Counted from the first letter of the stretch, positions 1-64,000 are shown. The stretch: 64,000 nt of DNA from Bacteroidia bacterium (GCA_965216465.1 CBDCFW010000004.1:64001-128000), one strand, 5' to 3'. The notes: generated by a model from the letters alone, not told the origin. A program made the numbers and translations.

Positions 1-92
1 GTTGCTGCTTGAGCCTCATTTTGAGGGTTAGAGCATGATGTAAAAAAGAAAAGTCCTAATGAGGTAAATAGAATTAAAGATTTCAGCTTCAT
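1..92 (-). CDS. Lipoprotein, N-terminal part (runs off the window edge)
   Basis: Manual translation from ATG at 92: MKLKSLILFTSLGLFFFTSCSNPQNEAQAA; basic N-terminus, hydrophobic core, lipobox-like FTSC. Confidence 0.75.
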   Translation of the reverse strand, partial: MKLKSLILFTSLGLFFFTSCSNPQNEAQAA

Positions 93-153
93 GCATAGAT
101 AACTGAAATCTCAAGGTGCTTAGTATGGATTTAAAGATCTTCGTTCTATCGAA

Positions 154-2562
154 CTATCCAAAATACCCATAACGAGGGTACAAGAATTCTGTACCGGTAA
201 TCTTACCTAATCCTTCTGCATAATGACGCATAGCTTCTACAAGCCCTGGAATTAACATGTGATTCTCGTTACTGTCTGTTGGGAAGAGAGCCTTCCATCC
301 ATTGAAAGTACCTAGGCTAAGATCAAAGTCTTGAAGTTGTTCATACAACCCAGTAATTCTTCCGCAGTAAGCTAATAAACCACTGGTGTTGTAATGGTAG
401 TTCTCTTCAAGGTTTTTAGCATTCTTTATTTTTAAAGCGTTGATAGCTTTTCTAAAATCTTTAGCCGTTGTAAGTACTCGAATATCATCAGTTAACCCAC
501 CTGTGAACGACTTAGCCGTGTTAAGAATAGCATTTGGTCTGAGATCAACAAATCCATTGTTACAGATTAACCAGTTAATGAAATCTTCTTTGTCTAAACG
601 GTAGGTTTTGCAAATTTCTTCAATGGTTTCTAACAGCGTATAGTTATTTGTTAAGATTAAATCTAACGGAGCAAAATAAGGTCCTGCAATAATCTCATCT
701 TTACCTTCAGAATTGGTGAAAATGATAGGCGTACCCAGTGAGGTAATCGCTCGAACTGTTTGCGTAATTGCTGTATGCAAACCGTTGTAGAAAGTTTTAA
801 TAAAGCCTTTAAGTTCCCCTTTAAATCCTGTAAAGGCCGCAACGTCTTCAACGGTTTTAATGGTCAACATTTGCCCAAAGGTTGCTGCTAACCCATTGAT
901 GTCCTTTCCATAATCAAGTACATCCTCGAGTAATAACTCGGGAGTATTGTGGTCAACAAATTGACGCACTTCTTGCTCTTTATATTTAGATGTAACTAAC
1001 GTTGAAACAAGTTTTGGACTTAAGTTTTTAAGCTTATGCATCAAGATAAATAAGCCGTGCATATGCAACTCAGCCTGATGTTTACTTGAACCCAATTCTT
1101 GGAAAGCTTTTGTAGTAAATGCACTGGTTTGGTAACGTCTAAACTCTTTACGGTTGTTGAGTAATGCAAAAACCAAACTTGAGTTATCGGTTTGGGTATA
1201 GTAGCAAATTCCATGTTCATCGAACCATGGGCTTTGCTGGTCGTCACCTAAAAATGCATTGTAAACCAAAACGTGAGCTAGCTCTTCTTGAGATGCAATT
1301 TTCATGTTAAGGTATAGGGAGTAGGCATTGTCTAAAGAAAAGAGACCATTCTCACCACTTCGAAGTGCATAGTTTACATTTAAACTTGGGATATTGTCTT
1401 TTTCATTCCCGAAATTAAAATCTGTCTTTTCAGCAGGATTACCTTTTTCATCAACTACCGGATGCTGTGTAGATACGGTCTTCGATGGAAAGATTTTATT
1501 CAATAAGCGTTGCCCTTTTTTATCTTGAGTAAGTTTCAGGTCAAAAGGTAAAGTGTTGTCTTCATCAGCTATTCTAAACTTACGAGATACACCGCTGCTC
1601 AAAGGCAAGGTGCTGCTTTGGTAGATGTAATCAATTCCAATCGCCGAAGCAGTTACTAAACTTTTTAGTCCAAAGTTTGAATAATGAATGGTAAGCTCAT
1701 TTGCATAGAATTGCTTCTCTTTTAGTAAGTCACCTAAAGAGGAGTGAGCATATCCTAGCTTAATTACAGGTTCGCCACCAATAATTTGGTACATACCTCC
1801 AACAGAGGTAGTGTGTGCCATTAAAACTTCTTCAGAATGATGCTTTTTGATATCTCCAAAGTCTTCAGCAAGACCTTTCAGAATTTCTTTTTTAATTGAA
1901 CGCTCGATAGTTTTTTCGGTATCGCCGTCAGACAAGCCGTGTTTATCTAATAATCGATCAATTGACTCAAAGTGATAAGTCGCAACACTTGGAACAGGAA
2001 TACCGCTAAATACTGCACGAAGCTTTTCGTCTTCGTCAAGACCTAGCTTGGTTTTAATTTCCTTTATATATGCTTCAAATGGAGAAGTGGTTCGTGACGC
2101 TTCCGAAATAAGAAAGTCAATCTTCTCTTGTTTATCGTTAATGCCGTTAAGAGCTTCTTCCAAATTGGTTTGAAACTTTGGAGCAGCTAATAGAATTCTG
2201 AAATGCAGAAGAACAAATCCATCAAACAGAAGCAATAATTTGTCGCTTTCTTTTTCAAGGGTTTCAAACTGTTGCTTGCCAAATACTTGATAAAGTTTTG
2301 TGCAGAATTGCTCTATTTGATCAAAGTTTATACCGGTTATTACCAGCTCTGGTTTTTGGTCTGAAAGAACAGGACTTGAATTCTTGATGTACGAGAACGA
2401 ATCAAGAACCTCAATTACAGCTTGACCACCAACAGCACCGGTACCGCCAAAGAATACCATTTTAAAGTTAAACGGATTGGCATTTTTGCCAGATGCAAGT
2501 TCTTTTAGTTTTAAGTAAAAGGACTGGTGTTTGTGTTTTATAAAATCGTCTTTTGTTAGCAT
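154..2562 (-). CDS. Hypothetical protein, 802 aa, with N-terminal Rossmann-like motif
   Basis: Long ORF; MVFFGGTGAVGGQ fits a GxxGxxG dinucleotide-binding loop; TATCTTTG promoter element upstream on the minus strand. Confidence 0.8.
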   Translation of the reverse strand: MLTKDDFIKHKHQSFYLKLKELASGKNANPFNFKMVFFGGTGAVGGQAVIEVLDSFSYIKNSSPVLSDQKPELVITGINFDQIEQFCTKLYQVFGKQQFETLEKESDKLLLLFDGFVLLHFRILLAAPKFQTNLEEALNGINDKQEKIDFLISEASRTTSPFEAYIKEIKTKLGLDEDEKLRAVFSGIPVPSVATYHFESIDRLLDKHGLSDGDTEKTIERSIKKEILKGLAEDFGDIKKHHSEEVLMAHTTSVGGMYQIIGGEPVIKLGYAHSSLGDLLKEKQFYANELTIHYSNFGLKSLVTASAIGIDYIYQSSTLPLSSGVSRKFRIADEDNTLPFDLKLTQDKKGQRLLNKIFPSKTVSTQHPVVDEKGNPAEKTDFNFGNEKDNIPSLNVNYALRSGENGLFSLDNAYSLYLNMKIASQEELAHVLVYNAFLGDDQQSPWFDEHGICYYTQTDNSSLVFALLNNRKEFRRYQTSAFTTKAFQELGSSKHQAELHMHGLFILMHKLKNLSPKLVSTLVTSKYKEQEVRQFVDHNTPELLLEDVLDYGKDINGLAATFGQMLTIKTVEDVAAFTGFKGELKGFIKTFYNGLHTAITQTVRAITSLGTPIIFTNSEGKDEIIAGPYFAPLDLILTNNYTLLETIEEICKTYRLDKEDFINWLICNNGFVDLRPNAILNTAKSFTGGLTDDIRVLTTAKDFRKAINALKIKNAKNLEENYHYNTSGLLAYCGRITGLYEQLQDFDLSLGTFNGWKALFPTDSNENHMLIPGLVEAMRHYAEGLGKITGTEFLYPRYGYFG

Positions 2563-2609
2563 TATTTCCTGTCTAATTTAGGGCAGGCAAAGATAACAAA
2601 AGAGTGGTT

Positions 2610-2981
2610 TTATGCAGCCACATTGAAATAATTATATAACAGTGATTTTAACTGATTCATATTAGAGGGTTTAGACAAGTAATCGTTTATACCGCCAGCT
2701 TCTAAATCGCTTTCAATTTCGTTGTATGGAAGGCTGGTAAATGCTACTATTGGAGTAGTAGAATCTGACTCACGAATCGCTTTGCTTGTTTCAAATCCGT
2801 TGAGTTTAGGCATAATGATGTCTAATAATATTAAATCGTAGTAATCTTCTTTATAAGCAGATAGAGCAGAAATACCGTCATAAGCTATTGTGTTTTCAAT
2901 GTTAAGGTCGTTTAAGATTTGAGCAATCGAACTTGCTAAAATTTGATTGTCTTCAGCAATCAATACTTTGTAGTTTGACAT
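2610..2981 (-). CDS. Single-domain response regulator (CheY-like receiver)
   Basis: VLIAED, DLILLDIIMPKLNG (phospho-Asp), AFTS, YLSKP; no output domain. Confidence 0.93.
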   Translation of the reverse strand: MSNYKVLIAEDNQILASSIAQILNDLNIENTIAYDGISALSAYKEDYYDLILLDIIMPKLNGFETSKAIRESDSTTPIVAFTSLPYNEIESDLEAGGINDYLSKPSNMNQLKSLLYNYFNVAA

Positions 2982-3015
2982 TTGTTAATAGTTGTAGTTT
3001 AGGTAGAAATATTAT

Positions 3016-3031
3016 TTCAAACCTTTTGCCA
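3016..3031 (-). promoter_or_regulatory. Putative sigma54 (-24/-12) promoter of the response regulator
   Basis: Minus strand TGGCAAA-AGGT-TTGAA versus consensus TGGCACG-N4-TTGCW; predicted start near 3005, 24 nt before the ATG. Confidence 0.55.
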
Positions 3032-3061
3032 AAATACCAAAATATCTTGAAAGTAGTTGAA

Positions 3062-3074
3062 AATCAGAATATTG
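3062..3074. promoter_or_regulatory. IHF-consensus site
   Basis: AATCAGAATATTG matches WATCARNNNNTTR, about 60 bp upstream of the predicted sigma54 start. Confidence 0.45.
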
Positions 3075-3112
3075 AAGCTAGTGTGGCAAGAAGAGTTGTC
3101 AGGATTATGGGT

Positions 3113-3643
3113 CTACAATTTAGATAAAATTCCAGAATTTAGACTAGCAAACTTCTTTAGCGAGGTCCACATGGCCATCTTTTCTTCTTTTGATTTCAAA
3201 GCTTCCATATTGGGTGAAAAAAGAATGTTTGAATGTTTCTGAGATAACAGTTCTTGTTCTTTCGTCGGCGACAATCCGATGGTCCAAATGCAATCGTATT
3301 GGTCTATAGAATTGGGTACGTCGTTTTCACCAATAATATACTTCGAACAATTGGGGTAAGATAGGGCACCAATAGTTTTAGAAAAATTGGAATTAGCTTG
3401 CTTGAGTTCATCTTTGATGTTATCGCTAGCTATGATAATAAATGGATGTTTCTCGACAATATTAGGCTCAATTTTCTGCTCTTTTTGAGGTTCGTTGAAT
3501 TGCTCGCCTGGGTCTTCAGCTTGAACAGGTTCAGGCTCTGTTGCGGGTTTATCAACTTGTACTTGAGCTTCTTGTCTATCTTGAGGAAGAATTACGAGCC
3601 TTTTGTACAGCAAAGAAATATCATCGGAATTCGGTTCGAACAC
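3113..3643 (-). CDS. Hypothetical protein; C-terminus reminiscent of DNA polymerase III psi (HolD)-like proteins
   Basis: 176-aa ORF with acidic Pro-rich linker and C-terminal EEKMAMWTSLKKF; TACCTTTG lies 4 nt before the GTG. Confidence 0.5.
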   Translation of the reverse strand: MFEPNSDDISLLYKRLVILPQDRQEAQVQVDKPATEPEPVQAEDPGEQFNEPQKEQKIEPNIVEKHPFIIIASDNIKDELKQANSNFSKTIGALSYPNCSKYIIGENDVPNSIDQYDCIWTIGLSPTKEQELLSQKHSNILFSPNMEALKSKEEKMAMWTSLKKFASLNSGILSKL

Positions 3644-3697
3644 AGAACAAAGGTATAAACATTCTGAAATTAATTGAATTGGGCTTACCTTTGGCCC

Positions 3698-4747
3698 GTG
3701 AATATAGTGTTCTCTCCAGTTGAAGAATCTCGATTATCTCAGGTCGACTTCAACAATCTTGAATTTGGAAAAATCTTTACAGACTACATGTTAGTATCGT
3801 CTTACGATGGAACATCTTGGTCAGATTATAGTATTGAGCCTCTGAAACCATTACCTATTCATCCAGGAGCGTCAATGCTTCACTACGGGCAAACCGTTTT
3901 TGAAGGACTAAAAGCATATAAGTCTGATAATGACCAAGTAAATCTTTTTAGATTGAGAGATAACATGGAAAGATTGAATACCTCGGCAGAAAGAATGCAG
4001 ATGGCACAAATAAATGTAGATGATGCTATAGCTGGTATTACTCGATTTGTAGAAGAACAAAAAGATTGGATTCCAACTAAGAATAATGGTTCGCTCTACG
4101 TTCGTCCATTTATCATTTCTACAGATGATACCTTGAGAGCCAAGCCAAGTGATACGTATAAATTCATTGTTATTGCCTGTCCTGTAGGTTTCTATTATGA
4201 TAATCCCTTAAAAATTTACTTAGAACGTAAGTTTAAAAGAGCTGCTACCGGCGGAGTAGGGTACGCAAAAGCCGGTGGAAATTATGGAGCGTCATTCTAT
4301 CCTGGGGAAAAGATTAAGCACGATGGGTTTGATCAAATCTTATGGACCGATATAACGAACGACTATACACTCGAAGAATTAGGTTCTGCCAACTTCTTTT
4401 ATATGCGTGGTAATGTCTTGGTTACTCCGAAATTAAGAGATAGTATTCTAAAAGGAATTACACGCGATTCAATTATTCAACTGGCAAAAGACCAAGGCAT
4501 CGAAGTAAGTGAAGAGTTAATTACAGCAAAGCATTTTGAAGAAGATCTTTTTCATGGAAGAGTGAAGTGTATGTTCGCCACAGGTACTGCCGCTTCAGTT
4601 ACTTTTGTAAATTCAATAACAATTGATGACAATACGTACACCGTTGATTCAGTTCAGCATGAAGCTGTTCAAGCGTTAAAAGCAAAGATTGATGGAATTA
4701 AGTTCTTGGAAGAGACGGATGCCCACAATTGGAATTTTCTAGTGTAA
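3698..4747 (+). CDS. ilvE: Branched-chain amino acid aminotransferase
   Basis: LHYGQTVFEGLKAY, LYVRPF, AKAGGNYG (PLP Lys), ILKGITRDS, TGTAA. Start moved from TTG 3674 to GTG 3698, which follows TACCTTTG. Confidence 0.93.
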   Translation: MNIVFSPVEESRLSQVDFNNLEFGKIFTDYMLVSSYDGTSWSDYSIEPLKPLPIHPGASMLHYGQTVFEGLKAYKSDNDQVNLFRLRDNMERLNTSAERMQMAQINVDDAIAGITRFVEEQKDWIPTKNNGSLYVRPFIISTDDTLRAKPSDTYKFIVIACPVGFYYDNPLKIYLERKFKRAATGGVGYAKAGGNYGASFYPGEKIKHDGFDQILWTDITNDYTLEELGSANFFYMRGNVLVTPKLRDSILKGITRDSIIQLAKDQGIEVSEELITAKHFEEDLFHGRVKCMFATGTAASVTFVNSITIDDNTYTVDSVQHEAVQALKAKIDGIKFLEETDAHNWNFLV

Positions 4748-4916
4748 AAGTATTTAACGTGATAGAAGAGCTTAGCTAGTTGAGTAAGTTTACTATTTGC
4801 GGGTCATTCTTCATTTGTAAAGAGCACAAAACCAGCATTTTATAATTTCGTTGGGTATCTTAATTTTTTATGTCATCCCAAAATGAGACAATTTAACTAT
4901 TCCACATTTAGGCTTG

Positions 4917-4929
4917 CAAAGTGTTGATA
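4917..4929. promoter_or_regulatory. IHF-consensus site
   Basis: Reverse complement TATCAACACTTTG matches WATCAANNNNTTR. Confidence 0.4.
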
Positions 4930-5074
4930 ATCTTGGAATTTCCTTTAAATCGGGAGAAATTATCTAAATTTATACCAGATATGGCACATTGGAAAAGTGT
5001 TCGAATTCTGCCATAATTCTAAAAATTAGAATAAAGTGTCTATAAATGGGAATATTTTGAGGGGTTAAAAATGT

Positions 5075-5087
5075 TAATCGACTGATA
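5075..5087. promoter_or_regulatory. IHF-consensus site upstream of the sigma54-like promoter
   Basis: Reverse complement TATCAGTCGATTA matches WATCARNNNNTTR, at about -56 to -44 from the predicted start 5131. Confidence 0.5.
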
Positions 5088-5104
5088 ATCAGCATAGTTA
5101 ACTT

Positions 5105-5120
5105 TGGCATCATATTTTCA
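5105..5120 (+). promoter_or_regulatory. Putative sigma54 (-24/-12) promoter
   Basis: TGGCATC-ATAT-TTTCA; spacing puts +1 at about 5131, where the first hairpin begins. Confidence 0.55.
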
Positions 5121-5130
5121 TATATAGTAG

Positions 5131-5231
5131 TGTACCGCAAGGTACGCATGGTTAATAATTTTCATCATAAGTAGTAGTTTAGTATTTTATCTTTGAAATT
5201 AAGTCCTGGTCTATAAGGCCGGGACTTTTTA
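5131..5231 (+). ncRNA. Candidate small RNA (~100 nt)
   Basis: 5' hairpin GTGTACC-GCAA-GGTACGC (GNRA loop), AU-rich middle, strong intrinsic terminator; lies in a 510-bp gap with no ORF of 60 aa or more. Confidence 0.6.
5201..5231 (+). terminator. Intrinsic terminator
   Basis: AAGTCCTGGTC-TATAA-GGCCGGGACTT followed by TTT ATTT; G-U pairs favour the + strand. Confidence 0.85.
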
Positions 5232-5257
5232 TTTCGTTAAATTTCTACACTAAAAAC

Positions 5258-6334
5258 TTGAATTTCAGAGCTTATACATATTTCCTACTTGTTTCAATAC
5301 TGCTACTATATCCAAAATTAAGTAGATCTCAACTTTATGAATTAACGGGAGAAGACTTCTATGTTTACTTCGATTCTGATAGCTACGAGCTTACAAAAAA
5401 ACAGCAAGAGGTAATTAAACAGAAGCTAATTGGTATCGGAACAACCAACATCAAGGAGATTTATATTGAAGGGCATACCGATAGTTTTGCTTCAGATAAG
5501 TACAACCAAGTATTAGCTCAACATCGAGCAGAAGCAACTTCAGCATACTTGTTAAGACTGGGTGTGCCTGAAAGATTTATAAAACTTGAAAGTTTCGGAG
5601 AGTCTCAACTCATTTCAGATAACCAGCAGAATAATAGACGTGCAAAAATTTATGTTGTGCACGAAACAGATTTAAAGTCAGTGGTATATCCTCCAAAGTT
5701 TATACGTGTTCGTACAATCAATAGCCAGACTAAAAAGCCTATAAAGGCAAATTTGGGCTTTGGCTATAAGGATAAAGAAATGAAGTTTAGCTCAACTGAT
5801 CGATACGGCTACTCACCGGTGCTTTCTTTGTTGAGTGGTGATCTTGAAATTTCTGCTTCTTCAGATTATTACTTGAGTCAATACATGAAACTTCCTCCGG
5901 GTGATGTCGATAAGCCAGTAGATACACTCGATTATGTTCTTGAACTGGTGCCGGTTAAAATTACAGGGAAGTTTACCTTTAACAGCATCTATTTCTTCAC
6001 CGATAGTGACTCAATTCGACCAGAATCAACCACAGAGCTTCACAAGCTACTAGCAGTATTACAACGCAATAACAGTGCCTACATAGAAATTCAAGGACAC
6101 ATGAATTATCCTATAGACCGCCCTAGAAGTAGCGTACAAGACCGTTACAATATGGAACTGAGTTACAAACGTGCAAAGGCAGTAAATGACTTCTTGGTTC
6201 GAAGTGGAATTGATCAAGAGCGATTAACCTATAGAGGAATGAGTAATACACGAATGAAATTTCCGCTACCTGGAAGTAAGGCTGAAGAAGATCAAAATAA
6301 GCGAGTTGAAGTGTATACGCTTAAGCCCTTATAA
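5258..6334 (+). CDS. OmpA-family protein with two OmpA C-terminal-like domains
   Basis: Signal peptide; VYFDSDS..IEGHTDS..YNQVLAQHRA..NRR and IYFFTDS..IQGH..LSYKRAKAV..NKRVE. Confidence 0.88.
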   Translation: MNFRAYTYFLLVSILLLYPKLSRSQLYELTGEDFYVYFDSDSYELTKKQQEVIKQKLIGIGTTNIKEIYIEGHTDSFASDKYNQVLAQHRAEATSAYLLRLGVPERFIKLESFGESQLISDNQQNNRRAKIYVVHETDLKSVVYPPKFIRVRTINSQTKKPIKANLGFGYKDKEMKFSSTDRYGYSPVLSLLSGDLEISASSDYYLSQYMKLPPGDVDKPVDTLDYVLELVPVKITGKFTFNSIYFFTDSDSIRPESTTELHKLLAVLQRNNSAYIEIQGHMNYPIDRPRSSVQDRYNMELSYKRAKAVNDFLVRSGIDQERLTYRGMSNTRMKFPLPGSKAEEDQNKRVEVYTLKPL

Positions 6335-6344
6335 TTTCTCATCA

Positions 6345-8210
6345 TTAGTTGTTGAGATCCCAACGAATATTTAAACGCATAATTCGAGGCATCATAGGAT
6401 AGGTGGGCGAGCTGTAATAAGCATTCGTCATCAATGCCATTTGAGCATGAAAGAATTCAACTCCAAAATTGAAGCTTTTAACCTTCGAATTAATGTATGG
6501 GTTAATCGGTGGATATGCAGTGAAAGATTCGTTTGAATTGTGCCATTGTCTTGTAAGAGCATTGTACACGGGAGCGTTATACTCACTAAACCAAAACGAC
6601 CTTACCCCAACCTGAACCAGGAGATTTTTTTTGAAGGTCTTGAATTGGGTATAAACGTCACAGCTTAATGCAAGATCTGGTCGCGGCAATACCACCTGAT
6701 TTGATGAGTTTTGGAATATAGCTTGTGTAGATATTCCAAAATGCTTACGGGCAAGCTTATAGTTAAGTTTTAATTGAACCAAAGTTACCAAGTCATCATG
6801 TTGGGCGATTGCTGTGTCCGGAGTGAAATAAACAACATTGCCCATGTTCTCGATAAAGGCTGATGCTACAAATTGTTGATTGGCTTTGCCTATTCTTAAA
6901 TCGCCAAAAAGCTTATTGTTAAATGTTTTGTCAAATTGATTTGTCCAGGTTTTACCATTTGAAATGAACTGCTGATAGAGGTATTGCGGCTCTATGAGTT
7001 GCGATCCAATTCCTGCATTGAAAGACCATTGTTTGAGGTTCCCTCCCAACTTCGCATTTAAGTTGTAGTCTCCCGTATTATATCCTAAAATCCCCAGCTG
7101 AAAGCGAGCGTTTAAATCAAACCGATTAAACGAAAGCTTAGCTGCAGAATTAAGGTTTAAATTATTCCAGTTCTTTTCTATACCGTTGTTATAGATTTTG
7201 TGAATTGAATGTTCGAGACCCCCACGTATTGCAGCACCTTGTCGTTTTAAGGCTATTCCAAATTCGTTGGTGATACTATTGTGTTGAATTGAGTCTTTAT
7301 AAGGGTCAAGATTAAAGCCGTAAAATGCTGAATCAGGAAGATTGTCTTCCAGCTCGTTTCTGATTGCATTATAACTTGACTTCAGGTAGGCCTGAGCATT
7401 AAATCTCGACAAATTGTGAATCTCACTGCTATCTTTCACTGCACTATTTAACCGATAGAATTGCACCACCGAGAATTTATTTTGGTATTGGCCACCTAAG
7501 GCACTGGCAAAAGCAGCTGCATTGTTATCGATTTTATTTCTTCCAGATAGCAATTCATAATCTTGAAGCTTGGTTATTCCTCCACTTTCAACATTTTTTG
7601 ATTTGTTCCACAAGTAGGAGAATACAACTTCGTATCTGCGGTCTTTCGAATAATAACCTGTGTAAAATCGCGTATTAAACAAATTACTCATTCTAATGCT
7701 ACCGATGTTGGCAATATTGGAGTAATAAAAGTTTTGATTTTTAAGCCGACGATAGTCTACTCCAAATGTCAAGCGTTTTGAAATCTGTTGAGCATGGGTA
7801 GCCTCAATGCTTAGCATTTCATTTCTGCCCTGAGAATAATTCAGCCGCGTAAATGGTCGATCGGTTTGATATATTTTGATGGAGTCGTTGTAGAAAAACG
7901 CATCCATTGTATTAATTCCCAGTTGAAGTCCTATGTGGTTTTTGTTATCGCCGGATATTGGTAGTGAGTATGATCCCTCTAATCCTAAGTCAAGAAATGG
8001 AAACTGATCAGAATAAGGTGCGTAGTAGTTATAAAAACCATTAAGACTAGTATCAATTTTAGAAACACTATCGTCCATAAAAAACAGGCTTTCCTGATTC
8101 ACAAATGTTGTACTAACCGGCTTGTAACGATGTACATCTGAAGTGTCAAGTATCTGGGCATTTGAGACCCATGCGATACAGGTAAGAATTAGGATAAGTT
8201 GTTTTCTCAA
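6345..8210 (-). CDS. Putative outer-membrane beta-barrel (putative porin family)
   Basis: Signal peptide, alternating beta strands, C-terminal YP..PR.MRLNIRW typical of the Bacteroidota putative porin family. Confidence 0.75.
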   Translation of the reverse strand: MRKQLILILTCIAWVSNAQILDTSDVHRYKPVSTTFVNQESLFFMDDSVSKIDTSLNGFYNYYAPYSDQFPFLDLGLEGSYSLPISGDNKNHIGLQLGINTMDAFFYNDSIKIYQTDRPFTRLNYSQGRNEMLSIEATHAQQISKRLTFGVDYRRLKNQNFYYSNIANIGSIRMSNLFNTRFYTGYYSKDRRYEVVFSYLWNKSKNVESGGITKLQDYELLSGRNKIDNNAAAFASALGGQYQNKFSVVQFYRLNSAVKDSSEIHNLSRFNAQAYLKSSYNAIRNELEDNLPDSAFYGFNLDPYKDSIQHNSITNEFGIALKRQGAAIRGGLEHSIHKIYNNGIEKNWNNLNLNSAAKLSFNRFDLNARFQLGILGYNTGDYNLNAKLGGNLKQWSFNAGIGSQLIEPQYLYQQFISNGKTWTNQFDKTFNNKLFGDLRIGKANQQFVASAFIENMGNVVYFTPDTAIAQHDDLVTLVQLKLNYKLARKHFGISTQAIFQNSSNQVVLPRPDLALSCDVYTQFKTFKKNLLVQVGVRSFWFSEYNAPVYNALTRQWHNSNESFTAYPPINPYINSKVKSFNFGVEFFHAQMALMTNAYYSSPTYPMMPRIMRLNIRWDLNN

Positions 8211-8213
8211 TCT

Positions 8214-8618
8214 TTAATCTTTCGTTACGAAGGTATATGTTTCTGAAACAATGTTGTCGACCAGGTCGCCAGCTATAATTAATACATCGTAGCTGATGCT
8301 GTCAGTCGAAGGAATTGTATACACTGTGTCTAACGTGAATGTGCTATCGCCAATTACCTTGCTGAACGAGAACCCGTTGTCGTTAAAATTGTTTGGAACC
8401 ATCTGAAATTGAACCTCATTGAGCTCGTAATTGTCTGTAAACGTGATTTTTATCGGCAATTGACCTTTTGATAAATATACAGAATCTTCGATAGGCGACT
8501 CGATAGAATAGCTTGGATTTTCGTTGTCTTCAACCGAATCGTATTCAGGAATGTTAAATTCATCCTTGCAGCTAAAGAGTATCATCAGTGTAGAAAAAAG
8601 AAATAGTATTTTTTTCAT
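8214..8618 (-). CDS. Lipoprotein with Ig-like fold (DUF4625-like)
   Basis: Start moved to MKKILFLFSTLMILFSC (lipobox); P.Y.IESP..ITFTDN..L..AGD..DN pattern. Confidence 0.7.
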   Translation of the reverse strand: MKKILFLFSTLMILFSCKDEFNIPEYDSVEDNENPSYSIESPIEDSVYLSKGQLPIKITFTDNYELNEVQFQMVPNNFNDNGFSFSKVIGDSTFTLDTVYTIPSTDSISYDVLIIAGDLVDNIVSETYTFVTKD

Positions 8619-8661
8619 GTTGCAAATAACATAAATTCTGATGAGACTATCTTTGCTCTTC

Positions 8662-9681
8662 ATGTCACAATCCGTTGATTTTCTTATTGTCGGTGGCGGC
8701 TTAGCTGGACACATTTTACAAATCGAGTTGGAACGAGCAGGCTGTTCAACCCTGGTAATTGATAAGAAAAAAGATAACATATCTTCTGTAATTGCAGCAG
8801 GTATAGTTAACCCCATTGCTGGGAAATTCTTTACGGTAACCTGGAGGGCAAATGAAATATTTTCAGAGCTTAGGTCATACTATCAGCGGTTAGAAGAAGA
8901 GCTAGGAGGCAGTTTTTTTAACGCTCTTCCGCTCAAACGAATTTTTGCAACAGCGGGAGAGCAGAATATCTGGTTGTCAAAAGCACATCAAGAAAAATAC
9001 AAAGGTTTTTGTAGTTATGAAGAACATGAGATAGAAGGGTTAAATAACAATTATGGGAGTTTGGTCATTAATCGAGGTGGGCAAATGGCTGTTACTCCAT
9101 TCTTGTCTCTTTGTAAAGCTAAATATCCAAATCGGGATGAGCGATTTAGTCACCAAGAACTTCAACTAGAAGATAAAAAGTATCAAGACATTAATTTCGG
9201 TAACATTGTTTTCTGCGAAGGGGCTGAAGTCCGACACAATAATCTGTTCAATTCATTGCCCTTTACACCCATGAAAGGCGAATTGCTTGAAATTGAGACC
9301 GGTCTTGAACCCCAAGACGCAGTTTTGCTTGGACCCGTTTTTATGCAACATGTGGCTGACAAAATATGGAGAATAGGCGCTACTTATGAACCCAACAAAA
9401 CTTCTATTGTGCCTACTGAAAATAAGAAACAAGAGATAATTGAGAAACTTGAAAAACTCCTAACCTTACCATACACTATCACCAACCACTATGCAGGCGT
9501 TCGTCCAGCAACAGTTGATCGTAGGCCTATAATCGGAAAACATGCTGAAGAAGAGGCTTATGTGTTCAATGGATTTGGTAGTAAAGGAATTAGCTTAATT
9601 CCGATACATGCAAAAGAATTCGTGCAATTTGTATTAAATGATGCTCCTTTGCATACCGAAGTAGTTATAGACCGATTTTGA
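8662..9681 (+). CDS. FAD-dependent oxidoreductase (DAO/glycine oxidase family)
   Basis: IVGGGLAG, AAG, KGE, AGVRP..DRRPIIG, NGFGSKG. Start set at the ATG 6 nt after TATCTTTG. Confidence 0.88.
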   Translation: MSQSVDFLIVGGGLAGHILQIELERAGCSTLVIDKKKDNISSVIAAGIVNPIAGKFFTVTWRANEIFSELRSYYQRLEEELGGSFFNALPLKRIFATAGEQNIWLSKAHQEKYKGFCSYEEHEIEGLNNNYGSLVINRGGQMAVTPFLSLCKAKYPNRDERFSHQELQLEDKKYQDINFGNIVFCEGAEVRHNNLFNSLPFTPMKGELLEIETGLEPQDAVLLGPVFMQHVADKIWRIGATYEPNKTSIVPTENKKQEIIEKLEKLLTLPYTITNHYAGVRPATVDRRPIIGKHAEEEAYVFNGFGSKGISLIPIHAKEFVQFVLNDAPLHTEVVIDRF

Positions 9682-11432
9682 AAGTAAGCTTATTATACTA
9701 TTTGAAAGTTCTTTGGGTTTGGTTAAGTGTATTCTTCTTATCCAAAATCTTCTTTTTGGTTATCAATTACGACTCATTTGGTGCCGACTTTAAAGAATTT
9801 CCAGCAATGTGGTGGAACGGTATACGGCTAGATCTGTCGTTTACCGGTTATTTACTTGCACTTTGCTTTCTAATTTTCGCTATTTCTGGGTTGCTTAAAA
9901 AGCCTTCAACGAAATTCTTAAAAGTTCTATTCTTGGTTGTATTTGTTTGTGCTGTGATAATATTAGGAGCTGACCCCTTTTTCTATTTATACTGGGGCCA
10001 GAAAGCGAATTTCTCGTTCATTCAATTTCTAGGCAAAGAAAACGCTGGGGTGTCTTCTGTTGAAACAATTCACTATCTGTACTTTATAGTTTTTGCGGGT
10101 ATATTAGGATTGATTTATGCCAAGCATTGGAGCAAGTTGCTTCAACCTCCAAAGAAGTCGAATTTAGGTTTGAGCCTCGTTCTTGTAGCATTCAGCTTTT
10201 TATTAATTAGGGGTGGATGGTCTATCGTTCCAATCAATATTTCAAGTGCTTTTTATTCTTCAAACAGTTTATACAATAACACCGCTTTAAACCCAGTATG
10301 GAACTTGCTCGCCACCGAGATAGAACGCGACAAACACAAGGCTATACAGTTCTTTGATAGTGCTGAAGTAGCGGAAGGAATCTGGTCTCACCGCAATATT
10401 AAAAGTGATAGCCTTCATCACATGATTAAAAGCAGTTCAAAGCCAAATGTGGTCCTAATCGTTCTTGAAAGTTTTTCAGCTAAAGTGAGCAAAGAGTTGT
10501 CAAATTCGCATAATGCAACTCCATACCTGGATCGAGAGTTGAGGTCAGGTATTTCTTATACCAATGCTTACGCCAGTAGCTTTCGTTCGGATAAAGGACT
10601 TATGGCGATAATAACCGGAGTGCCCTCTGGTGCCCGTCAAACGCTAACAAGCTTTCCTGATGCAATTGCTCGGCAGCCAAGCATTTTCAACATGTTTGCA
10701 GAAGATTATGAAACCTCATTCTACTACGGCGGAGATATGGAATTTGCAAACATGAAAGTATTGTTCAATGATGCAGATATCGTGATGTCAGAAAAAGAAC
10801 TTAAATCTGATGTCTCAGGCCCTTGGGGAAGCCACGACGAGGTTGTATTTGAGCAGTTTTTCTCAGACTTCGAAGCGGCGAACAATCCTCAATTCAAGAT
10901 GCTTTTTTCTTTGAGTAGTCATGAACCGTTTGACGTGCCTTCTCAACAGCGATTTGAAGATCCCTACCTCAATAGTATTAGTTACACGGATAGCTGTTTT
11001 GGTGTTTTAATGACCAAATTAAGGAAGTCTGAAAAATGGAATAACACCATCGTAATTGTTACTGCTGACCACGGTACCATTCGTCCTGAATTCTCAGCAA
11101 ATCAAGATCCTCAGAACTTCAGAATTCCAATGGTTATTACAGGTGGTTTGATAACAGGAGATACGACAATTAGTACCGTAGTAAGTCAAACAGATATTGC
11201 CGCTACCCTAAATGACCTTACCCAATCAAATATTGATTTTCCTCGTCAACAATCATTGTTAGTGCCTTCGGGAAGAGCATTTTATTCCTATTTTGATGGT
11301 ATTACTTTGGTTCGGGACAGCTGTATACAGCAATACGATTTTAGTCGTAAGGAGTATATCGTTCCACAATGCACTGACGCACTTGAAAAAGCCTATTACC
11401 ATCTAGCTAATGAGGCTTTCTTTACTCCTTAG
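9678..11432 (+). CDS. LTA synthase / sulfatase-family membrane protein
   Basis: About five N-terminal TM helices with GIRLD and IRGG; PNVVLIVLES, SSHEPF, YTD, TADHG. Confidence 0.88.
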   Translation: MKVSLLYYLKVLWVWLSVFFLSKIFFLVINYDSFGADFKEFPAMWWNGIRLDLSFTGYLLALCFLIFAISGLLKKPSTKFLKVLFLVVFVCAVIILGADPFFYLYWGQKANFSFIQFLGKENAGVSSVETIHYLYFIVFAGILGLIYAKHWSKLLQPPKKSNLGLSLVLVAFSFLLIRGGWSIVPINISSAFYSSNSLYNNTALNPVWNLLATEIERDKHKAIQFFDSAEVAEGIWSHRNIKSDSLHHMIKSSSKPNVVLIVLESFSAKVSKELSNSHNATPYLDRELRSGISYTNAYASSFRSDKGLMAIITGVPSGARQTLTSFPDAIARQPSIFNMFAEDYETSFYYGGDMEFANMKVLFNDADIVMSEKELKSDVSGPWGSHDEVVFEQFFSDFEAANNPQFKMLFSLSSHEPFDVPSQQRFEDPYLNSISYTDSCFGVLMTKLRKSEKWNNTIVIVTADHGTIRPEFSANQDPQNFRIPMVITGGLITGDTTISTVVSQTDIAATLNDLTQSNIDFPRQQSLLVPSGRAFYSYFDGITLVRDSCIQQYDFSRKEYIVPQCTDALEKAYYHLANEAFFTP

Positions 11433-13435
11433 TACTTGATAAATTTTTGATTAGCTCCCATAAGCTTAATGAAGTAAGCCCCTGGAGCCAATGAATTGAC
11501 ATCAATTTTATGCGAAGTAGAACTTGTTGTACCGCTCAGCACAATTTGACCAACTTGATTAAGAATCTGAAAATCTACAGGCCCAGCATTTGCCAAATCA
11601 ACAAATAGGTTTGAATTTGTAAATGTAGGATAAACCTTAAATGAAAGTACCGCGTCATCAATCGAACCTTTTGGTCGTCCTTCTGCATCAATAGATAACA
11701 CATTACCAATACTTAGGTTCTCGTATGAACCACTGCCTGTAGTAGTCGTTTTACTTGTTCTGATCATATAATAATTGTCTCCATTCCATGGCATCACATC
11801 AGTATAAGTGGTCCCAACAAAAGGAGTTTCATTTATCAATTCGAATCCTCCAATAGAGTCAGTTGAATGATAGATATAATATCCATTGATGTCATTTTCG
11901 GTTGAGGCAGTCCATGTGAGCTCGACTTCGGTGTTGTTGCTCACTGTCGCTATTTGTATGTTGGTTGGAGGTGCAATCATTGCCGTTCGTAAACTTGGGT
12001 CGCCAAGTAATGCTATATGAGGACATTTTTGATAGAATAAAGCATCATAGTCGTTCACATTATTTTGCGTTCGAATGGCTACGTCTCCAAACGACTCACC
12101 AATGGCTAATGTATGAGTAACCCATTTTGGACGTCCGTTCCATGCAGAAACTAAACCTCCTTCTTCTGATGCTAAACTCGCACGCATAAAGTTGTCTTCA
12201 ATATCATAATCCCCGAAGAAGCTTCCGAAAATATAGCTGAACAAACCTGGGTTTTTGCTTGTAAAATCAGCTGTATTTCCATATCCGCTGCACGATGTGT
12301 ACCATCCAGCACCAGCTCCATATGAGAATAAATAGTTGTTAGATGCAGTAGTATTAAAAATATCGGCTTCAACGATGTGTTCAGGTCCGTAGTAAGCGGT
12401 GAAATCTCTATAAGCTCCTCCTGCAAAACCTTCATCCAGTCCAGAAAAGTTATTCTCAATAATTGCCTGGTCTAAGTAAACAGTTTGTGCCATTTTAAAT
12501 TGGTGAGCTTTGTCTAAATAGCGCTTAGTAAGTTCAATTTCTGATTCAGAAAAGGTATTTAATCGACTTAAGTCTACACGACCGACAGCTATGGTAACAT
12601 CACCTGGAATTTGGTTGTTATCAAATTTGCCATCTCCAATTGCGTTGTTATTCTCAGGTCTTTTGGCAAGCGTTGTGGAGTCAATGTCGGTCCATTGGCC
12701 GTCAATAACTCCGTAGTAAACATCCGCAGCCCAAGCACCACAATGTGAATTGGGGTCTACCTGATAGTGACCATCAGGAGGATAAAGCCAATTCTCATCT
12801 TGACAATACGTACCAGAATACGGAACTGGAATATTACCCAATAAATAAAGTGCGTCAATACCTACAGTTTCATGTTTCAGGTCTATAAATTCACGAACAT
12901 CTGAAACTTCCCAGTCTGAAGGAACGGTTTCAATTAAAACATCCCAGCCATCACCAATTAAATCATGATGCAATTGGCTAATTTCTTGAGGAAGAGCATT
13001 TTTAATATTTTCTGCAACCAATACGAATATAATGCCGTTGTAATGATTTGCAGGTTTATTAATTGCAGCAGATATATATCCATAACCTTCGGCCTTCATT
13101 CCAGACTGAGAAAATGGCTCAGTAACATCTGTGGTTTTTCTTACAGCATATTCATACACTTTTCCTTCTTCAATATTGGAGTCCATATAAGAACTATCTG
13201 TTCCTGAAAGACTAACTAGAGCCGTGCCCCAATTGGTGCTTCCAAGGTCTCGGCGATATACACGATAAGCCGTTGCTTCATCGGTGGCCTTCCAGCGAAT
13301 GTTTATGGTTGTGTTTGATTCGTTGATTACGGCATAAGCCTCAACAGAACGGTAATTATCAAAAGTTTGTGCTTCACTAAAAAAAGACAAACAGAAAAAT
13401 GATAAAATAGGGATTGAGCGTAGTATAATCTTCAT
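11429..13435 (-). CDS. T9SS cargo protein: FN3 + peptidase C25-like domain + FN3 + C-terminal sorting domain
   Basis: Signal peptide from MKIILRS; FN3 motifs; YLLGNIP, VGRVD, LLGDP; CTD VYP..GQIV..LAPGAYFIK..KFIK. Confidence 0.75.
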   Translation of the reverse strand: MKIILRSIPILSFFCLSFFSEAQTFDNYRSVEAYAVINESNTTINIRWKATDEATAYRVYRRDLGSTNWGTALVSLSGTDSSYMDSNIEEGKVYEYAVRKTTDVTEPFSQSGMKAEGYGYISAAINKPANHYNGIIFVLVAENIKNALPQEISQLHHDLIGDGWDVLIETVPSDWEVSDVREFIDLKHETVGIDALYLLGNIPVPYSGTYCQDENWLYPPDGHYQVDPNSHCGAWAADVYYGVIDGQWTDIDSTTLAKRPENNNAIGDGKFDNNQIPGDVTIAVGRVDLSRLNTFSESEIELTKRYLDKAHQFKMAQTVYLDQAIIENNFSGLDEGFAGGAYRDFTAYYGPEHIVEADIFNTTASNNYLFSYGAGAGWYTSCSGYGNTADFTSKNPGLFSYIFGSFFGDYDIEDNFMRASLASEEGGLVSAWNGRPKWVTHTLAIGESFGDVAIRTQNNVNDYDALFYQKCPHIALLGDPSLRTAMIAPPTNIQIATVSNNTEVELTWTASTENDINGYYIYHSTDSIGGFELINETPFVGTTYTDVMPWNGDNYYMIRTSKTTTTGSGSYENLSIGNVLSIDAEGRPKGSIDDAVLSFKVYPTFTNSNLFVDLANAGPVDFQILNQVGQIVLSGTTSSTSHKIDVNSLAPGAYFIKLMGANQKFIKY

Positions 13436-13459
13436 CGAGTAAATAATATATTCGTACAA

Positions 13460-15868
13460 ATGTATCGAATATTAGCACGTAAAACGGTTTTGTTATTGTC
13501 ATTATTAGCAATTGGTAGCCTAAATAGTACAGCCCAGAAATTTTGCCAGCACATGCGGTTAAACCATCAAATGGCGATGAATAATACGGTTGATTTACGC
13601 GCTGATACCTTCGATGTATTAGACTATACCATAGACGCTTCATTCTTAAATTACCAAGTAGATAAAAGTATTGATGCGACCTGTGAGCTTACCATTGTTC
13701 AAAAGATTTCTTCTTCAAGTGTTAATCTCGGTTTGCTGGGTCTAAATGTGAGTAAGGTCGAAGTTAATGGTGCCACTGTCAATTATTCTTACTCATCTCC
13801 AAGCCTAAAAGCAGAGCTCAACGGAATTCAAGTAGGAGACACGTTCAAGCTTAACGTGTTCTACGATGGCAATCCCAAAAAAGATGCACAATGGGGTGGA
13901 TTCTATTTTACCGGTGAATATGCATTTAACATGGGTGTTGGGTTTGCTTCCGACCCCCATAACTTTGGCCGTGTATGGTTTCCTTGTTTCGATAACTTTA
14001 CCGACAGAGCAACATATCAGATTAACATCACAGTCGATTCCAGCTACAAAGCTTATGCAAATGGAGTGTTGGTTGGACATGAAAAAAATGGGTCAACTGA
14101 GGTGTTTAAGTGGTCAATGAAAGATCCAATACCAACGTACCTCGCTTCAGTTGCAATTGCGCAGTACGAAGAAGTGGTCATGGAAACTGATGGCATCCCT
14201 GTGGTGCTAACTGCCCTTGCTAAAGACACGGCGAATTTGAGAGCAAGCTTTGAGAACCTACCAAAGTGCATTCGACAATTTGTAAGTTCTTACGGCAGTC
14301 ACAGTTTTGACAGAATAGGTTTCAATATAGTTCCATTCAACGCAGGAGCCATGGAGCATGCTACCAACATTGCATATCCATTTTATGCTATCAGCAACGG
14401 CTCAAAAAACAGCGAAACCCTTTTTGCTCATGAGTTGGCTCATCACTGGTGGGGAAACACCACTACTTGTGGAAGCCAAGAAGATATGTGGCTCAACGAA
14501 GGTTGGGCTTCTTTTTCTGAAAGCTTGTTTTTAGAGGCAGTTTACGGAAGAGCCCGATACGAACATAGCGTTGAAGCAAACCACCGAAATGTGTTGCAGT
14601 TTGCTCACGTCAGAGATGGAGTGAGTTTGCCTGTGAGTGGAATTGGTCATGCAAATACCTACGGAAGCCATGTATACAACAAAGGAGCTGATATGGTACA
14701 CACGCTTAGAGGTTTTATGGGCGATGAAGCATTCTTCGAAGCTTGCCAAACCTTTCAGTCTACTTATAAATTTAAAGATGTGAGCACGGAACAAATGTTT
14801 GCCCATTTTCAATCTTATTCAGCGGTGAGCTTAGAAGGATTCTTTAATCAGTGGATTAAAAAGAGTGGATTTGCTCATTTTGGGATTCATTGGGTGATTC
14901 CTCAAAACGGAAGGTATAGCATCAACATAAAGCAGACGCCTAGATTTAACGAAGAGGTATACACGAATGTACCAGTTATAATTACCGGTTTCTCGAACGA
15001 TTTAGAGCGTTACGATACAACCATTATCCTGAATAACCGAGAACAGACTTTTGTGCTTAATCCTCCATTCGAGGTTGAGTTTTGGTCACTGGATTACGAC
15101 GACTTAATTAGCGACGCACTTACAAGTGCAAATAGAATGATTGGCAATAACCAGGTCATGATAATGCTTGAAGATGGCTTAGCAGAAGTAGGAGTGGACA
15201 GCATAGCTAATGGAGATTCAGCATTTGTGCGTGTGGAGCACCATTGGGCAGGTCCGGATGCGACCTATGGCACGCCTGAGGGAGTTACAATCAGCAGACA
15301 ACGCTATTGGAATATTGAAGGCGTATGGCCTGAAAACACCAAATTGTTTGCAAGCCTAACCTATAGCGGAATTAAAACTACCTCAAGCATGGTTTATGGC
15401 TATCTGGATCATGAATTAATTCGAATTACGGAAGACAGCCTAGTGCTGTTGTACCGTCCTGCAGGAGACAAGCCTTGGGTAATTTACGATGACTACATAA
15501 AAAATATGGGATCTGCCTTTGATAAAAGAGGTACGGTAACGGTTTCAAATTTGAAGAAAGGACAGTATACTTTTGGTATGTACGATGCTAGCCTAGCATC
15601 AGTAGATGATGTACTAATAGAACCTGCTAAGTTTAAAGTTTATCCAAATCCAGCCGATGATATTGTCACCGTTGAGTTTGAAGAAGATCACGACTGCTGC
15701 CTGTTTGAGATTACAGATATCTATGGTTTGGTTGTGAAGTCAGCCAAAATCAAATCAAAGGAAAACATGCAAACAATAGATGTCTCAGACTTGGCTCCAG
15801 GAACATACTTTTTCGGGATGGTAACTGAAAATTTAGGTTACGACCGACAAAAAATCATAATTAAATAA
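13460..15868 (+). CDS. M1-family zinc aminopeptidase with T9SS C-terminal domain
   Basis: WFPCFD, GAMEH, HELAHHWWG..WLNEG, YNKG; CTD VYPNP..LAPGTYF..KIIIK. Confidence 0.93.
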   Translation: MYRILARKTVLLLSLLAIGSLNSTAQKFCQHMRLNHQMAMNNTVDLRADTFDVLDYTIDASFLNYQVDKSIDATCELTIVQKISSSSVNLGLLGLNVSKVEVNGATVNYSYSSPSLKAELNGIQVGDTFKLNVFYDGNPKKDAQWGGFYFTGEYAFNMGVGFASDPHNFGRVWFPCFDNFTDRATYQINITVDSSYKAYANGVLVGHEKNGSTEVFKWSMKDPIPTYLASVAIAQYEEVVMETDGIPVVLTALAKDTANLRASFENLPKCIRQFVSSYGSHSFDRIGFNIVPFNAGAMEHATNIAYPFYAISNGSKNSETLFAHELAHHWWGNTTTCGSQEDMWLNEGWASFSESLFLEAVYGRARYEHSVEANHRNVLQFAHVRDGVSLPVSGIGHANTYGSHVYNKGADMVHTLRGFMGDEAFFEACQTFQSTYKFKDVSTEQMFAHFQSYSAVSLEGFFNQWIKKSGFAHFGIHWVIPQNGRYSINIKQTPRFNEEVYTNVPVIITGFSNDLERYDTTIILNNREQTFVLNPPFEVEFWSLDYDDLISDALTSANRMIGNNQVMIMLEDGLAEVGVDSIANGDSAFVRVEHHWAGPDATYGTPEGVTISRQRYWNIEGVWPENTKLFASLTYSGIKTTSSMVYGYLDHELIRITEDSLVLLYRPAGDKPWVIYDDYIKNMGSAFDKRGTVTVSNLKKGQYTFGMYDASLASVDDVLIEPAKFKVYPNPADDIVTVEFEEDHDCCLFEITDIYGLVVKSAKIKSKENMQTIDVSDLAPGTYFFGMVTENLGYDRQKIIIK

Positions 15869-17470
15869 CTACTTCAAATCGTAGTCTTCCTCATTTTCGA
15901 GAATCCGCTGTCGACTTGCATTAAAGTCTTCGCTAAATAAACTTCTTTCCGATTTGTATCCGGCATATTTTAAGTGATTTAAGTCGAGGAATGAATAGAA
16001 TAGGTCATCAGACATAAATGAACTCGAAGATCGTGATTGAGCAATACTGTCGTTAAGCCCATAGAGATTTTTGTAGTTATCTGACATCCAAACAATAAAA
16101 GGAATTTCTACATTCGATTTTGGGATTGTTAATGCATAATCATGACCACAATTACCGTTTTCGTCGTAAACATTTTCGCCATGATCGGAAAGATAAACTG
16201 CGGTTGCGCTGATATTCTTTTGGTTTGAGTGCTCATTTACCATGTTAAAGAATTCGTTGACAACAAAATCATTATATAAAACAGAGTTGTCGTAGTGTGC
16301 TTGAGTTCCATCTACTTCACCTTCGCCTTCAAATTTTTTAAACTTTTCAGGATATCTTTTCGAATACGAAGTGTGATTACCCATCAAATGAAGCACGATC
16401 AATTTGTTAGCTGCAGTGTCATTTAAAGCCTCCTTCAGGGGGGCAAACAATCCCTCGTCATATGACTTGACATAAGTTGCTTCGAATGATGTGCTGCCAG
16501 CAGTATTAATGAATTTGGTGACGTCAGCTTTTTTAGCGGTATGGGAAATTAAATTTTCCCAGATTCCGGTTAGTGATTGATTCGATAACCAAAATGTTTT
16601 ATAGCCTGACGAATGAAAAACATCTAAAATGTCGACATAAGTTCCTAAACTGTCGTAGGTATAAATATCCCCTTCAGAAATGCTACTTAATACACAACTA
16701 AGCGTGTTTGAAAAAGGAGTGATAACATTATCAAAGGCTACAATATCCTTCCTTTGTCTTAATAGTGGAGTGGTATTACGGTGATAACCATATAGACTCA
16801 TATGTCTTCGGCTTTCAGACTCGCCGATAATCAGTACGGCCAGATTAGTTGAGGTTTTGGCTTCATTCTCTGTTGCAACATTCTTAGGGTCGTTGGTTTT
16901 AAATATTTCTTGATAAACTGCAATTTGGTCGGCAAGTTGAATTCCAACTTTAAGCGTATGTGGTACGCCTTTTCTAACTAGACGTTGGTTTAAAGCATTT
17001 TCAGCTATAAACCCGATTGCGACAACGGCAAAAAGCCAAATAAACCATTTTGGTTGAATGCTTGAAATTTGTTTCGGTCGAGACCATGCAAGCATAAATA
17101 TGCCGATAAAAGGGAGCAAATACAAAAGTCGATAAGAGAATTTTGTATCCATAAATTCGGAGGCTTCGGCAAAATTTGAATTGGCTACAACAAGAATGTT
17201 TGTGGCATTTAAGGGTGCTTTTACAATACACCAATGGCTGATTTCAACAAGACCAAGAATGAAGAAAAAGATCAATCCGATTTTAATCCAAATGCGTTTT
17301 TGAGTCAAGGCAAAAGGGATTGTAAACAATAAGAGCCAAACAAAATTAATGAGAAAATACCTTGAGTTTACGAGCTCAGCTTCAATCGTAAGTCCAATGA
17401 GCAAAGGAGCAATGGCGAGCAATACAAAGTAAAGAGGAAATATTAGGGATATGTTTTTAAGCCATTTCAA
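15869..17470 (-). CDS. Phosphoethanolamine transferase (EptA/CptA family)
   Basis: TM N-terminus; IIGES, LYGY.RNTTP, HLMGNH, YDNS, SDHGE. Confidence 0.9.
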   Translation of the reverse strand: MKWLKNISLIFPLYFVLLAIAPLLIGLTIEAELVNSRYFLINFVWLLLFTIPFALTQKRIWIKIGLIFFFILGLVEISHWCIVKAPLNATNILVVANSNFAEASEFMDTKFSYRLLYLLPFIGIFMLAWSRPKQISSIQPKWFIWLFAVVAIGFIAENALNQRLVRKGVPHTLKVGIQLADQIAVYQEIFKTNDPKNVATENEAKTSTNLAVLIIGESESRRHMSLYGYHRNTTPLLRQRKDIVAFDNVITPFSNTLSCVLSSISEGDIYTYDSLGTYVDILDVFHSSGYKTFWLSNQSLTGIWENLISHTAKKADVTKFINTAGSTSFEATYVKSYDEGLFAPLKEALNDTAANKLIVLHLMGNHTSYSKRYPEKFKKFEGEGEVDGTQAHYDNSVLYNDFVVNEFFNMVNEHSNQKNISATAVYLSDHGENVYDENGNCGHDYALTIPKSNVEIPFIVWMSDNYKNLYGLNDSIAQSRSSSSFMSDDLFYSFLDLNHLKYAGYKSERSLFSEDFNASRQRILENEEDYDLK

Positions 17471-18075
17471 ACCCCCTGCTCTTCAATCCATTGTTTTAGG
17501 GTTTCAACACCATGTTTAGTGTTGCTACTGGTTTCGAACATAACCGGAAGTTCGGCATAGTATTTTGATAGTTCTTTCTCAAAATTATTCATGTTCTTTT
17601 CTGTTTCTCTGGCTTTGCGCTTATCTGTTTTGGTGAATACCACACCAACAGGAACCCGGTGCACGCCACACCATTCTAAAAACTCTAGGTCTATTCTTTG
17701 TGGTGGTATTGCCGCATCGACTAATACAAAAACAATAAAAAGATTTTGGCTTCTGAGTAAATAATCGGTAATTAATCCCTCAAACTCCTCCCGCCGTTTT
17801 TTAGATACCTTGGCATATCCATATCCAGGTAAATCGACGAGATAAAGATGCTCTTCAACTCCAAAAAAATTAATGAGTTGGGTTTTTCCAGGTTTAGCAC
17901 TGGTTTTCGCCATATCTTTTTTACTTGCAATGGCATTAATGAGCGAACTTTTTCCAACATTCGATCTTCCAATGAAAGCAAACTCTGGTTTTATTTTATT
18001 GTTTATCTGTACAACAGAACTATAACTCCTGATAAATTTTGCCTTGTCAAAGGCGAGCGTCATATTTGCAGCCAT
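17467..18075 (-). CDS. engB: Ribosome biogenesis GTPase YihA/YsxC
   Basis: GRSNVGKSSLIN, PGKT, DLPGYG, TKTD. The true start may be the ATG at 18063. Confidence 0.96.
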   Translation of the reverse strand: MAANMTLAFDKAKFIRSYSSVVQINNKIKPEFAFIGRSNVGKSSLINAIASKKDMAKTSAKPGKTQLINFFGVEEHLYLVDLPGYGYAKVSKKRREEFEGLITDYLLRSQNLFIVFVLVDAAIPPQRIDLEFLEWCGVHRVPVGVVFTKTDKRKARETEKNMNNFEKELSKYYAELPVMFETSSNTKHGVETLKQWIEEQGV

Positions 18076-18077
18076 AA

Positions 18078-18797
18078 ATGGACAGCAAAGTTAAGCCATA
18101 TGATCCAACAGGTTCTAAAAAAGAACAAGTGAAGCAAATGTTTGATAACATTGCTCACCGTTATGATTTCTTAAATCGTTTTTTATCTATGGGCATAGAT
18201 AAGGGATGGAGAAAGAAAGCTATAAAGATGTTGGCGAAGCAAAATCCCAAAAGAATTCTTGATGTAGCAACAGGTACGGGAGATTTCGCAATTGAAACCT
18301 TGAAAATCAATCCAGATGAAGTAATCGGAGTTGATATTTCTGAGGGAATGCTTGAAATGGGCAGGAAAAAACTCGAAGAAAAAGGAATTTCGAAGATTAT
18401 CCTACAACAAGGAGACAGTGAGAATCTTCAGTTTGATGATAATTCATTTGATGCGGTGATTGTGGCGTTTGGAGTTCGAAATTTTGAAAATCTTCAAAAA
18501 GGTCTCAGTGAGATTCATCGTGTTTTGAAGCCAGGTGGCACAGCAATGGTGCTCGAGTTTTCTAAACCTCGAGGGCTGTTTAAACTTATCTATAATTTCT
18601 ATTTCAATGTAATATTACCTTTGTGGGGAAAGTTGTTTTCTGGAGACAATTCAGCTTATACCTATTTGCCAGAATCGGTAAAAGCTTTTCCAGAAGGAGA
18701 AGCCTTCAAAGAAATTATGTCTGATGTTAAATACAATAATGTGAACGACAGACGTTTAACCTTTGGAATATGCTCAATATACACCGGTACAAAATAA
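18078..18797 (+). CDS. menG: Demethylmenaquinone methyltransferase
   Basis: [39 protein letters not shown]. Confidence 0.95.
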
Positions 18798-19465
18798 CAT
18801 TAGTAAGTCTGATAGTTCTACTATCAATTGGCGTGCAGGCTCAGGAGATTAATCCGCTGTACGACAGAAAACCTGTGCGTTTCGGTTTCGGTTTGATGGG
18901 AAATTCTGCCAAATTGAAGTTTACAACGAAAGATAACATCTTTCCTAGTGATACCTTACAGAACATCCAATCGTTAAATTATCCTGGATTTGGATTGGGA
19001 GGATTGGTCAATTTTAGGCTAGCCGAAAGTTGGGACCTTAAGACCATGGTAAATATTCAGTTTGCCCGTAGAGATATGAACTATTATTTCAAGCAGGATA
19101 ACCTCAAAACGGCTGAAATGGAGTCTACCTATATCGAAATTCCATTAAGTTTAGAATATAAAGGGGTAAGACATAAGAATGTACGTCTATATGTGTTAGG
19201 AGGAATAACTTATCGCTTCGATTTTACCAGTGATGTTGATACGGATAGAAGTGATACCAAGCCTATTGTTGCTATGTATCCGAATACATTCTCGTACGAC
19301 ATTGGTGCTGGACTCGATATTTACTTCCCTTATTTTAAGTTTTCTCCAGAAATTAAATTGAGTAACGGCTTAGGTAATCAGTTGGTGCCAGATGGTTTTA
19401 TTTTTGCTAACAGTCTTGAAAGAGTTTCACCCAAATTGCTTCAATTTAGCCTGATATTTCAATAG
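18770..19465 (+). CDS. porT: PorT/SprT-family outer membrane protein (T9SS)
   Basis: Beta-barrel pattern, [16 protein letters not shown]; menG-porT order is typical of Bacteroidota. Confidence 0.8.
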
Positions 19466-20583
19466 TGTTTTTTAACTTACAACACACCGACAAAGATTCT
19501 AAAGCTAGAGCAGGTGTTATAAAGACAGATCACGGCGTAATTGAAACGCCAATTTTTATGCCTGTTGGTACACAAGGCACCGTAAAGGCCGTCGATCAGG
19601 ATAAGCTTGTTGATGAAGTTAAGGCTGAAATCATCTTAGGTAACACCTATCATTTGTATCTTAGACCGGGGTTAGATATTATTAATCAAGCTGGAGGACT
19701 TCATAAATTTATTTCTTGGGATAAGCCCATATTAACCGACAGTGGAGGTTTTCAAGTCTACTCAATTTCTGATCAGCGTAAAATTACTGAGGAAGGAGTA
19801 ATCTTTAAGAGTCATATTGATGGAAGTAAAATATTGTTTACCCCAGAAAACGTGATGGATACTCAGCGTACTATTGGTGCCGATATTATTATGGCATTTG
19901 ATGAGTGTACGCCATATCCGGCAACTAAAGAATATGCAACAAATTCGATGCACATAACCCACCGCTGGTTAGATCGATGCATCAAACAATTTAGTGAAAC
20001 AGAGCCTTTGTATGGTTACAGTCAGCAATTGTTTCCGATTATACAAGGCAGTGTGTTCCCAGATTTGAGGTTACAAAGTACAGAATACTGTCTGAGTAAA
20101 GATACCGACGGTATTGCTATCGGAGGCCTTTCAGTAGGAGAACCACATGAAGATATGTATGCAATAACTGACCAAATTTGCAGCATAGTACCAAAAGAAA
20201 AACCGAGATATCTAATGGGTGTAGGAACGCCGGTTAACTTGTTGGAATGCATCAGTTTGGGCATTGATATGTTCGACTGTGTGATGCCTACTCGAAATGC
20301 GCGAAATGGCATGTTGTTCACCAAAAATGGTACAATGAATATGAAGAATCAAAAATGGGAAAATGATTTTTCGCCAATTGATGAAGAGCTAACGCCTAAA
20401 TACAGCAAAGCGTATTTACGTCATCTTTTCAAAGCGAAAGAATACTTAGCTGGGCAAATCGCCAGTGAACACAATTTAAAGTTCTATTTGTGGCTGGTAA
20501 AAGAAGCAAGAATGCATATCAAGAATAACACGTTTACCTCATGGAAGAATGAGATGGTTAATAAATTAGATCAGCGATTATGA
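19465..20583 (+). CDS. tgt: Queuine tRNA-ribosyltransferase
   Basis: TPIFMPVGT, NTYHL, TDSGGFQ, GGLSVGE, PRYLMGVG, DMFDCV.PTRNAR. Confidence 0.97.
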   Translation: MFFNLQHTDKDSKARAGVIKTDHGVIETPIFMPVGTQGTVKAVDQDKLVDEVKAEIILGNTYHLYLRPGLDIINQAGGLHKFISWDKPILTDSGGFQVYSISDQRKITEEGVIFKSHIDGSKILFTPENVMDTQRTIGADIIMAFDECTPYPATKEYATNSMHITHRWLDRCIKQFSETEPLYGYSQQLFPIIQGSVFPDLRLQSTEYCLSKDTDGIAIGGLSVGEPHEDMYAITDQICSIVPKEKPRYLMGVGTPVNLLECISLGIDMFDCVMPTRNARNGMLFTKNGTMNMKNQKWENDFSPIDEELTPKYSKAYLRHLFKAKEYLAGQIASEHNLKFYLWLVKEARMHIKNNTFTSWKNEMVNKLDQRL

Positions 20584-20933
20584 TTTCAGATATATATAAA
20601 AGAACAAAATTACTCAGCAAAACATGCTTAAAGATAGCTTTGGTTCTTCCTCATGATGTTGCTTTGTGCAATTTAGTAAGAGGGCATTTAATTGACCGTG
20701 CAACCGATATGGCCATTAAATCGAAGGGCTTAATGGTGACTCAGCACCCCGATTACTTTATTAAAAAGCTAAGCGATGCAAAAGAAGCGACTGACGGCTG
20801 TCAATATTGGTTAGAGCTTATTAAAGATGAAGAATATCTGGATTCTCATATTATTAATCCAATATTAGAGGAAAGCGAAGCTGTTTCTAATTTATTTGCA
20901 TTAGCTATTCGAAAGATTAAGCCAAATTATTAA
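20580..20933 (+). CDS. Four-helix-bundle protein (23S rRNA IVP / TIGR02436-like), divergent
   Basis: 117 aa; FIKKL..AKEA....YWLELI..E.Y..LEES pattern. Confidence 0.75.
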   Translation: MISDIYKRTKLLSKTCLKIALVLPHDVALCNLVRGHLIDRATDMAIKSKGLMVTQHPDYFIKKLSDAKEATDGCQYWLELIKDEEYLDSHIINPILEESEAVSNLFALAIRKIKPNY

Positions 20934-20939
20934 TAAGCG

Positions 20940-22022
20940 GTGAAGCTCACTAAAATCGACTTATATATCATTAAGCGTTTTATTGGTGCCTTTTTATTGG
21001 CACTTGGGCTTTTTACGGTAATCATTATTGTATTCGATCTCGCTGAAAAAATCGAAGATTTTATTGGAAATGAAGCTCCATTTAACGAGGTGATTTTTGA
21101 CTATTATGTAAACTGGGTTCCGTTCTTACTGAATCTGTTTAGTCCGGTTTTCGTATTTATTTCGGTAATATTCTTTACATCCAAAATGGCTCAAAAATCA
21201 GAAATCATAGCCATTTTAGCTGGAGGTGTTTCGTACAAACGACTATTGGTACCCTATATACTTACAGGAGTTTTCTTAGCAGCATTTTCGTTTACTCTTT
21301 CTGCATGGATAATTCCAAAGGCAGATAAAACTCGGGTTAAGTTTGAGAATACTTATATCAGAGATCGCTCAAACTATAAAATGTTGTCTATCAAACGACA
21401 AATTGAGCCTGGAGTAATCATGACGTTAGGAAACTTTGCAATAATGGATAGCTCAGGATACCGATTCAATCTTGAGCATATAGAGAATGGAGAAATAAGG
21501 TCAAAACTTTCAGCAGACCGAATTGCTTGGAACGATAAAACAAATAAATGGAAACTGTCAAACTACTGGATTAGGGAGTTTATTGATGGAATGGAAATCA
21601 TCACAAAAGGAAGTACACTAGATACGATGATTAACTTTAATCCTGAAGATTTTTTCAGAAAGAATGACGACGTTCAAATGTTCAATCTTAAAGAACTGGA
21701 TGCCATGATTCGTATGGAGGAAATGACGGGAACAGGCAATACGTTCTTTTATACAACAGAAAAATACAAGCGTTTTTCGTCACCTTTTGCTATTATCATT
21801 CTGACCATCATTGGGGTGTCTGTAGCATCTAAAAAGACCAGAGGAGGAATTGGCTTAAATCTTGGAATTGGACTGCTTTTAAGCTTTACCTTTTTAATCG
21901 TAATGCAGTTTTTCTTGGCCTATGGCACAAGCGGTACAATGCCTCCAATAATAGCAGTTTGGCTCCCTAATATAATATTCGGGGGCATTGCTTACGCAAT
22001 GTATAAATTTGCCCAGAAGTAA
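20940..22022 (+). CDS. LptF/LptG-family LPS export permease
   Basis: ID.YIIKRF, SEIIAILAGGVS, 3+3 TM helices, W.PNIIF. Confidence 0.92.
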   Translation: MKLTKIDLYIIKRFIGAFLLALGLFTVIIIVFDLAEKIEDFIGNEAPFNEVIFDYYVNWVPFLLNLFSPVFVFISVIFFTSKMAQKSEIIAILAGGVSYKRLLVPYILTGVFLAAFSFTLSAWIIPKADKTRVKFENTYIRDRSNYKMLSIKRQIEPGVIMTLGNFAIMDSSGYRFNLEHIENGEIRSKLSADRIAWNDKTNKWKLSNYWIREFIDGMEIITKGSTLDTMINFNPEDFFRKNDDVQMFNLKELDAMIRMEEMTGTGNTFFYTTEKYKRFSSPFAIIILTIIGVSVASKKTRGGIGLNLGIGLLLSFTFLIVMQFFLAYGTSGTMPPIIAVWLPNIIFGGIAYAMYKFAQK

Positions 22023-22720
22023 TGATGGAGATGGATATACAAGAAGGTGGGTTCTTACTCATTGATAAGCCGTTGGAATGGACAAGTTTTGATGTCGTTA
22101 AAAAACTGCGGAACATCTCTAAAATTAAAAAGATAGGCCACGCAGGAACGCTCGACCCTTTAGCAACTGGATTGTTAATTGTGTGCTATGGAAAGTATAC
22201 CAAGAAAATAGAATTTCTTCAAGCAAAGGAAAAGGCTTATGAAGGTACTTTTGAGCTGGGAAAAACAACTCCTTCGTTTGATTTAGAAACGGATGTGGAT
22301 GGGGAGTTTCCAACCAAACACATTACTACCGACCTTGTTTACGATGCAGTAGATCAGTTTAAAGGTGACATCGTGCAAATTCCGCCGCAGCATTCCGCGG
22401 TAAAAATTAATGGCCGACGAGCATACAAGGATGCCAGAAAGGGCAAAAAAGTTGAACTGAAGTCAAGAAACGTCAATGTTTCAAAATATGATGTTGAGCT
22501 CGATACCTTACCAACAGTAAAATTCAATATTGTATGCAGCAAGGGAACATACATTAGGTCGCTTGCACGTGATTTAGGTAAGGCCTTGGATAGTGGTGCA
22601 TATATGTCTTCCCTTAGGCGAACAAGAATTGGGGAGTATGATGTTAACAACGCTGTTCAAATCTCCGACCTAAAAACCCCAGAGGATTTCTTTAAACTTG
22701 CCATTCAACTCAAGGATTGA
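22022..22720 (+). CDS. truB: tRNA pseudouridine(55) synthase
   Basis: DKPLEWTSFDVV, GHAGTLDPLATG, CSKGTYIRSLARD. Confidence 0.97.
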   Translation: MMEMDIQEGGFLLIDKPLEWTSFDVVKKLRNISKIKKIGHAGTLDPLATGLLIVCYGKYTKKIEFLQAKEKAYEGTFELGKTTPSFDLETDVDGEFPTKHITTDLVYDAVDQFKGDIVQIPPQHSAVKINGRRAYKDARKGKKVELKSRNVNVSKYDVELDTLPTVKFNIVCSKGTYIRSLARDLGKALDSGAYMSSLRRTRIGEYDVNNAVQISDLKTPEDFFKLAIQLKD

Positions 22721-23646
22721 AAGTAATACACGACATAACCGAGTTTAACCCTCAAAAGCCAATCGTTTTAACTCAAGGCACTTTTGACGGTGTGCACATT
22801 GGTCATCAAAAAATACTGAAACAGGTTGTTGAAGAAGCCAAAAGCATTGGTGGTGAGAGTGTATTGTTGACTTTCTACCCGCATCCAAGATTGGTACTGT
22901 ATCCAGACGACAACGATTTAAAGTTGTTGACCACAATCGAAGAGAAGGTAGAAATAGTTGAAGAAATTGGAATTGACTACGTCATCATTATGCCCTTCAC
23001 TAAAGACCTCAGTCGATTACGTGCAGATGAGTTTGTTCGTGAAATTTTAGTAAATCAATTGAGCGTAAATAAGCTGATTATTGGATACGATCATCGTTTT
23101 GGAAGAAATAGGGAAGGAGGATTGAAAGAAATGATCCAAATTTCAGAATCATTTGGCTTTGAAGTCTTAGAAATTCCGGCTCAAGATATCGAAAGCAGTA
23201 TCGTAAGCTCTACCAAAATTCGTAATGCATTGCTTGCTGGCAATGTAACCACTGCTAAAAGCTATTTAGGAAGTCCATATACACTAACAGGAAGAGTAGA
23301 AGGAGGCATTCAGAAAGGAACAGAAATTGGATACCCCACAGCGAACGTTCGAGTGAATAGTTCGTTCAAACTCATCCCAGAAAATGGGGTTTACGCAGTT
23401 TGGGTAGTTATTGGTGGAAAAAAATATGGGGGAATGCTCAATATAGGATACAATCCTACGTTTATAAACAAGCAATGGAGTATAGAAGTTCATATTTTTG
23501 AGTTTTCTAAAAACATTTACAACCAAGAAATAACAATAGAATTTGTTGCAAGAACTAGGGATGAAAGGAAATACGAAAACATTTCAGACCTAATAAAGCA
23601 ATTGGAATTAGATGAGACTGAAATTAGAGAAATACTTGAGATGTAG
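22717..23646 (+). CDS. ribF: Riboflavin kinase / FAD synthetase
   Basis: GTFDGVHIGH, GYDHRFG, SSTKIR, GYPTAN, NIG.NPT. Confidence 0.97.
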   Translation: MKVIHDITEFNPQKPIVLTQGTFDGVHIGHQKILKQVVEEAKSIGGESVLLTFYPHPRLVLYPDDNDLKLLTTIEEKVEIVEEIGIDYVIIMPFTKDLSRLRADEFVREILVNQLSVNKLIIGYDHRFGRNREGGLKEMIQISESFGFEVLEIPAQDIESSIVSSTKIRNALLAGNVTTAKSYLGSPYTLTGRVEGGIQKGTEIGYPTANVRVNSSFKLIPENGVYAVWVVIGGKKYGGMLNIGYNPTFINKQWSIEVHIFEFSKNIYNQEITIEFVARTRDERKYENISDLIKQLELDETEIREILEM

Positions 23647-24466
23647 TGTATTAGCAATTGTTGCTAGTTTAACCTTGTTTGCCGCCTTGGCTCAGACTAC
23701 AAGTGAAATTGTTCCTGAATCAATTGGCTTCGACCGTAACTTAATCCCTGCAAAAAGCATTTATGGCAATTCGTGGGACTCTTTGCACGTCGACAGTCCG
23801 TTTTTTGATAAGAAAAGAATTGCATTCGGCTTTTACCTCGATCTTGTGGAGGATGGATGTGAATATTTTCATCCTTTCGATGGAGTTGTGACCTCTAAGT
23901 TTGGTTGGAGAAGAGGTAGAATGCACAAAGGCATTGATATCGATTTAGAAATTGGAGATCCGGTATATGCTGCTTTTGACGGTGTTGTTCGCATTGCAAA
24001 ATACAATGCAGGAGGTTTTGGAAATTATGTGATGATTCGTCACTACAATGGTTTAGAGACGATTTATGCCCATTTCTCTGAGTCTATTGTAGTTCGAAAT
24101 CAAACTGTTCGTGCAGGTCAGATTATCGGTTACGGTGGAAGTACTGGAAGAAGTACAGGTTCTCATCTACACTTTGAAACACGTTTTTTAGGCCAAGCAT
24201 TTGACCCCACAAAAATTATCGACTTTAATACCTTCTGCTTGAAAGAGAAACAAGTCTTCTTAAATCATACTTGGTTCCCATATATCTCTAAAACAGGTAC
24301 ATCCGTTCGTCCAGTAACTAAGCGCGTGTATCACAAAATTAGAAGTGGAGATACACTATATGGCTTATCGAGAAGGTATGGCGTAAGTGTAAATCAAATA
24401 TGCAGACTTAACGGCATTAGTCGAACCACAATTCTTCGAATTGGTAGGACACTCAGAATTCGTTAG
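23612..24466 (+). CDS. M23-family peptidase with C-terminal LysM
   Basis: HKGID, YAH, GSTGRSTGSHLHFE; YHKIRSGDTLYGLSRRYG. Confidence 0.93.
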   Translation: MRLKLEKYLRCSVLAIVASLTLFAALAQTTSEIVPESIGFDRNLIPAKSIYGNSWDSLHVDSPFFDKKRIAFGFYLDLVEDGCEYFHPFDGVVTSKFGWRRGRMHKGIDIDLEIGDPVYAAFDGVVRIAKYNAGGFGNYVMIRHYNGLETIYAHFSESIVVRNQTVRAGQIIGYGGSTGRSTGSHLHFETRFLGQAFDPTKIIDFNTFCLKEKQVFLNHTWFPYISKTGTSVRPVTKRVYHKIRSGDTLYGLSRRYGVSVNQICRLNGISRTTILRIGRTLRIR

Positions 24467-25038
24467 TGAAATTCAAACGTGTTGATAGTGTGGATTATAT
24501 CCGCATTCAAAAACTGATAAATGGGTAGAACGCTATCGCGTGATGTTTTCTCATTAAAGTAGAAAGATCCCCTAAAAAAGTGTTGGATGCCATCGGTGAG
24601 GTAAAAGTTCAATGGAGTGGCAGTTTTACCCTCCAAATCGTAAATCATTCCATAGAAACCCTTTGTGGTATCTGAAAGATCACGCTCGATAATTTCTTCG
24701 GCTACCCGAATGTGTTTGTGAGCAAGTTGGTATGCATCTTCACCTAGACTATCAAGTTCTTGAGTAGTACTAAACGGAATATAGCTTAAGTGTAATGTTG
24801 CGTTAAAAGGCTTGTAGTTTAAATTAAACCAACATGGCTTGTCTTCGTATTTGTACCGTTCCAATTCACTGTATACGGGTATCTCAAAACTGAATGGACA
24901 ATCTGCTTCAATAGCCTTGTACTCCTTTTTTGGGTACATAACGCGCGGGTATGCTTTAGGCTTAGGAGTATAGGAGTTACAAGATGCAATCAAAAATCCT
25001 AGAACTAGGATTATTAAACTATTATTCTTCATCTTCAT
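24463..25038 (-). CDS. gldD: Gliding motility lipoprotein GldD
   Basis: Lipobox LIASC, PKPK.YPR, CPFSF, FYLTD...HF.RGS.YF; follows gldE. Confidence 0.92.
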   Translation of the reverse strand: MKMKNNSLIILVLGFLIASCNSYTPKPKAYPRVMYPKKEYKAIEADCPFSFEIPVYSELERYKYEDKPCWFNLNYKPFNATLHLSYIPFSTTQELDSLGEDAYQLAHKHIRVAEEIIERDLSDTTKGFYGMIYDLEGKTATPLNFYLTDGIQHFFRGSFYFNEKTSRDSVLPIYQFLNADIIHTINTFEFH

Positions 25039-26425
25039 TTACGTCGACTACAACAGGTTTAATATGAATTTTAACACGTTTTATTCTTCTGCTGTCTGCA
25101 GACTCTACTGTAAACGTAAGATTCTCATAGTTTATTTCAGCTCCTTTTTGAGGAATCTCCTCTTCAATTTCCATTACTAGACCACCAAGCGTATCAGCAT
25201 CTCCTCGAACATCGTCAAAGAAAGCATTATCGAGGTCTAAAATTTTGATGATGTCGTTTAGAGCTGTCTTTCCTTCAAAAACAAAGGTAGAATTATCCAG
25301 TTTCGAATAAGAAAGTTCTTCTTCGTCAAACTCATCTTTGATTTCGCCAAACACTTCTTCCAAAATGTCTTCCATGGTCACAATCCCACTTGTGCCTCCA
25401 TATTCGTCTACCACAACGGCCAGATGTACTCTTTTTTCTTGAAACTCTTCGAGAAGGTCGTCAATCTTTTTGTGTTCAGGAACAAAGAATGCAGGACGAA
25501 TAAGCTCCTGCCAATCAAAGTTGGTTTTTTTATGAATGTATGGAAGGAGATCTTTGATGTACAAGATTCCTTTTACCTGATCAAAGCCATCCTCATAAAC
25601 CGGAATACGGCTATAATTCCAACCCATAATTGTCTTTAAGAGTTGCTGAGCATCTGTTTTTATGTCGATGCAAAACACTTCAGTTCGAGCTTTCATGATT
25701 TGTTTTACGCTCGTGTTTCCAAAGTTTATTATACTTTTTAGGATGTGTTTTTCTTCAATCTCCTTGTTCTCATCTGCAATGTCAATTGCCTGACTGAGCT
25801 CTTCCATTGAAATATTGTGCAAACGCTTTTTAAGGTGTTTGTCGAACAACGAAGAACTTGCTGCAAGCATCAAGACAATAGGCTTAAAGATGGTGTAACA
25901 TATACTCAGAGGACGAGCCATGAGCCTCACTATTTGCAAGTTGTTTTGTGTAGCGTATATCTTCGGGATTATTTCTCCCATAAGCACAAGAAGGAAGGTT
26001 ATTAATACAACCTGAATGAGGAAATTGGGATCAATTGTAAATAATGCGGTTTCAATATCATGAAACGTAAAAAGCTTCTCAAAAAGGTAAGATGAGTAAA
26101 TAACAATGAAGATGTTAATCAGGTTATTCATCAACAAAATAGTGGCCAATAACCGCCGTGTTCCAACTTTTCTGTTGGGTTCGTTAATGAGATCTATAGC
26201 GATTTTTGAAGCTGGGGAATTCTCTTCATTCAGTAAAACTAGGTCATTTGGTGACAAGCTAAAGAATGCATTTTCTGAGCTAGAAAAAAGAGCAGAAAGG
26301 CCTAAAAAAACAAGAATTATTGCAAGTCCGATGAGTCCTGTAACCAACGAAGGACCAAAATCCATATTCAGGATGGACTCGAGAAGAATAAAACTCTGTT
26401 GATAGGGTTCAGAATCAGTTGTCAA
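25022..26425 (-). CDS. gldE: Gliding motility-associated protein GldE (CNNM/CBS/CorC)
   Basis: SALFSSSE.AFFSL, GEIIPK, YSRIPVY, VVDEYGGTSG; ssb-gldE-gldD order. Confidence 0.92.
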   Translation of the reverse strand: MTTDSEPYQQSFILLESILNMDFGPSLVTGLIGLAIILVFLGLSALFSSSENAFFSLSPNDLVLLNEENSPASKIAIDLINEPNRKVGTRRLLATILLMNNLINIFIVIYSSYLFEKLFTFHDIETALFTIDPNFLIQVVLITFLLVLMGEIIPKIYATQNNLQIVRLMARPLSICYTIFKPIVLMLAASSSLFDKHLKKRLHNISMEELSQAIDIADENKEIEEKHILKSIINFGNTSVKQIMKARTEVFCIDIKTDAQQLLKTIMGWNYSRIPVYEDGFDQVKGILYIKDLLPYIHKKTNFDWQELIRPAFFVPEHKKIDDLLEEFQEKRVHLAVVVDEYGGTSGIVTMEDILEEVFGEIKDEFDEEELSYSKLDNSTFVFEGKTALNDIIKILDLDNAFFDDVRGDADTLGGLVMEIEEEIPQKGAEINYENLTFTVESADSRRIKRVKIHIKPVVVDVNEDEE

Positions 26426-26439
26426 TTTTCAAATATTAG

Positions 26440-26886
26440 TTAAAACGGTAAATCGTCGTCCCCTTCGTCCAATATATCGCCCATGGCTACCTCGTTATGT
26501 TTTTCGACATTTTTAGCCACTTCTTTATTTTGAGGTGCTGCAGCAGGTGGTTGTCCTCCGCCAGAAGCACGATCAAGCATGTTCATAGTATTCACACGAA
26601 TTCGAGTAGTGTAACGCTTTACTCCATCTTTCTCCCACTCTTCTGTTTTCAGCTTTCCTTCAACGTAAACCAGTGATCCTTTACGTAGGTATTTTTCAGC
26701 GACTTTAGCCAATCCATCCCACATCTCGAGATTATGCCATTCTGTTTGCTCAACTTTATTGCCGTTACGGTCTGTGTATCTCTCGTTGGTGGCAATGGTT
26801 AGATTTGCAACTGCTCTGTTTTGATCTAAATATCTAACCTCAGGGTCTTTGCCTAGATGACCTACCAATATTACTTTGTTAATCAT
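26440..26886 (-). CDS. ssb: Single-stranded DNA-binding protein
   Basis: [20 protein letters not shown]-terminal DDDLPF. Confidence 0.98.
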
Positions 26887-27922
26887 TTGATATTCTGTGT
26901 GTTAAGTATTTTGATGTGAGTGCTGAAGTTGGGTACTTATTAGCAAGCTCATCAATTCCTATTTCAAATATATCGTTTTTCAAAAACTTTGGTTTTTGAG
27001 ATAGCTTGAATGTGTAAAAGTTCGCATAAATTTTACGGTGCGACAACAGATGGGTTGCCTCATATTTTGACATAAATTCAAGCTTTTGAGCTTTGAGAAT
27101 CTTGCCAGTATTAGGTAACTCATCTTTTGGTTTATGATCAGACTCTAAAAGTGGAAATTGGTACAGATTCTTCCAAATTCCTTCCGTTCTTTTTTGGATG
27201 TAAGTAGCGTTTTTATATTCGAAAATCAGATATGTGTGATAAATCTCCTTGACTGAGGTTTTAGATGACTTTTTTGGTAACGCAGAAGTCATATTTTGAG
27301 CATGACCCATGCAGCTGTTTTGTAGCGGACATACATCACAATTTGGATTTTTGGGTTTACAAACGAGCGACCCAAGTTCCATAATTGCCTGATTAAAAAT
27401 ATCGGGCTTTTTGGTGTCAAAAATTGAATCAACGGCTTCTCTTATTTTTCGTTTTCCTATGGGTTTGTCAATTGGGTCTTCAATACAAAAGAGACGAGAA
27501 ATTACCCGATAAACATTGCCATCAATTACGGGATGCGGGAGCTTAAATGCAAAGCTTGCAATTGCTGCTGCGGTGTAATCCCCAACTCCTTTTAAATTTC
27601 TGATATCTTGGTAGTTACTGGGAAATTCACCCTTCATTTGAAATCCAATTTCTTGAGCGGTATGATGCATGTTTCGAGCCCTTGAATAGTAGCCTAAACC
27701 TTGCCATAATCGAAGCACATCTTCTTCAGTTGCAGAGGCTAAATCTTCAATAGTTGGGAAGTGAGAAAGAAAGCTTTTGAAGTAGGGCAAAGCTTGTTCA
27801 ACTCGTGTTTGTTGAAGCATGATTTCAGACAGCCAAATAGGGTATGGATCTTGGGTTTGTCGCCAAGGCAGATTTCGGCTGTTTTTTCCATACCATTTTA
27901 TCAGTAACTCGCTTATTCTCAA
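26879..27922 (-). CDS. mutY: A/G-specific adenine glycosylase
   Basis: [26 protein letters not shown], HhH motif, CX6CX2CX5C Fe-S motif. Confidence 0.97.
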
Positions 27923-28009
27923 AATATTTCTTCAAAAAAAAGACCAATAATCCAAAAATTGTTAAAAAAAAATTACATTTGCGTTCCAACTTATAAATCC
28001 TGATTACAA

Positions 28010-28288
28010 ATGACTAAAGCAGAAGTAGTTAACGAAATAGCAGAGCGCACTGGCGTAGAAAAAGCAGTTGTACAAGAAACCGTAGAAAGTTTCTTTAAAG
28101 TTGTTAAAGGTTCTATCGTCAATGGCGAGAATGTGTACTTCAGAGGATTTGGTAGTTTCGTGGTTCAAAGAAGAGCTCAAAAGATTGCGAGAAACATTTC
28201 TAAGAACACGCAAATCACAATCCCAGCACACAACATTCCTAAATTCAAACCAGCAAAGTCTTTCGTAGAAAAGGTCAAGAAGGGGTAA
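28010..28288 (+). CDS. HU/IHF-family DNA-binding protein
   Basis: MTKAE, RGFGSF, ARNI, P.FKP; TACATTTG promoter element at 27974-27981. Confidence 0.95.
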   Translation: MTKAEVVNEIAERTGVEKAVVQETVESFFKVVKGSIVNGENVYFRGFGSFVVQRRAQKIARNISKNTQITIPAHNIPKFKPAKSFVEKVKKG

Positions 28289-28304
28289 TTCATAGGATTA
28301 CGAA

Positions 28305-28769
28305 TTGAATAACAAAACCATCATCAATGCTGCGATTATCGTGGCAGGCATTTGCTTAGTAGGTTTACTAAGTTTCAAAGGTTGGAAATCATCAACTAAG
28401 CAAGTTGAATCTCACGATCATGCAACACATGATCATTCTGCAGACGAGGAAACTGCTCACAGCGAAGAGTCATCACTATCTCCTGAAGAACTCGATTTGG
28501 AAGTTGAATTGGCATTGGAAAACATCGCCAAGTACAGAGAGGAAGGGAATGTAGGTCTTATGATGGCTGAAGGTATTCAGAAGCTTTTAGCTGTTGTTCG
28601 ACAAGATCCAGATAATGTAAAAGCCAACTATCATCTGGGTTTATTTTCAATTGAATCAGGACAATTAGAAAAAGCTGAAAAAAGATTTGAAAAATTAGTA
28701 CTTTTGCAGCCCGAAAATCAGGAGTATCAAAAACTACTTTCTGATATTCGCAGCCAATTAGGAAAATAA
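28305..28769 (+). CDS. Membrane-anchored TPR protein
   Basis: N-terminal TM, His-rich linker, TPR DPDNVKANYHLG..GQLEKA..F..LV...P.N. Confidence 0.8.
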   Translation: MNNKTIINAAIIVAGICLVGLLSFKGWKSSTKQVESHDHATHDHSADEETAHSEESSLSPEELDLEVELALENIAKYREEGNVGLMMAEGIQKLLAVVRQDPDNVKANYHLGLFSIESGQLEKAEKRFEKLVLLQPENQEYQKLLSDIRSQLGK

Positions 28770-28790
28770 AAACTTTTAAAATATTCAATT

Positions 28791-28883
28791 ATGCCAAGCG
28801 GTAAAAAAAGAAAGAGACATAAAATTGCTACGCACAAGCGTAAAAAACGTCTGAGAAAAAACAGACACAAAAAGAAAAAATAA
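28791..28883 (+). CDS. 30-aa basic protein, ribosomal protein bS22 (AURKAIP1/COX24 family)
   Basis: Manual translation MPSGKKRKRHKIATHKRKKRLRKNRHKKKK*; below the ORF-track size cut-off. Confidence 0.9.
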   Translation: MPSGKKRKRHKIATHKRKKRLRKNRHKKKK

Positions 28884-28900
28884 TATCATCCTGACGAGAC

Positions 28901-30460
28901 ATGGCCTACGATATGATTATAGACGTAGGATCAGAAGGAGAAAGAATTGCTCTGCTCAAGGACAAGAAACTTGTTGAATTACACCAAGAGAAATCTGACA
29001 ATGGTTTCCAAGTTGGTGAAATTTACTTAGGTAAAGTAAAGAAAATCATGCCAGGCCTCAACGCCGCTTTTGTCGACGTTGGCCACGAGAAGGATGCTTT
29101 TCTACATTATCACGATTTAGGACCATACATAAAGTCCTGGTTAAAAATTACCAAAGATTCTGCTCAAGGGAGTAGAAAAAATGGTGACTTATCTGAGTTT
29201 ACCTTAGAACCTGAAACCCTCAAAACAGGGAAAATCGGTGACGTTCTTAAACGAAACCAACAGATTCTTGTTCAAATAGCAAAGGAGCCTATATCTTCTA
29301 AAGGTCCAAGGCTTACCACAGAAATTTCAATTGCGGGTAAGTACTTCATTCTGGTGCCTTTTTATGATACCGTTAATGTATCTAAAAAAGTAAGCACAGT
29401 TAATGAAAGAAAACGTCTTAAAAATTTGGCAACAAGTCTTAAGACTCCTAAGCTTGGGTTAATCTGTAGAACTGCAGCTGAAAAGAAAGGTGGGCAAGAT
29501 CTTCATCAAGATATTATTGAACTTCAACAACGTTGGGATAGCATATTCAAGATTCTTCCTGATGCCAAACCAAAGGATAGAATATTAGGTGAAGCACAAA
29601 AGAGCTTTGCCATTCTTCGTGACTTGTTAAGCTACGAATTCTCATCCATCACGGTTAACACCAAAAGCTTATACGATCAGCTGAAAGGACATTTAGGAGG
29701 AATTAACAAACAACTTCCTAAAATCCTGAAGCAGTATAGCGGTAAGGAGAACATCTTTAGTCAATTTGGTATTGAGAAGCAGATCAAAAGTTCATTCGGA
29801 AAAACAGTATCATGTCCCGGAGGAGCATATTTAATTATTGAGCATACCGAAGCGATGCACAGCATCGACGTAAATAGTGGCAGTAAGCAGAATAAGTTTA
29901 TTAACCAGGAAGAAAATGCATTGGCAACCAATTTAGATGCTGCTACCGAAATTGCTCGTCAACTTCGTTTACGCGACATGGGAGGCATAATCGTAATTGA
30001 TTTTATCGACCTCAGAACAGCCAGTTTTAAAAAGCAACTCTTTAATACGCTCAAAGAAGCGATGGCTGAAGATAAGGCCAAACATACCATCTTACCGATG
30101 AGTAAATTTGGACTTATTCAAATTACTCGCCAAAGGGTTCGACCAGAGATGTCGATTAAAACCGCAGAAAAATGTCCTACCTGCAAAGGAACAGGTTCGG
30201 TTATGTCTAGCTCGCTGATATTTGATGATATTGAGAAGCATTTAGATCACCTGTTAATGTCTGCGAAACACAGTAAGTTAACATTGATTACTAATCCTTA
30301 CTTAGCTGCATACGCCTCTCATGGCTTCCCTTCAAAAAGGATGTCTTGGTTTATGAAGTACAAAAAGTGGGTTAAGGTGAAATCAGATATCTCACATGGA
30401 ATGTTAGATTATTCCTTTGCTGATGAGCATAATGAAACTATCGACATTGGTCAACCGTAA
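28901..30460 (+). CDS. Ribonuclease E/G family
   Basis: S1 domain, LNAAFVDVG, KGPRL, IDVNSG, LRDMGGIIVIDFID, CPTCKGTG Zn-link. Confidence 0.96.
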   Translation: MAYDMIIDVGSEGERIALLKDKKLVELHQEKSDNGFQVGEIYLGKVKKIMPGLNAAFVDVGHEKDAFLHYHDLGPYIKSWLKITKDSAQGSRKNGDLSEFTLEPETLKTGKIGDVLKRNQQILVQIAKEPISSKGPRLTTEISIAGKYFILVPFYDTVNVSKKVSTVNERKRLKNLATSLKTPKLGLICRTAAEKKGGQDLHQDIIELQQRWDSIFKILPDAKPKDRILGEAQKSFAILRDLLSYEFSSITVNTKSLYDQLKGHLGGINKQLPKILKQYSGKENIFSQFGIEKQIKSSFGKTVSCPGGAYLIIEHTEAMHSIDVNSGSKQNKFINQEENALATNLDAATEIARQLRLRDMGGIIVIDFIDLRTASFKKQLFNTLKEAMAEDKAKHTILPMSKFGLIQITRQRVRPEMSIKTAEKCPTCKGTGSVMSSSLIFDDIEKHLDHLLMSAKHSKLTLITNPYLAAYASHGFPSKRMSWFMKYKKWVKVKSDISHGMLDYSFADEHNETIDIGQP

Positions 30461-30924
30461 TGGCAATCAAGTTCGTTGTTTTTGACCCTACTAAAGAAAA
30501 ATTCTTTCAGCAAAGTGAGAAAGAATACCTCAAACGATTAACCAAATATTGTAAACTTCAATACATCACTCTTCCTGCATCTAAAAAGTCAGTAAAGCGA
30601 GAAGATTGTTTGAGAATGGAGGAAGAAGCCTTACTTAGACACGTGTCGCCTACTGACCACCTGGTTTTAATGGATGAAAAAGGAGAACAATGGTCGAGCA
30701 GAAAGTTTGCACAAAAGCTTAACGAAAATTTAATTCATCAACCCGATATTACCTTTGTAATAGGCGGTGCATTTGGTTTTTCAGATATGGTTAGACAAAG
30801 GGCTAATGCATCTTGGAGCCTATCAAAACTTACTTTTCCGCACCACTTGGTTCGAACAATATTTCTTGAACAGTTGTATCGAGCGTTTACCATCTTGAAC
30901 GGAGAGAAATATCATAACGACTAG
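30460..30924 (+). CDS. rlmH: 23S rRNA m3Psi1915 methyltransferase
   Basis: EY.KRL, DEKG, FVIGGAFGFS, SLSKLTFPH, EQLYRA, YH. Confidence 0.95.
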   Translation: MAIKFVVFDPTKEKFFQQSEKEYLKRLTKYCKLQYITLPASKKSVKREDCLRMEEEALLRHVSPTDHLVLMDEKGEQWSSRKFAQKLNENLIHQPDITFVIGGAFGFSDMVRQRANASWSLSKLTFPHHLVRTIFLEQLYRAFTILNGEKYHND

Positions 30925-31011
30925 GAATTAATCTACAATCTGGTCACATTTCGCGGATATAAATTTGATTTTTAGCAAACTTTGATATGTTTGCAGCGTT
31001 TACAATTAGTA

Positions 31012-31290
31012 ATGGGACGTAAAAAGAAAGACAATTCAGAGGAAAAGAAGAAGATGGGAAGGCCGCCTACTAAACCGGTAACTAAAAGGCTTGCCTATTA
31101 TGTAAATGTGAAAGTGAATAACTCTATGAACTATCAGGTTACAAATGTTTTGATTAGTAAGGATACTATTCCTGAAGTCAAACAATTAATTGCTCGATCT
31201 CCACAGCAAGTTGAGCTACTTGGTTATTGGAATGGAAAAGAGTACGAACCTGTACCCGAATTAGAAGAATTCATTAAAAGCAGAGGATAA
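31012..31290 (+). CDS. Small basic hypothetical protein with AT-hook-like motif
   Basis: Start set at MGRKKK, after TATGTTTG (30986-30993); KKMGRPPTK; followed by a terminator. Confidence 0.65.
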   Translation: MGRKKKDNSEEKKKMGRPPTKPVTKRLAYYVNVKVNNSMNYQVTNVLISKDTIPEVKQLIARSPQQVELLGYWNGKEYEPVPELEEFIKSRG

Positions 31291-31309
31291 TCTGCGATAA
31301 GAATATTTT

Positions 31310-31337
31310 AAAGGGGTGCACATTGCACCCCTTTTTT
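31310..31337 (+). terminator. Intrinsic terminator
   Basis: AAAGGGGTGCA-CAT-TGCACCCCTTT followed by TTT. Confidence 0.88.
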
Positions 31338-31340
31338 GTT

Positions 31341-32486
31341 TTGAAAAGTAATTACTCTATATCGTTTTGGCTGCTTTGCATAAGTGCCTTGTTGTTCTTT
31401 TTGAGCTTCAATATTATTATTCCTGAAATGCCCGATTATATATCGAGTTTAGGGGGTGAAGATTACAAAGGTTACATCATTGGTTTGTTTACATTGGCGG
31501 CAGCTTTTTCAAGGCCAATTAGTGGTAAGTTGGCGGATTCAATCGGACGTCGTCCGGTAATGATATTTGGAGGTTTGGTGTGTGTGGTAGTGTCTTTTTT
31601 CTACCCGTTATTTACCACTGTATTTGCATTTTTGTTGTTGCGATTGTTTCATGGGTTATCTACTGGTTTTATGCCGACAGGGTCAACAGCATATGTTGCA
31701 GATATTGTACCAGCTGATAGAAGAGGTGAAGCAATGGGTATCATGGGTATAATGAGCAATCTTGGATTTATGATTGGGAATGCACTAAGCTCATTTTTAA
31801 TGGCACAAATTGGCCTGGTAAACTTGTTTTACCTTTCTGGGATACTCGCATTTTTATCAGTTGCAATCATCTTCAAGCTTCCAGAAAGCAATCACGAAAA
31901 GCAAAAATTTAGATGGGAATTTTTGAGGATTAGAAAAGATGATATTTGGGACAAACGGGCAATTAATCCAGCGGTGGTTACCATGTTGACCGTAATGAGT
32001 TTTGGCACCTTGTTGACTTTAATTCCGGATTACTCTAAGCATCTTGGCATTCAAAATAAAGGACTGTTCTTGTCGATAATGACCGTATCGACCATTCTTA
32101 CAAGGCTCTTAACTAGAAAGGTTTCGGATAAAAAAGGACGTGCAGTAACATGTATGTATGGTACGGGATTTTGGATAATAACAACCTTTTTGCTCGCGTT
32201 CATTACAGAACCAACTTTTTATGTAGCTGCAGCCATGAGTGGGATAGCAACAGGGTTGAACTCTCCAGCAATTTTTGCTTGGGCTGTTGATGTAGCAAAT
32301 GGAAAAAGGGCTGGGAGGTCGCTAGCAACTATGTTTGTTTCAATGGAAATAGGAATTGGTGCAGGTGCATTCGGTTCAGCCGCAGTTTATCAAAATGTGG
32401 AATCGAATTTAACCTATGTTTTTGGCATTTTAACCGCGATAAATGTGCTCGCTTTACTCTATCTCATAAGGCTCCAAAAGAAATAG
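31341..32486 (+). CDS. MFS transporter
   Basis: About 12 TM helices, GKLADSIGRR, RLFHG, P.DRRG.AMG. Start moved to TTG 31341 because 31323 is inside the terminator. Confidence 0.9.
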   Translation: MKSNYSISFWLLCISALLFFLSFNIIIPEMPDYISSLGGEDYKGYIIGLFTLAAAFSRPISGKLADSIGRRPVMIFGGLVCVVVSFFYPLFTTVFAFLLLRLFHGLSTGFMPTGSTAYVADIVPADRRGEAMGIMGIMSNLGFMIGNALSSFLMAQIGLVNLFYLSGILAFLSVAIIFKLPESNHEKQKFRWEFLRIRKDDIWDKRAINPAVVTMLTVMSFGTLLTLIPDYSKHLGIQNKGLFLSIMTVSTILTRLLTRKVSDKKGRAVTCMYGTGFWIITTFLLAFITEPTFYVAAAMSGIATGLNSPAIFAWAVDVANGKRAGRSLATMFVSMEIGIGAGAFGSAAVYQNVESNLTYVFGILTAINVLALLYLIRLQKK

Positions 32487-32654
32487 GCAGTTTACCCTTA
32501 TTTGTATTCGTTTAAAATAAGCTCAATGTCTTGAATTCATGAGCTTTTGCGGTGCTTTTTTGTTAGTCTAATAGGGTGCTTAAGATTTCTTGCAAAAACA
32601 CATCAGAAAGTTTAATCAAAATAATACATTTGCACCAATTTTCAATAGCTTTTA

Positions 32655-34001
32655 ATGGGTAAAGTAATAAAGATTAAACGCGGTAAAAACATTTCACTTG
32701 AAGGGGCAGCCCAGAGTGAATTACTTAGCGTGTCAGCACCCTCATCTTTCGCTATAAAGCCAACAGACTTTAAGGGACTAGTTCCTAAAATGGTGGTTAA
32801 ACCCGGCGATGAGGTTAAAGCAGGTGATGTCCTGTTCACTGACAAAAAGAATAGTGAAATCTGTTTCACGTCTCCCGTAAGTGGAGAGGTGGCAGAAGTT
32901 GTTAGAGGTGAAAGACGAGCAATTCAAGCGGTTGTTGTTTTAGCTGATTCAGAAACAAGTTACAAGGAGTTTAATACTTCTGGACACGAAAGTAAATCAG
33001 CAGATGAAATCAAATCGTTGCTATTAGAGTCTGGTTTATGGCCGTACATCGTTCAGCGTCCGTTCGGAACACTTGCTGAATTAGATGCAAAGCCTAAGGC
33101 AATACATATCTCAGGATTCGATTCTGCTCCACTAGCAGCTGACCTAGGTTTCAGCCTTAAAGGTGAAGAGTCAAACATCCAAGCGGGTATTAATGCTCTG
33201 TCTAAATTCACAGATGGATTGGTTCACTTGAACCTTCATAAAGATTCTGACAACAGCGTTTATTCTAACATTACTGGCGTTGAAAAGAATACATTCTCTG
33301 GCCCGCACCCAAGCGGACTAGTTGGTATTCAAATTCACCACATCGACCCAATAAATAAGGGCGATGTTGTTTGGACCATTAAACCTCAACACCTTGCTTT
33401 CATCGGTAGATTCTTAAATACCGGTAAGGTAAACTTGGATCAAAAAGTAGTTGTTGCGGGTTCAGAAATCACTAAGCCAGCTTATTATTCTTTAAGAGTT
33501 GGAAGCAGCTTAGATAAAGTTTTAGAAAACAATCTAAATTCAGGTAATTCAAGAGTTATCAGCGGCAATGTTCTTACCGGAACGAACGTTGGTGCTAAAG
33601 GTTATCTAGGATTTTTTGATAATCAAGTATCTGCAATTGAAGAGGGAGATGATTACGAGTTCTTGGGATGGTTGCTTCCATCGTATGCTCGTCCTACCAT
33701 CTCGAGTACTTTCCCAATTTCGAAGTTCTTGAAGAAAACATTTAAGGTAAATACCAACCTTCACGGTGAGCATCGTGCATATGTTGTTACTGGTGAATAC
33801 GAAAAAGTATTGCCAATGGACATTATGCCAGTTCAATTGATTAAGTCTGTTTTAGCAATGGATCTTGAGCAAATGGAGAACTTGGGTATTTATGAAGTAA
33901 TTGAAGAGGATATGGCTCTTTGCGAATTTGTATGTACATCGAAACAAGAAGTGCAAAGCATTTTAGCTGGAGGGCTTGAATTAATGGCTGAAGAAGGATA
34001 A
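32655..34001 (+). CDS. nqrA: Na+-translocating NADH:quinone reductase subunit A
   Basis: SPVSG, ESGLWP..QRPF, GPHPSG, ISGNVLTG, EEDMALCEFVCTSK. Confidence 0.96.
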   Translation: MGKVIKIKRGKNISLEGAAQSELLSVSAPSSFAIKPTDFKGLVPKMVVKPGDEVKAGDVLFTDKKNSEICFTSPVSGEVAEVVRGERRAIQAVVVLADSETSYKEFNTSGHESKSADEIKSLLLESGLWPYIVQRPFGTLAELDAKPKAIHISGFDSAPLAADLGFSLKGEESNIQAGINALSKFTDGLVHLNLHKDSDNSVYSNITGVEKNTFSGPHPSGLVGIQIHHIDPINKGDVVWTIKPQHLAFIGRFLNTGKVNLDQKVVVAGSEITKPAYYSLRVGSSLDKVLENNLNSGNSRVISGNVLTGTNVGAKGYLGFFDNQVSAIEEGDDYEFLGWLLPSYARPTISSTFPISKFLKKTFKVNTNLHGEHRAYVVTGEYEKVLPMDIMPVQLIKSVLAMDLEQMENLGIYEVIEEDMALCEFVCTSKQEVQSILAGGLELMAEEG

Positions 34002-34013
34002 AAGGATTGAAAA

Positions 34014-35207
34014 ATGAAGTTTTTAAGAAAAACATTAGATAATTTAAAGCCAACCTTTTCAAAAGGAGGTAAGCTGAGTTTCTTACACTCAACTTTCGAC
34101 GGTATTGAAACTTTCTTATTTGTGCCTAACCACACCACCAAGAAAGGTTCTCATATTCGTGACGGTATCGATCTTAAGCGTACCATGTTTACCGTGGTTA
34201 TCGCTCTTGTTCCAGCATTATTGTTTGGAATGTGGAACATCGGTTACCAATATCACAAAGCATTAGGCATGCTTGATACAGTTAGCCTATTCGATAACTT
34301 TATGTTCGGATTCTTGAAGACACTCCCATTGATTATCGTGTCTTACGGAGTTGGACTTGGAATTGAGTTTGCATTTTGTCAGATTAAAGGCCACCCAATT
34401 AATGAAGGTTTCCTTGTGTCTGGTTTGTTAATACCGATGGTAATGCCAGTAACTGTTCCGTTGTGGATGGTTGCGCTTGCAACAGCATTTGCGGTTGTGA
34501 TTGGAAAAGAGGTGTTTGGAGGAACAGGAATGAACCTGTTAAACCCGGCACTGACTGCAAGAATGTTCTTGTACATTGGTTATACTCCACAAATGAGTGG
34601 TGACGAAGTTTGGATTCCATTGGAAGAAGGAGCAAAAACAGTTGACGGGTTTTCAGGAGCTACCAATCTTGGTAGTTTGGCATCAGCTTCTGCAGCAGGA
34701 GAAAGTTGGAGCGACAAACTAGTTGAGATTTTTGATACAAGTATTATGGATAGCATTATCGGAACCATTCCTGGTTCAGTTGGAGAAACATCCGTAATTG
34801 CAATTCTAATTGGAGCGGCTATTCTAATTGCTTCAGGTATTGGAAGCTGGAAAATCATGCTTAGTACCGTTGTTGGTGGTTTATTCATGGGCTGGCTCCT
34901 AAATATAGGCGGCGGAGATACTGTTTGGAACGGAATGCCTGCATGGTATCACTTGGTAATTGGAGGATTTATGTTTGGAGCCGTGTTTATGGCCACTGAC
35001 CCCGTGTCTGCAACGCAAACTGATAGAGGTAAATGGATATATGGATTTTTAATTGGTGTGCTTACCGTTCTTATCCGTGTATTCAACCCGGGATATCCAG
35101 AAGGAATAATGATGGCAATACTTCTTATGAACGTATTCGCTCCATTGATTGATTATTATGTAGTTCAAGGTAACATTAAAAGAAGATTAAAACGTGTCAA
35201 AGCTTAA
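34014..35207 (+). CDS. nqrB: Na+-NQR subunit B
   Basis: HIRD..DLKR.M, KEVFGGTG.N, DGFSGAT (FMN-Thr), GSVGETS, MATDPVS. Confidence 0.97.
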   Translation: MKFLRKTLDNLKPTFSKGGKLSFLHSTFDGIETFLFVPNHTTKKGSHIRDGIDLKRTMFTVVIALVPALLFGMWNIGYQYHKALGMLDTVSLFDNFMFGFLKTLPLIIVSYGVGLGIEFAFCQIKGHPINEGFLVSGLLIPMVMPVTVPLWMVALATAFAVVIGKEVFGGTGMNLLNPALTARMFLYIGYTPQMSGDEVWIPLEEGAKTVDGFSGATNLGSLASASAAGESWSDKLVEIFDTSIMDSIIGTIPGSVGETSVIAILIGAAILIASGIGSWKIMLSTVVGGLFMGWLLNIGGGDTVWNGMPAWYHLVIGGFMFGAVFMATDPVSATQTDRGKWIYGFLIGVLTVLIRVFNPGYPEGIMMAILLMNVFAPLIDYYVVQGNIKRRLKRVKA

Positions 35208-35937
35208 TAAAAACTCAAACGGATACATATTACTGTACGCAGTAATTATGACGCTTATTTTCGGAACCTTACTCGCGTTTGTTTCTGAAACACTTAAGGA
35301 CAAGCAAAAAGCTGAGGTTCTTATCGAAAAGCAAAAATTTATTCTTAAAGCAGCTTACGGTGATAGTGTTATGGCAGAAATCGCCAAAACTGAAATCACC
35401 CCGTTGTATAATCAAACGGTAAAGGTAGAAATTGTTAACGCAGCGGGCAACGACATGGATGTTGAAGAAGCTCGCATCGATATCGGAAAAGAATATAAAA
35501 AAGGTGCTGAAGAAAGAGCACTGCCTATTTATGTTGTAGGAAAGAAAGATAATCCAAGTGAAGTAGAGTCTTATGTAATGCCTGTTTATGGCAAGGGACT
35601 TTGGGATTTTATTTGGGCATATGTTGCAATTGATGCAGATCTTGAAACAATTGAAGGTATTGTTTTTGACCACGTTGGTGAAACTCCTGGATTAGGAGCT
35701 CGATTAACTGACACAGATGTTCAACAACGCTTTGCAGGAAAGAAACTATCGTTCACTGAAAGTGCAATTGATGCTCCTGACTTTCAAAAAGGGGAAGGAA
35801 AAGATTATTCTGCCGATCCTTCTAAGGTTGACGGTTTAAGCGGTGCAACAATTACAGCTAAAGGAGCTAATAAAATGCTAGACGATTACATGGCATTATA
35901 CTTTACATACATTAACGCTAAAAGAGAGAAGTCATGA
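35194..35937 (+). CDS. nqrC: Na+-NQR subunit C
   Basis: GKGLW, H.GETPGLGA, DGLSGATIT (FMN-Thr). Confidence 0.95.
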   Translation: MSKLNKNSNGYILLYAVIMTLIFGTLLAFVSETLKDKQKAEVLIEKQKFILKAAYGDSVMAEIAKTEITPLYNQTVKVEIVNAAGNDMDVEEARIDIGKEYKKGAEERALPIYVVGKKDNPSEVESYVMPVYGKGLWDFIWAYVAIDADLETIEGIVFDHVGETPGLGARLTDTDVQQRFAGKKLSFTESAIDAPDFQKGEGKDYSADPSKVDGLSGATITAKGANKMLDDYMALYFTYINAKREKS

Positions 35938-36596
35938 GTACTGAAACAATAGAAAAAACAGAAGAAAAAGTGGTGAAGTCGTCAGAGCCTCTTTTGTCAA
36001 AAAAGAGAAGACAACTGGTAACCAATCCATTGGATGATGATAATCCAATTACGCTTCAAGTACTAGGTATTTGTTCTGCATTAGCGGTAACCATCGCATT
36101 AAAAGGTACAGTGATTATGGCAATTGCAGTATTCTTCGTATTGGTATCGGCAAACGTGATTATCTCAGCACTAAGAAATACAATTCCAAACAGAATTAGA
36201 ATCATCGTTCAACTTGTTGTAGTTGCATCGTTGGTAGCTGTTGTTGACCAGGTGCTTAAAGCATATGCTTTTGAGCAGTCTAAACAACTTTCGGTATTCG
36301 TTGGATTAATTATTACTAACTGTATCGTAATGGGGCGTTTAGAAGCATTTGCCTTAGGTAACAAACCATGGGATTCGTTGTTAGACGGTGTAGGTAATTC
36401 ATTGGGTTATGGATGGATTATTATCGCCATCGCCTTTGTAAGAGAGTTATTTGGTAGCGGAAAGTTATTCGGAGCTCAAATTTTTGGAGATTGGTACATG
36501 AACAACGGGTTCTTTGCCACTCCAGCAGCTGCATGTATCATTCTAGGTATCATTATTTGGATTTTAAGAGCAAGAAGCGGTTATACCGAAGAATAA
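35934..36596 (+). CDS. nqrD: Na+-NQR subunit D
   Basis: NPI..QVLGICSALAVT, LSVFVGLIITNCIVMGR.EAFA. Confidence 0.96.
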   Translation: MSTETIEKTEEKVVKSSEPLLSKKRRQLVTNPLDDDNPITLQVLGICSALAVTIALKGTVIMAIAVFFVLVSANVIISALRNTIPNRIRIIVQLVVVASLVAVVDQVLKAYAFEQSKQLSVFVGLIITNCIVMGRLEAFALGNKPWDSLLDGVGNSLGYGWIIIAIAFVRELFGSGKLFGAQIFGDWYMNNGFFATPAAACIILGIIIWILRARSGYTEE

Positions 36597-36617
36597 ACAC
36601 CTAAAAAGTAGAAAACA

Positions 36618-37337
36618 ATGTTAGAAAATTTATTAAACATATTCGTTAGATCAATATTCGTTGACAATATGATCTTCGCATACTTCTTAGGTATGTGTTC
36701 GTACTTAGCTGTTTCTAAAAAATATAAAACAGCAGCAGGTTTAGGTTTAGCAGTAATCTTTGTATTGGGTATTACTGTTCCTCTAAACTGGTTAGCTTAC
36801 AATTACTTGCTTAAAGAAGGTGCTCTTACATGGATCAGCCAAGACTTTGCAAGTATCGACCTTGAAGTATTGAAGTTTATTGTATTCATCGCAATCGTTG
36901 CAGCATTTGTACAATTGACGGAGATGGCTGTAGAGAAATTCTCTCCATCGCTTTATAACTCATTGGGGATATTCTTACCACTGATTGCGGTAAACTGCTC
37001 GATTTTAGGAGCAGCATTATTCTTGCCAACAAGAGACTATAGCTTAGTTGAAGCTACTACGTTCGGATTAGGTTCTGGATTGGGTTGGTTCTTAGCCGTA
37101 GTTGCACTGGCTGCAATTCGTGAGAAGATGGCTTACTCTGACGTTCCTAAGCCTTTAAGAGGTCTAGGAATTACATTCATAATCGTAGGTTTAATGGCCT
37201 TTGGATTTATGAGTTTTGGAGGATTTGAATTGCCGTTTAAAAGAACAGGTGATCAGCCAACGGAAGAAGTATCTGCTCAAGATACAGAAGTGAAACAAGA
37301 TTTAGTTGAAACTGTTAATTATATAGAAGAGAAATGA
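36618..37337 (+). CDS. nqrE: Na+-NQR subunit E
   Basis: [35 protein letters not shown]. Confidence 0.96.
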
Positions 37338-38656
37338 TTTTTGCGATAAACCCAACAGTTATAATTCTTTCCGCGATAATATTTTCTATTATCATTATTC
37401 TTTTAGCAACCATGCTTATGGTAGCTGCAAAAAGATTAGTTAATCAAGGAGCTGTTAAGCTTACAATTAATGGAGAGCGGGAAGTAGAGATTGAAGCAGG
37501 AGGTACCTTACTTAATGCTTTACAAGATCAACAGTTATTCTTACCATCTGCTTGTGGTGGTGGAGGTACTTGTGCGATGTGTAAATGTCAGGTTCATGAA
37601 GGAGGAGGAGAAATTCTTCCTACAGAAACTGGTCACATCAAAAGAAAAGAGCAGAAGGACAATTGGAGACTTGCTTGTCAGGTTAAAGTTAAAGAAGACA
37701 TGGTTGTTGAAGTACCTGAAGAGGTATTCGGAATCAAGAAGTGGGAATGTGAGGTTGTTTCAAACTACAACGTTGCATCTTTCATTAAAGAATTTGTTGT
37801 TAAACTTCCTGAAGGAGAAACGCTTGACTTTGAAGCAGGTGGTTATATCCAGTTAGATGTTCCTCCTATTGAGGTTAACTTTAAAGATATGGATATCACT
37901 GCTCATCCAGAGCTTGTTGCTCTAGGCAGAGATAAAGACGACTTTCAATCAGAGTGGGACAAATACGGTCTATGGGATTTAAAAATGGTTAACGATGAAC
38001 CAATTTTTAGAGCGTACTCAATGGCTAACCACCCTGCCGAAGGGAATATTGTAATGCTTAATATTCGTATTGCAACTCCGCCTTGGGATCGTAAGAATAA
38101 CAAGTGGATGGATGTAAATCCAGGTATTTGTTCTTCGTATGTATTCAGTAGAAAACCAGGTGATAAAGTGGTTGTTTCTGGTCCTTACGGTGAGTTCTTC
38201 ATCAAAGAAACTGATGCAGAAATGCTTTACATTGGTGGTGGTGCTGGAATGGCTCCTATGCGTTCACACTTATTCCACTTGTTCCATACCCTTAAAACAG
38301 GTAGAAAGGTAACCTACTGGTACGGCGGACGTTCTAAACGAGAGCTGTTCTACTTAGATCACTTCAACAAGATTGCAGAACAATTCCCTAATTTCAAATT
38401 CTTCATCGTTCTTTCAGACGCTTTACCAGAAGATAACTGGGTAAACAAGAAGGATGTAAACGATAAAGAAGGAGATGGATTTAGTGGATTTGTACACCAA
38501 GCTGTTATTGATGAGTATTTGTCTAAGCATGAAGCTCCAGAAGATATAGAATTCTATTTCTGTGGTCCTCCATTAATGAATCAGGCCGTTCTTAAAATGG
38601 TTGATGATTGGGGAGTACCTCCAGAAAATGTTTCTTTCGACGATTTCGGAGGATAA
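37334..38656 (+). CDS. nqrF: Na+-NQR subunit F
   Basis: [12 protein letters not shown] (2Fe-2S), [25 protein letters not shown]. Confidence 0.97.
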
Positions 38657-38676
38657 TCATAAAAACTTATCAAAAG

Positions 38677-38704
38677 AAGGCTAGCCAAAAGGCTGGCCTT
38701 TTTT
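38677..38704 (+). terminator. Intrinsic terminator after nqrF
   Basis: AAGGCTAGCC-AAAA-GGCTGGCCTT followed by TTTT. Confidence 0.85.
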
Positions 38705-38716
38705 ATTTTTGAGCTC

Positions 38717-39718
38717 ATGAAAAAAAGTGCATTGTTCTTGTGTCTAGTTCTAGGATTAATCTCGTGTTCTGAAGAGGAACCTCAAGAATATAAGCTTGCT
38801 GGAGATGCTATAGGAACAACCTATCACATTACTTATATCGGTCAGGAGATCGATAGCCTTAAAGAAAAGATTGACTCCATCATTTTTGAGATCAATCACG
38901 CTCTATCTACCTATCAAGAAAACTCTCTTATCACCGCATTCAATACAAATTCAAATACCATGTGGGATAACCCCATGAACATGCGACACTTTTTTAGTGA
39001 TATGAGTCACTTAAGCTCAATGATTCACCTTTCACAAGAAGTTCACGCAAAAACAGATGGAGCATTTGATCCAAGTGCCGCAAGATTATTTGAGATTTAT
39101 AACGAAGCTAAGAAGAATGGTCTTCCTATGGATTCTTTGGAAGTTAATGAAGCTTTACAGCACATGGGCATTGCTGATTTACGTTCAGATCCAAATGGGT
39201 TTCCTATGAAAACGGATTCTGCTTTTATGTTAAACTTTAATGCGATCGCCAAAGGTTATTTGGTCGACCTTGTAGCCAATTACATTGATAAACAAGGAAT
39301 TTCTGACTATATGGTAGAGATTGGAGGAGAAGTTAAAGTACACGGAACCAATTTCAGGGGAGAAGTGTGGAATCTGGGAATTAATTATCCTGAGGTTAAT
39401 CGCTCAACAGAAATCTTCGAAACCATTCAGTTGAATAATCAATCAATGGCCACCAGCGGCAACTATCAAAATTACTACTACATAGACGACGAACTTATTG
39501 GTCATACCATTGACCCGAGAACAGGAAAGCCAATAGTTTCAAGCTTAAAAAGTGCGAGTGTAATTCATAAACACTGTGCTGTAGCTGATGCATATGCAAC
39601 TGCATTTATGGTTTTGGGTCTTGACGCTATTCCAGTAATTGAACAAGATTCTTCATTAAGTGCATACCTCATTTATGAAGATGATTCAGGCAAATTGGTA
39701 GGCCAATTTGTAGAATAA
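38717..39718 (+). CDS. apbE: FAD:protein FMN transferase (lipoprotein)
   Basis: Lipobox LISC, GTTY, TDGAFDP, AIAKGY, VEIGGE, ATSGNY, HTIDPRTG, ADAYATA. Confidence 0.95.
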   Translation: MKKSALFLCLVLGLISCSEEEPQEYKLAGDAIGTTYHITYIGQEIDSLKEKIDSIIFEINHALSTYQENSLITAFNTNSNTMWDNPMNMRHFFSDMSHLSSMIHLSQEVHAKTDGAFDPSAARLFEIYNEAKKNGLPMDSLEVNEALQHMGIADLRSDPNGFPMKTDSAFMLNFNAIAKGYLVDLVANYIDKQGISDYMVEIGGEVKVHGTNFRGEVWNLGINYPEVNRSTEIFETIQLNNQSMATSGNYQNYYYIDDELIGHTIDPRTGKPIVSSLKSASVIHKHCAVADAYATAFMVLGLDAIPVIEQDSSLSAYLIYEDDSGKLVGQFVE

Positions 39719-39783
39719 AAAGAATATTCACCGTAGTTTCTCTAAGCAAAGAAGGTTGCTTAAATTGCACCTAAAATTAGCAC

Positions 39784-41031
39784 ATGACCGACATTGAATC
39801 TAAAGTAGCAGAACGCTTCATGCGTTATGTTCAAATTGATACCCAAAGTGACCCTTCTTCAACCACTTTTCCATCCACAGAAAAGCAAAAAGACCTCAGT
39901 CGAATTTTAGTAGAGGAGATGAAGTCAATAGGCATTGAGGATGCATATATGGATGAGTTTGGATATGTTTTCGGAACCGTACCCAGTAATTCGAATAAAA
40001 CTGATATCCCTGTTGTTTGTTTCTGCTCTCATGTCGATACAGCACCAGATTGTAGCGGAACGGATGTAATGCCAATAATGCACCGTGATTATCAAGGCCA
40101 AGACATTGTACTTCCAGACGATGAAAGCCAAGTGATTACAACAAACGATCATCCCTACTTGAAACAAAGGATAGGGGACGATATAATTACAGCATCAGGT
40201 AAAACCTTGCTTGGAGCAGACGATAAGGCAGGTGTAGCCATAATCATGCAATTGGCTGAGTACCTTCTTCAAAATCCTGAGATTGAACATGGTGATATTA
40301 GACTATTGTTTACTCCAGATGAGGAAGTTGGAAGGGGAGTTGACAAACTCGATATGAATAAGCTTAATGCAGATGTTGGTTATACTTTAGATGGAGGGCC
40401 AAGAGGATCTATTGAAGGAGACACCTTTTCTGCAAATGCCATGACAGTCACCTTTGATGGAATTAGTGCTCATCCTGGATATGCCAAGGGAAAGATGGTT
40501 AATGCAACAAAGGTGTTAGCTTACTTTTTGTCGTTATTCCCGAAAGATGGATTCTCTCCTGAGACCACCGATAAAAAAGAAGGCTTTGTACATCCATACG
40601 GTATGACAGGTGAATTGGAGCAAGCTAAGGTTGATTTCTTGATTCGAGATTTTTCAACTGCTAAGCTAGCTGATCACCAAGAGCGAGTAAAAGCTTATGC
40701 TCAACAGGCAATAGATGCCTACCCTGGAGCACAATTTAGCGTAGAAGTTAAAGAGCAGTACAGAAACATGCGTGAGGTATTGGATCAGTATCCTTTCATT
40801 GAGGCAAATGCCATAGAGGCGATGAAACGTGCCGGACTAACACCAATTCCCGATTGGGTTAGAGGTGGAACAGATGGTTCTCGATTATCTTTCATGGGAC
40901 TTCCTTGTCCGAACATCTTTACAGGCGAAATGGCGATTCACAGCAAGCATGAATATGTTAGCGTTCAAGACATGGGAGCAGCCATTCAAACGCTCGTAGA
41001 ATTGGTTAAAGTTTATGAAGAAAAAGCTTAG
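39784..41031 (+). CDS. pepT: Peptidase T
   Basis: RF.RYV.IDTQSD, SHVDT, LLGADDKAG, FTPDEEVG, RGGTDGS.LS..GLP.PNIF.G, H. Confidence 0.95.
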   Translation: MTDIESKVAERFMRYVQIDTQSDPSSTTFPSTEKQKDLSRILVEEMKSIGIEDAYMDEFGYVFGTVPSNSNKTDIPVVCFCSHVDTAPDCSGTDVMPIMHRDYQGQDIVLPDDESQVITTNDHPYLKQRIGDDIITASGKTLLGADDKAGVAIIMQLAEYLLQNPEIEHGDIRLLFTPDEEVGRGVDKLDMNKLNADVGYTLDGGPRGSIEGDTFSANAMTVTFDGISAHPGYAKGKMVNATKVLAYFLSLFPKDGFSPETTDKKEGFVHPYGMTGELEQAKVDFLIRDFSTAKLADHQERVKAYAQQAIDAYPGAQFSVEVKEQYRNMREVLDQYPFIEANAIEAMKRAGLTPIPDWVRGGTDGSRLSFMGLPCPNIFTGEMAIHSKHEYVSVQDMGAAIQTLVELVKVYEEKA

Positions 41032-41118
41032 CTCATCCAAAACTTCCTAGATTTCATAAGATTATTTACCGTGAATAGAATAACAAATCGTTATGTTCGT
41101 TAATTCGAAAACTAACGT

Positions 41119-42021
41119 ATGAAAATCTTTCACGCCGAGAATATCCTTTTAAAATATCCTCGATCAAATTTTAAACTCAACGTTCCCAAAGTCGAGCTAA
41201 ATCATTCGACTATTACAGGAGTTGTTGGTGAAAATGGCAATGGAAAAACCACATTGTTGAACATTATAGCAGGTGAACGAGCTGCAAGCGGTACCTATCA
41301 ATATTTTGAGCAAGATGTTACACATCAATCCGACTGGTCATCCATCAAAACCAATATTGCATTTATTCCTCAACGTATTCCCAGATGGTACGGAACACTT
41401 GAGCAAAACCTCTATCTCAAGGCAGCAATGGAAGGTGTGAAGGCTGCAGACATAGACCCTCATTTGAACGAATTGCTTGATTTTCTGGATCTTCAACGCT
41501 TTAGAAAACTAAAATGGACTGAAATTTCGACAGGTTACCGATTAAGATTTGAACTTGCTCGGGTACTTTTAGGAAACCCTTCGCTACTTGTATTGGATGA
41601 GCCGTTAGCCAATTTAGATATTAATACGCAGCAAAAGTTTTTGTCTGACCTTAAAGTTTTACTTTCTAACAGAGACCAGAAACTTGCGGTTATTTTAAGC
41701 AGTCAGCAGTTGCATGAAATTGAATCTGTAGCCGACCACATGATATTCTTGAAACAAGGAAGCAGCACCTTTGGAGGTAGCTTAGATGAAATAGCAGAAC
41801 AGTCGAAAGGAAACATCTTCGAATTGCAGGTAGACAATATGAATGCAGAGCAGTTACAGTCTTTGTTCAAAGACATTCCATTAAAGCAGGTTGGTCCGTA
41901 TTTTCACGTTCAGACCGATATGAGTGTTAAAGATCTCTTAAACATTATCAGTTCAAACAATGTTGAACTCAGATATTTCAGAGATTTAAGCAAGTCAACT
42001 AAAAGATTTTTCTCAGAATGA
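41119..42021 (+). CDS. ABC transporter ATP-binding protein (atypical signature)
   Basis: Walker A GENGNGKTT, Q-loop FIPQ, Walker B LLVLDEP. Confidence 0.9.
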   Translation: MKIFHAENILLKYPRSNFKLNVPKVELNHSTITGVVGENGNGKTTLLNIIAGERAASGTYQYFEQDVTHQSDWSSIKTNIAFIPQRIPRWYGTLEQNLYLKAAMEGVKAADIDPHLNELLDFLDLQRFRKLKWTEISTGYRLRFELARVLLGNPSLLVLDEPLANLDINTQQKFLSDLKVLLSNRDQKLAVILSSQQLHEIESVADHMIFLKQGSSTFGGSLDEIAEQSKGNIFELQVDNMNAEQLQSLFKDIPLKQVGPYFHVQTDMSVKDLLNIISSNNVELRYFRDLSKSTKRFFSE

Positions 42022-43481
42022 AGCTAATGGAATTTTATAAATCGATCGACGCCAAATTACTAAAGTCGAAACCAAAACTTTGGGTATGGGGAGCACATAT
42101 TTTTATCCCATTGGTCTTAGCAGCGTTGCTAATTCCATATGGTGCAGGTTGGCTTTTTGACATAGAACCCCTGCCTGACGTAGATGATTTAAGTTCAGTG
42201 TGCGATAAAATTGGCGTATTTATGATTGCGGTAGTTTTATTGCTTGGAGTATTGTTTTACATACGCCAAATACGCTTTAATGCCCTGCGCGTTCATCATT
42301 TTTTACCCTACAAAAATCCATTTCAACACTACGTGGTCTTTGCATTAGCACTGATTCTAATTACAGCCACTCCACATACGTTTACGCTGGGTGTTAATCA
42401 CAAGTTAAACTTTCACCTCAACGAGGCGCAATACATGAAAGACTTGAAGGTGATGAACAGAGGATATACTCATTTTGTGGAAGATGATGCTTATGAAAAC
42501 TGGTTTTATAAAACACGAGATTATAAATGGGACAGCGAGGCAAAACGGACGTACAAATTGGATGAGGCTACGGGCAAACTTATTGTGTATCGCTACAAGT
42601 TGAGAAGCATGCCAACCCCAAGTTCGTTTCGTGAATCAGAGGATTTTGTTGATCACGACATTTTAGAAGAACCTATGGAATATCCTGAAAATTATGATAA
42701 AAACATCATGTGGGATACCATAACTCGAGCCGAAGCAGAAGAGGAAATTAAAGCTTTTCTGAGTGTGAGTACTAAATATGGGGGAGAGGTAATGGCTAAA
42801 TTCAGCAATCCACAGGACATGATTGATTCTCATTTGTTGAGAAACGAATACAATTTTGGAGTAAAGTCTCCAGACCGAGAGTATTTTGATGCTCTAATTG
42901 ATAAACATAGACTTCAAGAAGTATCAGAACTTTACAATGAAGTAATTCAACCATCTTACCAATTTAATGAGGTTACCTTAGACTATTGGAAAGGTTATAT
43001 CTTTTTCGGCTTAGCATTGGCCAGTTTACTCTTTGTTATAACAGCCACAAAGCGAGCTGATTTTGGTTGGGGAATGCTCGTTTTTGTACTGACACTAATT
43101 TTATTCTTTGTGGTTACAGAAGTATTTCTGGATGGACTTGTGCGTTGGAGATATAAATTTGGTGTAGGATTATTCTCGTTTATTGGAATTTATCTAGCTG
43201 TATTGTTATGGAAAGGAAGGTTCCGAAAAGTTAAGAAAGCCTTTGCTGTGGCTGCACATTTATATGTTCCGATGGTTGTGGCTTTTATTTATGAAGCATT
43301 TGATAACTTTCATCATTGTCCGTATGACGGGTATAATCGTCAAGAAATGTGTAGTGGGTACGAGTACTTTACAAGTGAAGTGTATGACAATATGATCTAT
43401 TATTCAGTCTTATTGTCATTTTTTGTTGCCATTTGGGTGTTTAACAGATTCTACACCCGAAAATATGTACACCCGGCGTAG
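42018..43481 (+). CDS. Multi-pass membrane protein, probable partner of the ABC ATPase
   Basis: ATGA overlap with the ATPase gene; three TM helices, ~200-aa soluble loop, about five more TM helices. Confidence 0.65.
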   Translation: MKLMEFYKSIDAKLLKSKPKLWVWGAHIFIPLVLAALLIPYGAGWLFDIEPLPDVDDLSSVCDKIGVFMIAVVLLLGVLFYIRQIRFNALRVHHFLPYKNPFQHYVVFALALILITATPHTFTLGVNHKLNFHLNEAQYMKDLKVMNRGYTHFVEDDAYENWFYKTRDYKWDSEAKRTYKLDEATGKLIVYRYKLRSMPTPSSFRESEDFVDHDILEEPMEYPENYDKNIMWDTITRAEAEEEIKAFLSVSTKYGGEVMAKFSNPQDMIDSHLLRNEYNFGVKSPDREYFDALIDKHRLQEVSELYNEVIQPSYQFNEVTLDYWKGYIFFGLALASLLFVITATKRADFGWGMLVFVLTLILFFVVTEVFLDGLVRWRYKFGVGLFSFIGIYLAVLLWKGRFRKVKKAFAVAAHLYVPMVVAFIYEAFDNFHHCPYDGYNRQEMCSGYEYFTSEVYDNMIYYSVLLSFFVAIWVFNRFYTRKYVHPA

Positions 43482-43484
43482 GTT

Positions 43485-43685
43485 TTAGTCTTCTTTTTGG
43501 CACTCTTGTGAAGGCATGGCTCCACAAACGGTGCAAGCTACTCCTTCTTCTTGCATCATTGGGTTTTTACCGGCACATCCACCGCGTACTTCCCCATCCT
43601 TAACGAGTATCAAACGTACTGCCATTCCAACCAATGCAATGGCTAAAACTGATAAAATAAGACCTAAAACAATGTAAAAACTCAT
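43485..43685 (-). CDS. Small membrane protein with four Cys, NqrM-like
   Basis: N-terminal TM then GGCAG..CTVCG..C; TACCTTTG upstream. Confidence 0.6.
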   Translation of the reverse strand: MSFYIVLGLILSVLAIALVGMAVRLILVKDGEVRGGCAGKNPMMQEEGVACTVCGAMPSQECQKED

Positions 43686-43822
43686 AGCTTGTTAATTGTA
43701 CGTGCAAAGGTACAATATTGTTCACTTACACGCTCATTTATATGTCAGATTTGGCAGTTTAAAGAATATTGTAACTTTTTTGGCGCTATATTCGTAGTGT
43801 TGTAAATAGCCAACAATCAAAT

Positions 43823-44038
43823 ATGCAACGCCTAAAAAAAATCAGCAAAACTACCGTTGTCATTCTTGTGTTACTTGTTCTAAACATTGTTGCGTTTAGT
43901 GTAATTAGCTCAAAAATTAGTGACACTAAGGAAGAAGTTGCTGAAATATCTTCACATCCAGACAATAACTCCTACTTTCATTCAGGGGTCAATGTATTGA
44001 ACTGGAGCTATACCTTATTGAAGTACTTCAGAAGGTAA
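43823..44038 (+). CDS. Small membrane-anchored hypothetical protein
   Basis: 71 aa, basic N-terminus plus one TM helix, A-rich initiation region. Confidence 0.7.
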   Translation: MQRLKKISKTTVVILVLLVLNIVAFSVISSKISDTKEEVAEISSHPDNNSYFHSGVNVLNWSYTLLKYFRR

Positions 44039-44118
44039 ATTCCATAGATATATTTAATGCTTTCAGCCATTGATTAGGGCTGAGCTGATTTCTTTATTTA
44101 ATTTTGATAGCATTATTC

Positions 44119-45186
44119 ATGGCTGTTCGACAAGGTGCATTTATAAACTCAGCGTTTTATAAGACTATAACTAAGTATAACATTCATCACATTTTTATGT
44201 GGTTGGTGTATTACTTGTTTTGGGTTTATGTAATTAGCCCAGGTGTTACGCTTTCAGATTTCTATATCAATTCGCTGGTTATTGTTGCTATACAAGCCGT
44301 TGTGAGTTATTTCAATATTTACTACCTGTTTCCTGTCTTTCTACTCAAGCGGAACTATCTGCTGTACTTTGTGGCTGCAGTTCTTGCAATTAGTTTGGGT
44401 ACCCTCCTTGAATCAGGTACCTTCCTAATCTTAGATACCATATCGTTAGAAGAAAAAACAGGTCTTCTTTCTCCAAAATACTTGTTACTTACTGCCTTGA
44501 CGATTACGTATACGGTGGCAATTACGATGAGTTTAAAGCTCATAAAACACTGGTACGAAAAAGAACGATTAACAAAAGAACTAGAAAAGCTCAATACCGA
44601 AACAGAACTTAAATATCTCAAATCGCAGATTAACCCACACTTTTTGTTTAACAGTTTGAATAGCGTTTATGCACTCGCTCTTCAAAAATCTGATCTAGCA
44701 CCAGAGTTGATACTTAAGTTGAGTGACATCCTGCGCTATATTTTGTATGAAGGAAGTGAGAAGAAAGTGAGCCTTTCGCAAGAGATCAAGTACCTTAAAA
44801 GTTACTTGGAACTAGAAAAAGTGCGTCACGGTGATCGCATGGATTTGGCGATTGAGATAGAAGGAGATACAGAATCAAAAGAAATTGCACCCATGTTATT
44901 GATACCTTTTGTAGAAAACAGTTTTAAGCATGGATTAGGAAAGAATATAGCAAAAGGCTACGTGAAAGTAACTGTACAAACACACGACGATAGAATTCAT
45001 TTTGAGATTGCGAATAGCAAGCCTAAAAATGGAAGTGAAGTATCTAAACGTAAAAACTATAATGGAGGAATAGGGTTGCTCAATGTGAAGAAAAGACTGA
45101 ATTTACTCTATCCTAAAAAACATCAATTGGATATAATTGGTGAAGAGAAAGAATTTAAAGTAATACTCGATATAAATTTAAACTAA
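44119..45186 (+). CDS. LytS/YehU-type sensor histidine kinase
   Basis: TM N-terminus; LKSQINPHFLFNSLN, LRY.LY, ENSFKHG, GIGL.NVKKRL. Start set at the first ATG. Confidence 0.94.
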   Translation: MAVRQGAFINSAFYKTITKYNIHHIFMWLVYYLFWVYVISPGVTLSDFYINSLVIVAIQAVVSYFNIYYLFPVFLLKRNYLLYFVAAVLAISLGTLLESGTFLILDTISLEEKTGLLSPKYLLLTALTITYTVAITMSLKLIKHWYEKERLTKELEKLNTETELKYLKSQINPHFLFNSLNSVYALALQKSDLAPELILKLSDILRYILYEGSEKKVSLSQEIKYLKSYLELEKVRHGDRMDLAIEIEGDTESKEIAPMLLIPFVENSFKHGLGKNIAKGYVKVTVQTHDDRIHFEIANSKPKNGSEVSKRKNYNGGIGLLNVKKRLNLLYPKKHQLDIIGEEKEFKVILDINLN

Positions 45187-45195
45187 CAAAATATT

Positions 45196-45906
45196 ATGAA
45201 TTGTATAGCTGTAGACGACGAACCATTGGCTTTGGACATCATTGAAAACTACGTAAAAAAACATCCAGACTTAAACCTAATTGCTCGCTGCAATAATGCG
45301 GCAGAGGCAAGTGAAATCTTAAAAACAAGAAAAGTTGACCTTATGTTTCTTGACATTCAAATGCCAGAAATTAGCGGATTGAGCTTTATTAAGTCTTTGG
45401 AGAATAAGCCACTTTTTATGTTTACCACCGCGTATCCTGATTATGCCGTGCAAGGTTTTGAACTCGACGCAATTGACTACCTTTTGAAGCCAATCGCATA
45501 TGACCGTTTTGAACGAGGAGTAGAGAAGGCAAAAGAGTATTTCAATATTAAAAACAATGCTGAAGTAGCTGAAACTGACTTAGAGAACGAATTCATTTTC
45601 GTAAAAGCAAATCAAAAATTGATTAAACTTGCTTACAGTGAAATCTATTATGTAGAAGCATTTGCGGATTATGTGAAAATATTTTTAGCGGATAAAAAGA
45701 TTGTAACCCTACAAACTATGAAAAATATGGAGAAAAAGCTTCCAAGCGATTTCTTCTCTCGAGTGCATCGATCATTCATCGTAAATCGAAATCATATTGA
45801 GTCTTTTTCAACTTCAATGTGTGAAGTAAACGGTGTTCGAATTCCAATCGGAAAGAATTACAAAGACGGATTTATTTCGCTGATGAAGCAAAACAACATG
45901 CTCTAA
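45196..45906 (+). CDS. LytTR-family response regulator
   Basis: VDDEPLA, FLDIQMP, FTTAY, DYLLKP, F.RVHRSFIVN. Confidence 0.96.
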   Translation: MNCIAVDDEPLALDIIENYVKKHPDLNLIARCNNAAEASEILKTRKVDLMFLDIQMPEISGLSFIKSLENKPLFMFTTAYPDYAVQGFELDAIDYLLKPIAYDRFERGVEKAKEYFNIKNNAEVAETDLENEFIFVKANQKLIKLAYSEIYYVEAFADYVKIFLADKKIVTLQTMKNMEKKLPSDFFSRVHRSFIVNRNHIESFSTSMCEVNGVRIPIGKNYKDGFISLMKQNNML

Positions 45907-46659
45907 ATGGATCAAAGACTTAAGGCTTTTGAACGTCTGCTAGACATTATGGATGATCTACGGGAGAAATGTCCGTGGGATCGCAAGCAAACAAACAAAT
46001 CGCTTCGCCATTTAACCATTGAAGAAACCTACGAGCTGAGTGATGCTTTAATGGCAGAGGATAATGAGGAGATAAAAAAGGAGCTAGGAGACTTATTCTT
46101 ACACCTAGTCTTCTATTCTAAAATTGGAGAAGAGAAAGGTGCGTTTGATGTAACTGAGGTGTTAAACGCAGTTTGTGAAAAATTGATCAATCGACACCCG
46201 CACATATATGGTGATGTATCAGTAAAAGATGACGAGGAGGTAAAACAAAACTGGGAACAGATTAAACTGAAAGAAGGAAATAAATCAGTTTTAGGCGGTG
46301 TACCTAATTCTTTGCCCAGTTTGGTAAAAGCTTCAAGAATGCAAGACAAGGCCGCTCAAGTTGGTTTTGATTGGCCTGAAAAGTCTGATGTTTGGGACAA
46401 GGTTGAAGAAGAACTCCAAGAATTTAAAGAGGCAGAAGGAGAGGAGAAGGAAAAAGAGTTTGGTGACCTGCTTTTCAGTCTGGTAAACTATGCACGATGG
46501 CTAGATATCAATCCTGATGATGCATTAGAACAAACCAATGTTAAGTTCAAGAAGCGCTTTGAAGCCATTGAGCAGTTTGCTAAAAACAACGGACGTAATC
46601 TTAAAGAAATGACGCTGGAAGAAATGGATGCGATTTGGGAAGAGGCTAAATCATCTTAG
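45907..46659 (+). CDS. mazG: Nucleoside triphosphate pyrophosphohydrolase
   Basis: CPWDRKQT, EETYE, ELGDL, RHPH, GFDW, EFGDLLF. Confidence 0.96.
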   Translation: MDQRLKAFERLLDIMDDLREKCPWDRKQTNKSLRHLTIEETYELSDALMAEDNEEIKKELGDLFLHLVFYSKIGEEKGAFDVTEVLNAVCEKLINRHPHIYGDVSVKDDEEVKQNWEQIKLKEGNKSVLGGVPNSLPSLVKASRMQDKAAQVGFDWPEKSDVWDKVEEELQEFKEAEGEEKEKEFGDLLFSLVNYARWLDINPDDALEQTNVKFKKRFEAIEQFAKNNGRNLKEMTLEEMDAIWEEAKSS

Positions 46660-47307
46660 CTACTTGTGGATGTGATAGATAAACTCTTTGCTGACCAGTT
46701 CGAACCCTTGATTTTCAAAAAAACCAATGCCCTCTTTGTTGCTCGCTTGAGTGGTAACATAAACTTCATGGTATCCTTTTTCTTTCACTTGAGAGATAGC
46801 ATGGCTAAATAAACGTGAAGCTAAATGCTTTTTACGATGGTTTGGATGAACTGCCATCAAGTCAAAAAGATTGTGATTAAAACTAACAAAACCGGTAATT
46901 TGATTTGACTCTACCTGTGCATAGGTGTCTTGATTCAAGCACTTATAAGCCCATAATTCATACAACTCTTTGAATTTAGGTTCAAGCTTTGGATCTTTTT
47001 TAAATCTGCTTTGATGTCCAGCTTCAATACTGAGTTTTTGTAAAGATTCAACCCATTTTTCATCGTTTAGAACTTCAACATCAGACATTATTTCTGCAGA
47101 AAACTGATTTAAATCTAGACTAAAAGTGAGTCTTTGCTCTATAAGACTTGAAGACCAACTTGAATCTTGTTCAATTTGACTGAAAACATAGACCGTATCA
47201 AAATCTACCTCATTTAAATAATCAATGGAGTAATGATTTTCCAGAATAAGCTTCCCAACCTTGCGTTCGAAAAACTTAGAATCCCAATTCAGCAATTCTA
47301 TATTCAT
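46660..47307 (-). CDS. GNAT acetyltransferase, WecD/RffC-like
   Basis: L.WDS.FF, SRF..D, LY..W, AV.P.HRKK.LA, V.TQ..N....FF...GF. Confidence 0.8.
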   Translation of the reverse strand: MNIELLNWDSKFFERKVGKLILENHYSIDYLNEVDFDTVYVFSQIEQDSSWSSSLIEQRLTFSLDLNQFSAEIMSDVEVLNDEKWVESLQKLSIEAGHQSRFKKDPKLEPKFKELYELWAYKCLNQDTYAQVESNQITGFVSFNHNLFDLMAVHPNHRKKHLASRLFSHAISQVKEKGYHEVYVTTQASNKEGIGFFENQGFELVSKEFIYHIHK

Positions 47308-47441
47308 ACCGTAGTCAATTCAAACCTACTGTCTTTTGTTAAAAAGCCAAAAGATGAAGATGATTTTGGATAATAAAATTGAAGATTCAAAGTTTTATGA
47401 GTAACAAGCCGTAATTTGGCAGCATATTTGAGATAACTTAC

Positions 47442-48707
47442 GTGATGAAACTTCGGTTAACCATTCTTTTTTTATTGGTGTCAACGGTTAAACTATTTGC
47501 CCAAGACTCACTTTATAATAATACTGTCTTTGTCGATGACATCCGAACAGTAATTTTACAAAAGAACATTTCTATTTACGACCCACAGCCAATGATCAGA
47601 CTTGGAGGAAGTGAGCAGTTGCGATTGTCTTTCGATCAATTGAAACCAACGAACGAGTTTTACAATTATTCGGTCGTGCATTGTGACCACAATTGGAAAC
47701 CTAGCGACCTGCTTCCCATGGATTATGTTTCTGGAAATTTAATGGGAGAGATTACTGATTACAAGTTTTCAACTAACACGTATAAGCAATACACACATTA
47801 CAGTCTTGTTTTTCCGAATGATGAAATGCAATTGACCAAGTCAGGAAATTATATCATAAAGATTTATCGAAATTTTGATGAGAATGATGTGGTTTTGACC
47901 CGTCGATTTATGGTTCTTGACCAGCAAACCAAGTTGTCGTGCAACGTGAAGAGTGCAACTCCTTCTGAGTTTAGATTCTCACATCAAGAGGTTGATTTTG
48001 AAATAAACTATGAAGGATATGCAATCCCAAATCCATATTTAGATCTTAATGTGACAATCTTGCAAAACAACAGCTGGAACAATGCAATTTATGAGCTTAA
48101 ACCGTTGTTTGTGAATGGAAATGTATTGTCTTTTAATTATGAGGATAAGAACTTGTTTCCGGGAACAAATGAGTTTCGCTTCTTTGATATAAGGTCTCTT
48201 CGTTTTTTCAGTAATCAGGTGACAAAGAAATACTTTGATAGTGTACAGAATGTTGTTTTAAAACCAGATGAATTGAAATCTCATCTTGCCTACACTCGAT
48301 GGATAGATTACAATGGTAAGCGGGTTATACGAAATCGAGATGGAGTGAATATTGTTGAAGATGGCGACTATGCGATGGTGCATTTCTATTTAAAGTCAAA
48401 AGACAAATCTCATATCGGTGATATGTACATTTATGGTGAACTTACGGATTGGCAATTACAAGATCGATTTAAGATGAAGTATTGGCCAGATTACGAAATG
48501 TATTCTTGTTCAGTTTTACTTAAACAAAGTTTCTATGATTATCATTATGTGATGAAAGATCGTGAAGGAAATATCGAGTATAGCTTTACAGAAGGGAATC
48601 ATCAAGAAACCGAAAATGACTACACCATTTTGGTTTATCACAAGAATGTATATTATGGTTACGATGAGTTGATTGGTACTATAAATTACAACACCATCAA
48701 TAAGTAA
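47442..48707 (+). CDS. T9SS plug-like protein (DUF5103)
   Basis: L.FD, Y...HCD.NW.PS, NT...YTHY, SGNY, NEFR.FD, LKQ..Y.Y.Y, EGN..ETENDY. Confidence 0.8.
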   Translation: MMKLRLTILFLLVSTVKLFAQDSLYNNTVFVDDIRTVILQKNISIYDPQPMIRLGGSEQLRLSFDQLKPTNEFYNYSVVHCDHNWKPSDLLPMDYVSGNLMGEITDYKFSTNTYKQYTHYSLVFPNDEMQLTKSGNYIIKIYRNFDENDVVLTRRFMVLDQQTKLSCNVKSATPSEFRFSHQEVDFEINYEGYAIPNPYLDLNVTILQNNSWNNAIYELKPLFVNGNVLSFNYEDKNLFPGTNEFRFFDIRSLRFFSNQVTKKYFDSVQNVVLKPDELKSHLAYTRWIDYNGKRVIRNRDGVNIVEDGDYAMVHFYLKSKDKSHIGDMYIYGELTDWQLQDRFKMKYWPDYEMYSCSVLLKQSFYDYHYVMKDREGNIEYSFTEGNHQETENDYTILVYHKNVYYGYDELIGTINYNTINK

Positions 48708-48745
48708 TTTTAGAAAAGTTTAGGTAGTATATCTTCGTTCTTTAC

Positions 48746-49843
48746 ATGAACGACGATTTGCTTTACAAACTCGCGTTAACCCAAATTTCAGGCATAGGAT
48801 CGGTACTTTCTAAGAGCTTAATCGGTTACTGTGGTGGAGTAAAATCAGTTTTTAACACTTCTCTATCAAGACTTGAAAAAACTCCAGGAGTAGGGTCTAA
48901 ATTGGCCTATAATATTCACAAATTCAGAGACTTTACTCGGATAGAAGAAGAGCTCCGATTTATAGAAAAACATAAAATTGAGGTGTTGTTCTACTTGGAT
49001 GAGCACTATCCGGTTAGACTCAAAAATATCCCAGATGCTCCTGTTGTGTTGTTCAAGAAAGGAAAGGCAAATCTTTCACCTCCGCGTATAATAGCAATCG
49101 TAGGAACTCGAAAGATGTCATCATATGGCAAAACTTTTTTAAGCAATCTTATTCAAGAATTATCAGGCTATAATGTTACGATCGTTAGTGGTTTGGCTTA
49201 TGGCGTGGATATCTGGGCTCACCGATTATGTATAAAGCATGAAATAGTTACTTGTGCAGTTCTGGCTCATGGTTTAGATCGGTTGTATCCAAGCGTTCAC
49301 TCTGGCACAGCTGCTAACATTGGTAAGGGAGGAGGAGCCTTACTATGCGAACATTTTTCAGGAACCAATCCAGATCGTGAGAATTTTCCCAAGAGAAATC
49401 GAATTGTTGCAGGATTGGTAGACGCTGTTATAGTTGTAGAATCTGGCGAGAAAGGAGGGTCTATTATTACTGCAGATTTGGCAAACCAATACAATCGAGA
49501 TGTACTGGCCTTGCCCGGAAATATTGATCAAAGGAATTCGAAAGGGTGCAATTGGCTAATCAAGAATCATAAAGCCCATGTTATTGAAGATATATCAGAT
49601 TTGGTTAAGATTTTAAACTGGGATATTGAAGCACCACAAACCAAACAAGCCGAATTGTTTGTTGAATTGAATGATGATGAACGCAATGTTCTAAACCTGA
49701 TTAGAGAGCAAGGTATTGTGCGAGTTGATGAATTAATGATTAAGACACGGCAAAAAACTTCTCAGATTGCCACCAGTTTGTTAGAACTTGAAATGAAAAA
49801 TTGTATCGTTGCACTGCCTGGGAAAAGATACAAGGCCGTATGA
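48746..49843 (+). CDS. dprA: DNA-processing protein DprA
   Basis: YP..L..IPDAP, IVGTR, SGLAYGVD, FP.RNRI.AG, GGS.ITA, C-terminal winged helix. Confidence 0.96.
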   Translation: MNDDLLYKLALTQISGIGSVLSKSLIGYCGGVKSVFNTSLSRLEKTPGVGSKLAYNIHKFRDFTRIEEELRFIEKHKIEVLFYLDEHYPVRLKNIPDAPVVLFKKGKANLSPPRIIAIVGTRKMSSYGKTFLSNLIQELSGYNVTIVSGLAYGVDIWAHRLCIKHEIVTCAVLAHGLDRLYPSVHSGTAANIGKGGGALLCEHFSGTNPDRENFPKRNRIVAGLVDAVIVVESGEKGGSIITADLANQYNRDVLALPGNIDQRNSKGCNWLIKNHKAHVIEDISDLVKILNWDIEAPQTKQAELFVELNDDERNVLNLIREQGIVRVDELMIKTRQKTSQIATSLLELEMKNCIVALPGKRYKAV

Positions 49844-51024
49844 GCTTAGATCCAATACATAAAAGCGATTTTGATTTTGATCTACCTGATGATCGAATTG
49901 CAAAATTTCCTTTAGAGAATCGCTCTGATTCAAAGCTTCTGGTTTATCGTGATGAAACTATTGAGCTCAATCAATTTAAGCACATTGGTGAATTTTTAAA
50001 CGAAGGTAGCTTGTTGGTAATGAACAACGCCAAGGTAATTCCTGCTAGACTTTACTTTAAACGAGCCAGTGGTGCCGCCATTGAGATTTTGCTTCTTGAA
50101 CCCGTGCTTCCTGCAAGTTATGAAGAGGCGTTTAATGCGAAGGGATCAACACGATGGAAGTGCATTATTGGCAATTCAAAGAAGTGGAAAGATGATGAAC
50201 GAATATTCTTCGCTGAGCATCCTGAATTAATCTACGCAATACTCATCGACCGAGAACAACGAATTGTTGAATTAAATTGGGACTCAGAAATCAACTTCAC
50301 AACGATGTTAGATAAGATTGGTGAATTGCCATTGCCTCCTTATCTCAATCGAAGTACTGAAGAAAGTGATTATAAGACGTACCAAACTGTTTTTGCAAAG
50401 AAGGAAGGATCCGTGGCAGCACCAACTGCAGGACTGCATTTTACGGATGATGTTTTTGAAAACTTAGCTTCAAAGTCAATTGATAGGGCAGAGGTCACAC
50501 TTCATGTAGGAGCAGGTACATTTTTACCTGTAAAGGAAGAAAACGTGCTTAATCATGATATGCATCGTGAACATTTTGAAGTTTCAAAGTCAACTATTGC
50601 TCAGTTTATGGAAGCCAAAGAAATGGTTGCTGTGGGCACGACGACACTTCGCGTTTTGGAAAGTCTGTATTGGCTTGGTGTGCAGCTAGATTCAGGCAAT
50701 ACAAATCTTCTTGTTAAAAAATTGGAGCCTTACGAAGTGAGTTCTGATTTGAGTTATAAAGATGCACTCCGAGCGATAATAAAATATTTGGAGTCTGTTG
50801 GTTCAGATAGTCTTCAAGCCGCTACAGAGATCATGATATTGCCTCATTACAGGTTAAAAAGTATAAAGGCTTTGATTACCAATTTCCACCTACCAAAAAG
50901 CACATTGTTAATGTTAATTGGAAGTGCAATTGGAGGTGAATGGAAGAAAATATATAAAACAGCATTAGATAATGACTTTCGTTTCTTAAGCTATGGCGAC
51001 AGCAGCTTGCTGTATGTGAAATAA
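49840..51024 (+). CDS. queA: SAM:tRNA ribosyltransferase-isomerase
   Basis: DF.LP...IA..P, PLPPY, YQTV, GSVAAPTAGLHF, TLHVGAGTF, TNFHLP, SYGD. Start at the ATGA overlap with dprA. Confidence 0.95.
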   Translation: MSLDPIHKSDFDFDLPDDRIAKFPLENRSDSKLLVYRDETIELNQFKHIGEFLNEGSLLVMNNAKVIPARLYFKRASGAAIEILLLEPVLPASYEEAFNAKGSTRWKCIIGNSKKWKDDERIFFAEHPELIYAILIDREQRIVELNWDSEINFTTMLDKIGELPLPPYLNRSTEESDYKTYQTVFAKKEGSVAAPTAGLHFTDDVFENLASKSIDRAEVTLHVGAGTFLPVKEENVLNHDMHREHFEVSKSTIAQFMEAKEMVAVGTTTLRVLESLYWLGVQLDSGNTNLLVKKLEPYEVSSDLSYKDALRAIIKYLESVGSDSLQAATEIMILPHYRLKSIKALITNFHLPKSTLLMLIGSAIGGEWKKIYKTALDNDFRFLSYGDSSLLYVK

Positions 51025-51042
51025 GTTATTTTTGCTTGCAAC

Positions 51043-51116
51043 GGGGAATTAGCTCAGTTGGCTAGAGCGCTACACTGGCAGTGTAGAGGCCACCGGTTCG
51101 AGCCCGGTATTCTCCA
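51043..51116 (+). tRNA. tRNA-Ala (GGC)
   Basis: Cloverleaf with acceptor GGGGAAT/ATTCTCC (G3:U70), anticodon stem CTACA/TGTAG, loop CTGGCAG, T arm ACCGG-TTCGAGC-CCGGT; CCA not encoded. Confidence 0.98.
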
Positions 51117-51117
51117 C

Positions 51118-51150
51118 AAAAAAGCCTAGATACTTCGTCTAGGCTTTTTT
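51118..51150. terminator. Bidirectional intrinsic terminator
   Basis: AAAAAAGCCTAGA-TACTTCG-TCTAGGCTTTTTT between the tRNA and a convergent gene. Confidence 0.92.
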
Positions 51151-51151
51151 A

Positions 51152-54100
51152 TTACATCTTCACAAACCTCTGAACAACCCGATAGTTTTCTCCTTCTGCT
51201 TTTATGAAGTACACCCCAGGAGCCAAGTCTGACACATCAAGTCGATTCGATTTTAATTTACTTTGTTTTACAGCCAAGACCTTGCCTGAAAGGTCCATAA
51301 TTGAAAGTTGCACAGTTTTATCATTTTTAAGAACTTCAACATGCAGCTTACCTTCAGTTGGATTTGGATATACCTTCAGCCAATTCTCTGCATTTGGGGT
51401 GAACATCGAGCCCGTTGAATCAATAGTTGTAGTGTCTTCCTCAATCTCTACTTCAGGAATACTGGTTAAGATATAAGGGTAATTAATACTTCCGATTTCT
51501 GTTGATTGCGCTCCGAGATATAATGTTTCTAAAGCAGAATAAACTACACCTTTACTAGCATCCCACATTTTGAAAGTAGCAGTATCGGAAGAGTTAGTGT
51601 ATACCTTAAGCTTTGCAAAATACTTGTCAGCTATTTCATTGTGCTCTATGTGCCCAAATCCTTTAACCTTGTCACCTTTATTATTATAAACAAATATGAT
51701 ATCGTTCAAATCTTCTGAAAGCTGTTGCTCAGCTCTATCTGGATCTTCAAATTGGAGATACATGGTGGTTTGTTGCTCCGACGTGTCAACTGTAAATCCG
51801 CCTTGAGTGAAAGCAGATGGTGTCTGATTTGCAATGGTAAGATTTACAATCAATGCTATCTTGTTGTTTGAATACTCATCAACTAAAAATATTGTGTCTA
51901 TGTAATTCGCAGGATCTCTTTTCGTATTTAATGTAAATTCAATCTCATCGAGATCATCTGATTTAACATTCCCTCTATTATTGTCTGGGATGTACCAAAA
52001 TGGAGATTCGATTTTATAGTCTCGATTTGTAGAAGTGGTATTTAGAATGGAGTCTTTGAATGAATAATAAGCATCTTGCTGAACATGGATGGTTTTAGTA
52101 TTGGTGGACCATTTAAGATTGTTGAAATTCACCACAAAAGACCACGTCACCATTTTTCGTATGATGTTTTCTTCTTTATCAAATACATTGAGTAAAGTAA
52201 CATTTAAACGCTCTCCGTCGTACTTTTCTAGGAGCGATCCGCTCATCAAAATCCTCACCTTCTTGCCATCTGCCCGATAATCCGCTTCTAGCGAATTACC
52301 ATCATTATCTTTGACAATTACTGCTGTATGGCTAGAATGGCATTCAATTTCTTTGTTGAATTCTGCATAAATAAACTCATTTGGGTGTATATAACCACCA
52401 GAAGGATAGGTCGCAATTAATACAGTTGGTGCAATAAATCGATCTATTGTAAAGCGAACGGTTTTTGAATAGCTTTTTGCATTAGGAGATACACATGTAC
52501 TGGCCACCCTTAGCATGTAAACCCCATTCTTAAGTTTTTTAAGGTCCATCAAGTAGTCATAAATCTCACCAGAAAGTTCACTTTTAGTTATGGTTTTTAG
52601 ATTGGTCCAATAGGCCTCGTTGTCACGCTTGTATTGAATAGTTAGTTTTGAAAGTGAAGCATCATTGGCATCAAAATCGGTAAATGAGATGTTCAGTTCT
52701 TCTTTAGAGTTTAAGACTTGTCCGTCATGCGGTTGTGCAATAGACACTTGATTGCAATTTGATTTAAAGTATGCCGAAACATAGGTGTGGTCATAAGCTT
52801 CATCGTCGCTATCGCATTCGGGTTGAACCAGCAATCTAATTTTTTCATAGCTTGCTGAGATTGGACCTTTTTCTAAAGTAAGAGGCAACGTTAAACTTGA
52901 TTTTGCCGGAACTTCAATCTCATAAGGTGAAGATGATAAATTGTGACCAGCAATTTTTAGAATGGCCCCATCAGGGTTAGAAGCAGCATCAACTGAAATT
53001 AAATAGGTTGGATCTTCTATGGAAGAAGTAGTTTCGCTTAAATCAGCTAAGGTTAACATGTAAACCGCCTCCTCATCTTCTTCAATATCAAATTTCACTG
53101 GATTTTCTACTAAAAGGTTAGGGCCGAACCTAGCTTGCGTGTTGTCTTCAATCGGGCAACTACTTACACCTGCTACTGTTCTAAAACCAATGGTCCCAAA
53201 GCGTTCATCTTCTACTACATCCACAGAGAAGTTGTCACCTTGATCTTCATCGCTCAGCACATAGCCAACGGTTTTTGATGACGCTGATCCAAAACTCTTG
53301 CTTGTAGACGCTGTAAAATTAAACCCTACTCTGCCGCCTATTTCAAGATTTAGGAATTCATTGTCTTCACCGACAAATAAGCTAGTCGCCACTTCGAAAG
53401 CGAGAAAGTTCTCATAATTAATTGATATCGTTGATTCGTTACTTGTCGTTGTACTCTTTTCAATTTCGGTTCCGCTTGAAAAACTTAAGTTCTGGATTGT
53501 AGGAGCATTCTCAATTGCTTTTTCGTTGTGTTCAACTACCTGTTCCCAAACGTCGATGTACGATTGAAGGATGACTGCTGTGTCTCTACTACTAAGCAAT
53601 TTAAGAGCTTCTAAATCGGGTATTATAACATCTTTGATGTGCCCAATTGTATACGAATAGGTGGTAGCCAGGCCATCTTCACCCCAAACTAAACTGGTAT
53701 CCTGAATTATGGAGCAACTTGCTTTATCATAAGCGAGCACGTCAGTAAGGGCATAAATCATATTGAATGAGGCACCAACAACGATATCGGCATCTTGACC
53801 TACATAGTCAGGACTTGAAGAAGTGCTAAATACTTGATTTTGTATGGTGGTTTGTACCGAGACTACTTCGTTTGAATTTGTATTCGAATTTTCGAGACTA
53901 AAATTCACATGTACGGATGAGCCAATTTCTTTGCCTGTGAATGGAACAGGTATTCCAAATCCAACCTTAGCATTAACAAAGAAGCCACCTGAGTGAGTCC
54001 CATTGAGAAACTCTGGGAAAACTCTTGTTGAAATGTAGTTTCTTCTTCCATATAGCTGTAGCTTCCACTACCTGGAGGGTCATGAAGAATGAAAAAAGGA

Positions 54101-56691
54101 AGTTCAGGCGTTTTGGTCACAAAGGTTTGTTGGCGAGGTCGATGTCCTTCAACAAAAGACCACAAGGTGTTTTGAGCTCGATTTGTTTCGCTTGAGCCAA
54201 TACTCTTAAAGGTTGCATTTACCCGTTTTTGATTTGGGTAGTTCCCAGTTCGAATTAAGTTCGGCAAACCTGGGTTGATAGGATGAAAAGCTGCACCATC
54301 TTTAACTTCAAGTTCTATGACTTCACCTAAATCTGATATTTCGTCATCAATTTGAATAAGGCCCGTATCAACCAGACATGCATGATGATTATAATAATCG
54401 TGAACTTCTGTTACCTGAAATAGGAGAGTATACTGTTCTCCCTGTTTTAAATAATGTGTAGAGTCTCCATTGATACAGATTTTATCAGGTGGATTAACAA
54501 TGTCTAGGCTGTAATCTCCTTGATATTTAAATAAGGCTGAATGTGAGCTATCCGGATGAGAAAGATCAACATGTTTAGATCCCAGCTTGTTTATGATGTT
54601 TGAATTTGGTGGCCACATATTAACTACTTCAACATCGTAATTTGTTGCAGGTAGAATTAAGGACATGGACCCACCATCTGCGGCATAAACTTTGGTGTAT
54701 TGGGTAAAACAGCTTTTTCCATCCGCAGTGTTTGTAATCATTACGAGTACTGAATCCGCAACTGGAGAGCCACATCCTGAAAGTACAGATAAGTGAAGTG
54801 TGTCGACCGTTGTACTGGTAAAATCCAACGAATCAATATCTCCATTAATATTTACTGACAATGAATTCGGGGCAAAGCTAAACGATCGATTTCCGACTTC
54901 ATGTTTTACACCTATTGTATAGTTTCCGGGTTCTTCAATGATTAAGGTGAATTCACCATTTTCGTCGGTGCTGTATATTGTTGGATTTCCATCTAAGGTG
55001 ATAACGGCTCCAGCAATCGGACAAGAATTTTGAGCATTTCGGGTGACTTTCCCAGTCAGCACATAAGAAGTTGTGTCTTTAAACAAAAGTCCAGTCGCTG
55101 TAGGTACAGAAATGTCTAATGAACGAGTGACCTTAGAGGGGTCGTAGTAATGCTTTTCAAGATGAGGGAAAATCTCATATTGGGCAACTCCTCTTCCGTA
55201 GTTAATATTTCGAATATCAAAAGATCCTGTATTATCTGTGGTGTCTGAGTAAAAATAGTCGAAGTCGTCAATTACAGCTCGTGCAACTACGGGAACTCCT
55301 TCTATCGGATTATTGCTCTTTGTTACAACCTTGCCCGTTACCCTTCCGTTTTCATCTCGCTTACCAAAGCAGTAAGTCTCTTCAAATACACGATCATACT
55401 GGTCAATGAGCTGAATTCGGTAAATATACTTTTGGCCTGGGATGGCGTTAACATCAGTTAGCGATACGGTGCTTTTGTTTGTAGTTGTGGTTAGAACGTT
55501 CCATTCTCTAGGATCTCCAACATTTTGCGATAGCACACGTATGCTGTTTAAACCACTCGCTCCTGATAGATTATCCCAAGTTACTCTAATTCCATTAAAT
55601 GATGAGCTTGCCGAGGCCCTATAATTAGGGGGCCGGGGAACAATGTATAGCGGATAGGTATGATAATCATCGTGAAAGTCTGAATTAACATCGAGGTTCT
55701 CAAAACTTGTAAGCTCAAAATAAGTAAAGGCTGGGCTTAATTTCAGTTCTGCCATATAAACCTTGCCTATAACAACAGGTGAGGTATAATCAGAGTTTAG
55801 TGAAGGAAAAATACTTGAAGTTTGGGTATATAAGTTGAAATCAACTGTAGATGTTCCCCACGTTGAAGATTTACGTGCACTTTTCTTGGCCCCTCCAATC
55901 GTGTCACCATCAACCCATTTCATAGAGAAGTAAAACCGTTCATCATCATGAATTTTAATGTCATATAAGAAATCAAGGCGCACTTTACAGCGATTGTTCG
56001 GCGAAGTGGGTTTTGAAGGATCAAAGCTTCGCTGAATGTACGTGACCTCTCCCGGGTTAGAACGCTTTTGAATCTTGCCTGATTGAAGCATTAGGCTTTG
56101 AGTATGGCTCACGCAAACCGTGTTTGAACTATCGGCTGGGTCAAAGGTTCTAATCTCAAATTTATAATAGACTTTTTGATTCGAATGGCAAGGAAGGGTC
56201 ACTTCAACATCCTCAAAAGGTCGATATACAGTGTCACTGGATGACTCAAAACGGTGCTGCAACGGATAATCTAACCATCCCGATGCGGTATAGGCAATAT
56301 CCGATTTCATGGTAATGGTGTCAAACTTGGTATACTTGAAGAAGTGGTCGTAATGTTCAGGAACATAGAAGTAGTAGAAAGTATCGTTGTCTGACGAGTA
56401 CATAGGTAAATAGATGTGTGTTAGATTCGAGCTGCTAGATCCGCTATAACAAGATGACTTATACCCATTGTGCCGTAGATGAAATTTGTTGTACAGTGCC
56501 GGAATATTTGCAAGGTTAGGGTCGTGGTGATAAATTGGATTTAAATGATATGCAGTATCAAGCGTTGAGGCCGATTGTGCCGAAGTCTGAGTTGATACCA
56601 AGAAAAGACCAATGAGTACTGTTAAGCGAGAGAAGATGTTCTTAGCTCTGTTGCAATCGTCAAGAAAAGTGAGATGTGGTCGAAGAATCAT
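51152..56691 (-). pseudogene. Large (~1,850 aa) multidomain T9SS cargo gene split by a frameshift near 54000 (ORFs 53905-56691 and 51152-53908)
   Basis: The upstream ORF has the signal peptide but no CTD; the downstream ORF has the CTD (VYPNPT..LAPGVYFIK..RFVK) but no signal peptide. The downstream frame is open back to 54067 and reads GTHSGGFFVNAKVGFG... Confidence 0.8.
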
Positions 56692-56762
56692 TGGGCAATT
56701 ATATTTCGCTCCAACAATTCAAATTGTAGTAATTCAGCTACAACCAGCTCACCTATAGATAA

Positions 56763-57258
56763 TTAATAGGTTTTTCTTAAATCCACCAAGCGCGTTTCAA
56801 GTGTGCCGTCATTGTCTACTTTGAAATATACAAATTGACCATTTGTTATAGCTCCATTTTCGCCAAGAATTAATATTGTAGTAGGAAATGAGTCTTGTTC
56901 AATAAAGTGACACATCGCTTCAACTTTACTCGAAGGTATTTCAGGCCAAAGATCTCTTGCAACTCAACGAGAATTTCCATCACCATCCTTCAGATTTTCG
57001 TCAGTATAGTCAGCTAGAAGTTAAGGGTAGTAGCCCCCAATTGAGGCGTCATACATGATAGCTTCTATTCCTCCCTCAAATGAAGAATGAGAGGTTACAC
57101 CGTAATCTCCACCCAAAATTTCTAAGGTTTGAGGAATGTTGGAGTTTACTTCAATCCTGTCCTCGTATTGGCTGTTTTAATGTTTTCAACCTACTGAGAA
57201 TACTGTTGAGGTGAAAGCATAATCAGAACCAAAGCCATTAACTTTTAAAAAGAGTCAT
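56763..57258 (-). pseudogene. Decayed ORF of a probably secreted protein, hemopexin-like motifs
   Basis: One frame, 57176 to 56763, reads as protein with two in-frame stops (57021-23, 56964-66); a frameshifted signal-peptide-like piece starts at ATG 57258. Confidence 0.6.
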
Positions 57259-57380
57259 TGCGTTTGTCAATTAGAAATAGCAATTTTAGCGATGGATTAC
57301 TTGCTAAAATCCACTTGATGTCTAATCTAGTGTAATAAAATGCCAATATCCCTAATAGTTTTATTTCATTTGTAGCATTC

Positions 57381-58238
57381 ATGATGCCAAACACGTATTC
57401 TATTAAAAATGAGTTTCTTGAAGTAAAAATTAAGCGAAAAGGTGCTGAAATTTGCTCGGTTGTAGATTCAAATGGTTTCGAGTTTATTTGGCAGGCTGAA
57501 CCTGTATGGGAAAGACATGCTCCGATTTTATTTCCTGTGGTAGGTAGTCTGTTGGATCACGAGTTCAAATATAATGGCACAACGTATCCGCTAAGGCATC
57601 ATGGATTTGCAAGAGATTTAGATTTTAACCTTCTGCATCAGTCTGAGCATTCAGCTTGTTTCGTATTGCAACACAATGAGGAAACATTAAACGAGTATCC
57701 GTTCCAATTTACATTTTTAGTGACGTACACGCTAAAAGAGAATAGCCTAGAGCAAAGATTTAGGGTAATCAATCACAATGAGACTTCGATGCCTGTATCA
57801 TTTGGGGGTCATCCGGCATTCAACACAAACCCTGTAGACGAATTTTATGTGCAATTTGAACAAGATGAAGAAATTCCAACAAACCGGTTGTCTGGTCCCT
57901 ATATAAATGAAGTTGAAGAGAAAATTATTGAAGGCAATAGACTCAACTTAACTAAGAGTATTTTTAACCAAGATGCGTTGATATTTGATGGTCTAAAATC
58001 GCAGTATGTTAGTCTCCGCCACAAAACCTCAAATTTTCAAGTTGAGGTTACATTACAAGGCTTCCCTTATCTAGGTATTTGGGCTAAGCCTGGGGCTCCA
58101 TTTGTTTGTATTGAACCGTGGCAAGGTTTGGCTGATTTAACAAGCCACAACAAACAAATTAATCAGAAAAAAGGAATTGTTTTTGTCGATCGGAATGATG
58201 AAATCACAAGGTCATTCACCATGAAGTTTACGAGCTAA
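57381..58238 (+). CDS. Aldose 1-epimerase family protein (LacX-like)
   Basis: GAE..S, W...AP.LFP.VG, HGFARD, YPF.F, G.HPAF, FVCIEPW.G. Confidence 0.93.
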   Translation: MMPNTYSIKNEFLEVKIKRKGAEICSVVDSNGFEFIWQAEPVWERHAPILFPVVGSLLDHEFKYNGTTYPLRHHGFARDLDFNLLHQSEHSACFVLQHNEETLNEYPFQFTFLVTYTLKENSLEQRFRVINHNETSMPVSFGGHPAFNTNPVDEFYVQFEQDEEIPTNRLSGPYINEVEEKIIEGNRLNLTKSIFNQDALIFDGLKSQYVSLRHKTSNFQVEVTLQGFPYLGIWAKPGAPFVCIEPWQGLADLTSHNKQINQKKGIVFVDRNDEITRSFTMKFTS

Positions 58239-59122
58239 GATTTTTTAATGTCGTCGTAACGGTTACGGTTAGCGGGATCAAGCTGTCCGAGCAATTCAAC
58301 CGCTCTATTCTTCATTCCTGGATCAGCTTTCTTAAAAATGTTAATCAGCTCATCGCGTTTGGTGTTAAAGAATATTTTGAACATTACCGAGTTCGGAAGG
58401 TCTTGCTGTACACTTCTAATCTTTTCTAGTGCAGAAAATATTTCTCGTCTTGCTTCTTCTGGGTTGTCTTTAAATTCATCCATTCCATTAATATGAAACT
58501 GATAGTAAGCTGCCCGAAGTGGTTTGAATCGAGAATCCATTAGGTTGTCGATGATATAATACTTGTTTCGATTACCTCGTCCATCACTTGGATTCCAACC
58601 TTGTGTATTTTGAGCTAAGTTTCGAATTTCAAGAGCTTTAGTAAAGTATTGAGATCCACCTTCTGGATAGAAAGAATCAAAGTCCATACCTATAATTATG
58701 TTAGCGTAAAAGGCCAATAATGTCGTTAATGAGTTCACATTAGCGTTCTCTTGAAAATCAAGCGTCTGAAACTGGGCATATTGAAAATACCATTCTTGAT
58801 CGAAATGATTAAAGATTGGTGTGTTGTAAGTTGTTCCGTAAACAGGGCGACTTGATGTAATATTTACCTCAGCACTAAATTGGTCTATGTTGAAATTGGT
58901 AATGTTGATTACTAAATTGCAGTTAATCTTTTCTTGAGGTTGAATCTTATCACTAATCCATTTACGCTGGTTTATAAATTGGGTTATCGATCGTTGAAGA
59001 TCGTCAAATATTTCTTTGTTAGAGGCTTGAATGTTGTCTGCTCGTACTTGAACCGTACAATTCAGATCTTGTGCCTTTGTGTGTAAAGAGAATAAGATTA
59101 AAATGAAAATAAATTTTCTCAT
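58235..59122 (-). CDS. DUF4835 family protein (T9SS-associated PorD-like)
   Basis: AQ.LNC.V.V, F.N.RKW, SSRPVY, AFYA..IIG.D.DSF...GG; usual position downstream of coaBC. Confidence 0.85.
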   Translation of the reverse strand: MRKFIFILILFSLHTKAQDLNCTVQVRADNIQASNKEIFDDLQRSITQFINQRKWISDKIQPQEKINCNLVINITNFNIDQFSAEVNITSSRPVYGTTYNTPIFNHFDQEWYFQYAQFQTLDFQENANVNSLTTLLAFYANIIIGMDFDSFYPEGGSQYFTKALEIRNLAQNTQGWNPSDGRGNRNKYYIIDNLMDSRFKPLRAAYYQFHINGMDEFKDNPEEARREIFSALEKIRSVQQDLPNSVMFKIFFNTKRDELINIFKKADPGMKNRAVELLGQLDPANRNRYDDIKKS

Positions 59123-60315
59123 AAATAGGTTTTCAGAATGCGTATAATGTCTTTGGCTACTTCTGATTTGGGTTTGGTTTCAAAATTATGACTTTTACCA
59201 TTCTTTTCAAGAATCGTTATTTTGTTTGTGTCTGTTCCGAAACCTGCACCTTTATCGTTTAGCGAATTTAGAACGATGAAGTCTAAGTTTTTCTTTTCAA
59301 GCTTTGTCAAAGCATTATCATATTCGTTTTCAGTTTCTAGTGCAAAGCCAACTAAGACTTGGTTGTCTTGTTTTACTTCTCCTAGATTTTTAAGCACGTC
59401 TTTAGTCTTGGTTAGTTCTAGCACCAAGTTGTTGTCTTTCTTTTTTATTTTTTGATCTGCTCGATTGGCAGGTTTGTAATCTGCTACCGCAGCACTTAGA
59501 ATGGCGGCATTGCATTTCAAGAAGGCTTGAGAGCATGCTTCATACATTTCCTCTGCAGATTCAATAGCTATTACGTCAACTTGTGGCAGAATTCCTGATT
59601 TGCTTACCGGACCCAGAACCAATTTAACCTGAGCTCCTTGTCGGCTTAACTCATTGGCAATAGCTTTTCCCATTTTACCGGAGCTATAATTTCCAATAAA
59701 ACGAACAGGGTCCAATTTTTCATAGGTTGGACCGGCGTTTACTAAAATAGTTTTGCCCGACAAGCTTTGTGCCTCTTCAAAGAAATCAGAAACTTGATTT
59801 AAAATATCATCGGGTTCACACATGCGTCCCTTTCCAACCAAACCACTTGCCAATTCGCCTTCTCCTGCGGGAAGTTCAATATTTCCAAATTGATTGAGCG
59901 TAGCAATGTTTTCAGATGTAGTAGGATGAATATACATATCAAGATCCATCGCTGGAGCAAAAAATACAGGACAATCTGCAGAGAGGTAGGTAGCAAGCAA
60001 TAGATTGTCGCAGATACCACGTGCCATTTTTGCAATGGTGTTGGCAGTGGCCGGAGCGACAACAAATGCATCGGCCCATTTTCCTAGCTCAACATGATTG
60101 GTCCACTCTCCAGTTTCCTCAACAAAAAAATGCGAATGAATCGCATTTTTTGATAAAGTCGATAAAGTAAGAGGAGTAACAAAGTTCAATGCGTCTGGTG
60201 TGCAAATTACCTGAACTTCAGCACCGTTTTTAACAAACAGTCTTACCAAGGAAGCTGCTTTGTAGGCGGCTATTCCTCCTGTAATACCAATAAGTATTTT
60301 CTTATTATTTAGAAT
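59119..60315 (-). CDS. coaBC: Phosphopantothenoylcysteine decarboxylase / phosphopantothenate-cysteine ligase (probable ATT start)
   Basis: Frame extends upstream of 60249 through ILNNKKILIGITGGIAAYK; HVELG, APATAN, APAM, DPVRFI.N.SSGKMG, AAVADY, VGFALET. Confidence 0.93.
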   Translation of the reverse strand: MLNNKKILIGITGGIAAYKAASLVRLFVKNGAEVQVICTPDALNFVTPLTLSTLSKNAIHSHFFVEETGEWTNHVELGKWADAFVVAPATANTIAKMARGICDNLLLATYLSADCPVFFAPAMDLDMYIHPTTSENIATLNQFGNIELPAGEGELASGLVGKGRMCEPDDILNQVSDFFEEAQSLSGKTILVNAGPTYEKLDPVRFIGNYSSGKMGKAIANELSRQGAQVKLVLGPVSKSGILPQVDVIAIESAEEMYEACSQAFLKCNAAILSAAVADYKPANRADQKIKKKDNNLVLELTKTKDVLKNLGEVKQDNQVLVGFALETENEYDNALTKLEKKNLDFIVLNSLNDKGAGFGTDTNKITILEKNGKSHNFETKPKSEVAKDIIRILKTYL

Positions 60316-60634
60316 CTTCTTTTGCAGGGTTTCTAAAATACACCTTTTCGTTTAGAAATTCCTCAATAGCGATAATGATAGGCTTAGGTAAGCTCTCGTA
60401 GTATTTTGAAATTTCAATTTGTTCTCTATTCTCGAAGATTTCTTCAAGATTGTCATGCTCTGACGCAAATTCTTCTAGTTTGGCAACTAGCTCTTCTTTC
60501 ATAGAAGAAGAAATTTGATTTGCTCGTTTAGCAATAATTGCAACCGACTCATAAAGGTTACCAGATACATTACTTAATTCTCTGGTGTCTCTTGTAATGG
60601 TTGAATTTGGAATTTCTAAATCGCTTATATTCAT
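60305..60634 (-). CDS. rpoZ: RNA polymerase omega subunit
   Basis: GN.YE.V.II.KRANQI, EE.FENREQIEISK.YE..PKP; bamD-rpoZ-coaBC order. Confidence 0.92.
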   Translation of the reverse strand: MNISDLEIPNSTITRDTRELSNVSGNLYESVAIIAKRANQISSSMKEELVAKLEEFASEHDNLEEIFENREQIEISKYYESLPKPIIIAIEEFLNEKVYFRNPAKEDSK

Positions 60635-60644
60635 GATTTGTTGT

Positions 60645-61451
60645 TTAATTTAATTCTGATTCTTGTAATTCTTTAAGGTCTTCTGTGGTCTTTTGTTTAA
60701 TCTTATTTACATCTTCCACATAATTCCCTTCAGTTTTATATTCTTTAAAAAAGGTGTTAATCAAAGATAGGGTTTCGTTGTAGCGTTCCTTCTGCATTTT
60801 TTTAACACTGTTTTTTGCGTAATTATAAGCTGACTCCACAATAATAAACCCTAATTCTTCACGGTTTATCATATCTGGATAGTCATCTAGTGCATTGGTG
60901 CAAGCCACTATAGCACTTTTGTATTGACCAAGGTGATAATATAACTTAGCACTGTTATACACCTTTAGCAATATTCTATTTCTCAGTTCATCAATCTTGG
61001 CATTACAATCTTCCACATATTTACTGTTTGGATATTGATTGATAAATGCCTGTAAACTGTTTATAGCTTCTTTAGTTGGCGTTTGATCGAGCTCTGGGGC
61101 CATCGATTTCTGAAACTCGCATACCACATGCATGTAAGCTGCTTCTTCTCGCTTTGGACTCAGTGCATAGGTTTGTGCAAAGTATTTAAAGTGGTAGCTA
61201 GCGAGGAGGTATTCACCCAAAGCATAATGTGTGTACGCAAAGTAGAAATAGATTTCTTCTCTTTCAGCCCTGCCGTAATAAAGACCAAGAAGTTCTTCAA
61301 AAAGCGGTTGAGCTTTAAGATATTCTTGGTTGTTGTAATACTTTTTAGCAGCCTGAAGTTTCTCTTGAGGAGTGCCATTTTTAAGAACCTTTTGGTAATT
61401 ACTACAACTGGCTAAAGTTATTACGGTTAATATGTACAGAAATACTCTCAC
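60645..61451 (-). CDS. bamD: Outer membrane protein assembly factor BamD
   Basis: Lipobox LASC, TPR repeats, LDQ..T..AI..LQ.FIN.YP.S. Start moved to the GTG after TAACTTTG. Confidence 0.92.
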   Translation of the reverse strand: MRVFLYILTVITLASCSNYQKVLKNGTPQEKLQAAKKYYNNQEYLKAQPLFEELLGLYYGRAEREEIYFYFAYTHYALGEYLLASYHFKYFAQTYALSPKREEAAYMHVVCEFQKSMAPELDQTPTKEAINSLQAFINQYPNSKYVEDCNAKIDELRNRILLKVYNSAKLYYHLGQYKSAIVACTNALDDYPDMINREELGFIIVESAYNYAKNSVKKMQKERYNETLSLINTFFKEYKTEGNYVEDVNKIKQKTTEDLKELQESELN

Positions 61452-61631
61452 AAAAATGCCTGCAAAGTTACGTTTTTTTAATTCATAAACGAAGTAATAT
61501 CTCAAATGTTACAGCCAGTTTAGCCAATCTTGTAACTATCCAATGGCTTTAAGCTGTTTTTTTACTTTATTTAGATTCTTCCAGTTTATTTATTCGTGTT
61601 ACTTTTGCGGCGATTTTTAATAAACTAATTA

Positions 61632-62876
61632 ATGGATTTATTTGAAAAAGTTGTTGGCAAGATGGGTCCCCTAGGGATGCACGCCAAAGAAGCTCATCAT
61701 TACTTTACGTTTCCTAAGCTTGAAGGGGAGATTGCTCCACGCATGAAGTTTAGAGGTAAAGAAGTGTTAACTTGGAGTTTGAACAATTATTTAGGTTTAG
61801 CGAATCACCCTGAGGTAAGAAAGGCAGACGCTGATGCTGCTGCAAATTGGGGGTGTGCTTATCCGATGGGTGCGAGAATGATGTCTGGTAACACAGATTA
61901 TCACGAAGACCTGGAGCGTCAACTTGCTGAGTTTGTCGGTAAGGAAGATTCAATCTTGTTAAACTTCGGTTACCAAGGAATCTTATCTTCAATCGATGCT
62001 TTGGTTGATCGAAGAGATGTAATTGTATACGATGCAGAATCTCACGCTTGTATTATTGATGGTGTAAGACTTCATCAAGGCAAGCGTTTTGTTTATGCCC
62101 ACAATGACATTGCGAATCTTGAAAAGCAATTAATTAGAGCCGCCAAAATAGCTGAGGAGAACGGAGGTGCGCTTCTTGTAATTACTGAAGGGGTATTCGG
62201 GATGAGCGGAAATCAAGGAAACTTGAAGGATATTATCGCGTTAAAATCGAAGTATAACTTTAGACTTATGGTTGATGATGCTCACGGTTTTGGAACTTTA
62301 GGAAAAACTGGAGCAGGTGCAGGAGAGGAGCAAGGTTGCCAAGATGGAATCGATATTTACTTCTCAACTTTCGCTAAATCTATGGCGAGCATTGGAGCTT
62401 TCATTGCTGCCGATAAAGAAATCATCAATTTCTTAAGATACAACATGCGTTCTCAAATCTTTGCTAAGTCATTACCAATGCCATTTGTTATTGGTGCGAT
62501 GAAGCGTTTAGAGATGTTGAAAACCCAACCTGAGCATAAAGAAAACCTTTGGAAGATTGTTAATGCACTCCAAAGTGGATTGAAGGATGCAGGATTTAAT
62601 ATTGGAACTACCACTTCTTGTGTTACTCCGGTAATCTTGCAAGGTAATGTAGCTGAGGCAACTCACCTTACATACGATTTGAGAGAAAACTACAACATCT
62701 TCTGTTCTATTGTGGTTTACCCTGTAGTTCCTAAAGACGTGATCATGCTAAGATTAATTCCAACAGCTGCACACTCTTTAGAAGATGTAGAAGAAACTAT
62801 TAAAGCATTTAAAGACGTTCAGAAAAACCTCCGCAGCGGCAAGTATAAGGCCGAGAAGTTAGCAGAGGTAAATTGA
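61632..62876 (+). CDS. Alpha-oxoamine synthase family PLP enzyme (SPT/BioF-like; possibly cysteate-acyl transferase)
   Basis: NNYLGL, HACIIDG, EGVFGM.G, DDAHG, STFAKS (PLP Lys). Confidence 0.88.
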   Translation: MDLFEKVVGKMGPLGMHAKEAHHYFTFPKLEGEIAPRMKFRGKEVLTWSLNNYLGLANHPEVRKADADAAANWGCAYPMGARMMSGNTDYHEDLERQLAEFVGKEDSILLNFGYQGILSSIDALVDRRDVIVYDAESHACIIDGVRLHQGKRFVYAHNDIANLEKQLIRAAKIAEENGGALLVITEGVFGMSGNQGNLKDIIALKSKYNFRLMVDDAHGFGTLGKTGAGAGEEQGCQDGIDIYFSTFAKSMASIGAFIAADKEIINFLRYNMRSQIFAKSLPMPFVIGAMKRLEMLKTQPEHKENLWKIVNALQSGLKDAGFNIGTTTSCVTPVILQGNVAEATHLTYDLRENYNIFCSIVVYPVVPKDVIMLRLIPTAAHSLEDVEETIKAFKDVQKNLRSGKYKAEKLAEVN

Positions 62877-63751
62877 TCAGAAAAAGCTTTAAAGACATAA
62901 TCGCATTTTTTACGATTTCAAATTTTGAAAGGAGGGCAGTATTTGTCCTCCTTTTTATTTTATGTCTCGTTATACTTCATCGCGGCTATCGCAACTTTTA
63001 TGTTGGGAAACCAGCCCATAATGATACAGCAAAATATGCTGAAGTTTTAAAGGTGATTGCAGCACTTAAGGATGAAAAAGAAGAGAAAATTCATCCTACA
63101 AAAACATTGAAACTAAGCCGGTTTAAGCCTAATTCAGACTCAAGGCAGCGGTTGATTGAATCGGGTCTACCACAACGAGTTGTTCGCAACATCATTAACT
63201 TTAGAAAAAGTGGTGGTGAATTTAGACACAAAGAAGACCTTAAAAAGCTCTATGCGGTATCAGACAGCCTGTTCGAAGTTCTCGAGGCATACGTGGTAAT
63301 TGATATTGTAGAGAATCCTACAATTGTTCATAGTAAGCAAGATAAAAAACAAACTGTGATTGACTTGAATAAAGCTATCGCAGAAGATTTAACCGCATTG
63401 AGGGGCGTTGGTAAAGTACTTTCGACCCGAATCGTAAAATACCGTGAAGCATTGGGAGGATTTTATAAAATTGAGCAATTGTATGAGGTTTATGGTCTTG
63501 ATTCGTTGGTGATTGATGATAACAAGCACTCGCTAGCACTTGATTCATCCACATTGAGAAAAATTAGCATCAATCAGGCGTCGGTTGAAAAATTGGCTGA
63601 CCATCCATATATTGATTATAGGCTCGCGAATCATCTCGTAAAGTTCCGCAAGCAGCATGGAAAGTTCAAGTCTCTTAAAGAAATTGAGAACTTGCATTAT
63701 CTCCGAGGAAAAAATCCTAACCGATTTTTACCGTATTTAGACCTAAAATAA
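62873..63751 (+). CDS. ComEA-like helix-hairpin-helix protein
   Basis: N-terminal TM; DLN.A....L..L.GVG...S.RIVKYR..LGGF and further HhH repeats. Confidence 0.88.
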
Positions 63752-63810
63752 TTTTAAAATGGGAGATTGGTATTTTAATATTGCATCCGTTTAATTACAA
63801 GCTACATAAA

Positions 63811-64000
63811 ATGGAATTTCAACCTTCAGAAACCCAAATAATGATTAGAGACATGGCACGTGACTTTGCTGAAAAGCATATCAGACCGCATGTTATGGAG
63901 TGGGATGAATCTCAGGAATTTCCTGTTGACCTGTTTAGAAAAATGGGTGAACAAGGATTTATGGGTGTATTAGTGCCTGAAGAATATGGTGGCTCAGGAC
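63811..64000 (+). CDS. Acyl-CoA dehydrogenase, N-terminal part (runs off the window edge)
   Basis: Manual translation [63 protein letters not shown]. Confidence 0.92.

Follow-up and report, generated by a model that had tools for sequence, protein, structure and literature searches.

A conserved small RNA gene with a predicted sigma-54 promoter and feedback circuit in a family of uncultured Bacteroidia

The ilvE-OmpA spacer

The DNA analysed here is a stretch of 64,000 nucleotides from a Bacteroidia bacterium, referred to below as the window. An ilvE-like gene and a gene of the OmpA family are separated in it by a spacer of 510 nt, and the segment at 5017-5236 of this spacer carries a series of promoter and RNA elements. 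These are listed here with the two flanking genes.

3674-4747: class IV aminotransferase, ilvE-like; stop at 4747
5017-5031, plus strand: palindrome 1, TTCT-N7-AGAA, candidate enhancer (UAS); part of a 38-nt tandem element at a fixed position in 22 family copies
5038-5052, plus strand: palindrome 2, GTCT-N7-GGAA, lying 21 bp downstream of palindrome 1, a register conserved between genera
5075-5087, minus strand: IHF-like site TATCAG-N4-TTA, overlapping a conserved palindrome, CTGATAATCAG, at 5082-5092
5105-5120, plus strand: sigma-54-type box TGGCAT-N5-TTTCA; -24 consensus, -12 reads TC
5131-5236, plus strand: predicted small RNA of ~105 nt, from covariance model R1 and the fold z-score; 5' end placed from the -12 element, 3' end from the T-run
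5130-5147, plus strand: 5' hairpin with a GNRA (GCAA) loop; compensatory changes in 5/5 modelled pairs
5146-5200, plus strand: invariant core, mostly unpaired, candidate seed; contains an anti-start CAU, UUUCAUCAU and AAGUAGUAGUUUAGUA
5148-5174, plus strand: mini-ORF MVNNFHHK, judged non-coding; start or frame lost in at least seven lineages
5201-5236, plus strand: intrinsic terminator, a 12-pair hairpin (5201-5227) plus T-run; compensatory changes in 9/11 modelled pairs
5258-6334, same strand as the RNA and downstream of it: protein with two OmpA domains

Five of these elements had been pointed out in a sequence-only reading of the window, and all five were recovered at the coordinates given there. 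The IHF match at 5075-5087 reads TAATCGACTGATA on the plus strand, and its minus strand, TATCAGTCGATTA, fits the IHF consensus WATCAR-N4-TTR. The 5' hairpin at 5130-5147 has 7 bp closed by a GCAA loop, the AU-rich single strand at 5148-5200 is largely unpaired, and the terminator is a 12-pair hairpin at 5201-5227 followed by a T-run. The distance from the ilvE stop (4747) to this terminator, given earlier as 450 bp, is 454 nt. The sigma-54 box at 5105-5120, TGGCATCATATTTTCA, follows the consensus in its -24 half, while -12 has TC instead of GC. The palindromes at 5017-5031 and 5038-5052 are upstream elements that had been overlooked.

The hairpin at 5201-5227 is the sole terminator-like site within 4400-5700, where shuffled sequences give 0.5 +/- 0.8. 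Folding of the 107-nt RNA (5130-5236) yielded -33.5 kcal/mol versus -17 +/- 2.9 in 200 shuffles (z = -5.65, with 0/200 as good).

Structure, conservation and distribution of the RNA

When relatives were searched with the entire 510-nt ilvE-OmpA spacer, the match was limited to approximately 5009-5249, and every element within it recurs in register in other genera. This conservation is the strongest evidence against a chance arrangement. An alignment of 13 copies has a nearly invariant centre, and its 5' hairpin and terminator vary through paired changes. The covariance model built from this alignment, R1, found the RNA in 12 of the 28 genomes of the genus and in 41 of the 65 other genomes of the family, representing 12 of 13 genera; the latter count comprises 34 matches at E <= 1e-9 and 7 weaker ones in whose alignments the core was confirmed, with five further weaker matches left out. 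Over 147 genomes from other families of the class R1 gave 0 matches. Four R1 matches in a sister family were rejected as false, being made up of coding-region ends with a terminator. When 185,579 species genomes were scanned for the exact pattern, 36 stretches were returned, all from uncultured Bacteroidetes/Bacteroidia MAGs or from unlabelled entries.

Across 37 distinct copies, in an alignment that favours the structure because it was fitted to the model, 98.8% of 581 pair cells are paired and compensatory changes occur in 14 of 16 pairs, which 0/500 shuffles reach. The roughly 50 nt between the helices are letter-identical across genera (alignments A2 and A4) while the flanks diverge, and the 5' stem is replaced outright between genera with a GNRA or UUCG loop retained. 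Covariation and conservation thus establish the structure of the RNA and its invariant core, and on this comparative evidence the flagged stretch is a real small regulatory RNA gene, conserved in a family of uncultured Bacteroidia.

At the gathering level the only Rfam match in the whole window is a tRNA at 51043-51116, and a permissive scan of 4700-5400 produced nothing near a gathering score (best E-value 0.4). The RNA matches neither the Qrr, GlmY or CrcZ models nor any other Rfam family model, and the earlier impression that the locus belongs to no known Rfam family was borne out by this Infernal/Rfam check.

Three variants of the locus deserve description. The genome G091 carries two complete tandem RNA genes, 330 nt apart (L036:1501-1619 and 1830-1948), each with a sigma-54 box and a terminator. 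Genus g12 (L057-L061, L064) holds a diverged copy with a different 5' hairpin and ATCATCGTAAGTAGTAGTTTAGTA in the core. In G003 the RNA-less spacer between ilvE and the OmpA gene (L153:2600-2660) is only ~85 nt long and retains a terminator hairpin resembling that of the RNA, as though promoter and body had been lost by deletion.

Promoter, upstream elements and candidate activator

The sigma-54 consensus, TGGCAC-N5-TTGC, places GG at -24 and GC at -12, spaced by 10 nt. GG at -24 is present in 35/35 distinct copies of the RNA gene and GC at -12, at canonical spacing, in 23/35, and the distance from box to hairpin is constant. Scores of at least 13/15 are reached by 25/35 copies, the window's own box (13/15) being among this class, versus 0.6% of 5000 random 60-nt stretches of this genome. 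In this genome and its two closest relatives -12 is off-consensus, reading TC, GT and TC rather than GC, and promoter strength here is therefore uncertain. An IHF-like TAA-N4-YTGAW motif is found ~15 bp upstream of the sigma-54 box in 21 of the 35 distinct copies with enough upstream sequence. Further upstream, a weight matrix derived from 22 tandem palindrome elements scores the window's site at 35.7, the best value genome-wide; at the two tandem RNA genes of G091 it is high only upstream of the first (32.6 vs 6.4). Sigma-54 promoters typically have upstream activator sites some 80-150 bp from the start, often with an IHF site in the interval; the candidate sites at 5017-5052 and the IHF-like site at 5075-5087 agree with this architecture and are conserved in register. 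The assignment of the promoter to sigma-54 is drawn from this anatomy and is to that extent a prediction.

The proteins that such a promoter would call for are encoded in the genome, which has rpoN (Sigma54_DBD match, E = 6.8e-55), four proteins with a full Sigma54_activat domain and two HU/IHF-family (Bac_DNA_binding) genes that could specify HU, not IHF. One of these two genes lies in the window at 28010-28279. A gene for Hfq was not found in this genome, and we know of no Hfq in Bacteroidota.

The diverged g12 copy lacks the TGGCA box, and by eye a TAnnTTTG-type box stands in its place, which we take to be the Bacteroidetes housekeeping (sigma-A-type) -7 element. This looks like a promoter swap to the housekeeping type. 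Together with the duplicate in G091, the g12 promoter change suggests that the RNA gene is an independent unit.

Among the four enhancer-binding proteins, EBP-C (contig C5) has REC and AAA+ domains and a weak HTH and is an NtrC-type response regulator. Within the genus, the RNA and EBP-C occur together in 11 genomes and are both missing from 13; the RNA stands alone in 1 genome and EBP-C alone in 3. The RNA-only genome, G018, is 100% complete and contains no EBP-C orthologue; two of the three EBP-C-only genomes have the locus at a contig end, and in G010 the locus is assembled and empty. In about ten genera TTCC-N7-RGA palindromes lie near upstream of the sigma-A -7 box of the EBP-C gene, a layout that would suit autoregulation. 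TTCC-N7-GGAA palindromes also precede sigma-A-type promoters elsewhere in this genome, and an enhancer-binding protein acting there could at most repress, never activate. The link between EBP-C, the RNA and the palindromes is an association among related genomes, on the basis of which we lean modestly towards EBP-C as the predicted activator of the RNA promoter. The EBP-C genes of two g12 genomes have neither a proximal palindrome nor an ACTACT motif.

A tblastn comparison of the four enhancer-binding proteins with 85 loci found no full enhancer-binding gene adjoining the RNA, the one hit being a receiver domain in L085. EBP-B, which consists of REC and AAA+ without a DNA-binding domain and has a tandem palindrome just past its stop codon, was rejected as the activator because the genus has just 2 other genomes with an orthologue and because EBP-B is missing from G007, a complete genome that carries the RNA. 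EBP-A occurs in genomes both with and without the RNA, and EBP-D adjoins lptE. Upstream of EBP-A a GGCTTATAGTTTTGCA-like motif is conserved (L158-L173), again whether or not the genome carries the RNA; apart from an additional base separating GG from GC, this motif looks like a sigma-54 box.

Tandem palindromes are present at several other places in this genome. On contig C4 (~34.5-34.8 kb; L119:3531-3807, minus strand), a tandem TTCC-N7-GGAA element between convergent genes is followed by a sigma-A-type box, a non-coding stretch of ~175 nt and a terminator. Over its first ~30 nt the non-coding stretch nearly matches the reverse complement of the RNA core, and it could act as a sponge or anti-sRNA; across 65 family genomes its body is not conserved, and the palindrome part alone matches. 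On contig C6 (~247.2 kb; L120:3228-3535), a tandem palindrome precedes a 5' UTR with at least 16 nt of core complementarity, a 47-codon hydrophobic small ORF and a terminator, also between convergent genes. A third locus between convergent genes, on contig C5 (~239.7 kb; L121:3245-3437), has a tandem palindrome, an ORF-less stretch of ~115 nt and a strong terminator, and may represent a further small RNA governed by the same operator. Elsewhere on contig C6, a 390-aa enhancer-binding protein with receiver and AAA+ domains and no DNA-binding domain (L118:1949-3121) has a tandem palindrome directly past its stop (L118:3152-3189), and the next gene encodes a 352-aa protein with AACTACTACT in its start region.

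Candidate targets and the proposed circuit

The core is complementary to an ACUACU motif found at the start codons of three signalling genes, those for a PAS-GAF histidine kinase, a receiver-only regulator and EBP-C. The best start-codon site belongs to the kinase, a 796-aa PAS-GAF-PAS-HisKA-HATPase protein encoded in this genome at C3:250866, whose orthologues occur in 10 of 66 family genomes, all 10 of which have the RNA. In 8 of the 9 kinase orthologues with a defined start, ACTAC or CTACT lies within 30 nt of the ATG. The contiguous match reaches 9-12 nt in 6/9, extending in g11 and g20 over the AUG, where it pairs with CAUGGUUAA of the RNA, and the duplex energy is better than at least 98% of shuffles in 8/9.

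The receiver-only gene is located in the window, where it is preceded by a promoter-like box:

2610-2981, minus strand: receiver-only response regulator, 123 aa (Pfam Response_reg), syntenic with the RNA; candidate co-regulated gene and target
3016-3031, minus strand: sigma-54-like box, TGGCAAAAGGTTTGAA, 50 nt upstream of the receiver-only gene; score 12

Among 16 homologues of this gene, 12 have ACTAC or CTACT in the 30 nt that precede the ATG, and the window's own 5' UTR has CTAAACTAC. By the same measure (within 30 nt of the ATG) the motif is found in 10/21 EBP-C orthologues, 0/14 for EBP-A as a control and 115 of 2691 genes as the genome background (4.3%), counts whose significance is overstated since orthologues are not independent. 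Contiguous core matches of at least 9 nt occur in only 4/21 EBP-C orthologues. The sigma-54-type box of the receiver-only gene lies -37 to -59 from the ATG, mostly at -44 to -50, with a score of at least 12 in 13/16 homologues and a perfect 15/15 in 5/16, a value that 0/5000 random stretches reach. On the receiver-only promoters the tandem-palindrome matrix scores 9.5 or less. At L051 alone among these loci, inspection by eye showed palindrome-like elements that are spaced differently. Directly downstream of the regulator, at 154-2562 on the minus strand of the window, is the gene for an 802-aa protein without a Pfam match and with at most 78-79% identity in relatives, which may belong to the sigma-54 unit of the receiver-only gene.

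Target ranking within a single genome is weak. Core complementarity of at least 9 nt in 5' regions showed no genome-wide excess (17 genes vs 19.9 +/- 7.8 for shuffled segments), and shuffled cores give a duplex-energy tail that the real core exceeds in weight by a factor of only 1.3 to 5. Core 12-mers have 133 matches genome-wide vs 59 +/- 24 in shuffles, 48 of the 133 falling on the antisense strand of the RNA gene itself. Genomes without the RNA also have chance AU-rich matches that are 10-13 nt long. Because of these chance matches, and because long matches to EBP-C are few (4/21), we grade the kinase as a probable target and the receiver-only regulator and EBP-C, below it, as possible ones. 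That the core pairs with the start region of the kinase mRNA and thereby blocks its translation is a putative mechanism to which we give slightly better than even chances. EBP-A was considered as a target and discarded, its 9-nt match in this genome being unconserved in 4 RNA-bearing relatives with a defined start. Hand-picked core matches in mRNAs of type IX secretion cargo are a lead only, and these mRNAs are possible further targets.

Three other explanations of the conserved stretch were weighed against a pairing RNA. Since an OmpA-family gene lies downstream of the RNA on the same strand in 28 of the 31 loci with a verified copy, the RNA could be a cis leader or attenuator of that gene, with a sigma-54 transcript that usually ends at 5227-5236 and is read through conditionally. 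The short distance from the terminator to the OmpA-family gene within the genus (only 22-57 nt) and the interrupted T-run after the hairpin in genus g15 point the same way. The remaining 3/31 loci, however (L034, L035 and L036; genera g11 and g20), have the RNA without a downstream OmpA gene, the OmpA gene is kept without the RNA in G003, G016 and G010, and G091 has its two complete RNA copies in tandem. In the g15 loci, inspection by eye also shows a conserved box of the -7 type after the terminator and ahead of the OmpA start, and neither the minimum-energy nor the centroid fold, which are all that this look at antitermination covered, contains an antiterminator pairing. A gene-specific leader does not fit a 50-nt core that stays invariant although the OmpA protein drops to 35-40% identity, and we regard this reading as quite improbable. 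The suggestion that the core encodes the 8-residue MVNNFHHK, as a leader peptide or micropeptide, starts from the ATG-initiated ORF at 5148-5174, which the invariance of the core preserves in most copies, and L052 and L053 do retain the frame with one codon deleted or changed. Yet the start codon is gone in L017/L031 (ATT), L055 and the g12 copies, and the frame is shifted in L004/L025, L011/L029, L012/L030 and L056. The three codon positions do not differ in their invariance, which places the constraint on the RNA, and conservation runs 25 nt past the stop; a coding function is scarcely credible. The sequence-only reading had offered as its own alternative a leader in which MVNNFHHK attenuates the OmpA-family gene, and this is unsupported in view both of the lineages that lost the start or frame of the ORF and of the separability of the RNA from the OmpA gene.

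The RNA might instead titrate an RNA-binding protein through repeated GUA/UAG motifs, in the manner of CsrB or CrcZ and with no base pairing. Some 50 invariant unpaired nucleotides with short repeats (AAGUAGUAGUUUAGUA) are also typical of protein-binding RNAs, and the missing genome-wide excess of complementary sites is what titration would lead one to expect. It does not account for the recurrence of ACUACU beside the start codons of three signalling genes across genera, nor for kinase complementarity that reaches 9-12 contiguous pairs including the AUG, and no candidate partner protein was identified. We consider titration unlikely.

A trans-acting RNA read from an RpoN-type promoter as a separate short transcript, which the sequence-only reading had proposed, is supported by all of the comparative evidence: the conserved -24/-12 box with its constant spacing to the 5' hairpin, the enhancer-type palindromes and the IHF-like site, the rpoN and enhancer-binding proteins encoded in the genome, the invariant unpaired core and its conserved complementarity to the starts of other genes. 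We consider it likely that 5017-5236 makes up the whole gene of a ~105-nt small RNA that acts in trans, with a predicted sigma-54 promoter, activator and feedback. The RNA probably feeds back on the signalling proteins that would switch it on. We infer the transcription start, the dependence on rpoN and EBP-C, the binder of the palindromes and the direction of regulation from sequence comparison.

In the proposed circuit, a cytoplasmic PAS-GAF kinase would signal to EBP-C, which would bind, between about -114 and -79, the two TTCC-N7-GGAA-type palindromes with their 21-bp offset. A bend of the IHF/HU type between the palindromes and the promoter would then carry EBP-C to the sigma-54 polymerase at 5105-5120. 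The resulting RNA of ~105 nt would be guarded by its stable 5' GNRA hairpin and end at the intrinsic terminator. Its GUAGUAG and anti-start CAU would pair, without Hfq, with the ACUACU and AUG of the kinase, receiver-only and EBP-C mRNAs, lowering translation of all three and thus exerting negative feedback on the RNA's own pathway. A wider scheme, which we offer tentatively and hold to be rather doubtful as a whole, would make the RNA the output and brake of an orphan phosphorelay in which the kinase acts on EBP-C and the receiver-only regulator. The RNA would silence all three through ACUACU-AUG and tune type IX cargo as an Hfq-free, non-homologous analogue of Qrr that arose in this uncultured family, and one genus would have been rewired to a housekeeping promoter.

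Several sigma-54-dependent small RNAs of Proteobacteria invite comparison. Qrr1-5 have a sigma-54 promoter under the NtrC-type LuxO, and luxO and luxMN are details of their feedback. GlmY of Enterobacteria is transcribed from a sigma-54 promoter; an enhancer-binding protein of the response-regulator type has activator sites upstream of this promoter, with IHF sites in the interval. GlmY acts by protein mimicry or sequestration, not by seed pairing. CrcZ and CrcY of Pseudomonas (CbrB, sigma-54) and NrsZ (NtrC, sigma-54) are enhancer-binding-protein-dependent small RNAs, CrcZ being a protein sponge with repeated A-rich motifs. Qrr1-5 and the Bacteroidia RNA are alike in having a length of ~100 nt, a 5' hairpin, a conserved unpaired region and a terminator, and they share a sigma-54 promoter and an NtrC-type response regulator, both of which are predictions for the Bacteroidia RNA. 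In contrast to Qrr1-5, the Bacteroidia RNA has no Rfam match in sequence or structure, belongs to another phylum and to a genome without an Hfq gene, is mostly single-copy, and nothing ties it to quorum sensing. The promoter anatomy of GlmY is the same as that predicted for the Bacteroidia RNA, whereas mimicry or sequestration differs from the proposed seed pairing, and the Bacteroidia RNA again has no Rfam match. Dependence on an enhancer-binding protein, predicted here, would be common to CrcZ/CrcY, NrsZ and the Bacteroidia RNA, which are not homologous and come from unrelated taxa. The Qrr small RNAs of Vibrio are described in the available text of PMC2680268 as feeding back negatively on their own pathway. 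By analogy, the Qrr/LuxO circuit would be the closest counterpart in logic and GlmY in promoter anatomy, with no homology to either.

Small-RNA regulation in Bacteroidota is poorly charted, and promoters and translation signals in the phylum are unusual. GibS and MasB of Bacteroides are small RNAs of this phylum. For Rfp18 of Flavobacterium psychrophilum, pairing with protease and adhesin mRNAs is predicted in the available text of PMC9723704, in which sigma-54 has a single mention, as an annotated regulator adjoining lptE. Rfp18, GibS and MasB resemble the Bacteroidia RNA as Hfq-independent small RNAs of the same phylum; they differ from it in that a sigma-54 promoter is reported for none of them in the accessible parts of the literature, and in that the Bacteroidia RNA is confined to one uncultured family. 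No sigma-54-dependent small RNA of Bacteroidota was found in Rfam or in the accessible literature, including passages of PMC9723704 and PMC12316311. The RNA is a new family of a known kind, previously undescribed.

The locus presents a full, testable wiring, with an enhancer, bending site and promoter, a 50-nt invariant seed, a candidate activator and candidate targets in its own pathway, and the invariant core is a ready marker for the family in metagenomes and metatranscriptomes. If confirmed, the circuit would mean that feedback circuits joining a two-component system, sigma-54 and a small RNA arose independently outside Proteobacteria, and it would provide a handle on how a small RNA blocks translation in bacteria without Shine-Dalgarno pairing.
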